A model generated the notes under the pieces. It was not told where the DNA came from, did not search any database, and worked only from the letters and a program-made list of their open reading frames with translations. From Octopus sinensis (lineage: Eukaryota), in contig NC_043010.1 in the NCBI RefSeq assembly GCF_006345805.1, forward strand, positions 25,978,001 to 26,042,000: DNA of 64,000 bases. The letters are read 5' to 3'. Positions 1-64,000 of the stretch are shown piece after piece. Position 1 is the first letter of the stretch. Every line of letters begins with the position of its first letter. Position numbers and translations under genes: made by a program.

Positions 1-250
1 GACCGGAAGCTGGGGCAACCGGAAGGGGTCAGCCGTCAGGCGTGCGCAGAGAGCGGGCAATTGCGCCTTTTCCAAAGTGGGCCGTGCAGGTGACAAGACG
101 TGTGAGGACGTCGCTAAGGGTTTGGGCTAGCAGCTGCTATCGTTAGTGTTCGGGTCGGGGCTGTGTGGAAGGACTGGTCACCACTGGAGGGTCTCCGTCA
201 CTAAGAAGAGAAGGTAGGTGCCTCTATATTCAAATCGCGCACACACTACA
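1..250 (+). repeat. 5' LTR (partial; about 44 bp missing upstream of the window)
   Basis: Matches 3902-4151, ends ...CACACTACA. Confidence 0.92.
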
Positions 251-262
251 AGCTATTTCGGC
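251..262 (+). promoter_or_regulatory. Putative non-canonical primer-binding site complementary to nt 1-12 of tRNA-Phe(GAA)
   Basis: AGCTATTTCGGC directly after the LTR is the reverse complement of GCCGAAATAGCT, the recalled 5' end of human/Drosophila tRNA-Phe; no TGG-type PBS is present. Confidence 0.6.
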
Positions 263-294
263 CGTTCTTAAACATTTACATTTTTTTCAACACG

Positions 295-1052
295 ATGTCT
301 GCAAAAATTAGGATCGCCAGTGACGTCGTCAGACCTTTTAATGGCGAAGGCGATGTAGTGGCCTGGATTCGCAAAATCAGGCTGGTGGCAAGACTGCAGG
401 GCATAAGTGACGTGGCGAGTCTTATGGCGCTGTACTTAGAAGGGAGCGCGTTAACGCTCTACCTAGAGATGGATGAAGAGGAACGGCTCAGCGAGGAGAA
501 TATAGAGCGACGCTTGCGTGATGCCTACACGGAATGCGAGTACACAGCTTTTGCTAAGCTAGGTGCAATCAGGTGGACGGGAGGCCAAGTGGATGACTTT
601 ACATCAGAAGTTAGAAGGCTAGCGACTCTGGCCGGGTTTGCGGGAGAAGGACTGGAGAGAGCAGCCCGACTGGCGTTCGTGAATGGGTTCCCCGACGATG
701 TAGGGATTCACCTACAACGACTGCCCGGGGTTAAAAAGATGCCGTTGAGCGAACTTGTAACTCAGGTTCGCGTGTTGACGAGACACTCTGGGCGGAAGGC
801 GATAGCGATGGCGGTGACGGAGGCGCGTAAAGACGTCCCGAGAAAGAGGTACAGAAGCTTACCGTGCAACGAGAGCGGCCGTTCTCAGGACGGTGTTTTA
901 GATGCCAGGGACCGCACATGGCGCGGGACTGTACGCAGCCGGGGCCCGTTTACTATCGATGCAGGCACACAGGGCACATTACCCGTGATTGCGACCAAGG
1001 AAACGACCGCGGGGAAGTTGCTGCCTCTCGAACTTTCCCCTCAAACGAGTAG
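295..1052 (+). pseudogene. gag: gag with two CCHC zinc knuckles, one frameshift between about 831 and 885
   Basis: ORF 295 capsid-like region; frame 864-1052 has CFRCQGPHMARDC and (Y)YRCRHTGHITRDC; TAA at 828-830 closes that frame upstream. Confidence 0.85.
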
Positions 1053-3844
1053 AGGCGCTATTGGAGACGCTGCCATTGATTGACGTGGAGGCCGAGGGGG
1101 AGACGTTCAAGGCCCTTGTGGATACGGGCTGTACGACCACCCTGGTGACTTCGAGGGTGACGAAGGAATGGAACGGGGTGAGTAGTGTCCGGGCGGTCGA
1201 CGGCAGCGAAATCCGTTGCAGAGGCAGCAGCAAGATAGAGATAGTGGTGCGCGGCGCGACGCTAAGGCTGCAGGCAATTGTGGCCGAACGCGTGATAGAT
1301 GGAGTTGATGTGGTGATGGGGATGGACGCCATCAACTGCCTCGGTGGCGTCAGTGTTGTGGGAAATGAGGTCACGTTCGGAAGCGTGGGGGCGTCGTGCA
1401 CTGCGAGTCAGGATCGCCAGAGAGAGCAGAGCCCCGCGAGGGACTGCGCCGCTTACACCATCGAGGACAAAGACTTTCAGGCGGCGTTCGATGGTCAGCG
1501 GTGGACGATAGAGTGGCGATGGAAGGACGAGCCCCCGACGCTGGAGAACAGGGTGAGCTGTTACCAGCATACCCTGAAAGGCCACGCCAGGGTCGAGTTT
1601 GAAGACGAGGTGGAAAGGTGGATCGAGGAAGGGGTCCTTGTCCCTTGGAAGGAGGAGGTAGCGGGCGGAGTGCTACCCCTGATGGCGGTGGTGCAGCCTA
1701 CGAAGGGAAAAGTCAGACCGGTACTGGACTTCAGGGAGCTAAACCAGCACATATCGTGTCACACGGGAAGTGAGGCGACAGACGTTTGTGGCGAGGCATT
1801 ACGTAAGTGGAGACAGTCGACTGAGGCAGCGACGATTGTCGACTTGAGATCGGCATACTTGCAGCTCCATGTGAGCGACAAACTGTGGCGATATCAGTTG
1901 GTGCGGTACAAGGGCCGGACGTACTGTCTAACCAGGCTGGGTTTCGGACTGAATTCCGCTCCGAAGATCATGGCGGCAGTGCTTAGGTCCGTCCTAGGGA
2001 AAGACGGCAAGATTAGAAAGGCCACCAGCTCCTACATTGACGACATTTTGGTGGACGAAACTGTAGTGCCAGTCGACGAGGTAGTTAGACATCTGGAGAA
2101 GTTCGGACTGATTGCTAAGCCACCGGAGTCGATTGAAGGGGGAGCCGCGCTGGGGCTGAAGCTGCAAAGAGATGGATCAGGTGAATTGGTGTTCCGGAGA
2201 GGAAATGAAATCCCAGAGCTGAGTTCCAGCGTCAGCAGGAGAGAGCTGTTCTCGGTGTGTGGGAAGTTGGTCGGTCACTACCCGATCGCTGGATGGCTGC
2301 GCATGGCGTGTAGTTACACCAAGAGACGAGCAGAAGGAGAGAGGTGGGGCGACAAGGTGGGAGAAGGGGCGGTGGCGATGATGCAGGAGATCCTAGAGAG
2401 GACAAGAGCGGAAGACCCGGTCAGGGGGAACTGGTACGTGCCCAATACGAAATGCGGGACCGTCTGGTGTGATGCTAGCAGTATAGCGATAGGGGTGGAG
2501 TTGGCAATCGAAGGCACTGCGGTGGAGGACGCGGCCTGGCTTCGGAGAGCAGATGATTTCAACCACATCAATGTCGCCGAATTAGACGCGCTGCTGAAAG
2601 GGGTGAACTTGGCCTTGAAATGGGGGCTGCGCACGATTGAAATCCGGACGGATTCGGCCACTGTGCTTGGCTGGGTAGGATCGGTGATCACCGGTGACAG
2701 GAGAGTGCGGACGAAAGGTGCTGCGGAGATGTTAGTGAAGCGCCGTCTAGGAGTTCTAGGTGAGTTCGGACTGATGCTGAACGTGGTTTTTCGTGCCTTC
2801 GGAGAAAAACAGGGCGGACGTACTGACCAGGGTGAAAAGAGCGTGGTTGGAAGAACCGGAGGAGGCCCGGAAAGGGATAGCTGCGACGTGTCGGTTGGAT
2901 GACTCTGAACTGAAGAAACTGCATGCTATGCATCACCTGGGTGTCGACAGGACCCTGTATCTGGCAAAAAAAAATTGATGCTGACGTCACTAGGAGAAGC
3001 GTCCGGAAGGTGGTCGGGAGCTGCGACAGGTGTCAGTCCATCGACCCTGCTCCGTGTGGGCATGAACAGGGAAGCCTTTCCGTGGAGCAGAACTGGAAAA
3101 GGCTAGCTGTGGATGTGACACACTACCGTCAGTGAATGTACCTCTCCATGGTCGACTGCGGGCCGGGCCGGCTGGCCATTTGGATGGAGTTGAGATCGGG
3201 CATTGCTGACGAGATCGCGCAGATCCTGAACGGGATATTTTTAGAGAGAGGTCCCGTGGAAGAACTACTGATGGACAACGGGGCGGCGTTTCGTTCGGAA
3301 GCATTGAGGGTTATGCTTGATCGGTGGAATGTGCGACGCTTGTTCAGAGCAGCGTATAGGCCGAGCGGTAACGGGATCGTGGAGAGGCACCATCGGACAG
3401 TCAAGGCCATAGCAGAAAGAGGGCACATTTCGCCGCTTGAAGCAGTTTTTTGGTACAACTTGTCTCCCCGATCCGGACAAGCTGAGGAATCTGTGCCGCA
3501 GAGAGCTGTGTTCAAATATGAATGGAGGCACCCGAGCAAAGCGCCGGAGGGTCACGAGGAAGAGAAGGGACCCGTTTGCGTGAAAATAGGGGAGGAAGTC
3601 TGGGTCAAGCTGTACGTCTCAATGGAGCAGAGGAACGGTGACGGCGATCAATTCCAGAAGCAACGTATCCGTAGATGGAACACCACGACACGTCTTGGAC
3701 CTTCGCAGGATTGTTGTTTCGACGGACGATGATTCTGGAGAGGGAGAGAACGAGGAGCCCAGCTTGAGAAGATCTCGACGAGCAAGGCGCTCTCCCAGTT
3801 GGATGGTGGACTACAACATGGAGCGGAGAGATTGTGATCTTTAA
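989..3844 (+). pseudogene. pol: pol: aspartic protease, RT, RNase H, integrase; frameshifts at about 2790, 2970 and 3610, nonsense codon 3133-3135
   Basis: LVDTG; VDLRSAYLQ, LGFGLNSAP, SYIDDILV; WCDAS..AEL..RTDS; HAMHH..CDRC; AVDVT..MDNG..IVERHH; LRRSRR..PSW..DY tail. Confidence 0.92.
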
Positions 3845-3857
3845 GATCAGGGTGGCG
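3843..3857 (+). promoter_or_regulatory. Probable polypurine tract
   Basis: AAGATCAGGGTGGCG (11 of 15 purines) immediately 5' of the TGT start of the 3' LTR. Confidence 0.45.
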
Positions 3858-4151
3858 TGTGGGATGACGTCAGCAGCTGGACGTCAGCAGCGCGGTGCGT
3901 TGACCGGAAGCTGGGGCAACCGGAAGGGGTCAGCCGTCAGGCGTGCGCAGAGAGCGGGCAATTGCGCCTTTTCCAACGTGGGTTGTGCAGGTGACAAGAC
4001 GTGTGAGGACGTCGCTAAGGGTTTGGGCTAGCAGCTGCTATCGTTAGTGTTCGGGTCGGGGCTGTGTGGAAGGACTGGTCACCACTGGAGGGTCTCCGTC
4101 ATTAAGAAGAGAAGGTAGGTGCCTCTATATTCAAATCGCGCACACACTACA
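3858..4151 (+). repeat. 3' LTR, 294 bp, TGT...ACA termini
   Basis: Starts TGTGGG after the PPT, ends CTACA; direct repeat of 1-250. Confidence 0.88.
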
Positions 4152-4560
4152 ACTGTGACATGCAACGTTGAACAAATTAGTTTAGATTCTTTAATACAAT
4201 AATAAATTTTTTTTTTAACCCAGCTATCAATAAAGATGGATGAGGGATGGATAAAGGAAATTTTACTGAATGGGAAGGAATTTAAAAAGTAGTGAACATT
4301 GCAAGGGAGATAACTCCCCAGCTTTGTTGGCCACATATGTTTGAAACTCTTTTCAAGAATTTATTTTATTTGGAGAGAACATATATATATTATCCTTTAT
4401 TAATTTATCTGACATGATATATATATTTCTTGATTTCAGAAGAAGCAGAAGTCTTGCAGCGTTAAGAAGATATTGAATGCAGATATGATTTATCTATGGA
4501 GTTGTTTAAGAATAACCTTATATGGTTATAAAATTTTGCAAAGGAAAAGTTTATATTTAC

Positions 4561-4774
4561 TCTTTACTCTTTTACTTGTTTCAGTCATTTGACTGTGGCC
4601 ATGCTGGGGCACTGCCTTTAGTCGAGCAAATCGACCCCAGGATTTATTCTTTGTAAGCCTAGTACTTATTCTATCGGTCTTTCTTTTGCCGAACTGCTAA
4701 GTTACGGGGACGTAAACACACCAGCATCAGTTGTCAAGCGATGTTGGGGGAAAAACACAGACACACAAACATAC

Positions 4775-4814
<40 letters not shown>

Positions 4815-5010
4815 ACACACACACACACACAAACACATATATATATATGACGGGCTTCTTTCAGTTTCCGATTACCAAATCCACTCACAAGGCTTTGGTC
4901 AGCCCGAGGCTATAGTAGAAGACACTTCCCCAAGGTGCCATGCAGTGGGACTGAATCCGGAACCATGTGGTTGGTAAGCAAGCTATTTACTACACAGCCA
5001 TTCCTGCGCC
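4561..5010 (-). mobile_element. tRNA-derived composite SINE, family 1 (CR1-type tail)
   Basis: tRNA-like head (GGCTGTGTRGTAAG..GGTTCCGG..TTCAGTCCC), internal (CA)n, tail GGCRGTGC..CAGCATGGCCACAGTCAAATGACTGAAAC-(AAGAGTA)n; many copies in the window. Confidence 0.8.
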
Positions 5011-5414
5011 TTGTATGAATACGTTATTATTGTATTATTATTGTATGAATACGTTATTATAAGTAATTGTTTTATTAGTCCATGGAAAACATAAAGCACA
5101 TTGTACGATTTGGACTCAGAACTGTAACAAAAATCCCCAGATAAGGCGATAGCAAGAATAAAAAAAAGCACTTGAATATCTCGTTTTTATGAGTGTATGA
5201 TGAGCAATGAGCTTGGCAGAAACCATCACCTTTCAAACAACTTCGGTTCTCCTAATGTTCGGGTAAATTTGAACTAAGCGCTATAAGTTAAAGAAGTATA
5301 ACAGCATTAAGTTGCACTAATCAATGATACTCATTCACATCTATGCAGGCTTTTATAAGGAAATACCCTACAACAAATCACCAGCCATTTGCCTAACAAC
5401 TTTGTATGTTGCAG

Positions 5415-5484
5415 ACAGCAGTGGCTTTCTAGTGAAGGTCTCACTGAATTTGATGCTACACATTTTGAATCTAGAATGTTATGG
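5415..5484 (+). CDS. Candidate internal exon of an unidentified host gene (QQWLSSEGLTEFDATHFESRMLW)
   Basis: ttgcag acceptor, consensus gtaagt donor, open frame; no partner exons confirmed. Confidence 0.3.
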
Positions 5485-5728
5485 GTAAGTCTAATGTAAT
5501 AACACCATCAACCAATAAACTCACTGGACATAAGTTAGAATAAGAAGAGTAATAAACGAGTGAAGAACAAATAAATAGTGCGTGTGTTTATTTGACAAAA
5601 AAACAAAAATTACCATCCTGAAATACAACAATATCTGTTTCAACACACAATTTCACATCAGGAATCTTGCAACACAAACTGATAAACGTGTGTGTGTGTA
5701 TATATATACACACACACACATATATACA

Positions 5729-6113
5729 GTGGCTGTATGGTAAGTAGTTTGCTTACCAACCACATGGTTCCGGGTTCAGTCCCACTGCGTGGCACCGTCG
5801 GCAAGTGTCTTCTACTATAGACTCGGGCCAACCAAAGCCTTATGGGTGGATTTGGTAGACGGAAACTGAAAGAAGCTCGTCATATACATATATATATGTA
5901 TGTATGTATATGTTTGTGGGTCTGTGTTTGTCCCCCCAACATCACTTGACAACTGATGCTAGTGTGTTTATGTCCCCATCACTTAGCGGTTCAGCAAGAG
6001 AGACCGATAGAATAAGTACTAGGCTTACAAAGAATAAGTCCTGGGGTCGATTTGCTTGACTAAAGGCAGTGCTCCAGCATGACTGGAGTCAAATGACTGA
6101 AAAAATAAAAGAA
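5729..6113 (+). mobile_element. SINE family 1 copy
   Basis: Same head, body and tail as 4561-5010, opposite orientation. Confidence 0.8.
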
Positions 6114-6391
6114 TATGAAGCTCATCTATGAGAACATAGCTACCATATCAAGCTAATCCATGAGTACAGGCTATCAGGCAAGATAGTAACCCAAACAAAT
6201 GTCTGAAAATCCAAAAATATCTATGGAATTTTTACAATTACAAGCAAGAAGAATGGAGAGAAAAAGTCTTTTTATTACATCAATACATACATATATATAT
6301 AATACAGATAAGTGTGTATGTGTGTATATATTGCATCAGTCATATTTCATATATTCAAAAAGAGGCATACTCTAAAACAGTACAGCTGTAA

Positions 6392-6729
6392 TATTTAGAA
6401 GATTATTGGTTATGGCCAGTCAGATTGTGAGCATTGTTTTCACACTTATAAAGTGCTTAGCTGTATAGGTGACTCATCAAACTCAAATGGCCGGATACAC
6501 GTAACCTCTCCACAACTGGAGGGAAAAGCACATCATGGTCAGTTAATTTTAAAAAAATTCTGGGATGAAACTCTACTGGGTGAAGCAGAGTCATTCTACT
6601 TAGATCAGTTCCTATTCTGTCCATGATGCCAGCCAAAGACGTCTGAAGGTGGTAACATTTCTCTAGTTGACAAATGGGGAATTCTATGTTTCCAAAAGGA
6701 ATTTCTTCTGAAGAGGACACTGACTAAAT
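6392..6729. repeat. 338-bp non-TE-looking segment duplicated at 12501-12842
   Basis: Direct alignment by eye: 3 substitutions and one 4-nt indel. Confidence 0.9.
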
Positions 6730-7191
6730 TCCTCATTTTGGAGTTTAAAAAGGTCCCTGTGTCAAGTGAGTTTTTCAGGATTCTTACTCTTTCAACCAAG
6801 CAAAGCCTATATTGTTTGCTCCCATAGAGGTAGAGCCCTGGTTGTTCTAGAAGCATCCATTGAATTTTGTATGGTATACTCTCCTTTTTTAAACAGCATA
6901 CACAGCTGCCCAGCAACATGATGTTAAACCTCTCTGGTATGCTAAAGGAGAACCTGTGATTGCTTAGATGGTACTTAAACAAGCCGCCTGTAGAACTGAC
7001 ATATTTCTGTGACTATGCCCTTGTGCTGGTAGCATTATTGTTGCTGTTGTGGATGTTGCTGTCACTACCAAAGCTGTTGTCACTGTCAGACCCATTTCAG
7101 TGCAAGAGCAATGGATGTGTTTCATCTTTGTTGAGTCTTGTCAATGATGTGCACTGATCTCACCACCCACTTAGGTGAAATTTGTACCTTT

Positions 7192-7228
<37 letters not shown>

Positions 7229-7597
7229 CAGAGAGAGATAGAGAGGTCTAATGGATGTGAAATCAGCAAAAAAAAGGTACTCTATCTAGTGAGAGATAAA
7301 TATCACTTGAATACTGAACCACAAAAGAAATACTAATAATTTCATGTTCTATTGACATGTTAAATTTAAAAAAAAACTACTTTCACACAGTCCAGCATCC
7401 TGGTTTTTAGAATACATCCACCTCATAAAACAGAGCCTGAAAGATTGCTTGGAGATAAATAGCATGTTTTATAAATCTGAAAATTTAAAGTAGAGAAACT
7501 GCACGAAACTATTAGTAGCTCTTTTGTAATTGTGTGTATATATTTCAAAAATATAATTACGCATTGACTGTTGGTGATTTTTACCTCCTTCTTCCTT

Positions 7598-7634
7598 TGT
7601 TTCTGATGAAGAGCTATGCTTGAAACATAAAACA
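7598..7634 (+). ncRNA. Decayed minimal type I hammerhead ribozyme (Penelope-like pLTR type)
   Basis: TGTTT-CTGATGA-A-GAGC/tat/GCTT-GAAA-CATA-AAACA; stem III palindrome ACGT apparently mutated to ACAT. Confidence 0.4.
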
Positions 7635-7735
7635 TCACTCTTCCCTTCTCTGAATGACTTATTAATATTTTGCTTGTGCTACATCCTCATGTTGTTGTTT
7701 TTTCTCTCCAGTATTTTAATTAACTATATATATAT

Positions 7736-8113
7736 ATATTTAATCACATCAAAGGGAAATGGAAATTAATAGAAATTTTCATTTTCAGTGGCCTAGCATG
7801 TAAAAATTTAGTCCAAAGACTATGTATTAGTCATAAAATACAGTGTACATTTAAATTGGTCCAGGAAATTAGATGGTAAAATGTTTTTATTTTTCTTATT
7901 TCGTTCCTGTTGAATTTTATCCCTAATTTTGTGGTTATAGAACCTAGCTGTTCTTTCTAGCGAGTCGAATCCCATGAGTGGATTCCTTATGTGTTTAAAT
8001 GTACACTGCATTTTATGACTAATACATAGTCTTTGGACTAAATTTTTACATGCTAGGCCACTGGAAATGGAAATTTTTATTAATTTCCATTTTGCTTTGA
8101 TATGATTAAATAT
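7736..8113. mobile_element. MITE-like palindromic element, about 120-bp arms; spacer duplicated at about 8336-8495
   Basis: 7736-7856 is the near-perfect reverse complement of about 7993-8113. Confidence 0.75.
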
Positions 8114-8574
8114 TGTAAGTTTTTGGATAATTTTCACTTTTTTAAAAGTTGGCATTTTTTTATTGCCGGTGAAGGACTGCGTTTGCGCAGTAGATTTTGA
8201 AAAAATTAGGATGTATAAACAAGAGGCACGCAGTTGATCACCTCGTGTTTATATATCTAATCTAAGGTGTACCTGTTGAAAATGATTTCATCTCGTGAGT
8301 AAAAGTTATTTACTTGCTAAACTAAAATCAGAAACCAATTGGTCCAGGAAATTAGATGGTAAAATGTTTTTATTTTTTCATTTCGTTCCTGTTGAATTTT
8401 ATCCCTAATTTTGTGGTTATAGAACCTAGCTGTTCTTTCTAGCAGGTTGAATCCCATGAGTGGATTCCTTATGTGTTTAAATATACACTGTATTTTATAT
8501 ATATATGTATATATATATATACATATACATATATATATTTCTTTAATGCCCATGGGGGCACTAATCATGGAGAG

Positions 8575-8770
8575 GGCAAACAAGGACGGACAAAGGGATT
8601 AAGTCGATTACATCAACTCAGTGCATAACTGGTTCTTATTTAATTGATCCCAAAAGGATGAAAGGTGAAGTTGACCTCAGTGGAATTTGAACACAGAGCG
8701 TAACGGCAGAAGAAATACCGCTATGCATTTCGCCCAGCATGCTAATGATTCTGCCAGCTTGCTGCCCTGT
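8575..8770 (-). mobile_element. tRNA-derived SINE, family 2 (central domain resembling Deu/Nin type)
   Basis: GGCAGCAAGCTGGCAGAA head and CACCTTTCATCCTTTTGGG..GATCAATTAA..AACCAGTT core; copies at 34862 and 56815; domain naming from memory. Confidence 0.7.
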
Positions 8771-8783
8771 ATATATCTGTATG

Positions 8784-8840
<57 letters not shown>

Positions 8841-9002
8841 TCATCATCATCATTGTTTAGCGTCCGCTTTCCATGCTAGCATGGGTTGGACGGGTCAACT
8901 GGGGTCTGTGAAGCTGGAAGGCTTCGTCAGGCCCAGTCAGATCTGGCAGTGTTTCTACGGCTGGATGCCCTTCCTAACGCCAACCACTCCGCGAGTGTAG
9001 TG

Positions 9003-9494
9003 GGTGTTTTTTACGTGCCACCTGCACAGGTGCCAGGCGATGCTGGCAATGGACACGAACGGATGGTGCTTTTACGTGCCACCGACACGGGGCCAGACAG
9101 AGCTGGCAAACGGCCACGAACGGACGGTGCTTTTACGTGTCAGCGGCACGGGGGCCAGCCGAGGCTGGCAACGGACACGAACGGATGGTGCTTTTACGTG
9201 CCACCGACACGGGGCCAGACAGAGCTGGCAAACGGCCACGAACGGATGGTGCTTTTACGTGCCACCGACACGGGGCCAGACAGAGCTGGCAAACGGCCAC
9301 GAACGGACGGTGCTTTTACGTGTCACCGGCACGGGGCCAGGCGAGGCTGGCAACGAACACAAACGGATGGTGCTTTTACGTGCCACCGACACGGGGCCAG
9401 GCAGAGCTGGCAAACGGCCACGAGCGAATGGTGCTTTTTACGTATCACCGGCACGGGTGCCAGATGAGGCTGACAGCGGACACGAACGGATGGG
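9003..9494. repeat. About 8 tandem units of 60-62 bp in the RTE 3' UTR
   Basis: Unit GGCAA(A)CGG(A/C)CACGAACGGA(T/C)GGTGCTTTTACGTG..CACCG(A/G)CACGGGGCCAG..(G)AG(G)CT. Confidence 0.92.
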
Positions 9495-9540
9495 TCACTT
9501 AACCCCTGCTTTCTGATATATGATTTGATTTTGATTGTTC

Positions 9541-12324
9541 TCACTGGTCTTGCCGGGTCTTCTCACGCACAGCATACTTCCATAGGTCTCGGTCTCTGGT
9601 CATTTCCTTGGTGAGACCTAGAGTTCGAAGGTCGTGCTTCACCACCTCGACCCAGGTTTTCCTGGGTCTACCTCTTCCACAGGTCCCCTCAACTGCCAGG
9701 GTGTGGCACTTTTTCACACACCTATCTTCATCCATTCTCACCACATGACCATACCAGCGCAATCGTCTCTCTTGCACACAACATCTGATTCCTCTTAGGT
9801 CCAACTTTTCTCTCAAGGTACTTACACTCTGTCGACTATGAACACTGACATTACACATCCAACGGAGCATACTGGCTTCGTTTCTCGCGAGCTTACGCAT
9901 GTCCTCAGCAGTCACGGCCCATGTTTCACTGCCATGTAGCATGGCTGTTCGTACACATGCATCATACAGTCTGCCTTTTACTCTGAGCGAGAGGCCTTTA
10001 GTCACCAACAGAGGTAAGAGCTCCCTAAACTTTGCCCAGGCTATTCTTACTCTAGCCGTTACACTTTCAGCACACCCACCCCCACTACTGACTTGGTCAC
10101 CAAGATAACGGAAGCTATCAACTACTTCTAGTTTTTCCCCCTGGAAAGTGACGGAAGTTGTTTTCTGTAGATTTTCAGAGGTTAATCTGCCACATACAAA
10201 AACCATCTTCCTAGTTAGCCTTCCTATGACATTACTGCACCTCTTATGTGTCCATAGCTTACACTTGGTGCATCTTATAGAGTTTCTACCTACACCTTTT
10301 CTACAGATCGAGCAGGGCCATCAACCTGAAGGCGTTTGTGATTTGTCTACCTTCCTACTTATTAGGACTTTGGTTTTAGCTAGGTTGACTCTAAGGTCCT
10401 TCGATTCTAAACCATGCTTCCACACCTGAAACTTCTTCTCCAGTTCTGATAATGACTCAGCAATTAGAGCAAGGTCATCAGCATAGAGGAGCTCCCAGGG
10501 GCATCCTGTCTTGAATTCCTCTGTTATTGCCTGGAGGACTATGATAAATAGGAGGGGGCTGAGGACTGAGCCTTGGTGGACCCCTACCTCTACCCGGAAT
10601 TCTTCACTGTACTCATTTACAACCCTCACCTTACTAGCAGCGTCCCTGTACATGGCTTGCACAGCTCTCACTAACCATTCATCTATTCCTAGTTTCCTCA
10701 TTGACCACCATATGAGGGATCGGGGGACCCTGTCGAAGGCTTTCTCCATGTCAACAAAAGCCAGGTACAGGGGCTTATCTTTGGCTAGGTATTTCTCCTG
10801 CAGCTGCCTTACCAGGAATATAGCATCAGTGGTACTTTTCCCTGGCACGAAACCAAACTGCATCTCATCTAAACTAACTCTCTCTCTAATTAGTTGGCTT
10901 ATGACCCTCTCTGTAACCTTCATCACCTGATCCAACAGCTTGATACCTCTGTAATTATTTGTATCTAGGGCATCACCTTTACCTTTGTAGCAGTTGACTA
11001 TTATGCTGCTACACCAGTCATTGGGTATGACTCCTTCATGTATCACCTGATTAACTATACAGGTGACTAGGCTATAGCCGACACTACCAGATATTTTGAG
11101 CATCCCTGCAGTGATACCTGATGGGCCTGGGGCTTTCCCTGTCTTCATGCTTCTAATTGCCTTAGCTACTAAGGAACTATCAACCCTGATAGCTGGTCCC
11201 TCTGTTGGGTCAACGTTCGGCAGACTCTCTTTATCCCATTCATTTTCTTTATTCAGCAACCTTTCATAGTGGCGTCTCCAAGCCTCTCTCTTTGCATCCT
11301 CGTTTAGCGCAAGTGAACCATCTTCCATGCGAACACACTTCTCTCCCACCACATCACAATTCTCTCTCACACACTGTCTTGCAACGCGAAACACCTCCAG
11401 TCTTTGGTCCTCACGGCGCAGAACATTGGCAAATTTTTTCTTATCTGCTTCCCCTCTGGCTAGATAGACCTGTCTCCTAGCTTCCCTTTTAGCAGTCTGA
11501 TACAATTCCCTGCTACCACCATTCTTCCAGTGCTTCCAAGTCTGTCTCTTTTCTCTAATAGCCCTGTCTACGACACTGTTCCACCACCACGTTACCTTGG
11601 GACGAGAGGGGACTTTGCACCAGCCACAGATCTGGTCAGTGGCTCTCAGCAGGTTGTCCCTTAGAAACGTCCAGTTGTCCTCTACCCCATGTGATACTCT
11701 ATCCCCTTCTACTTCGTCAAAGGCTTCAAGTAACATGTCTCTAAATCTCTGTCCATTCACAGGATCCTTAAGCTTCCAGATCCTTCTTCTCCATGTTGGT
11801 CGTCTTCTGGTTGTCCTCCTACTCCTGATCCTAAAGTCACTAACTACCAGTCTATGTTGTGGGGTGCATTCTTCGCCTGGGAAGGTTTTGGCATTTATAA
11901 GTAGCCATCTCTCCCTTTGCCTGGCAAGGATGTAGTCAATTTGGCTGGTATGTTGGCCCGATCGGTAGGTGACTAGGTGGCTGGTAGGTTTCCTGAAGTT
12001 AGTGTTGCAAATCATAAGATTATTTGCATCGCAGAACTCCAGCAGCCTGGTTCCCTCCTCGTTGCGGGAACCAGAGCCATAGCCTCCATGTACGCCGTGG
12101 AAGCCCCCAGCATGTCGTCCAACGTGACCATTGAAGTCACCAGCCACAAAGAGAAGGTCTCTGTCGTTCGTCAACGAGGTAGTCTGCAGTAGAGTGTCAT
12201 AGAATCGGTCTTTCTGTCCATCAGGTAGCCCCGACTGAGGAGCATAGGCTGATATAATGGTTGCTAAACTATGATGAAGCGCTAATCTAATCTTAAGTAT
12301 TCTGTCGCATACTCTGATTACCAT
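9541..12324 (-). pseudogene. RTE ORF2 (APE-RT with PHD-like finger), one nonsense codon at 10321-10323
   Basis: ORFs 10321-12324 and 9541-10206 are in the same frame; sister copies at about 26277 and 28134 have AGA where this copy has TGA. Confidence 0.88.
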
Positions 12325-12500
12325 ATATATATAAATAGTACAAAGTAAGATAGGGGTTATGGGTGTAACCCACTATGGGATATCATTTATCCAATATACT
12401 GCTGGTAAAGTACCCAAATTCTTAATACATAAATGTTTTTAATTGCAATGCAATTAATTCATTTATTGTATATGCATAATAGTGTATATATGTTCTAATG

Positions 12501-12842
12501 TATTTAGAAGATTATTGGTTATGGCCAGTCAGATTGTGAGCATTGTTTTCACACTTATAAAGTGCTTAGCTGTATAGGTGACTCATCAAACTCAAATGGC
12601 CGGATACACGTAACCTCTCCACAACTGGAGGGAAAAGCACATCATGGTCAGTTAATTTTTAAATAAAAAATTCTGGGATGAAACTCTACTGGGTGTAGCA
12701 GAGTCATTCCACTTAGATCAGTTCCTATTCTGTCCATGACGCCAGCCAAAGACGTCTGAAGGTGGTAACATTTCTCTAGTTGACAAATGGGGAATTCTAT
12801 GTTTCCAAAAGGAATTTCTTCTGAAGAGGACACTGACTAAAT
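12501..12842. repeat. Second copy of the 6392-6729 segment
   Basis: Direct alignment by eye. Confidence 0.9.
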
Positions 12843-13339
12843 ACGGGTGAAGGTAAAGAAATATTTTTACTGTAAATTTACAATACAAATAAGAAAATGG
12901 AGAAACAAATTTTGTTTGTTCATCAACTTACGGATATCACAATGTTGGATTATTTATTCATTTTACAAATGAGAACATCAAAAGCACATAAAAATATTAT
13001 ATAAATTAATAGATAATATAATAATACAAATACAGATTTTGAAAGTCATATTATAAATTAATGAAATCCTAAAAATTACTTCTTACAGCTGTTTCAGCTT
13101 ATGGTCAAAAGTGAATCAAATTTTCATTGCCTATAGATGTCAACATACTAAGGTTGTAGGCATTTAAAAAATATAATGCTTATATGTTAAAAGAACCATC
13201 AGAGGTTATAATTAACTTTAAAAATATTAATAATAATATTGATATACTAAACATGGTGCACGTATTACTTAATATATAAAAATAAACAATAAACAAATAT
13301 CCAAATACACACACACACATATATATATATATATACAAC

Positions 13340-15265
13340 GGTTAATATAGGGCGTAACAAATATCAGAAAAAAAAAAAATGTGTGTAATAGGTGTAAAAC
13401 AACTTCCTATGAACGAATATGAAAAAAAAAATTCGCGCACGCGAAAGGGGGGTGGGGGAGAGGCCTCGGAAAATTCACATCGGGAAGTTCCGAAAGCGTC
13501 TGAGGGGCTGACCCGGGCACCAAAACAAAAAAAAAATAGTGTAATATGTGTAAAACAACTTGCTCTAAACGAATATGAAAAAAAAATGCGCTCTCGAGAA
13601 AGAGGAGTGGGGGAGAGGCCTCGGAATATTTATATCGGGAATTTCCGAAAGCGTCTGAACCGGGCACAAAAACAAAAACAAAAACAGCGTAATAGGTGTA
13701 AAACAACTTGCTCTAAACGACTATCATGAAAAAAATGCGCGCTCGCGAAAGGGGGGTGGGGGAGAGGCTTCGGAAATTTCACATCTTCAGTCCACGGCCT
13801 TTAAACTAAGAAAAAATAGTGTAATTGGTGTAAAACTACTTGTTCTAAACGAGTATCAAGAACACACACTCACACATGAATCATAAACTCCGTATTTCGC
13901 AAAAAAAAAAATAAAGAGAAGAAATTCTGGAAAAAGTGAAGAAATGTTGGATCTCCGCCATGTGAATCAAAATACGTGTCAGAAACATCTTGAAATACTA
14001 CAGAAATTATGTTACGAAAATGATAATGTATACATACCTCTTTGAGTGGTCCATCGATAATGATGATAAAGAAATGAGTTGGATTTGAACTCAGAATATT
14101 GACTAACACAACTACATACTACAAGACTCAAAATATTCAGCCAAGTCACCACCCTTTAACTAGCAATAATAATAACATCAATAACATAACAGCCAAAAGA
14201 TTTATTTGTTCTGAAAATAACAATCATAGTAAATAAATATGTTCTTTAATATTCACATTCATGTGCACAGTTAAACACACTTACATACAAACAGTCACGC
14301 ATGCATAATACAGAACGGAACACATAAATGAAGGATGCATTACTTAGTATATATTACATCTAGAGAATTTTGATTAATAAGTCAAATATGCAAATTATAA
14401 AGATAATTAATTGCTTTACTAAACAGTGTTGTAAAGGTGAAAAAATAAATTTGGGAAAAAAATACACGCCAAAACTAATTAATAAAGGATAATTAGGGAA
14501 GGATTGACACAAAATAATAATTTTTTCTGTCTCTTTTTTCTGATAAATGCATCTTAATAAGTGAGAAGAATTGCATATATCTGAACTATTTCAAAGAAAA
14601 GCATAAATTTAATGTTTAAAATAGCTTTAACCAAGGAATGAGATCCAACATTTCTTCACTTTTTCCAGAATTTCTTCTCTTCTCTTTATTTTTTTTTTTT
14701 GCGAAATACGGAGTTTATGATTCATGTGTGAGTGTGTGTTCTTGATACTCGTTTAGAACAAGTAGTTTTACACCAATTACACTATTTTTTCTTAGTTTAA
14801 AGGCCGTGGACTGAAGATGTGAAATTTCCGAAGCCTCTCCCCCACCCCCCTTTCGCGAGCGCGCATTTTTTTCATGATAGTCGTTTAGAGCAAGTTGTTT
14901 TACACCTATTACGCTGTTTTTGTTTTTGTTTTTGTGCCCGGTTCAGACGCTTTCGGAAATTCCCGATATAAATATTCCGAGGCCTCTCCCCCACTCCTCT
15001 TTCTCGAGAGCGCATTTTTTTTTCATATTCGTTTAGAGCAAGTTGTTTTACACATATTACACTATTTTTTTTTTGTTTTGGTGCCCGGGTCAGCCCCTCA
15101 GACGCTTTCGGAACTTCCCGATGTGAATTTTCCGAGGCCTCTCCCCCACCCCCCTTTCGCGTGCGCGAATTTTTTTTTTCATATTCGTTCATAGGAAGTT
15201 GTTTTACACCTATTACACACATTTTTTTTTTGATTTTCTGATATTTGTTACGCCCTATATTAACC
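13340..15265. mobile_element. Foldback-type element: about 620-bp terminal inverted arms (13340-13955 and 14640-15265) with internal 130-155-bp subrepeats and a 684-bp spacer
   Basis: Arms are near-identical reverse complements and give identical ORFs on opposite strands; about 3.3 subrepeats per arm; no transposase ORF. Confidence 0.85.
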
Positions 15266-15383
15266 CATATAAAAGTACATACATATACATACATAAGCAA
15301 AGCGTACATACTATTCACATGCGCAAAATACATTAATGAACACAATTAAACAATATATTCCAGTGGATATACCATACGTCATA

Positions 15384-16175
15384 TCTCTCTATATATAAAC
15401 GGCAGTTTGTCTGTATGTGTGTCTGTCAGGTTGTACCCTCACCCTGACCACGGCTTTCAACCGATTCTGATGAAACTTGACACACACATAGCCCAATGTC
15501 ATAATTCAAAACTAACGCAGTGAAAATTTTGAAAAGTTCCCCCAGTTCTGAAACAAAATCGATAAATTCGACATGGGTCGAGAATCTAAGCTTTTTATAT
15601 GCAACACGTTTTCTATAGACTGTCTAGGGGACGCAACTCGACCTTTTTAACTCTCAGAACGCGTGGGGTAAGTATCCTAAAATGTATAAAAATGTACAAA
15701 AACGGCAAAAAAGCGGGCAGCAATGTGAGTGACAACGACGAAAAAGTCAAAAGTGACCAAACTGAACAAACGAATGGAAAAGGTTTTTTGGTGCACACGA
15801 CAAAAGCGGTTTATAATAAACCAAGAGTTTGCAAGTAGCGTCCGAGGACCCTTAGGGTACGTCAAAAATTTAAGGTAAAACGTTTGGGGTGGTAGTTATA
15901 AAGAAAGTGTAAACAAAAAAAGTTATTTGAATAACTTGCGGCTGCAGCAGCTATTAGTAGAAGTGGGGGGTAAAGTCTCAAATGTAATTTCTTCCAGGTA
16001 GGAATTGGTTGGGTTGAATTATCGATAGCTGTTTGATAGTTATTTGGGAGTGAAGAGAAGACATTGCAACCTACACATGCGCCTTCGTTCCCTAGAGGGA
16101 AAGGAGTAGAATGGGATTATTCGTTGCCTACCAGGGGCTCTTACATACCCGGGCAACGCTGGGCTATGCTGCTAG
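15384..16175 (+). mobile_element. Non-autonomous Helitron-type element
   Basis: A|TC start (TCTCTCTATATATAAA), GTCT/GT microsatellite, subterminal hairpin CCCGG-gcaacg-CTGGG at 16148-16163, CTAG|T end. Confidence 0.75.
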
Positions 16176-16489
16176 TACGTATATAAATACATTAGAACAT
16201 ATATACACTATTATGCTTATCAGTAACAACATTATTGTATTAACAATAATGTTATTGTATTTACAATAAACAGACATTTATAACTCCAATCATATTTTAT
16301 ACCATCGAAATGCATTTGTATTCACATACATAGCTACGCATACGTAAACAAATATACATACATTGCACACTGTAAACGTACATCCAATGAAATACATATA
16401 AATATACGTATACATCAATTCACATATACACAAGCATGCATCCATGTGAATGTACATACTCTCACATACCGTCAATAAATATATTGATC

Positions 16490-19428
16490 GTCTCACTCAG
16501 ATCGTATATAGATAGGGTATTTGTTAAGGAACGAGATATGAATAGCGTTAGCTGTCCACAATTTTCTGTTGTGCCTTACACGGATCACAAACTTGTGACG
16601 TGTGAGGTACATGTAGATAAATGCCATAGACAGGGTCTCGGGTACTGGAAAATGAACAGGTCTATTTTGACTTGTGAAGCTTTCCGTACCCGGATTAAAG
16701 AATTAGTCCAGAGGGCATTATGTGGCACCATCATTAATAATAGATGGTGGCTCGCCCTCAAAAGAGCCATCCGTTTGGAGTCCATTAGATTTAGCAAGCA
16801 GCTAAGTTTAGATAGGACTAGAATAGAGGGCGATTTAGTTAAGAACTTAGACGAGGCAATGGAATCTGGCTGTACATCCGGAGTGTTGGCAGCGAGAACG
16901 GTCTTGTACCATCACCTCAACGCCAAGCATGTGGGATGTAGAGCCAGAGCTAAGTTACGTGCAGGGAAACGAGAAGGTATTAATGTTGCCGGATGGGCCC
17001 GTCGTGAGGAGAGTCAGAAGGGCAAAAAGTCTTCTATTAAGTCTTTAACTGACGAGCAGGGTCGCAAGATCTATGGACAGGAGAAGATGCAGAAGGTCTT
17101 TCACCAGCATTTCGCCCGGTTGTTTGGGGATGGCGGTTCGCTCGAGCGAGGGGAGGCCTTAAAGGACTTCCTAGCCGGTGGGCCTCGGCTCTCGACACGT
17201 GAGGCGGAATGCTGTGAAGGATCGATCTCTCCCGCGGAGGTAAGAGAGGTTATGGCCTGTTGCGCCGGGGAAAGGTCGCCGGGGTTAGATGGTCTGCCCT
17301 ATGAGTTCTATTGTTGTATGCCGGACTTGTTCGGGGATATACTGGCGGGCGTCTATGCAAACTGGCAACAGAATGGGAGGATTCCCAGTTCTTTAAGCCG
17401 GGGAGTTGTGACGCTGGTCCAGAAAGACCCGAGCAAGGGGGATAGTATTAGTAATTATAGGCCCATAACTCTACTTAATGTAGAGTTTAAGATTTTGGCC
17501 AAGGTGTTAGCAAAAAGGTTGACGGCTGTCGTGGAGAAACTTGTGGGGAAGGCACAAACATATGCAATCCCAGGCAGGTTGGTCCAGGATAATCTTCACC
17601 TTCTCCGCTACACTATAGACATTAGCCGGCAAAGGAGGGGCATTGGTCCATTTAGACCAAAGTAAAGCGTTCGATAGGGTAGACCATCGGTACTTGGCGG
17701 CGGTCCTCGAGGCGGCTGGGCTGGGCCCTGGTTTTTGCGGGTGGATCTCAGCTATGTACAGCGGCATCAAGTCCACAGTCCAGATAAACGGTTACCTAAC
17801 GGAGCTGTTTTCAATCAAGCGTTCAGTTTGTCAAGGGTGTCCCTTGTCCCCGCTCCTGTATGTTTTGGCTCTTGAGCCATTGCTGCGGAAGTTGGAGAAG
17901 TTGGGAGGCAATCCTAATGAAATCGGATGCGGTAAGCCTGTTTCTGCCTATGCGGATGACGTCACCCTCATCGTGTCCAACGAAGCACAGCTACCACGTG
18001 TAGAAGGTGCTCTCCGAAGATACGAAGCGGTGGCAGGGGCAAAAGTTAACAAAGACAAGTCCACCGGTTTGCGCCTCGGCACCTGGAGGAACAAGCCGAT
18101 ATCGTCCAGTGTTGTTGGACACTGGACAGATGGTCCTGTTAAATTGCTCGGAGTTTGGTTTGGTTCAGACTCCCAGACGGAGAAGAATTGGAGCGAGGTA
18201 GCGAACAAGGTAGAAGCTATAGTACGGAAGTGGTCCGGAAGGCATCTTTCCTTGAAAGGGAGGGCGGAGGTGGTACAGGTGTTTATAGCCTCTGTCATCA
18301 CCTACCGCCTGACCGTCGTGCCTTGCCCCGATTCGTGGTTAAACAAGTTGGAACGACTCCTTTTCCGCTTTTTGTGGAGGGGAGGAAAGCCACTTGTGAG
18401 ACGCTCCGTGTGTTGCCAGGAACCGCTAAAGGGTGGGCTGGGGATGCCTTGGCTAATGATGCGCAGGCATGCGTTGAGGCTGAGACATCTCTGGTGTCAC
18501 CTGGAGAGTGATAAGGTGTGGAATCCGCTGGCAGAGGAATTCTTCCCGCGACCAGCCTCTATGGAGAGATTTAAAACCCGGTTTCATTAAAAGACGTAAC
18601 CTGACTTTATGGCAGAAGGAGTGCCGACAGGCACTCTGGCTGATCCACGAGGTGGGCAAGGCTGGCAGCGGGAATACCACCTCGGTGTTCTATAGAGGGC
18701 TGGTAGAGGCAAAAAATGACGACGTCCTAGGAGGGGCTCTGGGGTTCGACGAGAATCAACTCTCCAACCTGTTTAAGAAGACTTTCAGGCCGGGGTATTT
18801 GGACAATTACCAAAAATCCCTGACCTGGCAGTGCTATAGGAATGCATTACCTGTTCGCGATAAGTTATCCAGGTACGGAATGTCAGTGCCACCGACGTGT
18901 CCAAGATGTCGGTTGGACGATGAAACCGTTCAACACGCTTTTGTACAATGTCGGGAGCTGTCAAGCTTGATAAGTTACGTTGAACACGTGTTGTCGCATC
19001 TGGGACGAGCACAGCTGTCGGCTGGATCTATGATAAAGATGATACCGCCAACTGGACTCTCAAATGAAGATAAGGCTTGTTTTTACTGTACGGTGGCAGT
19101 ATTGAAAGAGTGTGTATGGAGAACCAGAATGGAAGGTTTAGTGACAGGGTCCTTTGTCTCTGGTCCCGGTTTGTTAAACTACTTCAGATATCATCTGAAG
19201 AGCAAGATGGGGTTGGAGAAGAGGAGCCTGCCACAGAAAGAATATGTGAAACGTTGGAAGGATGTGATGAGAAAGGTGGGTATTAGTAACCCAGCTTAAT
19301 CATCAAAGAAAGGAAAAATTAGTTGCTGGGCCTTATAGGCTGCCGGGTTCAAAATTCAGAACCTGCACTTCTCCCCCTTTTCATTTTAACATATGTTATG
19401 TTTTCTAATGTTATTAATAAAAAAAAAA
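16490..19428 (+). mobile_element. Tx1/L1-like LINE, 5'-truncated, ORF2 with frameshifts at about 17630 and 18590, poly(A) tail
   Basis: TDH..GYWKMN (EN end), SPGLDGLPYEFY, NYRPITLLN, LDQSKAFDRV, QGCPLSPLLY, AYADD, C-terminal CPRC..ETVQHAFVQC; A-tail 19419-19428. Confidence 0.88.
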
Positions 19429-19649
19429 CGCACTAAAGTTCTCGTTATAAAGGCAAAAGTAAGCCAATGATTCGTTTAAAGGCAAAAGTAAGCCAAGTTT
19501 TCGTTTGTGTCATATTATAACTAAATTTTTAAGTTTCATTCGAACTCTCATAACATTCTTTGTAATTGTTTGTCTTGTTATGTCCAAATCTATGTAAAAT
19601 CGTATGATTATAATAAAGATTTTATCTTCAGCTAGCAGGCCTTTGCTAC

Positions 19650-19695
19650 TCTAGACTGATGATGGGCAAGACCCAGAAACATGCATGTCTCTAGA
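19650..19695 (+). ncRNA. Type I hammerhead ribozyme
   Basis: TCTAGA-CTGATGA-TGGG/caaga/CCCA-GAAA-C-ATGCAT-GTC|TCTAGA; predicted cleavage after C19689. Confidence 0.8.
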
Positions 19696-20039
19696 TGCAG
19701 GCCTAGCTGTTGGGAGTGTTTGTCTCCCCTTCGTAAATATATAAGGACACAGGAAATGTGTCACGGCCAACAGGAAGAGTCGATGCTTCCTAGGGCTAAA
19801 TAGCGGTGGTGTAATTCTGTTACGGGACTGTCACGTTAAATTGACAGTATACAACCACTCTCTATATATATATTCTTTCAATTTCTGTTTCGCTTTCAAT
19901 CTATCTTTCATTTTATCTCTATAAAACTAATATTTAAAAATTCTTTTCATTTGTTTATTTTCCTGTAATTTAAGCTAACGACTGAATTAGAAATATAATC
20001 GTAATTAGTTTAGAATTATATATTTCTTTCATTTCCTCA

Positions 20040-20650
20040 CTCTCTTCTACCTCCTCTCTCCTCCCTTACATATATTCCCCACTTCCAGCTCCTTTCTCCC
20101 TTCCTTTATCTCTCTTTACGCTTACCCTTTCCCTCTCTCTTGCATATCTTACTCTTTTTCTCATCTCTCTCCCTCCCTTTCATATCCTCCTCTTCTCTCA
20201 TTTCTCTTTCCTTTCCATCTCACATCTACCTCTCCTCTCGTCACCTCACCCTCTCTCTCATATACTTCTCATTCGCCCATTCTTCTCACTCCGTCTCTCC
20301 CTCTCTCTCACATCCTTCATCTTGTCTCTCCTTCACTGTCTCTCTATCTCTTGCTATCCTCTCCCTCCCTCTGTTTCTCTTTCTCTTCCCCTCCTCTCCT
20401 TCACTCTGCCTCTCTTTCTCTTCCCGTCTTCTCCTTCACTCTGTCTCTCCTTCTATTCCCCTCCTCTCCCCCTCCCCTCCCCTATCTCTTTAACACACCA
20501 CACCCCCTTGCTTTCCTCCTATCACCCTCTCGATTTCTTTCATAGCACCTCTCTCTTTCCTTCATATCTCCCTCTCTCTTTCCCTATTTCCCCCCTCTGT
20601 GTTTCTCTGTCACTACCTGTTTCTATGCTTCATTAGCTCTCTAGCCTCTA
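20040..20650. repeat. CT-rich low-complexity tract, possibly the CR1 5' UTR
   Basis: About 600 bp of degenerate (CT)n directly upstream of the CR1-type ORF1 remnant. Confidence 0.75.
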
Positions 20651-20676
20651 CTCCCCCTCTGGACTTCAAAACGAAG

Positions 20677-23600
20677 ATGACACCAAAGTGGGAAAAGAAA
20701 GAGTTAAATCTTCTGCTAAGAGCATGGATGATTGCTAGTGGCGATCCGCTGAACAACATCATCACTGCCGCACTAAAGAACAATGGATTTCATAGAACCA
20801 TTGACTAAACAAAATGAAAAAAAGGCGAATTTATCCAGTCTTACATGCCTATAAGACCACACATCAAAACATTGGATAACATAATTGAAAATTATTGTGG
20901 CAAGGCTGATGAGGATGAAGAGGACGAAAAAGAGAAGGAACCCGGAAATCTCTGTGATCCAGGGGTTCCTCAGGAAAATGGATCACCTACCCCGGATAGG
21001 GGAGCCAAGGGAGCAGAAATCGGAAGCCCCCTTACCAGTGGTCCTACAAAGAAATGAGAAATTAGAAAAACAGAAGAAAAAAGGAAGGACCGAAAACAAA
21101 AATAAGGAGGGAAAGGGAAGAAAAGGCAAAACAACCAAAGCTGAAACCCCAACCCACCACACAAACAGCAGAGAACCCCATGGAGGATCCAATGCCACCC
21201 AGTTCACTTCAGGAAAGAAGAAATCTGGAAGGCACTGAAGAAACTGTAAATTCTACCTGCGGGGCAAAAGCTGCTGGTTCGCCCACCCGACACCCTGCCA
21301 GAACTTCAGGAGACTCAAGGAGAAGAGCTTTACTGAGGGAAGACAAGAAATGTCTCCCAGGAAAACTTTCAGAAAAGAAGTGTGCTCCTCAGATGTTCTC
21401 TGCAACGCAGCAGCTGAGCAAGAGTCTTTTTTATGCATGGCGCAAAGAATTGTTCGGCAACTAACTTGGCTACACCAAGCACAGAGAAGGAACCCTGCCC
21501 ACCACTATGCAAGACCACCACAGTCAACAGACACGGGATGGTCTCCCCTAATGCCTGCACAGCCGTCACCCCAATACTTTTACTAAATATTGGGGGCCTG
21601 TTGCATCAAAATAGAAACAAAATTTCTTTCCTGAGAGATCTTACTGCATGCAATCAAGCCCTATGCATAGCACTCGTGGAAACTTACCTCAGCCCTGATA
21701 TAGAGGACGCAGAAGTACACATACCAAACTATGCCTTACTGTGAACAGACAGAAGGGAAAGGAGCCATGGTGGAGTTGCTGTATACATCCGAGATGACCT
21801 CACATCCCAGGTCTTAATAACATACTCAAATTCGGTATGTGACACTCCAATTGTATACATAAGACTACATAATATAGTCATATGCAATACATATTGCCCA
21901 CCGGATGCCCCAAACCACACAGGCAAGATTGCCTCACAAGAATTAAAGAAATCCTCATGAATCTGGAACACCACATGACCATATTTCTTATGGGTTATTT
22001 CAACTTCCCCAACTTGAAATGGCCCGAAGGTTTCATACTCTCAGGAATGAATCATTGCAAGCAAGTACAGGTGGAGTCCCTGCTCAACCTCACCAACGCC
22101 TTATTCATGGAGCAAGTTGTACTCAAACCAACTAGGGCGAATAACATTTTGGATCTCTGCTTCACGAACAATATGGACATCATTCATGATGTGAAAGTGA
22201 CACCGACATTAGTTTCGGATCACAACATAATAGAGCTGTCTATGTTTGGGCCAAAAGTAACCAGAGACATACAGCCTAAAGGAAGCACCCGAAATCTCTC
22301 CAATCTGAACTTCCACAAAGCATATTGGAAATCGATCCACAAAGAGATCCTCAGAGAGGACTGGCTGGAATGTCTCTCCACACCAGACATTGACATGAAA
22401 CTAGAATGTTTCATGTCTTCTGTGCAAGCAGTATGCCAGAAATATGTCCCAGAGCACAAGGCCAAAACAAATAGGTGCAAGATTCCAAGAGACAGGAAGA
22501 TCCTCATGAGACAACAGACGAAGGTTGCAAATCGTCTCAACCAACAGCGCAAAAGTAGCAAAACGTCCTGCCTAAAAACAACACTGATGGAGATCGAAAA
22601 AAGGCTGCAACAATCCTATGTGAGGGAGAAAGCAGACAAAGAAGCCTGGGTTACAAAAAACATTAAATCAAACCCAAAGGCCTTCTTTCATTACGCGAAA
22701 GAAACTGTCAGTACACTACAAGATAGGACCCCTCCTCCAAAAGGATGGCTCCCTCACAGACAGTCCAACTAAGATCAGTGAGATGCTGAATGACCAGTTC
22801 AAAAGTGTCTTTACCACCCCATTGGAACACAGACGAGTGAACGAACCAGTGGACTTCTTTGCCGCCTCACCTATAACCAGCGAGGCGGTTACAATAGAAT
22901 GTATTGACATTAGCGAAGATGTCCTACTAGCCATAGATGAAGTGGACACAAACTCAACTGCTGGTCCAGATGGTTTCCCAGCAATCCTCCTCAAAGCGTG
23001 TAAGCATGCCCTGGAAAAACCCCTCAAGATTCTCTTCCAGAGCTTTCTTACAAATGGCAAACTGCCAAGCAAGCTGAAGGAGGGAATAATATGCCCAATA
23101 CATAAAGGGGGAAGTAGATCAGATGCCAAAAACTATAGGCCTATCTCTCTGACTTCACACATCAGCAAAGTCATGGAACGGATAGTCAGAAAGAAACTAA
23201 TCGCATTCCTTGAGGAAAATAACTTGCTGAGTGATACCCAGCATGGTTTTCGACCAGGTAGGAGCTGCCTGACCCAGCTCTTACAACATTATGACTGGGT
23301 GTTGAGGCAGTTACTCAACAAATCAAATATGGACGTAATCTACCTTGATTTTGCAAAAGCTTTTGACAAGGTTGATCATGGTATGATAAGCCACAAACTG
23401 CATGACCTCGGCATAGCTGGAAAACTTGGAGTGTGGTTACATGACTTCCTGAAAGATAGGAGTCAGGCAGTAGTGGTTAATGGAGCCACCTCTATGAACA
23501 CACAAATAGTGAGCGGTGTTCCACAAGGCACTGTCTTTGGACCACTGCTTTTTATAGTGGCCCTCTCAGATATGCCCTCAAATGCCCGGATAGCCACTCT

Positions 23601-24573
23601 GGCAAGCTATGCAGACGATACGAAAGTCTCACAGAAAATACAGAAGCCCAGCGATGTTGCACACCTGCAGCAGAAGTTGGACTCAATCTACAGATGGGCT
23701 GAGGATAATAATATGCAGTTTAATGCTGAAAATTTCCAGGCCCTGTGCTACCAGCATCCAAAACTTAATATTAAACTTACAGGATACACTGGTCCACAGG
23801 GAATTTCAATCCCAGATCCGAAGTCTGTGAAGGACCTGGGTATCGACATGAGTGATGATGCCTCTTTCCGAGTGCATATTACCAGGATGGCGACAAAGTG
23901 CAGACGACTGGCTGGATCCTAAGAACATTCAGAACCAGAGATAAGGAAACCATGATGGTCCTCTGGTGGACATTCGTCCTCAGCCGCCTGGATTACTGCT
24001 CACAGCTATGGTCACCCACCAGCGTGAAATTAACAGTGGACCTTGAAGCAATCCAGAGAAGATTCACAAAGAAGATTGTCTCTTTGCAACAGCTCAGCTA
24101 CTGGGAAAGGTTGAAACAGCTAAGACTCTACTCCCTGGAGAGAAGACGGGAGAGGTATGCAGTAATATATGTCTGGAAGATCCTGGAAGGAATTGTGCCA
24201 AATTTTGGCATTGTAAGCTACACCAATGCTAGAACGGGACGACACTGCATAGTGCCAAAGATCCCAGCAATGCCATCACGCTTCAGGACTAGCTTCTGCA
24301 ACAGCCTGGGTTTCAAGGGCCCACAGCTTTTTAATATTCTCCCAAAGAGTCTGAGGAACCTGCACAAAGTAGATGTAGCGGTTTTTAAATCAAAGCTAGA
24401 CATCTTCTTGTGGAGAGTCCCAGATGAACCTACCTCTCGGCAAGAGGTGCAAATGAGAGTAGCTATATCAAACTCCATTCTTCACCAAATGCCACATATT
24501 AGAGGAGGTTCTTCGTAATAACAGTGTAGCACAAAACGGCGGTGCATCAGCATGGCCGCAGCTCTGAGCTGAA
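20677..24573 (+). mobile_element. Near-full-length CR1-group LINE (decayed ORF1 plus APE-RT ORF2 with multiple disablements)
   Basis: LLNIGG, VETYL, GGVAVYI, MGYFNFP, NYRPISLTS, QHGFRPGRSC, YLDFAKAFDKVDH, GVPQG, SYADD, RLDYCSQLWSP..LSYWERLKQL..SLERRR; 3' tail 24538-24573. Confidence 0.88.
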
Positions 24574-24620
24574 TATATATATATATATATAAATATTCAT
24601 ATATATATTCATATATATAT

Positions 24621-24668
<48 letters not shown>

Positions 24669-24712
24669 TATATATTTATATATATATATATAGTTATATA
24701 TATATATATATA

Positions 24713-24780
<68 letters not shown>

Positions 24781-25029
24781 GGTCCGTTCCATGCTGTTTG
24801 TACGTTTTCGTTTCTCGTTGAGTTCTACGTCTATTTGTGGTGTCCTGTACACACGTATATATATTTATATATGCATGTATATATACATGTAGATGTAGGT
24901 ACGTACATATATGTTTGTATGTATGCATATATTTTATTTATTACACTATTATATGACTGAGCGCCTTCGCGTCGATTCAATTCGATTCGTTTGGTTTCGT
25001 TTCGTTTCTTCTTCTTCTCTAAGCTGGTT

Positions 25030-25088
<59 letters not shown>

Positions 25089-25123
25089 TTATTTATATAT
25101 ATTTATTTATATATATATATATT

Positions 25124-25167
<44 letters not shown>

Positions 25168-25195
25168 TTATATATAAATATATATATATTTATAT
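24574..25195. repeat. Long (TA)n microsatellites (about 24574-24775 and 25030-25195) around a short intervening segment
   Basis: Direct reading. Confidence 0.9.
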
Positions 25196-26745
25196 CATCA
25201 TAATCATCATCATCATCATCATTTAGCATCCACTTTCCATGCTAGCATGGGTTGGACGGACACGAACGGATGGTGCTTTTTACGTACCACGGGCACGAGG
25301 CCATTCGGGGTGGCGCTGGCAACGGCCACATTCGGATGGTTCTTTTACGTGCCACCGGTACTGGTAACTTAGCTGCAATTTCCATTGATCAATTTCGATT
25401 CTGATTCTGATTCTCACTTGCCTCAACAGGTCTTCACAAGTAGAGTTTTGTGTCCCAAGAAGGGAAGGTATGCATAAGTGGGCTGGCTACATCCCATGTA
25501 GAAGGCCACGGGTTATGGTCTCACTTGTCCTGCCGGGTCTTCTCGCGCACAGCATACTTCCAGAGGTCTTGATCTCTAGCCATTTCCTCAGTGAGACCTA
25601 AAGTTCGAAGGTCGTGCTTCACCAACTCGTTCCAGGTTTTCCTGGGTCTGCCTCTTACACAGGTTCCCTCAACCTCTAGGGTGTGGTACTTTTTCACACA
25701 ACTGTCTTCATCCATTCTCGCCACATGCCCGTACCAGCACAGTTGTCTCTCTTGCACACCACATCTGATGCTTCTTAGGTCCAGCTTTTCTCTCAAGGTA
25801 CGTACACTCTGTCGAGTATGAGTACTGACATTACACATCCATCGGAGCATACTGGCTTCATTTCTTGCGAGCTTACGCATGTCCTCAGCAGTCACGTCCC
25901 ATGGCTGTTCGTACAGACGCGTCATACAGTCTGCCTTTTACTCTGAGCGAGAGGCCTTTTGTCACCAGCAGAGATAAGAGCTCTCTGAACTTTGCCCAAG
26001 CTATTCTTACTCTAGCAGTTACACTTTCAGCACACCTGCCCCCGCTGCTGACGGAAGCTATCAACTATTTCTAGTTTTTCTCCCTGGAAAGTGACAGAAG
26101 TTGGTCTCAGAGCATTTTCAGTGTTTATTGTTCCTGAGCATCTGCCACATACAAAAACCATCTTCATAGTTAGCCTTCCTTTGACATTGCTGCACCTCTT
26201 ATGTGTCCATAGCTTACACTTGGTGCATCTTATAGAGTTTCTACCTACACCTTTTCTACAGATCGAGCAGGGCCATCTACCTGAAGGCGTTTGTGATTTG
26301 TCTACCTTCCTACTGATTATGACTTTGGTTTTAGCTAGATTGACTCTAAGGCCCTTCGATTCTAAACCTTGCTTCTACACCTGAAACTTCTCCTCCAGTT
26401 CTGATAGTGACTCAGCAATTAGAGCGAGGTCATCAGCATAGAGGAGCTCCCAAGGGCATCCTGTCTTGAATTCCTCCGTTATTGCCTGGAGGACTATGAT
26501 AAATAGGAGGGGGCTGAGGACTGAGCCTTGGTGGACCCCTACCTCTACTCGGAATTCTTCACTGTACTCGTTGCCAACCCTCACCTTACTAGCAGCGTCC
26601 CTGTACATGGCTCGCACAGCTCTCACTAACCATTCATCTATCCCTAGTTTCCTCATTGACCACCAGATGAGGGATCGGGGGACCCTGTCGAAGGCTTTCT
26701 CCATGTCAACAAAAGCCAGGTACAGGGGCTTATCTTTGGCTAGGT
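25195..26745 (-). mobile_element. RTE LINE 3' fragment with internal deletions and an intact PHD-like finger (26138-26275)
   Basis: High similarity to 9541-10790; (TGA)n tail at about 25195-25220. Confidence 0.88.
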
Positions 26746-26862
26746 AATATATATTTATATATACATATATATATATATATTTAATTGCAGCATGTAAGGT
26801 GTTTGTAAGCCTTGTAAGAAACACACAAAAGCCGTTCGATTCACTTCAACATTTAAGTTTAA

Positions 26863-26913
26863 TTTGTCAAAATATTTTCGGCGCTTTAAGACAGCGACCT
26901 GTTCACTGACAAA
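26863..26913 (-). ncRNA. Type I minimal hammerhead ribozyme with variant G3:C8 core
   Basis: Minus strand: TTTGTCA-GTGAACA-GG(T)CGC/tgtcttaaa/GCGCC-GAA-AATATT-T|TGACAAA. Confidence 0.62.
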
Positions 26914-26957
26914 AATCCGTGCTGCATATATTTATATATACATATATATATATCTAT

Positions 26958-27658
26958 TCGAACTTTAGGTCTCACTGAGGAAATGACTAGAGACCGAGAC
27001 CTCTGGAAGTGTGCTGTGCGCGAGAAGACCCGGCAGGACAAGTGAGTCCACAACCCGTGGCCTTCTACATGGGATGGAGCCAGCCTACGTATGCATACCT
27101 TCCCTTCTTGGGACACAAAACTCTACTTGTGAAGACGTGTTGAGGCAAGTGAGGATCAGAATCGAAATCGATCAATGGAAATTGCGGATGTGCTACCAGT
27201 GCCGGTGGCATGTCGAAACTCTGCTTGTGAAGACCCATTGAGGCAAGTGAGGATCAGAATCGAAATCGATCAATGGAAATCGATCAATGGAAATTGCAGA
27301 TGTGTTACCAGTGCCGGTGGCATGTAAGAGAACTTTCCGTTTCGCGACCGTTGCCAGCACCGCCCCGTTTCGTGTCCGTTGCCAGCCTCGCCTGGCCCTC
27401 GTGCCGGTGGCACATAAAAAGCACCATCCGTTCGTGGCCGTTTGCCAGCTCTGTCTGGCACCAGTGCGGGTGGCACGTAAAAAGCACCCACTACACTCAC
27501 GGAGTGGTTGGCGTTAGGAAGGGCATCCAGCCGTAGAAACACTGCCAGATTTGACTGGGCCTGTTGAAGCCTTCTGGCTTCACAGACCCCAGTAGAACCG
27601 TCCAACCCATGCTAGCATGGAAAACGGACGCTAAATGATGATGATGATGATGATGATA
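26958..27658 (+). mobile_element. RTE LINE 3' end (ORF2 terminus, 3' UTR, (TGA)n)
   Basis: ..REKTRQDK* followed by the same UTR modules as 8838-9540. Confidence 0.85.
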
Positions 27659-27799
27659 TACATATATATATATTTATATATACATATATATATATATTTA
27701 TATATACATATATGTATATTTATATATACATATATATATATATTTATATATACATATATATATATTTATACACATATATACAGATTATATATATATATA

Positions 27800-29440
27800 C
27801 AGATTGAGCAGGGCCATCTACCTGAAGGGATTTGTAGTTTTCCTGCCTTCCTACATATTAGGACTTTGGTTTTAGCTAGGTTGATTCTAAGGCCCTTCGT
27901 TTCTAATCCTTGTTTCCACACTCCAGGCAATAACGGAGGAATTCAAGACAGGATGCCCCTGGGAGCTCCTCTATGCTGATGACCTTGCTCTAATTGCTGA
28001 GTCACTATCAGAACTAGAGGCGAAGTTTCAAGTGTGGAAACAAGGATTAGAATCGAAGGGCCTTAGAATCAACCTAGCTAAAACCAAAGTCCTAATATGT
28101 AGGAAGGCAGGAAAACTACAAATCCCTTCAGGTAGATGGCCCTGCTCAATCTGTAGTTGAGGCGTAGGTAGAAACTCTATAAGATGTACCCAGTGTAAGC
28201 TATGGACACATAAGAGGTACAGTAATATCAAAGGGAGGCTATCTGGGAAGATAGTTTTTGTATGTGGCAGATGCTCAGGTGCTATAAACACTGAAAATGC
28301 TCTGAGACCAATTTCCGCCACATTCCAGGGAGAAAAACTAGAAGTAGTTGATAGCTTCTGTTACCTAGATGACCAAGTCAGTAGCGGAGGTGGGTGTGCT
28401 AAAAGTGTAGCTGTTAGAATAAGAATAGCTTGAGCAAAGTTCAGAGAGCTCTTACCTTTGCTGGTGGCAAAGGGCTTCTCGCTCAGAGTAAAAGGTAGAC
28501 TGTATGACACTTGTGTACGAACAGCCATGCTACATGGCAGTGAAACATGGGCTGTAACTGCTGAGGACATGCATAAGTTCACAAGGAATGAAGCCAGTAT
28601 GATCCGATGGATGTGTAATGTCAGTGTGCATACTCGACAGAGTGTAAGTACCTTGAGAGAAAAGTTGGACCTAAGAAGCATCAGATGTGGTGTGCAAGAG
28701 AGACAACTGTGCTGGTATGGTCATGTGGCAAGAATGGACAAGGACAGCTGTGTGAAAAAGTGCCACACCCTAGCGGTTGAGGGAACCTGTGTAAGAGGTA
28801 GACCCAGGAAGACCTCAGATGAAGTGATGTAGCATGACCTTCGAACTTTAGACCTCACCAAGGAAATGGCTAGTGACCGAGACCTTTGGAAATATGCCGT
28901 GCGTGAGAAGTCCTGGCAAGCCAAATGAAACCATAATCTCATGGCCTATGCCAGAGGCGTAACCAGCCCACTTATGTGTAACCTTTTCCTTCTTTGGACA
29001 CTAAAACTTTACTTGCAAAGACCTGTGGAGGCAAGTGAAATCAAATCAATCGAAATCAAATTCGATGACTGGCGTCCATGCTAGCAGGGTGCAAAGAGCA
29101 CCATACGAGTGAGATCGTTGACAGAGCGGCTAACCAGCTTCCGTGCTAGTGGCACTTAAAGGGCACCATTCGAGCGTGATCATTACCAGCGTTGCCTTAC
29201 TGGCACTTGTGCCTGTGCTAGTAGGGTGCCAAAAGCACCATCCGAACGTGATCATTGCCAGAGCAGCCAACTGGCTTCCGTGCCAGTGGCACATAAAAGG
29301 GTACCATTCGAGTGTGATCTGTAGAAAACCATGCCAAGTCAGACTGAGGCCTGGTGCAGCCTTCATGCTAGCCCATGCAAACCGCCCAACCCATGCCAGC
29401 ATGGACAACGGACATTAAATGATGATGATGATGATGATGA
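27800..29440 (+). mobile_element. RTE LINE 3' fragment with a 123-bp inverted duplication at its 5' end
   Basis: 27800-27922 is the reverse complement of 28031-28153 (1 mismatch); forward part 27923-29440 ends in (TGA)n. Confidence 0.85.
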
Positions 29441-29775
29441 TATACATCATCATCATCATCGTTTAACGTCTGTTTTCCATGATAGCATGGGTTGGACGGA
29501 CAGTCAGACCGGGGTCTGGGAAGCCAGGAGGCTGCACCAGGCTCCAGTCTGATCTGGCAGTGTTTCTACAGCTGGATGGCCTTCCTAACACCAACCACTC
29601 CGTGAGTGTAGTGGGTGCTTTTTACGTGCCAGGCGAGGCTAGCAATGGCCACAATTGGTTGGTGCTTTTTACGTGTCACCGGCACAGGTATCACAACTAC
29701 AATTTCCATTTGATATGTATATACACACATCAGTTAAAACATTCACTGGTATTAAGGTATGTGTGTATATATATA

Positions 29776-30985
29776 TAGGGTGTATCAGTTTTATTTTTAG
29801 GTCATTTATGTGAATGTGAATTTAGTAAAAGATGCATGGCTTGTCAAAGAAAAACTGTATTTGAAAACAAATTGGTAGAAATAATCTTGATAATTCTTAT
29901 ATCAGACCTATTCAATGAATCCACCGTTAGCATCGATGGATGCTTTGGGACGGGGTCAGAAGCATTGACATGCTTGAATCAGATATTATTCATCAATTTG
30001 GAAAGAGCCCTGGTTATAGAGGACTATGAGATTGTATGGTATTATAGGGGTGTTGATTGACCTCTCTCTCTCTCTCTTGACTATGCCCCATATGGAATAG
30101 TCCAATGGATTGATGTCTGGTAAGCTAGGAGGCCATGTATCTGGGAGAACACCATCAAGGAGATCAGTATGCATCCATGCTCGGGTTGATGGTGCAGAGG
30201 CTTGTTGGATGACATAGTCTTCTGTTGCATGATCTGTCTATCTGGGGCCTTACAACTTTTTCCAACATCTCTGTGTAGACAGCAGCATTGATTCTTAAAC
30301 CCTGTGATAAAATGTGAAGAGGTATGACATCATCTCAAAACCATCACAGTTGCTGGGAACATCATTCAGGTCTCTTCATAACCATCTGTTGTTCCTTTGG
30401 TTTACTTTTTCATCTTGATAAAAGTTTTTTTCATTGGAGAAAAACCAAAGAATCCTAGGCTCTTGGAGTTTTAACTTGTTTAGCAAACATTTTGCATGGA
30501 TTGAAAGATTCTTTTTTTTTCACATCCAACATAAACTGACCCCTCTGCATCACATACAACTTGTACCAGACTTCGTTATGCACAGCTCCTCTGATAGTAC
30601 ATTCTAGAAGCCTGAGGGCCTTTGTAATGGCTCTGATTAACTTTCTAGGGGATTTTTCTTGATTATTTCTTGAATTTTTGGTATTGTGTTCTGATGGCAT
30701 AAGAATCCTGGCATGCATTTTGAATTTAGTTGCCGATGTTGGGTCCCTGTTAGTCGCTTCCAGCTCCTTTTGATCTTTGACAATGAAGGACCAGGCAACT
30801 TTCAGGAAGTCAGCTATTTCTGTGTCACTATGTTGCACCTTTAAGGCAACGATTACAATGCCTTTTCATTTGCTGAGTCAACATGATGTCTGATGTTATT
30901 TATCTGAAAAGGTGAAAGAAATTAATAATTTACATATAAGTTAGAGTTCTTGAAAGAGTTGTCCACAACACACTGATGCACTCTG
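29776..30985 (-). mobile_element. Decayed Tc1/mariner-superfamily transposon (maT/DD37D-like)
   Basis: WPPSLPDINPLDYSIWG motif, N-terminal HTH-like ORF 30455-30838, degenerate (C/T)AG(G/A)GTG(T/C)ATCA termini. Confidence 0.7.
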
Positions 30986-31884
30986 CATAGATATAGGGGC
31001 TTCTTTCAGTTTCCATCTACCAATACTACTCGCTATAATTTGGTTAGCCTGAGGCTATAAAAGAAGACACCCAAGGTGCTATACGGTGGGACTGAACTTG
31101 AAACCATGTGTTTGGGAAGCAAATTTCTTAACTACACAGCTATGCCTGTAGCTATATCTTCTATTAGGAAAAGAAAAGTGGGGGATGTATCAGGTATTGT
31201 AGTTGTATGTCCCTTATAAAAAAAGATGGGATAGTCAGTTGAAATGATTTGTAATCATAGGTCTACTACTTCAGGGTTGGCCTAGGGTTAAGCAACAACA
31301 ACAACAACAACAACAACCTCTTTATGGTTAAGTGTTTCAGTTTCTTGACCATAAATGACTAAATTAACAAGCTGCTGGATAACCTGCAATGGTCAGTAGC
31401 TAAGGTTTTAATTACTGAATGGCCTAATTAACTTGGCTAAGAGAATAAATTATTCAGAGATGCTATCATCCTTGTTGTCAATGCCGTCATCATTGTCATT
31501 GTGATCATCATCATTTAACATCTGTTTCCCTTGCTGGTATGGGTTGGACGATTTGACTGGAGCTGTCAAGCCAGAGGGCTTCACCAGCCTCCAACGCATG
31601 GTTTCTACGGCTGGATGCTCTTCCTAATATCAGCCATTTTACAGTGTGTGTTGGGTGCTTTCTATGTGATGCAGGCACAGGTGCTTTTCATGTGGTACCC
31701 ACACTGGCACCAGTATAGGTGCTTCCTACATGGTACATTTTACAAGAAAAGCAATAGTTAAGTCAGTGTGTACATATTAAAAACAGCATTAAAAACTTAA
31801 TTAGAAATGATTATGTGGTATGGAAAAGACGGTTTTGGCTAATGATTAATATTGTTCACATTATTCTAATAAGTATGGCAGACA

Positions 31885-31924
31885 GCTCTAGACATGTTTT
31901 GGTCTTATTAGACCTTCTCTGAGC
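31885..31924 (-). ncRNA. Decayed hammerhead ribozyme remnant
   Basis: Minus strand: gctc-agaga-A-GGTCT/aata/AGACC-(A)AAA-CATG-TC|TAGAGC; core CUGA lost and G12 mutated. Confidence 0.35.
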
Positions 31925-31966
31925 AATCATAAACTTCACTGTACTTTCTGGGGTAGTACTGTAGTA

Positions 31967-33195
31967 TTGGGTCCGCCCATAAATAATGCATTTTTTTAAT
32001 ACTTCTTTTATTTTTCAAAATCAAGATAAACAAATTTCTTTTTTAAAATATTCTCTCCTTCATCTTCTTCAATGCTCTTCCATCTGTCTGGTTGACTTGC
32101 AAGGTCCCTTTTCCACACTTCACTTGTCTGTGACGGAAAATACTCTTCTAGTACTGTTCTGACCTCATCTACAGGATTCATATTTTTTCCTGTCCAAATT
32201 ATTTTGAAGACTGCAGAATAAATGATAATCAGATGGGGCAATGTCTGGTGAATATGGTGGGTGGGAGCCTTTAGAATGTCATTCTTGCTGTATGTGGTCG
32301 AACATTATCCTGATGGAAGAACATTTTTCATCTTGAAACCAAAGATGGTTGTTTTTCTTCTAGCACTGACTTAATCTGCTCAAGCTGCTCACAGTAGATC
32401 TTTCTTGTTGTTTTGATTGGGTGGACTAAACCTTTCATATCCCACCAAACAGATAACACCTTACATGGGCGAAGACCTTCTTTAGTCTGGCGTGGCACTG
32501 TTTCTCCTTTCCCTACCCACTATCTTCAGTGCTTGACATTTTTATAGAGAACCCAGTTCTCATCACCAGTCACTATTCAGTCCAAAAGGTTCATTCGTGA
32601 CAGCAAAGAAGAGCACACATTCACTCTCTGTGTGCAATTAGAATCAGAAAATCTATGAGGAACCCATTGACCCAATTGGCTGACTTTTCTGATGGCACGC
32701 AAGTGTTGATGAATGGTTGAATGACCATATCCAAGCTTCTCTGCTAGTTCCTCAATAGTTTCGATGAGATTTTGTTTGACCAGGGTTTGCAGGATGTCCT
32801 TGTTGAGCTCTACAGATCTTCTAAGATGAGGCTCATCTTCTAGGCTGTCGTTTCTAGCTCAGAATTTCTGGAACCACTGTTGACATTGGCTTATACTTAT
32901 TGTCTGATTCCCATATACTGCATTAATATTCCTCGCACTTTCTGTTGTGTTGTTGCTGTTATTGAACTCATAAAGCAAAATATGCCGAATATGCTCCTTT
33001 GTCACTTCCATTATAGCATTGAAAAAATAATTGTTAAAATTGAGCTGCACTCTTCAAAACTTGCACAAAGAATAAGATTATGGTAAAATTACTACCTGCT
33101 TTTATAGCAAGTTGATGCAGGTAGTTTATCCTGTCCCCCTCCAACTTTTAGTTCATGCAATTGAAAAAAACAGCATTATTTATGGGATGACCCAA
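31967..33195 (-). mobile_element. Full-length-size decayed mariner element
   Basis: TA|TTGGGTC..CCCATAAATAATGC TIRs with TA on both sides; MEVTKEHIRHILLYEFN..ARNINAVYG N-terminus; 1229 bp. Confidence 0.88.
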
Positions 33196-33371
33196 TACAT
33201 AGGTGCAGGCATGGTTGTGTGGTAAGAAGTTTATTTCTCAACCACATGGTTCTGGGTTCAGTCCTACTTGAGAGATGCATGGCATCTTGTGCAAGTGTCT
33301 TTCACTATAACCTCAGGCCAACCAAAGCCTTGTGAGTGAATTCAGTAGACAAAAACTGAAAGAAGCCTGTC

Positions 33372-33408
<37 letters not shown>

Positions 33409-34199
33409 TTTCCCTGCTGGTATAGGTTGGACAGTTTGATTGAGAGCTGGCAAGCCAGAAGGCTGCCCCAGGCTCCTATCTGATTTGGCAATGTTTCTAC
33501 AGCTGGATACCCTTCCTACTACTTGGTGTGTTTACATCCCAATAACTTAGCGGTTCGGCAAAAGAGACTGATAGCGTAAACACCAGGATTAAGAAAAAAA
33601 ATAAGTACCGGGTTTGTTTTGTTCAACTAAAATTCTTCAAGGCTGTGCCCCAGCATGACCGCGAAGTAATGACTGAAGCAATTTTAAAAATAAATAATGA
33701 TGAGAGAATCAATAAATACCTGAACAATATTGCACAAGATCAGGCATGAAAAATTAACAAATTGTTTGAGAATAAATTATTCAGAGATGACAGAACCACA
33801 GGAAAAGAACAACTCACCTTTGTAAGCAGCAACAGCAGCAAGATATGGTGAGGTGAACGAGGGATTTGTCTACTTGTAGTACCAAATTCAAGTGCCGTCT
33901 CATTGGCACCCATGCTGGTGGCATGTAAAAAGCACCATTCAAGTGTGGCTGATGCCAGTACCGCTTGACAGGCTCCCATGCCAGTGGCAAGTAAAAAGCA
34001 CCCACTAAACTCTTGGAGTGGTTGGCGTTAGGAAGGGCATCCAGCTGTAGAAACTTTGCCAGATTGTATTGGAGTCTGGTGCAGCCTTCTGGCTCGCCAG
34101 CCCTCAGTCAAACCGTCCAACCCATGCCAGCATGGAAAGCAGATGTTAAACGACGACAATGATCATGATCAGTGTTGTCAAGTTTATCTTTCTTCAGAT

Positions 34200-36240
34200 A
34201 CACACTAAAACGTGGCAAAAGAATAGCACCTCAGCATGGTTTTTCTCAAGCCTTTTATTTTTAATGGTTTTGTTTGGCGGAAAGAGAGATGAGAAATGAT
34301 GAGTATGTTGGGAGTGCCTGAGTGGAAGAGACACAAGAACAGCCAATTCTGAGGAACATTGTTGTAGCAATTGGAAAGACAAAGCAGACAGCACACCTAA
34401 GAGTCAACAGTCAGAGAATGTCCATGAGCGATTTAACAGTAATAAGCTGAATGACCAGTGTCTCTGGATGTAGTTGAGGATGTGTGAGTGAAGTTGCAGG
34501 TTTTATAGAGTGTGTTTGTGTATAGGTGAGCTGCTAGATGCAGGAGGAAAGAGTGAGAGAAAGTTATGGCAAAAGAGTCAGCAGAAGTTCGCCATTACCT
34601 TCTGCTGGAGTCGCATGGAGCTTAGGTGTTTTGCTCATAAATACACACATCGCTCGGTCTGAGATTCAAAACTGTAATCCCTTGACCGCGAGTCCGCTGC
34701 TCTAATCACTAGGCCATGTGCTTCCCCTTTATAGAGTGTGGGCAATTGCTGTGGGTGAAATATTTTCTGACCCTAATGGATGCAGATTTTATATACTCTT
34801 ACATAGGAGTAGTTAAGTTGATTACATCAACCCCAGTATATAACTGATACAAATTTTATTAAAAGGCGGTGAGCTGGCAGAAACGTTAGCATGCTGGGTG
34901 AAATGCTTATTGGTATTTCGTCTGCCATTACGTTCTGAGTTCAAATTCCACCGAGGTTGACTTTGCCTTTCATCCTTTCGGGGTCGATAAATTAAGTACC
35001 AGTTATGCACTGGGGTCGATGTAATTGACTTAATCCCTGTCCCCTCTATGTTTAGCCTCTTGTGGGCAATAAAGAAATAAGAAACATTAGCATGCCGGGC
35101 GAAATGCTTAGAGGTATTTCATCTGCCACTACATTCTGAGTTCAAATTCCGCCATGGTTGACTTGTCTTTTCACCCTTTCGGGGTTGATTAAATAAGTAC
35201 CAGTTACACACTGGGGTTGATATAATCGACTTAATCCGTTTGTCTGTCCTTGTTTGTCCCCTCTGTGTGTAGCCCCAGTAAAGAAATAAGATACTTATTT
35301 TATTGACCCTGAAAAGATGATAGGCAAAGTCGACCTTAGTAGATTTTGAATTGAGGATGGAAGGACAGACGAAATGTCACTGAGCATTTTTCCAGGCTAT
35401 GCTAAGAATATGTTTTCACCATGAGATGTCCTCTGAGATAATGACACTCAGCATTTGGAGTGAATTGCAGGAGCTGTAGTTGGGTGTCACTTTAGCTCAG
35501 TGGCAGTGTGGTGTGATGGTGTTTCCTTGAGTTTGTTGTTGTTGTCAATGCTAAAAGAGACAAGATTGACATTACCCTTGCTGGAAGATACTCTCTGGGT
35601 TTCTATTCATGGAATCAGTTCAGCTTTGTTGTGTAGTGTCTAGGTTGTGTGTGGAATGAAGTATGGTTGGGGAAGTTTAGGAAGGAATGAAGGGAAATAA
35701 CAGTTGCATAAGCATTGGTATTAGCAGACATTTTGTATGAAAGAAGACCCAGAGGTAACACGTAGGCCATTGATGTATGGAAGGAGGAGAGTGGGGAACA
35801 ATAATTGAACCCCTAAGGGATACTAGAGTTGATTGAGAGTGGGATGGAAAGGGTTCAAATCAATGCATGCCATAATGGCACAACCTGATACGAAGGTGGG
35901 AGATGAGTGGGATCCGTAAGCAAGAAGTTTTGAAAGAAGATTCCCATGGTAGACATAGTTGAAGGCTTTACTGATGTCTAAAGAAAGAAGCTGGCTTTAA
36001 CTAAACTTCTGTGAAAAGAGAGCATATTGATGAGTAACATGGGAGAGGTGATCTGCAATGGATCTGGCTCTATGGATGCTGCACAAGTGGTCAGTAAGGA
36101 GAGAGTATAAAAGTGAGTGAGATTCAACATATTGGAGACTCTCCTTGTTAATCTCCATTACTTTAGAACAATAGCTCCTAACAATTTGTTGCACCTCCCC
36201 CATCTCTTTTAGGTAACTGTTATGCCAAATGCTCACCTGT
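34200..36240 (-). mobile_element. Old CR1/Jockey-group LINE fragment interrupted by SINEs
   Basis: SQLLSLDISKAFNYVYHGNLLSKLL at about 35900-36000, SEDISW at about 35420, C-terminal CSSELA..PLR at about 34300. Confidence 0.65.
34862..35290 (+). mobile_element. SINE family 2, one full and one partial copy in tandem
   Basis: GGCGGTGAGCTGGCAGAAACGTTAGC head, B-box-like GAGTTCAAATTCC, GACTTTGCCTTTCATCCTTTCGGGGTCGATAAATTAAGTACCAG core. Confidence 0.8.
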
Positions 36241-36802
36241 GTGGTGAGCGTTTGACATTATTATTAAACTAACTCAACATGAATGATAATCTATAGATTT
36301 TACTCTAAAGATGGACTGCATAAGCTTTTAACAATGAAATGTTAAAAAATTAAAAGACAAAAGTTGCAAATTTACTTTTGGCTGTGTGGTAAGCAGCTTG
36401 TTTACCAACCACATGGTTCCAGGTTCAGGTCCCACCATGCAGCACTTCGGGCAAGTGTCTTCTACTATAACCTCAGACTGACCAAAATCTTGTGAATGGA
36501 TTTGGTAGGTGGAAACTGAAAGAAGCCCATCATATATATATATATATATGTGTGTGTGTATGTGTTTATCCCCCCATCATCGCTTGACAACCGATGTTGG
36601 TGTGTTTACGCCACCATTACTTAGCAGTTCGGCAAAAGGGACCGATAGAATACACACTAGGCTTACAAAGAATAAGCCCTGGGGTCGATGTGTTCAACTA
36701 AAGGTGGTGCTCCAGCATGGCCTCAGTCAAGCTAATGAATTCCCTGTGCCTGACGAGATCTCATTTTATTTTAATAACCGTTACTAGTTTTATCACGATT
36801 TA

Positions 36803-37339
36803 TTAGGTTGAGGAAAAAGTTTGTGCACCATGTTAAAATAATGATTTTTTATGTAAAAATTTATTCAAAAACAACAATTATTCTTCAAAATAAAGACCAT
36901 CATATTCCACAACCTTCTGCCAAAGATCTGCAAGCTTTTGGATTTGGTCAAAGTACCAATCCTTTGGCTTTGAATTCAAAAATTCTTGACAGGCTTCTTC
37001 AACTTCATTGAATGACTCAAATAGGTGACCTTTCATAAAGTGCTGCACTGATTGGAAGAGACCATAGTCAGATGGAACAACATCTGGACTATTGGCCAAA
37101 TGCAGCAGAACTTCAACATCATCCAATACTTCTTTCTTGTTGCTGGTCTTTCTGGTGGTATGCGGCTTTCCATTGTCTTATCAAAACAAAGTGCATTTTC
37201 GACGAACAAGTCTTGTGTACATACATAGAGTGACCCTCCATTGAGTACGACATGAACTGAATGAACACACACACCACAAAAATATATAAAAAATAAAGCA
37301 TGATTTTAACACAGTGCACAAACTTTTTCCTCAATCTAA
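36803..37339 (-). mobile_element. Internally deleted mariner (MITE) retaining the transposase C-terminus
   Basis: TA|TTAGGTTGAGGAAAAAGTTTGTGCAC TIRs; NSPDVVPSDYGLF..YFEE* matches the YSPDLAPSDY-type motif. Confidence 0.88.
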
Positions 37340-37628
37340 TAATTTGTTGTTGTTTGTTCCTCTTCTCGAGCCATGCCTGGCTTATAAGGGCCGATTTCCT
37401 AGTTTCCTTGCCGTATAGGTTACCCCACCTGGACGGGATGCCGGTCCGTCGCAGGTGAGCTGCAAGATGCAGGAGGAAAGAGTGAGAGAAAGTTGTGGTG
37501 AAAGAGTCAGCAGAAGTTCGCCATTACCTTCTGCCGGAGCTTAGGTGTTTCATTCATAAACACACACATCGCCTTGTCTGAGATTCGAACCCACAATCCC
37601 TCGACCGCTGCTATAACCACTAGACCAT
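37340..37628 (-). mobile_element. tRNA-derived SINE, family 3 (further copy at about 34490-34725)
   Basis: Reverse complement of the head at 39599, (AAC)n tail. Confidence 0.7.
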
Positions 37629-38667
37629 GTGCCTCCACATAATCTAATAATTACTACTATAGGTAAAATTTAGTATGCTAATTACGTTACTTTAATCACC
37701 CATTAAAATTCTAATCCTCCTCTCAATATGCCCAGTTCCCCCTTTGGAGCACCACCCACATTAAGAACCTCTGCCTTAGACTATTAGAAGTGAGTGTAAA
37801 AGAGCAATAGCTGCAGGGTGAGAGCTGTTGCTTTCAACTCTGCTAACTATTGCACTCATTTCTAATATTATTCTAAAGTACCCTGGAGAGTGCTTTCAAA
37901 TGTCAGAGTATATACCTGTAATAATTGAGAAATTACAGTTTGGTAAGTATAGGAACAAGTTCTGTGGTGCAAGGCATGGGACCATGGGGGTAGGTGGCAG
38001 AGGCAGTATGGGTCATGAAAAGAGAAGAGATCATTTTAATTGTGGTAGCTGAGCCGAACCATCCTCAAATCAGTCTATCATCTTAGAAAAGAAAAATGAG
38101 TGGTGCACTTAGATATGATGGTCCTAGATGTCCTGTTGAGGAAAAGATAGGATGGTCATGGTTGGAATCCATTAATTGGCAAAGGTCTATACCAGTGGTT
38201 CTCAACCACTTTTTGGCTTGTGAATCCCTTAGATTTCTATTTTACTCATTTAGTCATTCAATGTATATAAAATAAAATAAAATAAAGATTGGCTTTTGAA
38301 AGTGTGATCCAACCATAGACAAGTGAGATCATATTTAGACCCTCTTCTACCACAAAGAACTTCAACCTCCACATATCATCATCATTTTGGTATGTTTGCA
38401 TGGGCTAGAAAGAATTTGTTGTAACAAAATTTTCTGTAGTTGGATGCTCTTTATGCCACCAACCCTTGCCTGCTTTCAAGCAGGGTAATATTTCTCCTGG
38501 ACCAGACATGTTTGTTTAGAACAGTGATTCTCAACCATGTCTTGCCTATGGACCCCTCTCATTCCCATTTTACTCCACTGGACCCCCATGTTAAAAAACA
38601 AAACACTATTATATTTTTATAATTGTTAGAAACTGTATAAAAAAGAAATTGTTAAAATGTTTTTACT

Positions 38668-39410
38668 CTTTTACTTGTTTCAGTCACTTGACTGCGGCCA
38701 TGCTGGAGCACCGTCTTCAGTCAAGTAAATTGACCCCCAGAACTTATTCTTTGTAAGCCGAGCACTTATTCTATCAGTCTCTTTTGCCGAACCGCTAAGT
38801 TACGGGGACATAAACACACCACCATTGGTTGTCAAGCGATGTTGGGGGGACAAACACATATATATATATACATATATGATGAGCTTCTTTCAGTTTCCAT
38901 CTACCAAATCCACTCACAAGGCTTTGGTCGGCCCAAAGCTATAGTAGAAGATACATGCCCAAGGTGCCAAACCTGGAACCATGTGGTTGGTAATCAAGCT
39001 ACATACCACACAGCTACTCCTGTGCCTTTTGTGTATTACTCTCTTTCTCTTTTACTCATTGCAGTCATTTGACTGTGGCCATGCTGGAGCACCACCTTTA
39101 GTTGAGCAAATTGACCCCAGGACTTATTTTTTGTAAGCCTAGTACTTATTCTATCGGCTTCTTTTGCTGAACCGCTAAGTTACGGGGATGTAAACACACC
39201 AGCATCCATTGTCAAGCAATATTGGGGGAGGGGGGGAAACAGAGACACACATACATACGATGGGCTTCTTTCAGTTTCCATTTACCAAATCCACTCACAA
39301 GGCTTTGGTTGGCCCAAAGCTATAGTAGAAGATACTTGCCCAAGTTGCCACGCAGTGGGACTGAACCTAGAACCATGTGGTTGGTAAGCAAGCTACTTAC
39401 CACACAGCCA
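38668..39410 (-). mobile_element. Two tandem SINE family 1 copies
   Basis: 38668-39035 and 39048-39410 match 4561-5010; further copies at about 36380, 52555, 57425, 59540 and 63105. Confidence 0.8.
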
Positions 39411-39598
39411 AGTATAACAAATTGATTGCAGATAAATTTTTTAACAACAAATTCTTCTATGGATCCCTAAGGTTCATACAGATCCCAGTAAAGAACTACT
39501 AGTCTAGAAGACTGGAAACATGACACCACTTGTATGACGGTGATACTTGTTTACAACAATCACATGCACATATATTTGTACAGCTATATACAAATATA

Positions 39599-39895
39599 TG
39601 GAGGTGCAATGGCCCAGTGGTTAGGGCAGCGGACTTACGGTCGTAGGATCGCGGTTTCGAATCCCAGAACAGGTGTTGTGAGTGTTTATTGAGCGAAAAC
39701 ACCTAAACCTTCATGAGGCTCCCACAGGGGGTGGTGGCGAACCCTGCTGTACTCTTTCACCGCAACTTTCTTCTGTTGACCTGCTTGCTTAGCCAGCGGA
39801 GTGGCATCCTTTGAAGGCTAAAACAATGCAAAGCGCATTGTGACCAGCGATGTGTATCAACATCTGATAGCCTGGTCGGTCACGTAATCACGTGA
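39599..39895 (+). mobile_element. tRNA-derived SINE, family 3
   Basis: GGAGGTGCAATGGCCCAGTGGTTAGGGCAGCGGACT..GGTTTCGAATCCC tRNA-like head with A and B boxes. Confidence 0.75.
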
Positions 39896-40425
39896 TATAC
39901 AAACATATATGTGTTAGGCATAGGAAGAATTTGTTATATGCAAGAGAGAAGACTGCACTGGTTTGGTCATGTGATATGAATGGATGCTGACAGTTCCATA
40001 AAGAAGTGGTGATCTCTCAAAGTGGATGGAACATGTGGAAGTGAGAGACCCAGGATGACATGGAATGAAGTATTGCAGATTCTTCCAGGTGAAATGACGA
40101 AGGAGATACCTGGTGCCTGGTCATATTCAAGAAGACCCGTACCCTGCAGCAGGTGTTAAGACCGACTCTTCTGGTTGTGTAAAGCACCCATGGTAGTGCC
40201 ACTTGAAAGAGCCTATGTGGTGACAAATAGAAGTGCCTGTGCAATGCCACATAAAAACATTCATTAAACTCTGTAAAGTGGTTGGTATTAGGAAGGGTAT
40301 CCAGCTGTAGAAACCATGCCAAAGCAGACTTGAGTCTGGTGCACCCCGCCCACAACCAACTGCCAGCTCTGGTCACACCATCTAACCCATGCCAGCATGG
40401 ACAACAGACGTTAAATGATGATGAT

Positions 40426-40493
<68 letters not shown>

Positions 40494-41199
40494 CATACAC
40501 ACACGTATGTACATGTGTATTAGGAAGGATGATAGCATTAGTTGTGATATGGATAAGAATAAAAACAAGAGAAAATACCACTTGGTGCTAGATTATGTCC
40601 CTTTGTGTCAAGGTTGTTTCGCTTCTCCTCCTTCTAAGATCAATAAAATAATGTACTGAGTCAAAGGTTTCAATGCCCAATTAAAAGACGCACACAAACA
40701 CAACACAACAGTGCCTCAGCATGACTTCAATCCTAAATGGTTGCAACCATCAAGAGAAAGACATGAATTCTACAGTTGACCCAGCTGTGGTTGACAAACA
40801 TAATACAAAACAGGTGTTACATGTTGCATAGATTAAAGATCAAAAACAATGATTTAAAATAATGCAAAATAAATTCTGAACTAAATTTATTCAAGAGTAA
40901 TTTGAATACAGTCTATCACAACAATTGTTAGTTAAAATTTTTTTTGTCCTTTAGTAAGTTTTGTCGATAAGTTTTAAAACAAAAATAAAATTTAAAAAAG
41001 AAAAAAAAATTGGTCAGTATATTATTTCTTGCCTCTTTTGGTCAAGAGGGAGGGAAAAATAAAGACTGATATACCATTTTTCTTTTTTCATTTTTTTGGG
41101 GGCAATTTAAAAAAAAAAGATCTTAGGGATTTCTGATTTCATATATATAAAAAATTAAACAGCATTAAAAAAATAAAGAGAAAAAGGCAAGCAAAACAA

Positions 41200-41220
41200 C
41201 CAAACTATATATGTGTGTGA

Positions 41221-41270
<50 letters not shown>

Positions 41271-41570
41271 GTATGTGTATACATATACACACATACGTAT
41301 ATATAAGTACATGAATATGTACTTATATGTGCATATATATATATATATATATGCACATATATGTATATACATATATGTATGTACATATATATATATATAC
41401 ACATACATATATGTATGCATATATATATGCATGTACATAAGTATATATACATATATGTAATCTATATGTGCATATATATACATATATACACTTGTATATG
41501 TTTATCTCAACATATATGTAAATATATATATATATACACATATATATATATGTATATTTATATATTATAA
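41200..41570. repeat. Compound (TA)/(TG)/(CA) microsatellite
   Basis: Direct reading; source of the spurious YIYI ORFs. Confidence 0.9.
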
Positions 41571-42070
41571 ACATCTTAATACATGTTTGTGTGGGACTAT
41601 GTGTCTTGTATACTATTATATGTGTGTTTGTATGTGTGTGCGCATGCATGTAAATACATGTTCTGTATCTATATAATCGTATGCATGAATGTGCTTATAT
41701 TGATGATATATTTGAATTGTAACTTCAGTATTACAGACCTGTAAGATGTTGGTGATATATATGTGAGAAAGCAAGATATGTTTAGTGTAAACATGTACAT
41801 ATTTTAAAAAATGGGGTCCTTACTTCATTAAAAAAAAGAATCAGCCAAAATTGTTGTATGGAAACAGATCAAAGATAGATAAGAGAAACTCCCCCCTCCC
41901 CTCCACCAAAAAAAAAACATCTCTTCTGATTTTTTGTCATTACAACAATTTTGCTGTTTCTTCATTTTCTTATTTCGTTGTATTTTGCTGTATGTATACA
42001 TGCACACACACATACATATATATAGATAATATGCATGTTTTATATATATATATGTAAAATGCATATATTT

Positions 42071-42122
<52 letters not shown>

Positions 42123-42222
42123 ATATGCATATAATATATATAAAGGATGCTCTAAGCACAGAACTTTCTTTAGTTAATACTCATTTCCATGTCTAGTAAG
42201 AGACTGGGAAGTATCATTTTTA

Positions 42223-43353
42223 CTATAAGCCTGGCTGTAAAGTACCATATACCTGAGAAGGCTGAGAGAGAGCATATCTCTGGGGGTGTGGTGTACTGTA
42301 TTCCTGAGCCTGTGTTTTGGAGTAAGCAGTAGATTGTGGTGTGCTGTACAGCTGAGGTTGTGTCATGTTATTCAACTGCGACATTGGCGAGGTGTTGTAC
42401 AGCAAAGGAGAGCTGTACAGCTGTGTTGGTGGCGTGTTGTACAGTGGTGACTGTAGCATGTTATACCGCTGTGAACACTGCATCTTGTAGACATCTGACT
42501 GTGACAAACTGCACATTTGTGTCTCCGGTGTACCAAAGACGTCAGGCTGCTGTCTGTTATACACCTGCAACGGTGGTGTGCTGCACTTTGCTGACTGAGG
42601 TGTATTGTACAGCTCTGATGGCAATGTGCTGCTCAATAAAGATTGTGATGATTTGTACATTTTTGACAGCGGTGAAGTACATTCAGCAGTTGGTGGAACA
42701 CTGTATTTTGGTGACAAAGGTGAAGAACTTTTCGGTGACTGTGGACTGGTGTACTTCTTGGATAGAGATCCACTGCTTTCTGGCAATTGTGCTGCTTTGC
42801 TTATTTGCGGTTCTTGCTTGTCATATTGTGCAAGTGGTAGGCTGTTCATCTGTGAAGGTGGAGTACTGTACATTTTGGCAAGTGGCGAGCCATACATTTG
42901 CGACTGAGGAGTAGCATACATCTGTGCCTGAGGAGAGGCATACATTTTAGACAATGGACTACCATACATTTGCGCTTGTGCTGCACTATGCATCTGAGTC
43001 TGTGGTGTACCATACATTGATGATTGTGGTGAGCTGTACATTTGAGACGGCTGAGAGATGTACACCGATGACTGGTGTGGAGAATTGTACATGTCTAGCT
43101 GTGGTACATTGTACATCTGTGAAGGGGGTGTGCCGTACATCTGCGACATGTTGTAGCGTTGTGCTGCCTGAGCCCTACTGTACATAGGTGACAAAGCACT
43201 TTTATTCATTTCAGACAGCTGTGTGTTATATTTTTGCAACACAGGTGTACAGTACATGTCTGGCTGTTTAGAATTCAATGATTGTGGTTGTGGGCTGCTA
43301 TACATTTTTGATGGTGGCGTGCTATACATCTGCAGTAATGATGTATTGCTCAT
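42223..43353 (-). CDS. Large exon encoding a low-complexity S/P/Q/Y/M-rich octapeptide-repeat region (exon may end at the CAG|GTATAT donor at 42253)
   Basis: Uninterrupted 376-codon ORF in AT-rich DNA, 24-nt periodicity, about 40-45 units such as MYSTPPSQ; opposite-strand frames are broken. Confidence 0.75.
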   Translation of the reverse strand: MSNTSLLQMYSTPPSKMYSSPQPQSLNSKQPDMYCTPVLQKYNTQLSEMNKSALSPMYSRAQAAQRYNMSQMYGTPPSQMYNVPQLDMYNSPHQSSVYISQPSQMYSSPQSSMYGTPQTQMHSAAQAQMYGSPLSKMYASPQAQMYATPQSQMYGSPLAKMYSTPPSQMNSLPLAQYDKQEPQISKAAQLPESSGSLSKKYTSPQSPKSSSPLSPKYSVPPTAECTSPLSKMYKSSQSLLSSTLPSELYNTPQSAKCSTPPLQVYNRQQPDVFGTPETQMCSLSQSDVYKMQCSQRYNMLQSPLYNTPPTQLYSSPLLYNTSPMSQLNNMTQPQLYSTPQSTAYSKTQAQEYSTPHPQRYALSQPSQVYGTLQPGL

Positions 43354-44197
43354 TTGTCAGAGATGTCTTAAAAAGTTTGTCAAAGTAGTAGCGCCTTTAC
43401 AACAAAAAAAGAGTTTGTATTTTAAATAGTATATTTACCAAAACACTTGATTTGGGCAGGCCAATAAGATATCCAACTCTGTTAAAATATTTCAATTTCT
43501 TGCCAACACTACTTTGGGTGTCAATTACATAATTTGACCCTATTCCAGATACTGAATTTAACAGCAGGATCTATTTTTCTTTTTTTTTTTTTTTTCACAG
43601 AATATATTTCCTTTTTCAAATATTTCGTGTTGAATTTTCACAAAAATCGTTCCAGTTAGTTTTTCCTTTTTCATTTAGAAAGAAAATCTTTCTGATATAA
43701 TTGTGAAATGATTTTTTTTCCTTTGTGTCAATTTCGTCAAGAAATATAATAAAAATTATAAAGTATATATGTACAACAAATGTATAAATTCCTTTAAAAT
43801 AATTTCAATTCGCCAGCAAAATTAATTAGTGTAAATTGCATCAGAATGAACCAGATGTGATCTATAAGCAAGATTTTTTTTCTTATTTAAAAAATTTTAT
43901 AGACTCAACGTATATTATTTTAACAGATTCGATTGTTTCCCTCAATTTAAATCATTTATATAAGTTATGTTTAAGTAGTAGGAACTTAAACGAAAATAAT
44001 AATGATGATGTTTCTTTATAATAAAATAATATTAATAGCAGAAGGGAAGATAAAACAACTCAGTGCTCATTAGAATTTCAATGGTAGATATATTTTTCTC
44101 TTTAAAAATGCTAACTGAAGATGAATGAAGCTAAAAATAAAGAAATGGGCTAAAAGTTAAGTGAAACCTCCAGCAGAAGATATAATATTTCACATAC

Positions 44198-44268
44198 AAG
44201 TTCCGTTGAAGACAGATGCAACTCTACAATATCAACTGAATCTACTTTTTTCTTCTCCTCCTGCTTCA
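44198..44268 (-). CDS. Candidate exon (xKQEEKKKVDSVDIVELHLSSTEL) of the same minus-strand gene
   Basis: tttcttgaaag acceptor, gtatgt donor, only one open frame, phase 1 to phase 0. Confidence 0.45.
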
Positions 44269-45108
44269 CTTTCAAGAAATACAAAATGATTTTTTTTTCT
44301 TTTTTTAGAATTTTACTTGTTATATAAACATTTAAAAAAATAATGAAAAAGAAAAGAAAAGCCCAACTTTTTTCTGTTAAAGCAACGCAAACAGCTAAAC
44401 TATATATTTAAAAAAAAAATGTAATAACTTTCATTGTTCTGTTAGTTTCTGAAATGGTAATAAGTTGATATATATATATATATAATGTATGTGTGTATAA
44501 TATATATATATATATTTATCTATCTATGTTCTTTCTCTCTTTTAGCATCAAAAGAAAATATCGAAAATTATAGAAAGCACAGATTATCAAGAGATAATTA
44601 TCATAATCCTTAAAAATCTCACGATTAACAAGAACAAATTAATAATAAATAAATATTAGCACTTTTGATTCAAAATTTAGCCGAAATCTTGATGGGAAAA
44701 CTAGCTTTATTTCTTCAACAAAGCGCATCCAATATTTCTAAGAATGGAGTTCTCATCATTGTTCGCAATTACATCTTACCTATTCCCTCACTCTATTGCG
44801 GTTTTGTAATTCTATCCAATATCAAAAATGTCTTATTCCTTAATTATTTATTTTTTTTCGTTTAGCTTAAAATAATTTTTCAATTCAAACGAATATTCAA
44901 AAAGAGATAGAGACAATGTGTTTTTTTTTAAGTATAAATTCTACAATGGGTAATGATGGTGGATACCTAAGTTAATTTGTTAAGAATAAATAGTAAATAA
45001 GAATATTATATATATAAAAAAAAACAACTTAATTTAAGAATAATTCAATATTTCCTGTGCATTGTTGTCTGTCAGAAATAAATGTCATAGAGTCCTCCTC
45101 TCCTTTAC

Positions 45109-45179
45109 TGCTCGTCTTGGGGCTTGCGAGCATTTAGGTTAATGAGAGAAAATGTGTTAAAAGTTGTTCGGAATGAAAC
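45109..45179 (-). CDS. Candidate 5' exon with ATG at 45133 (MLASPKTS)
   Basis: Strong acceptor gtctctttcag; weak donor gtaaag gives phase 1, compatible with 44268. Confidence 0.25.
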
Positions 45180-46504
45180 CTGAAAGAGACAATAAACCAA
45201 CAACTATACCATCATCATCAACTAATAAGAAAATATATACCAGCGAGGGAGTCTCGACTTGCTAGATATAATAGCCAAATCTCCTTCGAATCATACTAAT
45301 ACTGTTTTAGTAAATGAAGGACACACTGAATAATGTAGTCCAAGATATATAATGAGACGGGGTGGTTACTGCTGGAGCGTCTTTGGTCGATCGCAGTACG
45401 GATCGATCTGGATTGAGCTGGGAGCTTTACAAAAAATACAAAAAGTGTGGGTCAATACAAGGCGAGAAGAGAATATAAAAAAAACCCCCACAAAAAACCA
45501 GTAAAAGAGATAAGAAAACCGGCAAACTGATTGCTTTTTTTTTTGTTATTTTTTTTCCAATACTTCTTTTGAGATAAATGTGTGTGTGTGTGCTATTGTT
45601 TTGTTTTTCTTCACAGCTTTTCGTTGTCTCCAGCTCCCAGACAAAAATCGGTAAAATTCCCTGTCAGACGTCGTCGACAGCCAACAATAAAATTAATCCA
45701 TCCGAGAGTTGTTGAAACAAGAATAAAATAAAATAAATCTTCAGCCGAGATGGCTACGAGCGGTAAAAAAAATGCCCTCCCAAAAAGGGAACTCGACAAG
45801 AGATTCTACACAACGGCAATAACAAAAGAGTAATTAATAATAATAACTATAACTTTTGCTGCAGTTATTGTTTTAGTTGTTGCAGGAGAAACACTTTAAC
45901 CCTTTCTCTCCTGTCACGTCATCATAGGATCTTTTCCCTCTATCTCTCTTCTTTTTCTTTTAAGCAACTTTTCTAACAGAACAAAGCACTGGATGGGTCT
46001 GATGTCTGGCAACTCCTTTCTTTTCACCCCTATTTTTTTTTTTTTTTTTAAATAATAATCCTTGCTTTTCTTCTTATGTTAAATTTTTTTGGGGGAAGAA
46101 AATAAAAGCACCAGTAACAGTACAGAGGCTTGATCCCTTTTTAAGGCATATATATGTGTATCAAATATATACACACAAGATAGATATAATATATAAGAGA
46201 TATATAATATATATGTGTGCGTGCGTGTGTGTCTAGTGAGGTGTCAGCCTATCACCGTTCACCTTCGAAGCAAATAAAACATTTCTAAATTCATGTCAAC
46301 GCAAAGAGTCCTGCCAACAATTGGCTGGCTTGGCCGGCAAGGGAGATAACTGCCGACGACTCTCATATCTCTTACTCTCTCTCTCTCGTTTCCCTCTCAC
46401 TTTCTATATTCATCTCACATAAACTACGAAGAACAGGCACACACACACACAAAAATAAAAACATAAACAAATATATAATTATATACACATAAAACAAAGC
46501 TAGA

Positions 46505-46555
46505 GCGACGCGTTGATGACGTCACGCCAAAGCGGTGTCTTGTCACGTGACCGGT
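46505..46555. promoter_or_regulatory. Probable promoter: CRE (TGACGTCA, 46517-46524) and 10-bp E-box palindrome (GTCACGTGAC, 46542-46551)
   Basis: Local CpG cluster in AT-rich DNA, upstream of the minus-strand exons. Confidence 0.55.
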
Positions 46556-47407
46556 GTTAGATGATGGCCTCTACCACTGGCTACTATTTTTTTTCCCATT
46601 AGAAAGCAACTTCTTTCTGCTTTAAAAAAAAATATCCACGTTTATATTTTACTTTCTATTTGATCTTTACTTTTTCTATACTGTTGATATATTGAGATTA
46701 TAACGTCAAACGGAATTACCTTCTTTTTTTCCACCTGTCTGCTGTTTTAATAGTGAGTTTTCATTTGTTAATTTCTGTTTCCCTTGCCTGCAGTAAAACG
46801 ATCTTTCATAAATATACATCGTAGCAACACCCCTATATATATATATATAAATGTGTGTATGTATGTATATGTATTTCCCCTGTGTCCTATCTATTAAGTA
46901 TTATTGTTCTTTCTCGCCTTTTTTTTTAAAAAAGAAGAAAAGAAAACGAAAATTTACTCTATCCTTATATTTTAATTCTTTAAAGTGAACAAATTTTTTT
47001 AGCTTCTACTTCTACCCATGCCATTAAAACGTTCCTTGGAACGATTTCAAAATAACAAATTGACACAACTCAAATACTGAATATCGGTCTCTATGTAAAT
47101 TTACTTATATAGTAAGTGTTTATATGTATATATATATATAACATATACACAGATTTAGCATGCCTCTTACAACTACTATTGTTCCATATAGTTGTTGAAT
47201 AAGTTGTAAGCCTGAAGTAAGGAGGTCAGAGCAATTTAACACACTATTTAATTTTATATATATATATATATTATGTATGTATCCTCAGGTTGAAATATAC
47301 CTAGCCAACGCCTTCTATGTTACTTGTGTCAATGGTCCCACGTCTACAGCAATATTTACAATAGCCAACACTATGGAACATATGAAAGCCTTATATAAGT
47401 TGTACTT

Positions 47408-47482
47408 TTCCATTTTTATTTACTGTGTTACGTTGAATTTGTCGTGTCTGTTTGAATATTGTTGTTGCTTTCATTTTCGTAG
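47408..47482 (-). CDS. Candidate terminal exon of a second minus-strand gene (..IPVTKFYENESNNNIQTDTTNST*), approximate ends
   Basis: Strong acceptor cttttgttcttctttcacag; AATAAA shortly after the stop. Confidence 0.25.
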
Positions 47483-47538
47483 AATTTTGTAACCGGGATT
47501 TCTGTGAAAGAAGAACAAAAGCCAATATAATTTAAAGG

Positions 47539-47571
<33 letters not shown>

Positions 47572-47724
47572 CATAATATATATGTATGTATATCAGTGTA
47601 TTACTGGTACTTGTGTACTTGATTTTTTCAATCCTCAGCGGCGTGAAATTGAAAATCAATGGTAGTGGTACTCGATCTTAGTATCGTACAGTTTGTATCG
47701 ATATAAATAAACCACCACCACCAC

Positions 47725-47922
47725 CACTGGTTTCGTTAGCAACAATGTATCCACATTTTTCCTCTTTTGTATCCTGTAGTAACAAGTGAGCTGTTTCAGT
47801 TGCGATTGTGGGTTGGAAGATGTGATCCGTTTCTCCCTGCCATGACCTCAAGGTTATGGGCTCGTGTCCATAAAATGGAAAGAAGCGGGTGTAAAGGTCC
47901 GTTACCACAGACGCAAACAGAA
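47725..47922 (-). CDS. Candidate exon (LFASVVTDLYTRFFPFYGHEPITLRSWQGETDHIFQP..)
   Basis: gatttttcag acceptor, open frame phase-compatible with 48107; donor weak (GTGGTG). Confidence 0.3.
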
Positions 47923-48106
47923 CTGAAAAATCGAAGACGCGCCAAAACATCTTTTAGCCAAACTTGTAACCCTCCCGAGACCACGTGGTTCGAACACAAA
48001 ACGATAGATTTGAAGAAAAAATTTGGCTTTCTTCCAAATTTCTTTACTTCTCATCAACATGTTAAATGTATTTCTGTTTTTGGTTTGAAAGTAGCTTATT
48101 ACCCAC

Positions 48107-48183
48107 CTGTTCTCGAATGAAACTCGTGTTTCTGAGGATCCAAACGAGGGAGGGAACCCATCTCTCTACAGACACTCAACCTG
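48107..48183 (-). CDS. Candidate exon (RLSVCREMGSLPRLDPQKHEFHSRT)
   Basis: tatacag|cag NAGNAG acceptor, CAG|gtgggt donor, 77 nt open. Confidence 0.3.
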
Positions 48184-49389
48184 CTGTATAACGAATCTGG
48201 TTAAAAGGCTACAACCAACATATGAATAAGCACACACTCACACACACACATAACGAGAGAGAGAGGTATTCAGAAAGTTTTGATCTTGACCATGAAATTA
48301 TTGTATACTCGCTGTCAATATTATGTTCGACTCAAAACTTTCGGAACAAGTATATATATATATGCCATTATATAAATAGTGTTGTGTACAAATCATTGTC
48401 AGTTAATAAGCCACTTATAATATTTTGTTTCAAAATTAAATACGGCATTGTACTATACTAGCTGGAATTGTGAATTTATTTCCGTTCACCGATCTAACGG
48501 TCATATATTTTTCAAAGCATATCCTATCGTCTTTATACGTAAGATGAAGGAAGTACAGATAAGATAATATAGTCTCAGATACGCTGTCTGAAAACGAGAT
48601 TTGAGTGGAGCCCTTTTGATCGTAGGGCTGGCTAATTCGGGAGTGAGTGTACCAAGCAACATAAACTAACAAGGCAACCAGGAAGTTTGAAATCTCTCCC
48701 AAATAACACTGCACCATCGTCATACGGAAAGGAAATAGCATATGAAATTGTGTTCCAGTCCCTCATTGCATAAGCTGGGATTGTCGCGTTTGAGTTTATC
48801 TTACATCTCACGGATGTTCTGGGATGCATAGTCAATGGTGTTTCTGTTTTCTCGCAGGGGTTTCGGGTCTTTCAAGTCTCGGCTTGCATTCCTGCGGCAG
48901 CAAACCACTGGTTTGTCCTCTTTATCCAAAGCCACGTAAAGCTGTCCCGGTCTTAACAACATACAGAACGAATGTAGTCACCCAGCAGAACGCTTCTCGC
49001 AGTCTTCTTTTTCTTTTATGAGCTGAGACAACTTATCAGATATTTCAACTCGGTTGTACCCCCAAACAACATCTGTTTATGACTAATGGAAGTAACTGGT
49101 TTCTTGTTTAAACAGAAACAAGCTATATGTGTGTGCTTATGTATATGTATAGACACACACAAAATACATGTAGTGTGTGTATATATCCACTTATATAAAA
49201 TAATATAAGTATGTGTAAATTAGTTAATGGAAGTAACGGAGAGTTGGCTAGTGGCAGAAATATAAAACAGACAAAAGTATATCGGTTATCAAACAACATA
49301 AATGATATACATAAAAGTATATCAGATATCATACAACATTTATGAAATTATTTTCTCTCCGAGAGGAAATAAACAAATGCCTTGTGGAA

Positions 49390-49605
49390 ATTGCAGTCAA
49401 CTCCAAATGAAAAGGGGTTATAATCTCAAGAATCGGGAATTTCTGTGATATCGACATGCCATGAAGGAAAAGACAGTCTAAATTGTCTGATCTTTGAGTA
49501 TGTGTTTTCTGTCACAATAAGCATCTCCAGATAACCAAGACTGTCTTTTGCGATGGTGATTCTTGTGATTATCTCCCCTTCTCATTTGGAGTTGAAAGCA
49601 GTTGT
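49390..49605. mobile_element. MITE-like imperfect palindrome
   Basis: TCAACTCCAAATGAAAAGGGGTTATAATCTCAAGAATC pairs with GATTCTTGTGATTATCTCCCCTTCTCATTTGGAGTTGA. Confidence 0.6.
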
Positions 49606-49988
49606 TTATTCTCTTGAAGGGAAGATAATTAAATCCAGAATTTATCTTTTATTTGATCTACCTTTATTTGTGTGTGTGTGTAATGTGCACACACACCCAT
49701 ATATTTATGTATAAAATATATACTTGTGTGTGTATTATCTGTTTGCTTCTTTTATGTTTATTTCCCATGGTAGCATGGTTAGATTAATATATTATTGAGG
49801 CATTGCTTTACAGCCAGATGCTCCTGCAGTCACTAATTGTTACTTGTTTTCCATATATGTGATATCTTACTGTACGTATTTTTGAAGGTGCGAAGGCCCT
49901 GGATGAAGCTATTGATAGGTGGAGATGATAGCAACATCACCTGTCATAGCTGAGCAGTTGAGTGTATGTTGAAATAAACATGTGTATA

Positions 49989-50038
<50 letters not shown>

Positions 50039-51043
50039 CACACATGATGTTTCCTTCTACCAAATCCACTCACAAGGCTTTTGCTAGGTTCAAGGCTGTA
50101 GTGGAAGACAATTGTCCTAAGTGCTGTACAGTGGAACACACTCATTATAGGTACAGGGATGGCTCTATGGTTAAGAACGTCACTTCCCAAGTCCCTAAGT
50201 ACATGATCTTGAGATGAGTTCCACTGTACAGCATTTTGGCTAATTGTCTTCTACTACAGCCTTGTGAGTGGATTTGGTAGAAGGAAACATATATAAGTAT
50301 GTGTGCATGTGCATATATACACACACACACACAGTATGTATTTAAAGTGTGTATAAATGTATTTTTTCATGTCATTTTGTGATGCATCAGGACATATTGT
50401 CAGTGAATGTATCTGTGGTCATTGCGTGTTTCAGTTTTTTCAACCATCAAATACTCCAACTTAGTCTCCAACTTGTATCTAAATAGCATTGCCTTCTTCA
50501 GAGTTCACATCTGATCCACAGCCCACCATGAAGCAATTCTTGCTACCTTGGTAACCAACATGATAACCTTCCATGTACCGACCCTCAGTGATGTCCAGCA
50601 TGTTGCAGGCTCTGAAGTGGGAACATATTGCAAACCCTTTGCTTCCCACCTCAATAACATCATTCCTTGCTAACCACCCGTTGTTTCAACATAATTCCAC
50701 CGATTCGGTACATTTTGGTCTTCTTCCATTTCTTCTGTCAGTACAGTCCCCTCAGGTAATGGAGAGTTCTGCTTCTCAGATCAACCCCATTTTCCAGCCT
50801 TACTGATGTTTAGGTGGCACTGTTGAAAACGTTGGTTGCTTTCCGAGGGTGATTTTCAGCTTCCAGTTTTGTACTCTTTTTCACACACATACATATGCGC
50901 ATATACACTGAGATATGTATGAATATATGTACATATGATATGTATATATCTTAAATACATTATCATATACACACACATAGACATGTAAATACATGTTTAT
51001 GTGTGTGTGATATAAATATAGACAACATAAATCCCTAATCATT

Positions 51044-51076
<33 letters not shown>

Positions 51077-51950
51077 TATATATATATATATATATAATAT
51101 GTATAACAACTTTGACAAAAGGAATAGTTTTCTTCATTAGGTGGAGATACCTTCAGTGGCTGTTCTCACTGAATAGCCATTGCAGGTCCTGATTTTAGGA
51201 CCTGATCTTGGTACCAATGGTAGCACCCCTCATCCAAGGTATTTAGAAAGTTACTGCAGACATGCTCTAGAGTCCCTCTCATCAAGCACAAAGGGCAATT
51301 TCATGACTCCACTCCACCCCAAAGGAACAAATTGGATGGACTCAGTAAGATGGTGTAAACTATTAGAATCAAGAATCTTATCTGGTGGGGTCCTACTTGA
51401 TAAAGCTCTCATGTTATGAGACCTTGCGTTCTACTATTTGTTCCCATCATAACCAGGTTTCCTGGTCCACTCCTCTTCAGTCAACACCTGCACCTCATTT
51501 CAGATCAGTAACCTCCTGTTATTTGCTTGCACTTTGTCTTAGCAGGATGTTGTGCTGCTACTCCGACCAGGCCTTCTTGAAGTATTGCTTTCATCAGCAC
51601 TCTACGACTTAAAAGTGACTTTGCAGCTCTCTACTGCTGTCCACTTTCATCCTATCCTGACCTCAATACCAACCTGAGAGACTTTAGGTTGCAGGTTTGT
51701 CAGTATTGTGGCACTTGCCCAGCACAGGTCACCCTCTAAATTCCTTCAGGTTGCTAGTGGAGCATGTCAACTTTTTATTCTGTCCTGACAGAATGACGTT
51801 TCTTGGGCTTTGAGGCAGTCTCAGCCATTTCCACAGCAACATGCTGTCTTTTCTTGCAAAGCTTTCAGCTGTAGACCTCATTATGCCAAGAATGGCAAGT
51901 GACCAAAGAATCCATTGAAAGAGGCCATGCTTAGTAAACTTAAGCCTTAA

Positions 51951-52155
51951 CCCTTTTGCATTCGGATTATTCTGTCAAATGTAATGCTTATTTTATTCAC
52001 ATTGTATTGAAGTAATGATGTATTCTCATAGTTTTGAGATTTCAGTGATGTGATTGTTTCTTTTTCAAAAGGCATTGTAGGGTGTGTGAAAGCCTGGATT
52101 TGGCCAGTTTGAGCACAAAACAGAGCTTGATATGGCCGATATTAATGCTAAAGGG
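51951..52155. mobile_element. piggyBac-type MITE
   Basis: TTAA|CCCTTTTGCATT ... AATGCTAAAGGG|TTAA. Confidence 0.85.
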
Positions 52156-52984
52156 TTAAAGCATCCAGGTAGACCTGAAATGTTAACTGTGACTAGTCAG
52201 GCTCTGATTCTTAGTTTATTGCAGATAGATGTTGTGCTGTGAGGCTGCAGTCAAACACCTTCCCTAACTTTTAACTAGTTTCTCTTTAATGAATGGTATC
52301 TTTACACTATCAACCAAGAAACTGAGCTACTGTTGACACTCGTGTGTATGTGTGTGTCTTTCCTTTTGTTTGTATTTTATCTTCTCTCAAGACTACTCTC
52401 TGCTTTCCAGGCAGATTATTCAAACATTCAAAATTTTCATGACTCTATATAAGAATCAATAAATGTCATACATGAAACATTAGGCCCTTGAGTCACACTT
52501 TTTGTAAATGCATCGCATGCACATACACACACACACACACATCTTTTATCTATCTATTACTTGTTTCAGTCATTTGACTGTGGCCATGTTGGAGCACTGC
52601 CTTGAAAAGTTTTTAGTCGAACAAATTGAGCCCTGGACTTTTTTTTTTAACAAAGCCTAATACTCTTTCTGTTGGTCATTTTTGCTGAACTGCTAACTTA
52701 CGGTTGGGGGGGGGGGACATAAACACACCAACACAAGTTGTCAAGCAGTAGTGGGACACACACAGAGCAAGCTTTTTTCAGTCTTCTGTTTACCAAATCC
52801 ACTCACAAGGCTTTGGTTGCCTGAGGCTATATAGTAGAAGACACTTACCCAAAGTGCCATGCAGTGGAACTGAACCTAGAACCATGTGGATGGGAAGCAA
52901 GCTTCTAACCACATATCCACGCCTGCACTTTATATACGCACTCAAATATGTACATTTTCATGTATGTGTTTGTGTGTGTGATTA

Positions 52985-53462
52985 GTGACCGAGACATTTG
53001 GCAATATGCTATGCTTGAGAAGACCCATCAAGCCAAGTGAAATTGTAGTCGTGGCTGATGCTAGTGTCACATAACTGGCACCCATGCCAGTGGCGCATAA
53101 AAAGCACCTTTTGAGCATTGGGCCTCACAGAGGCAAAGTGGCTGAGCTCCTTTTGAGTGTTGGGCCTCGTGGAGGCAATGACCAAGAACTTTGGCACTGT
53201 GTCATGCTTGAGAAGAAGACGCATCAGTTCGAGCAAAACTGCAGTCGTGGCAGATACTGGTGTTGCACAAATGGCACCCGTACTGGTGGCACGTAAAAGC
53301 ACCAATTTTACACTCGGAATGGTTGGTGTTAGGAAGGGCATCCAGCCATAGAAACCATGCCAAGTCAGACGGGTGTCTGGTGCAGCCTTCCAGCTAGCCA
53401 GCCCTGATTAAACTGTCCAACCCATGCCAGCATGGACAACGGATGTTAAATGATGATGATGA
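52985..53462 (+). mobile_element. Older RTE-subfamily 3' end with duplicated UTR modules
   Basis: GACCGAGAC..TGCTTGAGAAGACCC ORF-end remnant, GTAAAAGCACC, GGAAGGGCATCCAGCC, CCATGCCAGCATGG, (TGA)n; similar copies at 31505, 33870, 39900, 55400-56590, 57940 and 62710. Confidence 0.75.
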
Positions 53463-53743
53463 CACACACACACACACACTCTAAATTATGTATATGTTTA
53501 TACATATGTAATATATAATAATCTATAATATTTTTATGTATATGAATAACAAAAGAATAAGTGTTGCATAATCACTTAGGAAGTGATTATGTAATTCCTG
53601 TTCTTTTGTCATTTCATTTATCGATAAACATTACACTTGCTACTGACCTGATGGTTTTCAGTGAGCTACATTGAGTTCAGACAGTTGTTTATTAGTATTG
53701 CCATGGTGAAGCAAATCAATATATATATAAAATGTAAAAAGGA

Positions 53744-53949
53744 GATGAATGCTCAGGATGTTGTTCATCCATTTGTATCATGAAGATCTACATACGTTTT
53801 GACGGGTGCACTCCAAAATCTCATGAACCTCCTGAAGAGATTGGTGTACCATTATTTATCCTGCCGGACATTTTAGACTGCACCAGTCAAAACATATTTA
53901 GAGGACTTCATGATATGAATGGATTAACAACATCCCGAGCGTTCATCTT
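53744..53949. mobile_element. MITE-like imperfect palindrome, about 205 bp
   Basis: GATGAATGCTCAGGATGTTG.. pairs with ..CAACATCCCGAGCGTTCATC. Confidence 0.65.
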
Positions 53950-54136
53950 CATTTTATATTTTAATATTTTCTATTAAATAAGTGTCCTGCGACACTTAAA
54001 GCAACTTTTAGCTACACTGTAATTGTTCCCTTGGATTTCTATTAATTTAATATATATATACAATATTCTTGTGATGCTTTTTGGAGCTTTAATAATAATA
54101 AAGTATATATGTATGTATATATATATATATATATAT

Positions 54137-54801
54137 ATACTAAGCAATAAAGGGTTTAGCAACGAATTGCCTTACCACATACCGAATTTAGAAATAGCAG
54201 TCAAAGGGTTATAGCTATTTCTTCTACTAAAAAGGGAGATCTCAGTAAAAACAGCAATTGGAAGGCAGACACAAACAGGTAAGAGAGAATGAATTGACTG
54301 CAATCTATCATACATTTTTAAGTTATCTACGGACGTACGTTTCGAAATCAAGTTTTTAGGAAAGCATAAGAATTAAATATTAAATAATTCTATCTTACCG
54401 AAACTTCTTTTCTCTTCAGCGTAGAATACTATAATCATAAATGATTATATATTGAATTTTGAGATACTAGAAGGCACCAACTCAACTCAGTATCAGAGCG
54501 AGCTAGAATCCGCAACTAGTATCACCGAATTCAATTTGTGAATGAAACGATTGTGTCACCAGCCCCTTCCCACCCGCGTGTAGCCAAAACAAGATGCTGT
54601 GGTCATCTACTGAGATAAAATATGGTTATCCGTAATAATGAAGGGTGAAATTAATTAATTTGGAATAATTATCAATTACACCAAGTAGTCTTCGGCATGT
54701 AAAAGCCTCATTCGAGGAAAATTTAAGTAATACTAAGCAATAAAGGGTTTAGCAACGAATTGCCTTACCACATACCGAATTTAGAAATAGCAGTCAAAGG
54801 G

Positions 54802-54806
<5 letters not shown>
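54137..54806 (-). mobile_element. Hammerhead-carrying 593-bp unit with 77-bp terminal direct repeat, inserted in (TA)n (retrozyme/PLE-derivative-like)
   Basis: 54137-54213 is identical to 54730-54806; (TA)n on both flanks; no coding capacity. Confidence 0.7.
54326..54425 (-). ncRNA. Type I hammerhead ribozyme with extended stem II
   Basis: Minus strand: TCTACG-CTGAAGA-GAAA..(69 nt)..TTTC-GAA-ACGTACGT-C|CGTAGA; predicted cleavage between 54332 and 54331. Confidence 0.78.
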
Positions 54807-54840
<34 letters not shown>

Positions 54841-56814
54841 TGCACATATACGTTCATATGTGTATTTGTTTAACATCTGTTTTTCTATCATGGCACAGGT
54901 TGGGGAGAGATTTACTTGAAGTAGGATTTTATGGTTGGGTGCTCTTCCTGTTGCTCACTGTTACTCTTCTTTTAATGAGTGATTTTTCTTTTTGCATCTC
55001 GCAGGTTGCTGAAAAATGTAGAGTAGTTGGTTTTGATGTTGGTAAGGAATATAAACAGTGACAAACAAGGCCATATTGTGTCAATATTTTTATGCGTATG
55101 CACCCTCATGCATTCATGCATACACATATATGATGTGCTTCTGCTCAGTTGCCACCTAAGGCTAGCGTAGAACACACTTGCCCCACATGTGCAAAAGAAC
55201 TGAACCTGAAACCAACTGGTTGTAAAGTGAACTTGTAAACCATGCAGCCACACCTGAGGCCATTATTTATGTATGTGTGTGTGAGAATGAAAGGCAGACT
55301 ATGTGATGCCTGTGTGTAAACAGCCATACTTAACGACTGTGTCCACAGAGGACACGCAAAGGCTTGTAAGAAATGGAGCTAGTATGCTTTGCTGGAAGTG
55401 CAATGTTGGTGTGCATGTTTGACAGAGCATAAGTATCTTGAGAGAAAAGTTGGTCATAAGAGGTATCAGATGTATGTATGAGAGAGACAACTATGCTGGT
55501 ATGGTCATGTGATAAATATGGATGAGGACAGCTGTGTAAAAAAAGTGCCGATCTCTAACTGTGGTGGGAACCTGTGGAAGAGTAGACCCAGGAAGATATG
55601 AGACAAGGTAGTGAAGCATGATCGTTGAATGTTGGGCCTCACAGAGGCGATGATAAATGTCCGAGCCTTTTGGCGATATGCTGTGCTTGAGTAGACTTGT
55701 CAAGCTAATTGAAATCATAGTGATGGTCATTGGAGGTGTCATGCAAATGGCACTTGTGGAATTGTAATCGTAACCATTGCTGGTAACATGATCTTCGAAT
55801 GTTGGATGTTACGGAGGCGATGACAAGAGACTGCAACCATTTGCAATATGCTGTGCTGAGAAAACTTGTTAAGCCAAGTGAAACTAGTTGTGACTGTTGC
55901 TGGTTAACCCAAGTGAAATCGTAGTCAAGGCCATTGTTGATGTCAATGTAAATGGTATCCATGAAATTGTAGTCATGGCTGTTGCCAGTGTCATGTGCTA
56001 GTGGTACATAAAAAGCATCCATTACACTCTCGGAGTGGTTGGCGTTAGGAAGGACGACAAGCTGTAGAAACTGTGCCAAATCAGATTGGAACCTGGTTCT
56101 ACTTTCTGGCTTACCAGTTCCAGTCTAACCCATGCCAGCATGGAAAGTGGATGTTAAATGACGATGATGATGATGGTGGGAAAGGATCTTCAGACTTTTG
56201 GCCTCACAGAGGAAATGACAAGGGACCGAGACTTCTGGCAGTTTGCTGTGGTTGAGAAGAGACATCAGGCTAAGTAAAAATGTGGCCATCCATACATACA
56301 GGCAAGTCCTCTACATCCCTCTCTCAGCTGAGAGGATCTTGCCATGAAGGCTTGCAGGTGCTGGTACCACATAAAACACTCATGGCGGTACCACATAAAA
56401 GCACCCATGCTGGTACCACGTAAAAAGCACCCAGTACACTCTGTGAAGTGGTTGGCATTAGGAAGAGTATCCAACCGTAGAAACCATGTTAAGGTAAGAC
56501 AATTGGAACCTTGCCAGCTCTCCAGCTGACCAGCTCTTGTCAAAGCATTCAACCCATGCCAGCATGGAAAAAAAGATGTCGATGATGATATTTAAATACT
56601 TATAGGCAAGACATTCCAGGCATGTCAAAGAGAGCCTGTACAAACAGCAATGGATGCAAAACAGTTCCCGAAAGGTCACCCCTCAAAATTATTTCCTTTG
56701 AGAAATAATTGGGCTGCAATTTCCTGACTTAGTATTTCTGAAGACATTTTGTAGTCCCACTCCTAGTTTTCCAACTATTCCAACGCTGCACTGTTTGCAA
56801 CATATCATACCTAT

Positions 56815-57045
56815 TTCTTTATTACCCACAAGGGGCTAAACATAGAGGGGACAAACAAGGACAGACATAGGTATTAAGTCGATTACATCGACCCCAGTGC
56901 GTAACTGGTACTTAATTTATCGACCCCGAAAGGATGAAAGGCAAAGTCGACCTCAGCGGAATTTGAACTCACAACGTAATGGCAGCCGAAATACCGCTAA
57001 GCATTTTGCCCGACATGCTAACGTTTCTGCCAGCTCGCCGCCTTA
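56815..57045 (-). mobile_element. SINE family 2 copy
   Basis: Reverse complement of 34862-35075. Confidence 0.8.
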
Positions 57046-57904
57046 CCACCATCAACTTTATTATCTTCACAATGTCAAGAGACATCACATCACATGTCTG
57101 AATGGTTGAGCAGCTGTTTCAACATCCTGTAATAATTCTATAGAAGCCGTGTGAGGTGGAAGCTTCCTGGACAGAGAAGCCATGCTATGTGTTGTTTAGT
57201 AAGTAATTTCCTTCCAAGTCCATGGTCAGTTTCCCTCTAATAATTCATTCCACAATTTCATTTATATGTGAAATCAAAGGCATAAGGCATATTATGCTTT
57301 CTTTTAATCTTTTTGTTTTTGAATTTGCTATGTGCAAGGAAGTTTTGGGAAAGTGTCTGAAGTGATTTTCCAAAACCTGTTCACATGTTTTTAAGAGAAT
57401 TGGGGCTTTTATTTTTTTATCTTTTACATGTTTCAGTCATGAAACTGCAACCATGCTGGAGCACTTCCTTGAAGAATTTTAGTTGAATCAACCCCAGTAC
57501 TTTTTTTTTTTAAGCCTGGTACTTTTTCTGTCCATCTCTTTTGCTAAACTGCTAAGTTACGGAGATGTAGACACATTAACACCAGTTGTTAAGTGGTGGC
57601 AGGTGACAAATACAGACACACATATATACAATGGGCTTCTTTCAGTTTCCGTCTACGAAATCCACTTACAAAGCTTTGCTTGGCCTAATGCTATAGAAGA
57701 CACTTGCCCAAGGCGCCCCACACTGGGACTGATCCTGGAACTGTGTGGTTGGTAAGCAAACTTCTTACCACACAACCACACTTGTACCTCTATGGCTGAT
57801 ATATTACATCTTCATTGATGATGATGAGGTTATCAATCAATGGTTGCCATTTCTTCATGTTGAGCTGTAGTGTTGAAGAACTGATCTGGTTGGTTTACTT
57901 TTAA

Positions 57905-58415
57905 CCCTTTAGCATTTAGATTATTCTCAAAATGAAATCAAATCACAGTCAAATGGAAATTGTAGTTGTGGTCCCCGTGTTGGTGGCACGTAAAAAGCAC
58001 CATCCAATTGTGGTTTATGCCAACCCCCTCTGGCCCCTGTGCCGGTGGCATGTAAAAAACACCCACTACACTCACGGAGTGGTTGGTATTAGGAAAGGCA
58101 TCTAGCTGTAGAAACCTTGCCAGATCAGACTGGTGCCTGGTGCAGCTTCCTGGCTTTCCAGACCCCAGTTGAACCGTGCAACTCATGCCAGCATGGAAAA
58201 CAGATGTTAAACAATGATGATGATGTAATGCTTATATATTCACATTGTTTTGAATTAATCATGCATTATCTTGTAGCTTTGAGATTTCAATTGACTGACT
58301 CTATATTTTTTAGATTAACATTGTTGGGTAGGTGTGAGAGGCTGAATCTGGCCAGTTTGAACATAAAACAAAAAGAATAGTTTGGTTGGATCCGGCCAGT
58401 TTAAATGCTAAAGGC
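57905..58415. mobile_element. Second piggyBac-type MITE, interrupted by an RTE tail (about 57940-58225)
   Basis: TTAA|CCCTTTAGCATT ... AATGCTAAAGGC|TTAA; internal sequence matches 51951-52155. Confidence 0.75.
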
Positions 58416-58479
58416 TTAAATTGTCCATTCAAAATTTAATTTATCATTTTGGTAAGTCTGCTCTCTGTGAGCTATTTCT

Positions 58480-59510
58480 TTGGAATAACACCCCTATTTT
58501 GTAATGTACTGAGGGGAATTCTTTTGCTTACAAGTTTTTAGGATTGATTGTTAAATTTTCTATAGGTTTGGTTGTTTTTTTTTCTAGTCTCTTGATTTTT
58601 TGGGAGTGGCAATTTGTTTTCAATTTTTAGGAATGTCCTTTTTAAATTAGATTTTTCACTGTCCTTGAGTTTTTCATTTAAGCAATTTCAAATCTTTGTT
58701 CTTTGTCTCATAAAACTTTTCTGTCTCTGGGAATTAAATTTTTGTATGTGTCGATCTTCCTTTCTGGGACAAGTTTAATGCATATGGCTTGCACTATTGA
58801 CATAGATTGCTCGAAATTTTTGTTATTATTTTTGCATTGAGGAGTTTTTGTGCTAGTTTGGTTTAAGCATCTCATTTTGAATCAAATTCCAGTTAGCTTT
58901 GTGGAAGTTAAAAAATAGGATAGTGATCTGGAGCTTTGTGTGGGGTGAATATCTCTAGTTTTCATTAGACCGTGCATTCTTAGTTCTGTTATTTTATATT
59001 TTACATGACTTGAGTTTCTTATCATTTGTGAAACAGAGATCCAAAATGTTCTTGGTTGGGGGCACAGTATTACATATCCCAAGAACAGCATTTTTGAAAG
59101 GTCAAGTAGAAATTTTGCTTGTCTTTGTTGTTGCAGTGACATACCTAAAAGAATATAGCTTTTGGGTCATTTGGCATTGATGGAGTTGATGTCTTTCACT
59201 AGAAGCAAACTGGAGTCGGTCTAGTTTGCTGAAAAGCTCTTCTATCTTTCTGAAGCTATCCTAAGGTCCTGCCATCATATTTTAAAGCATCTGGCGGAGA
59301 AATGCTGTGTATATGTTTATAAGTACATAGTTGCTTTATGTGGAATTATAGTGTATCTCAAACTGTGTTTAAGTGTGACAGCATGATTGTGTTAAATTTT
59401 TACAAATGCACCTCATGGCAACTTCTTCATGGTTTCTTCCTTGTCATGAGGAAATTTAGTGTATAGTAATCCCTCTGCTATCGCAGTTGTTCTGTTCCCA
59501 AACCCCCCAT
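58480..59510 (-). mobile_element. Decayed fragment of the same CR1 family as 20677-24573
   Basis: KNILDLCFTN, NFHKANW, IPRDRKVL..RQRTK match ORF 21882-22772. Confidence 0.7.
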
Positions 59511-59734
59511 GATAGGTGAAAATCTTTTTTTAATTCTTTTATTTGTTTGTCATTTGACTGTGGCTATGCTAGAGCACCGCCTTTAGTCGAGCAAATCAAC
59601 CCCAGGACTTATTCTTTGTAAGCCTAGTACTTATTCTATTGGCCTCTTTTGCCAAACCACTAAGTGACGGGGACGTAAACACACCAGCATCAGTTGTCAA
59701 ACGATGTTGGGGAGACAAACACAGACACACAAAC

Positions 59735-59776
<42 letters not shown>

Positions 59777-60085
59777 ACGGGCTTCTTTCAGTTTTCGTCT
59801 ACCAAATCCAATCACAAGGCTTTGGTCGGCCAGAGGTTATAGTAGAAGACACCTGCCCAAGGTGCCATGCAATGGGACTGAACCCGGAACTATGTACTTA
59901 CCACACAGCCACTCCTGCATACTGCATATTTAAAAAAAATATTTTTATAATTTGTATATATTTTATTATAAATGCAAAACAACAGAGAAATCGGCATAAG
60001 CTTAAATAATAAACCGCAATACGGCAAGAGAATACTGTATATACATATACACAGACACTCATATACACACACACACACACATATA

Positions 60086-60300
60086 TCTCTATATATAAAA
60101 CTGAAATGCGTTTTTACCACTTGGATCGCTTTCAATGCCACTACATCCCGTCCGATTCACTCCAAAATTTACAGGGACATGTAGAATGAGGTGACGATGC
60201 CCGTGGGCTACCTTAGAAATCCCTATCTTGAAAGGTGTGGTTGCTAGGGGCCATCTTCCTCACTCACACTATTTCCTCCTTTCCCTCTCTTACTCCCCTT
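60086..60300 (+). mobile_element. Probable 5' end of another Helitron-type non-autonomous element (3' end not found)
   Basis: A|TCTCTATATATAAAA start like 15384, CCGATT..AAAATTTACAGGGA motif. Confidence 0.35.
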
Positions 60301-60785
60301 CATTTATAACTTTGAGAAGTCCACTCCCGTTATTTAATGTATTCCCCTCAACTCCCTTTCACTTTCCCTTTATAAGTTTGTCAGGCGGCATTCTTTGATG
60401 TATCTGCGTTCATAGAGAGAATTATCATCGCTACCAACAACACACAATCATGAGAACAAATATTATGAATCAGATATTCATTGCGTTCATTTATATATGT
60501 GTGTGTGTTCGATATATAAATATGTATATATAATAAGTGTATATATCTGTATTTATGTATATTAAACTTTTTAATACTTTTTGATAGTTATATATATTTT
60601 TAAACAAATTATAAATATAATTTAATAATTTTTATTTTAAATTTAAATAATTTAAATTTTTCAATTTTATATATTTTCTATATTATATTTTTATTTTTAT
60701 GTTTTTGTTTTGTTTTTTTGCCTATTAGTGGTTTTATCTCTAATTTAATTTATATATATATATATAATTTGTATATATAATGCGT

Positions 60786-60832
<47 letters not shown>

Positions 60833-60885
60833 ATGTGTGCATTATGTGGTCGGTCGGTTCAGCTGAAAATATGCACACCTATGAA

Positions 60886-61957
60886 CCCTTTCGTTACTAT
60901 ATTTCTGACCAAAATACACCCCTTTTGTGTTTCAATTAATTTCTAACATAATCATAAAGTTAGTCTGGTTTCATTAAACAACTATAACTTTTTTATTTAT
61001 CAATATATTAATGTGATTTTTGGAAGATAATTTAATGAAATGTTCTCAACCAATTCTATACTATAATTTTTGTCACAAAGTGACTCTAATTGCAGGTAGA
61101 TACAGGTAAATTCAACAAAATATAAAATTATTAAAATTTTGTTCAAACATCGCTAAAGAAAATGGGTTATTAGCTAATATTCAATTGGGTATACAACAAA
61201 ATTTTACGATAGAATTTGTTATTCTGGGTAACTTTCTGATACCCATAATAATATTTATGGCAAAATAGTCTTAATTTCATTTAAGGTTGTGGGAAAGCAC
61301 TAACTATCCTTTCTTTCGCTTTGTTTACATTTAGCGTAACGGTTCGTTTCCGCCGTAATGATTTCAAATAGGCTCATTCGAAAAAGTAAAAAGAAATAGT
61401 CTAAGGCTTTACTCTCCTGGGAAAGTCTGTGGCTTGGTCCAGTTTCTTCAGAAAAATCACCGAAAGAAACAGTTTTTCAATTTTCACTCCATTCAGGTGC
61501 CAATTCATTTTCTTTATCGCAGTCAGAGCTCTCGGATTCACTGTTTTCACTTTCGGAAAATGAAACATCAGATTCATTATCAAATACCACGTGCTTTTTT
61601 TTTTTCAGTCATAGAGTTAGATTTATCAAGGTCTTCAGTAGAAAATCCTTCGAATTCTGACTCGCTGCTTGATATGATGAAATTCGTATCCATTTTTTGT
61701 CAGAATTACAAAGTTTGAAAACACAATAGGAGCAAATTTTGGAAAAAAATCTCCCAAAATTCACGGAATTAAAATTACACTTCGATCGTTGTACAAAACT
61801 GTAGATGAACTGTTTACGAAGTATAATCACGTGTTTTCACGAATGTAATAAAGAGATTTGCTATGATATTCTCATTTAAATATGAATACGGGCGGGTTTG
61901 GTCACATTAACCAAAATTTTTTTTCGGGCGGCTTTGGGCGGTTTGGTAATGAAAGGG
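60886..61957 (-). mobile_element. Internally deleted piggyBac element retaining the transposase N-terminus
   Basis: TIRs CCCTTTC(G/A)TTAC; flanks TGAA and TTAA; minus strand acidic N-terminus then KALDYFFLLF..FEIITAETNRYA..PTTLNEIK. Confidence 0.82.
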
Positions 61958-62709
61958 TTAAAAGTGCTGGCAAGTTTGCATGACAACTATTTTTTTTCCT
62001 CATATGAAAGGCGTGACCTCTAGGACAAAATTCCTCATCTTATAAAATGTGGCCCCAGTAGACCCGAATGAAATCGGGTTATATTAACCAAAAGGTGAAA
62101 AGGGGTATAAATGGGGCTGGAAGGGGATTAAAATTTAAAGGAGCGAGTGTTTAGGAATTCTCTGTTACATCAAGCTAAAAAATTGCGCCAGCCTTTTAAT
62201 CTTCAATGTGTTGCCGTCCATGATGAAGAGGTTTTGAATGCTTGCCATGGTGAGTCTACTGTCGTGAGAAAGAATCACTTCAAAACTTGGTGTTTACGAA
62301 TTTTCTTTTACATCAAGTTCAAAATTTTACGCCAGCCGTTAAACTGTCAATACGTTGCTGTCCGTCGTTAAGAAATGCCAGTCATGGTGACTCTACTATC
62401 CTCAGATTCTATCCCTTCAAACTTTGCTTTCCAATATTTCATTATTTTTATTCAGCTCGCAAGTTTGTCTGTCCCTTTTAAATGTTAGCGTTTTGCTGTC
62501 TGCCTTGAAGCAGACCTTTCTGTTGCCACTGCCTGATATTTATGATTGATCTTTCTAAATATTTTATTTCTCAACTTACTCAAGATCTTTTGTTGTTTAT
62601 AAATAGGAGAGAGATAGATAAAGATAGAGAGTAAGAGAAAGCGAGGGAGAGTCCGAGAGAAAAGAAAAGTAAGAGAGTGGGAAAGTGAGAGAGAAACAAA
62701 GAGGGAGAA

Positions 62710-63020
62710 TCATCATCATCATCGTTTAACGTCCGTTTTCCGTCCTAGCACGGGTTGGTCAGTTTGACCGGGGTCTGGGAAGCCAGGAGGCTGCACCAGG
62801 CTCCAGTATGATCTGGCAGTGTTTCTACAGGTGGATGACCTTCCTAACGCCAACCACTCTGTGAGTGTAGTGGGTGCTTTTTTTGTGCCGCCGGCACAGG
62901 TGCCAGGGGGGCTCGCAGCAGCAACGATCGGTTGGTGCTTTTCACGTGCCACTGGCACAGAAGCCAGTCAAGGCGGCGCTGCAATCGGCCATGTTCGGAT
63001 GGTGCTTTTTACGTGCTGAA
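62710..63020 (-). mobile_element. RTE 3' tail fragment
   Basis: (TGA)n tail, CCTTCCTAACGCCAACC, GTGCTTTT(T)ACGTG modules. Confidence 0.75.
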
Positions 63021-64000
63021 AGGAAGCAACAGAAAGTAACAACCACACTCTTACCCGCGCGTAGAGCAGGTCACCTTCAGCTAGTATATATATACATATA
63101 AACGTGCGAGCATGACGGATTTCTTTTAAGTTTCTGTTTACCAAATCCACTCACAAGGCTTTGGGGCTATAGTAGAAGACATTTGTCCAAGGTGTCACGC
63201 AGTCGTTATATTAAACCCAGAACCAAGTGGTTTTGGAGCAAACTTCTTAGTACACAGCCATGCTTCTGCCTCTGTGTGTGTGTGTGTGTGTGCATATTAC
63301 ACACACACACATACATACATACGCACGCTCATATGTATGTTAGCCATTATTGTCCCTGACTATGCCTAACTTAATAACACCACCTATCATAGTCCACTCA
63401 TGTAAGGAGAATTTTGCCGAAAAGAAGGGCGTGTATGTGTATGCATCATAAGAACATGCTATAAAGGCGACACAGTGTCTTATCCTGCATATGGTACTTT
63501 AAGAAATTGCTTCTCTTTTCAACTTTGCGAGAGTTTAACCCTGCTTCATTTTTCACAGTGTATACATACAATCCATCAAATGGATTTTTATTAAACAAGA
63601 AATAATAAATCAATCAATAAAATTAATCCGATTTTCCACATAAATTAACGATTATTTCACATGTAACCTAAGTTTCTTCTTTCAGTTTCCTTTGATTATT
63701 CTGTTTCACTTTCGTTCAGTCCACCTTCTTTCACTTTGTTGTTCGCCATTACACATAAATAGATTCAAGGTAGCAGTCCTCAACCTTATTTTTCCGTGAC
63801 GGTCTGAGTTCGTGCCAAACAATTTTCCCACGGACTTGGGGATCACGCGCATAACAAACCACAAAGTGTATATTATGTAATATATATTTATTACATCGAT
63901 CATCCATCCATCCACTGCAGAAACACCCTGCAGATTGCGGTAATCAATAAAATTTGTAAATTTTTTCTTTGTGTGTGGCCCACTACCAAATGATCCACTG

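What the first reader, a model, noticed from the sequence alone, without database searches (positions are those of the whole stretch)
245..270. LTR element appears to prime from a 5' fragment of tRNA-Phe rather than a tRNA 3' end
Seen: the LTR ends at CTACA (250) and is followed directly by AGCTATTTCGGC, with no TGG. Known: metazoan tRNA-Phe(GAA) starts GCCGAAATAGCT (recalled from human/Drosophila), a 12/12 complement. Canonical PBSs pair with the CCA 3' end; copia/Ty5 use a cleaved tRNA-iMet half; Tf1 self-primes with an 11-nt 5' fragment cut by its own RNase H. Inference: the PBS displaces the tRNA-Phe acceptor stem, and the tRNA is cut near nt 10-12 (possibly by the element's RNase H, Tf1-style but in trans) to give the primer. 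The LTR itself lacks GCCGAAATAGC, which argues against self-priming. I do not recall this priming mode being described.
Basis: partly seen in the sequence, partly recalled or inferred. Interest (0 to 1): 0.85.

Follow-up and report, generated by a model that had tools for sequence, protein, structure and literature searches.

The report
Retroelement primer site matching tRNA 5' end
A dead copy of a small retrovirus-like mobile element carries, exactly where such elements bind the host tRNA that starts their DNA copying, a 12-base site that pairs with the first 12 bases of tRNA-Phe instead of the tRNA's tail, and the same sharply bounded site is kept in every relative examined, which points to a way of starting reverse transcription that I could not find described.

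Summary
The 5' LTR ends at 250 (..ACA). Bases 251-262, AGCTATTTCGGC, are the exact complement of tRNA-Phe(GAA) nt 1-12, as printed for Drosophila and human.

It is not chance. All 38 loci that hold the LTR-gag junction (about 31 distinct elements) carry a 12-nt block right after the LTR terminus. These come from two octopod-type sequences, crab, mantis shrimp and many environmental eukaryotes. Their Pol is 40-63% identical to the window's. Conservation is 93-100% at columns +1..+6 and +9..+12 and falls to background at -4 and +13, so the block ends at the complement of tRNA nt 1.

About a dozen distinct elements keep the Phe-type block. One has the exact complement of tRNA-Lys3 nt 1-12. The other variants differ mainly opposite tRNA nt 4-6, and their partner RNAs are unidentified.

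No element contains a complement of its own block, so Tf1-type self-priming is not supported. No TGG follows the LTR, so canonical 3'-end priming is absent.

Best reading: a 12-nt 5' tRNA fragment ending at U12 primes minus-strand synthesis. Who makes the cut is an inference; the element's RNase H, as in Tf1, is my preferred guess.

This copy is dead: pol has 3 frameshifts and 1 stop. I found no prior description.

The parts
1..250 (+). 5' LTR, cut by the window start (about 43 nt missing, judged from the 3' LTR); ends ..ACTACA
   Evidence: 1-250 aligns to 3902-4151 with 4 mismatches. The ACA terminus is 93-96% conserved in 28 relatives.
251..262 (+). 12-nt primer-binding block AGCTATTTCGGC, exact complement of tRNA-Phe(GAA) nt 1-12
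   Evidence: unique in the window. tRNA-Phe 5' sequence from papers. Same position and bounds in all 38 loci that hold the junction.
295..1083 (+). gag ORF (262 aa), starts 32 nt after the block
   Evidence: gag relatives, some with zf-CCHC. In relatives gag starts 0-51 nt after the block.
989..3814 (+). pol (protease, reverse transcriptase, DUF7047, RNase H, integrase). Broken gene: 3 frameshifts and 1 in-frame stop relative to intact relatives, no large deletion.
   Evidence: ORFs. Pfam. tblastn with six intact relatives gives the same counts. Span.
3845..3858 (+). purine-rich tract before the 3' LTR (putative polypurine tract)
   Evidence: Read directly. The tract and the LTR start TGTGG.. 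resemble those of L001 and L002. Bounds are approximate.
3859..4151 (+). 3' LTR (about 293 nt, TGT...ACA)
   Evidence: The 5' bound is inferred from likeness to the PPT/LTR starts of relatives, because the 5' LTR start lies outside the window.

Best explanation
Bases 251-262 are the minus-strand primer-binding site of a compact (about 4.2 kb) retrovirus-like LTR element. The element belongs to a large, apparently unnamed family. Unlike canonical sites, this one pairs with the first 12 nucleotides of a host tRNA (acceptor-stem 5' strand, U8, A9 and the first three D-stem bases). The tRNA is tRNA-Phe(GAA) in this copy and in about a dozen relatives, tRNA-Lys3 in one relative, and other unidentified RNAs of the form GCC-NNN-ATAGCT in the rest. 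The LTR ends immediately before the block, so the primer's 3'-OH must sit on tRNA nt 12. The tRNA must therefore be cut between nt 12 and 13, or a 12-nt 5' fragment must already exist. The plus strand then copies the 12-nt RNA to the tRNA's natural 5' end, which explains why conservation stops exactly at the complement of nt 1. Shown: the complementarity, the position, the sharp bounds, the family-wide conservation, and the absence of a cis complement and of a canonical site. Inferred: that the tRNA fragment is the primer in vivo. Also inferred: that the cut is made at the end of the 12-bp RNA duplex by the element's own RNase H, by analogy with Tf1, whose RNase H cuts an 11-bp RNA duplex. The window copy itself is a dead relic.
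For: Exact 12/12 complement to documented tRNA-Phe nt 1-12. The block directly abuts the LTR in the window and in L002, L003, L004, L016 and L053, where both LTRs are present. Every one of the 38 loci that contain the LTR-gag junction has a block. The 17 loci without one all lack the junction. Column shares over 28 non-redundant junctions: ACA 93-96%; +1..+6 and +9..+12 93-100%; +7 and +8 variable; -4 and +13 onward at background, 32-61%. The elements are otherwise very diverged: Pol is 40-63% identical and the flanks are unalignable. The Phe-type block is spread over the whole RT tree. L053 has the exact complement of tRNA-Lys3 nt 1-12. gag starts 0-51 nt after the block, in two elements immediately after it, so there is no room for an 18-nt site. 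No TGG within 15 nt in 0 of 28. No complement of the own block (2 or fewer mismatches in 12, or any exact 9-mer) anywhere in 31 elements. Block-to-LTR duplex energies are no better than shuffles in 20 of 22. The family encodes an RNase H domain next to RT. Young copies with 100% identical LTRs (L001, L002) keep the block.
Against: There is no biochemical evidence. No primer or strong-stop molecule has been seen. The host of the window is not identified, and its tRNA-Phe was not read. Most block variants have no identified partner RNA: CGC, CCC, CAC and CTA at +7..+9, and four singletons. The crab and mantis-shrimp variant (AGCTATCTAGGC) would mismatch the fly/human tRNA-Phe at two positions, so another RNA must serve there, or crustacean tRNA-Phe differs. 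A 12-nt 5' tRNA fragment ending inside the D stem is not a commonly reported tRNA fragment class (my knowledge). Cleavage of a tRNA in trans by a retroelement RNase H has no precedent that I found. tRNA base modifications within nt 1-12 could hinder pairing or copying.
Confidence: 0.75

Rival explanations
1. Tf1/sushi-type self-priming: the 5' end of the element's own transcript folds back on the block and is cut to give the primer. On this reading the likeness to tRNA-Phe is incidental.
For: The duplex length (12) is close to Tf1's 11, and self-priming is widespread (PMC4600332; PMC6317226). L001 has a near-complement (3 mismatches in 12) about 140 nt upstream of its block.
Against: No complement of the own block (2 or fewer mismatches, or an exact 9-mer) exists anywhere in 31 elements, many with the complete LTR. 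Duplex energies equal those of shuffles in 20 of 22. The L001 and L003 outliers are at the level expected by chance: about 0.13 per LTR for 3 or fewer mismatches, by my calculation. The window's LTR has nothing comparable. Exact matches to two different documented tRNAs would be unexplained.
Confidence: 0.03
2. The primer is a host RNA other than a tRNA, or a tRNA-like transcript, whose natural 3' end reads ...GCCNNNAUAGCU, so no cleavage is needed.
For: This would explain the variants that match no tRNA sequence I could document, and it avoids an unprecedented cut.
Against: No such RNA is known to me. The block ends exactly at the complement of tRNA nt 1, and two variants equal the 5' ends of two different tRNAs over all 12 positions. 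An RNA ending in the first 12 nt of a tRNA would itself be a 5' tRNA fragment, which merges with the main explanation.
Confidence: 0.08
3. The block is a conserved cis element with another role (packaging, dimerisation, translation control, or a decoy that sequesters or mimics the tRNA acceptor strand). On this reading priming happens elsewhere or otherwise.
For: Conservation alone does not prove priming. The block's last 7 bases have the sense of the tRNA acceptor 3' strand, so mimicry is conceivable.
Against: Its position is fixed to the LTR end but variable (0-51 nt) relative to the gag start. No other candidate primer site exists in the 0-51 nt leader, and no TGG is present. The LTR boundary itself marks where minus-strand synthesis began, and it lies at the block's first base. 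No Rfam family matches. Local folding is no more stable than shuffles.
Confidence: 0.1
4. Chance resemblance in a decayed element.
For: The copy is dead, and 12 nt is short.
Against: A given 12-mer at a given place has probability about 6e-8. Allowing about 50 tRNA families, that is about 3e-6 (my calculation). The same block is found in about 31 diverged elements, including copies with identical LTRs.
Confidence: 0.01

Closest known systems
Canonical tRNA priming of retroviruses and LTR retrotransposons (site complementary to the 3'-terminal 8-18 nt of a host tRNA, including CCA)
   Same: The site lies directly 3' of U5. A host tRNA is the partner. Different family members use different tRNAs. 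The site is regenerated from the primer.
   Different: Here the complement is to tRNA nt 1-12, the opposite strand of the acceptor stem. There is no TGG. The natural tRNA 3'-OH cannot be the priming end, so a cut after nt 12 is required. The site is only 12 nt long and ends at the tRNA's 5' terminus.
Tf1/Tf2/Tj1/sushi self-priming (first 11 nt of the element's own mRNA pair with the site; RNase H of RT cuts the RNA duplex; PMC4600332 and the references cited there)
   Same: A short 5'-terminal RNA segment (11 vs 12 nt) is the primer. An endonucleolytic cut at the end of an RNA-RNA duplex is needed. The site is short.
   Different: The primer would come in trans from a host tRNA. No complementary sequence exists in the element. 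No chromodomain was found in three full-length relatives.
Half-tRNA priming of copia, Ty5 and some plant Ty1/copia lineages (5' part of tRNA-iMet or tRNA-Ile cut in the anticodon loop; PMC5371799, PMC6317226)
   Same: A 5' fragment of a host tRNA, made by internal cleavage, is the primer.
   Different: There the cut is in the anticodon loop (fragment of about 39 nt), and the site pairs with the anticodon-stem region. Here the cut would be in the D stem after nt 12, and the site pairs with the very 5' end. The domain order here is PR-RT-RH-IN, not the copia order.
Retrovirus-like pol lineages (Odin retrotransposons, lokiretroviruses; PMC9040795)
   Same: gag-pol without env, and an extra domain (DUF7047) between RT and RNase H. 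The nearest solved integrase and RT sequences are retroviral.
   Different: Odin was reported only from sea anemones after a screen of 1,710 protostome genomes, whereas this family is in cephalopods and crustaceans. Whether DUF7047 is a degenerate RNase H was not tested. That paper says nothing about primer sites.

Membership tests
LTR retroelement (retrovirus-like) | Direct long terminal repeats with TG..CA ends flanking gag-pol | tested here: met
   1-250 vs 3902-4151, 98.4% identical. TGT..ACA ends. Relatives have 96-100% identical LTR pairs.
LTR retroelement (retrovirus-like) | pol with protease, reverse transcriptase, RNase H and integrase | tested here: met
   Pfam hits on the window ORFs and on three intact relatives. 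Structure model and Foldseek. The gene is broken in the window copy.
LTR retroelement (retrovirus-like) | Target-site duplication | tested here: inconclusive
   Not testable in the window, because the 5' end lies outside it. 5-bp duplications are seen in L001 (TCAGT) and L002 (TAAAC).
Canonical tRNA 3'-end priming | Site next to U5 that starts TGG and complements the tRNA 3' end | tested here: not met
   No TGG within 15 nt of the LTR end in 0 of 28 junctions. The block has the sense of the acceptor 3' strand, not its complement.
Tf1/sushi self-priming group | Site complementary to the 5' end of the element's own transcript (a sequence inside the LTR) | tested here: not met
   No complement in 31 elements. 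Duplex energies equal those of shuffles.
Tf1/sushi self-priming group | Chromodomain at the integrase C-terminus | tested here: not met
   No chromodomain hit in P0001, P0015 or P0097. Only three proteins were scanned.
Tf1/sushi self-priming group | RNase H of RT cleaves the RNA-RNA duplex to free the primer | not testable with these tools
   This is a biochemical property. Only the presence of an RNase H domain is shown.
Half-tRNA priming (copia/Ty5 type) | Site complementary to the anticodon stem-loop region of tRNA-iMet (or tRNA-Ile), with the cut in the anticodon loop | tested here: not met
   The complement is to nt 1-12 of tRNA-Phe or tRNA-Lys3. The domain order has integrase last.
Ty3/gypsy (Metaviridae) | Domain order PR-RT-RH-IN | tested here: met
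Ty3/gypsy (Metaviridae) | RT groups with Ty3/gypsy RTs | tested here: inconclusive
   Sequence searches of solved structures return gamma-, spuma- and lentiviral RTs and betaretroviral integrase. They do not return Ty3 RT, even at E up to 1. No phylogeny with reference sets was possible.
Odin / retrovirus-type dual RNase H lineages | Degenerate RNase H 'tether' between RT and a second RNase H | not tested
   DUF7047 sits between RT and RNase H. Its fold was not compared separately.

The most novel reading that the evidence does not exclude
A large, widespread and so far unnamed lineage of compact retrovirus-like elements (cephalopods, crustaceans, many environmental eukaryotes) starts reverse transcription from the first 12 nucleotides of host tRNAs: Phe, Lys3 and others sharing GCC...ATAGCT. 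The primer is freed by a cut after nt 12 of a tRNA bound in trans. This would be a fourth priming mode beside 3'-end tRNA, half-tRNA and self-priming, and a plausible evolutionary bridge between tRNA priming and Tf1-type self-priming.
Probability: 0.55. Interest if true: 0.85.

Novelty: new variant of a known kind. Interest (0 to 1): 0.8.

Why it matters
How LTR retroelements choose and prepare their primer is a defining step of their replication. Only a few modes are listed in the reviews I could read: the native tRNA 3' end, bipartite sites, half-tRNA cut in the anticodon loop, and self-priming (PMC5371799, PMC6317226).

A family-wide site for the extreme 5' end of tRNAs would add a mode. 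It would imply an endonucleolytic cut inside the D stem of a host tRNA, and it would link tRNA priming with Tf1-type self-priming. It also bears on tRNA-fragment biology, because 5' fragments rather than 3' fragments would interact with these elements.

There is a practical consequence too. Annotation tools that look only for tRNA 3'-end complements will report 'no PBS' for this whole family.

Tried and rejected
- **Self-priming.** I searched each of 31 elements for the reverse complement of its own block (2 or fewer mismatches, or an exact 9-mer) and found none. RNAduplex of the block against 330 nt upstream, compared with shuffles, gave no signal in 20 of 22. The two outliers are at chance level.
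- **Canonical site.** No TGG follows the LTR in any of 28 junctions.
- **Host tRNA-Phe.** There is no tRNA gene in the window. Only one tRNA gene (Val) turned up in all fetched loci. No eukaryotic tRNA collection was available.
- **Host identity.** The window's gag and LINE proteins are not on record. gag relatives are at most 53% identical and unnamed.
- **Identity of the other block variants.** A full-text search for six variant 5' sequences gave only unrelated primers. A table of human tRNA fragments has none of them.
- **IMG/VR.** There are no relatives in it.
- **Literature.** Ten searches found no description of a site complementary to a tRNA 5' end. The string AGCTATTTCGGC appears only inside antisense tRNA-Phe probes. 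Levin 1995 (PMC230564) is not held.
- **Local RNA structure around the block.** It is no more stable than shuffles. There is no Rfam match in 1-4300.
- **Classification as Odin or Ty3/gypsy.** Left open.
- **Target-site idea.** I considered that the block might be flanking target DNA from insertion into a tRNA gene. I rejected this because the block lies inside the element, between the 5' LTR and gag.

Full report
**What is in the window**

The window opens inside the 5' LTR of a small LTR retroelement. Bases 1-250 align with 3902-4151 at 98.4% identity, 4 mismatches. Both copies end ...CACACACTACA. After the 3' copy, unrelated DNA follows.

By likeness of the purine-rich tract and the LTR start to relatives, the 3' LTR spans about 3859-4151 (about 293 nt, TGT...ACA). 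About 43 nt of the 5' LTR therefore lie outside the window.

Between the LTRs lie:
- a gag ORF at 295-1083;
- a pol region at about 989-3814, with protease, a weakly scoring RVT_1 reverse transcriptase, DUF7047, an RNase H (RVT_3/RNase_H) and an integrase core.

Against six intact relatives, the window's pol shows three frameshifts and one in-frame stop, with no large deletion. The copy is a relic.

**The observation**

Directly after the LTR terminus come bases 251-262, AGCTATTTCGGC.
- The 12-mer is unique in the window, and its reverse complement is absent.
- With one mismatch allowed, 0.16 matches per shuffled window are expected.
- No TGG follows the LTR.

The tRNA side of the claim can be cited rather than recalled:
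- A Drosophila tRNA-Phe(GAA) 5' Northern probe reads GCTCTCCCAACTGAGCTATTTCGGC (PMC7038984).
- Human tRNA-Phe forward primers read GCCGAAATAGCTCAGTTGGGAG(A) (PMC10505166; PMC2175372).
- A human 5' fragment starts the same way (PMC12025293).

The block is thus the exact complement of tRNA-Phe nt 1-12. The human reverse primer TGGTGCCGAAACCCGG shows what a canonical tRNA-Phe site would look like. It is not present.

The window's own host was not identified, and the window has no tRNA gene. That its tRNA-Phe starts the same way is an inference from the fly-human identity. The closest named relative comes from the octopod Argonauta hians.

**Relatives**

The pol ORF finds hundreds of relatives:
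- 690 in the word-indexed search;
- 496 clusters at 50% identity with E below 1e-30 in the exhaustive search.

Typical members have a Pol of about 950 aa on contigs of about 4 kb. Named sources are Argonauta hians, the crab Petrolisthes manimaculis and the mantis shrimp Oratosquilla oratoria. The rest are ENA, Logan and JGI assemblies.

I fetched 55 loci. Many 4-kb metagenome contigs have identical ends. That is the expected assembly collapse of two LTRs into a circle.

**The block in the family**

Every one of the 38 loci that contain the LTR-gag junction carries a 12-nt block directly after the LTR end (about 31 distinct elements including the window). The 17 loci without a block all lack the junction: they hold no gag, or only its C-terminal part.

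Column shares over 28 non-redundant junctions:

| Columns (relative to the block's first base) | Conservation |
|---|---|
| -3..-1 (ACA, the LTR end) | 93-96% |
| +1..+6 | 93-100% |
| +7 and +8 | 57% and 54% |
| +9..+12 | 93-100% |
| -4 and upstream; +13 onward | 32-71% (mostly under 60%) |

The block is therefore exactly 12 nt long. It ends at the complement of tRNA nt 1.

gag starts 0-51 nt after the block, and in two elements immediately after it. A longer site has no room.

The elements are otherwise far apart. Pol is 40-63% identical to the window's, and the LTRs and leaders cannot be aligned.

**Block variants, as they stand**

| Block | Found in |
|---|---|
| AGCTATTTCGGC (Phe type) | window, L001 (Argonauta, 100% identical LTRs), L005, L006, L012, L015, L016, L019/20, L029, L034, L035, L036, L047 |
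| AGCTATCGCGGC | seven elements |
| AGCTATCCCGGC | two groups |
| AGCTATCACGGC | two |
| AGCTATCTAGGC | crab, mantis shrimp, L054 |
| AGCTATCCGGGC | L053 |
| AGCTACCTCGGC, AGCTATCGCTGC, AGCTATCACGCG, AGCGAACGCGGC | one each |

The L053 block is the exact complement of the human tRNA-Lys3 forward primer GCCCGGATAGCTCAGTCG over nt 1-12. Two different documented tRNAs are thus matched over all 12 positions by different family members.

On an RT neighbour-joining tree, the Phe type is spread over all branches and the variants are interspersed. This suggests an old Phe-type state with repeated primer switches.

For the other variants I could not find the partner RNA. The crustacean variant would mismatch fly/human tRNA-Phe at two positions. 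Another tRNA, or a divergent tRNA-Phe, must be assumed there. This is the main open point.

**Alternatives**

- **Self-priming.** Tf1-type self-priming requires a sequence in the LTR that is complementary to the site (PMC4600332). No element has a complement of its own block with up to 2 mismatches, nor any exact 9-mer of it, anywhere on the coding strand. The best block-to-LTR duplex equals that of shuffled blocks in 20 of 22 elements. The two outliers are a 3-mismatch match in L001 and a G:U-rich match in L003. These are expected by chance at about 0.13 per LTR.
- **Known RNA family or stable local fold.** Neither is present.
- **Flanking target DNA.** The block is internal to the element, so it is not target DNA.

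**Mechanism**

The LTR boundary marks the first base copied from the primer. It lies at the block's first base, so the primer must end ...UAGCU-3', that is, at tRNA nt 12.
- The tRNA's own 3' end (CCA) cannot pair there.
- tRNA nt 13-15 (CAG) are not complementary to the conserved ACA.

A cut between nt 12 and 13, in the 5' strand of the D stem, or a pre-existing 12-nt fragment, is therefore needed.

The nearest precedent is Tf1. There, an 11-nt 5' segment paired to the site is freed by the RNase H of RT cutting an RNA duplex (references in PMC4600332). The family encodes an RNase H next to its RT. I therefore favour a Tf1-like cut acting in trans. This step is inference only.

Copying of the 12-nt RNA to the tRNA's natural 5' end during plus-strand synthesis would explain the sharp 3' bound of the block.

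The near-invariance of the columns opposite tRNA nt 1-3 and 7-12, against free change opposite nt 5-6 and occasional change opposite nt 4, suggests that only tRNAs sharing GCC...ATAGCT can be adopted.

**What the family is**

- The domain order is PR-RT-DUF7047-RH-IN.
- Among solved structures, the closest sequence matches are mouse mammary tumour virus integrase (E 2e-17) and gamma-, spuma- and lentiviral RTs. Ty3 RT is not retrieved even at E up to 1.
- An AlphaFold model of the window's 637-aa pol ORF (pLDDT 78.5) matches foamy-virus PR-RT, HIV-1 RT and cauliflower mosaic virus RT best.
- No chromodomain was found.
- Odin retrotransposons share the gag-pol-only, dual-domain look. However, they were reported only from sea anemones after a screen that included protostomes, and that paper does not mention primer sites.

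I leave the family unclassified within the retrovirus-like elements.

**Novelty**

- Ten full-text searches found no description of a primer site complementary to a tRNA 5' end.
- The block's string occurs only in antisense tRNA-Phe probes.
- A 2017 review lists four modes: native 3' end, bipartite sites, Tf1's tRNA-independent mode, and the half-tRNA of copia and Ty5.
- A survey of plant elements lists 3'-end, half-tRNA and self-priming, or none.

Subscription-only papers were not searchable, so an earlier description cannot be excluded.

**Verdict**

- The cut and its agent remain hypothetical.
- The functional proof lies outside what this report may propose. tRNA annotation of the host genomes, and a search for chimeric RNA-DNA reads in existing libraries, are the best descriptive tests.

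Noticed in passing
L003 2095-2167 (-) and L052 8095-8167 (-), Oratosquilla oratoria: A tRNA-Val(CAC) gene lies about 195 bp from the start of the element's 5' LTR, with its 5' end facing the element. It is the only tRNA gene found in any fetched locus. It could hint at insertion near RNA polymerase III genes, or it could be chance.
   Followed up: partly
window 9541-12324 (-): A 667-aa ORF with an endonuclease (Exo_endo_phos_2) and an RVT_1 reverse transcriptase: a non-LTR (LINE-type) retrotransposon. A 221-aa ORF with no family hit lies next to it.
   Followed up: partly
window 9003-9493: A tandem array of about eight copies of a 61-bp G+C-rich unit. A related single copy lies at 29599-29662.
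   Followed up: no
window 4584-5016, 38684-39426, 57537-57794, 59549-59943 and others: Dispersed repeat families of 100-190 nt at 62-92% identity (SINE-like), often ending in (CA)n or (TA)n runs. There are long (TA)n tracts around 24.5-25.2 kb and 27.6 kb. One copy sits about 430 bp downstream of the element's 3' LTR.
   Followed up: no
L001 2625-2975 and 6681-7031 (Argonauta hians): The 100% identical LTRs end ..ATCAAG rather than ..ACA, yet the Phe-type block follows directly, and a 5-bp duplication (TCAGT) flanks the element. The LTR also holds GCCGTGATAGC about 140 nt upstream of the block. This is a 3-mismatch near-complement that equals the complement of another family variant. I judged it to be chance.
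   Followed up: partly
L008, L009, L014, L019, L020, L022, L029, L036 and other metagenome loci: Contigs of 3.7-5 kb whose two ends are identical over 99-960 nt. This is the circular assembly path expected when the two LTRs of a multicopy element collapse. The family may therefore be mistaken for circular genomes in metagenome surveys.
   Followed up: partly
L053 1-948 and 3825-4772: A 948-nt segment repeated at 100% identity that includes the end of pol as well as the LTR. This suggests a tandem arrangement of two elements sharing an LTR, or an assembly artefact.
   Followed up: no
L053 1680-1683, L054 929-932; window 989-1083: In intact relatives the pol ORF starts with an ATG that overlaps the gag stop by 4 nt. 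L004 has a 12-nt gap instead. In a few proteins gag and pol are fused (P0097). In the window the two ORFs overlap in different frames. How pol is expressed in this family is unclear.
   Followed up: no
pol of the family (alignment A1; window 2237-2410 for DUF7047): The Pfam domain of unknown function DUF7047 sits between RT and RNase H in all members. The nearest solved integrase is that of a betaretrovirus, not Ty3. The family may be a retrovirus-like lineage that has no name in the literature I could search (no paper mentions DUF7047).
   Followed up: partly
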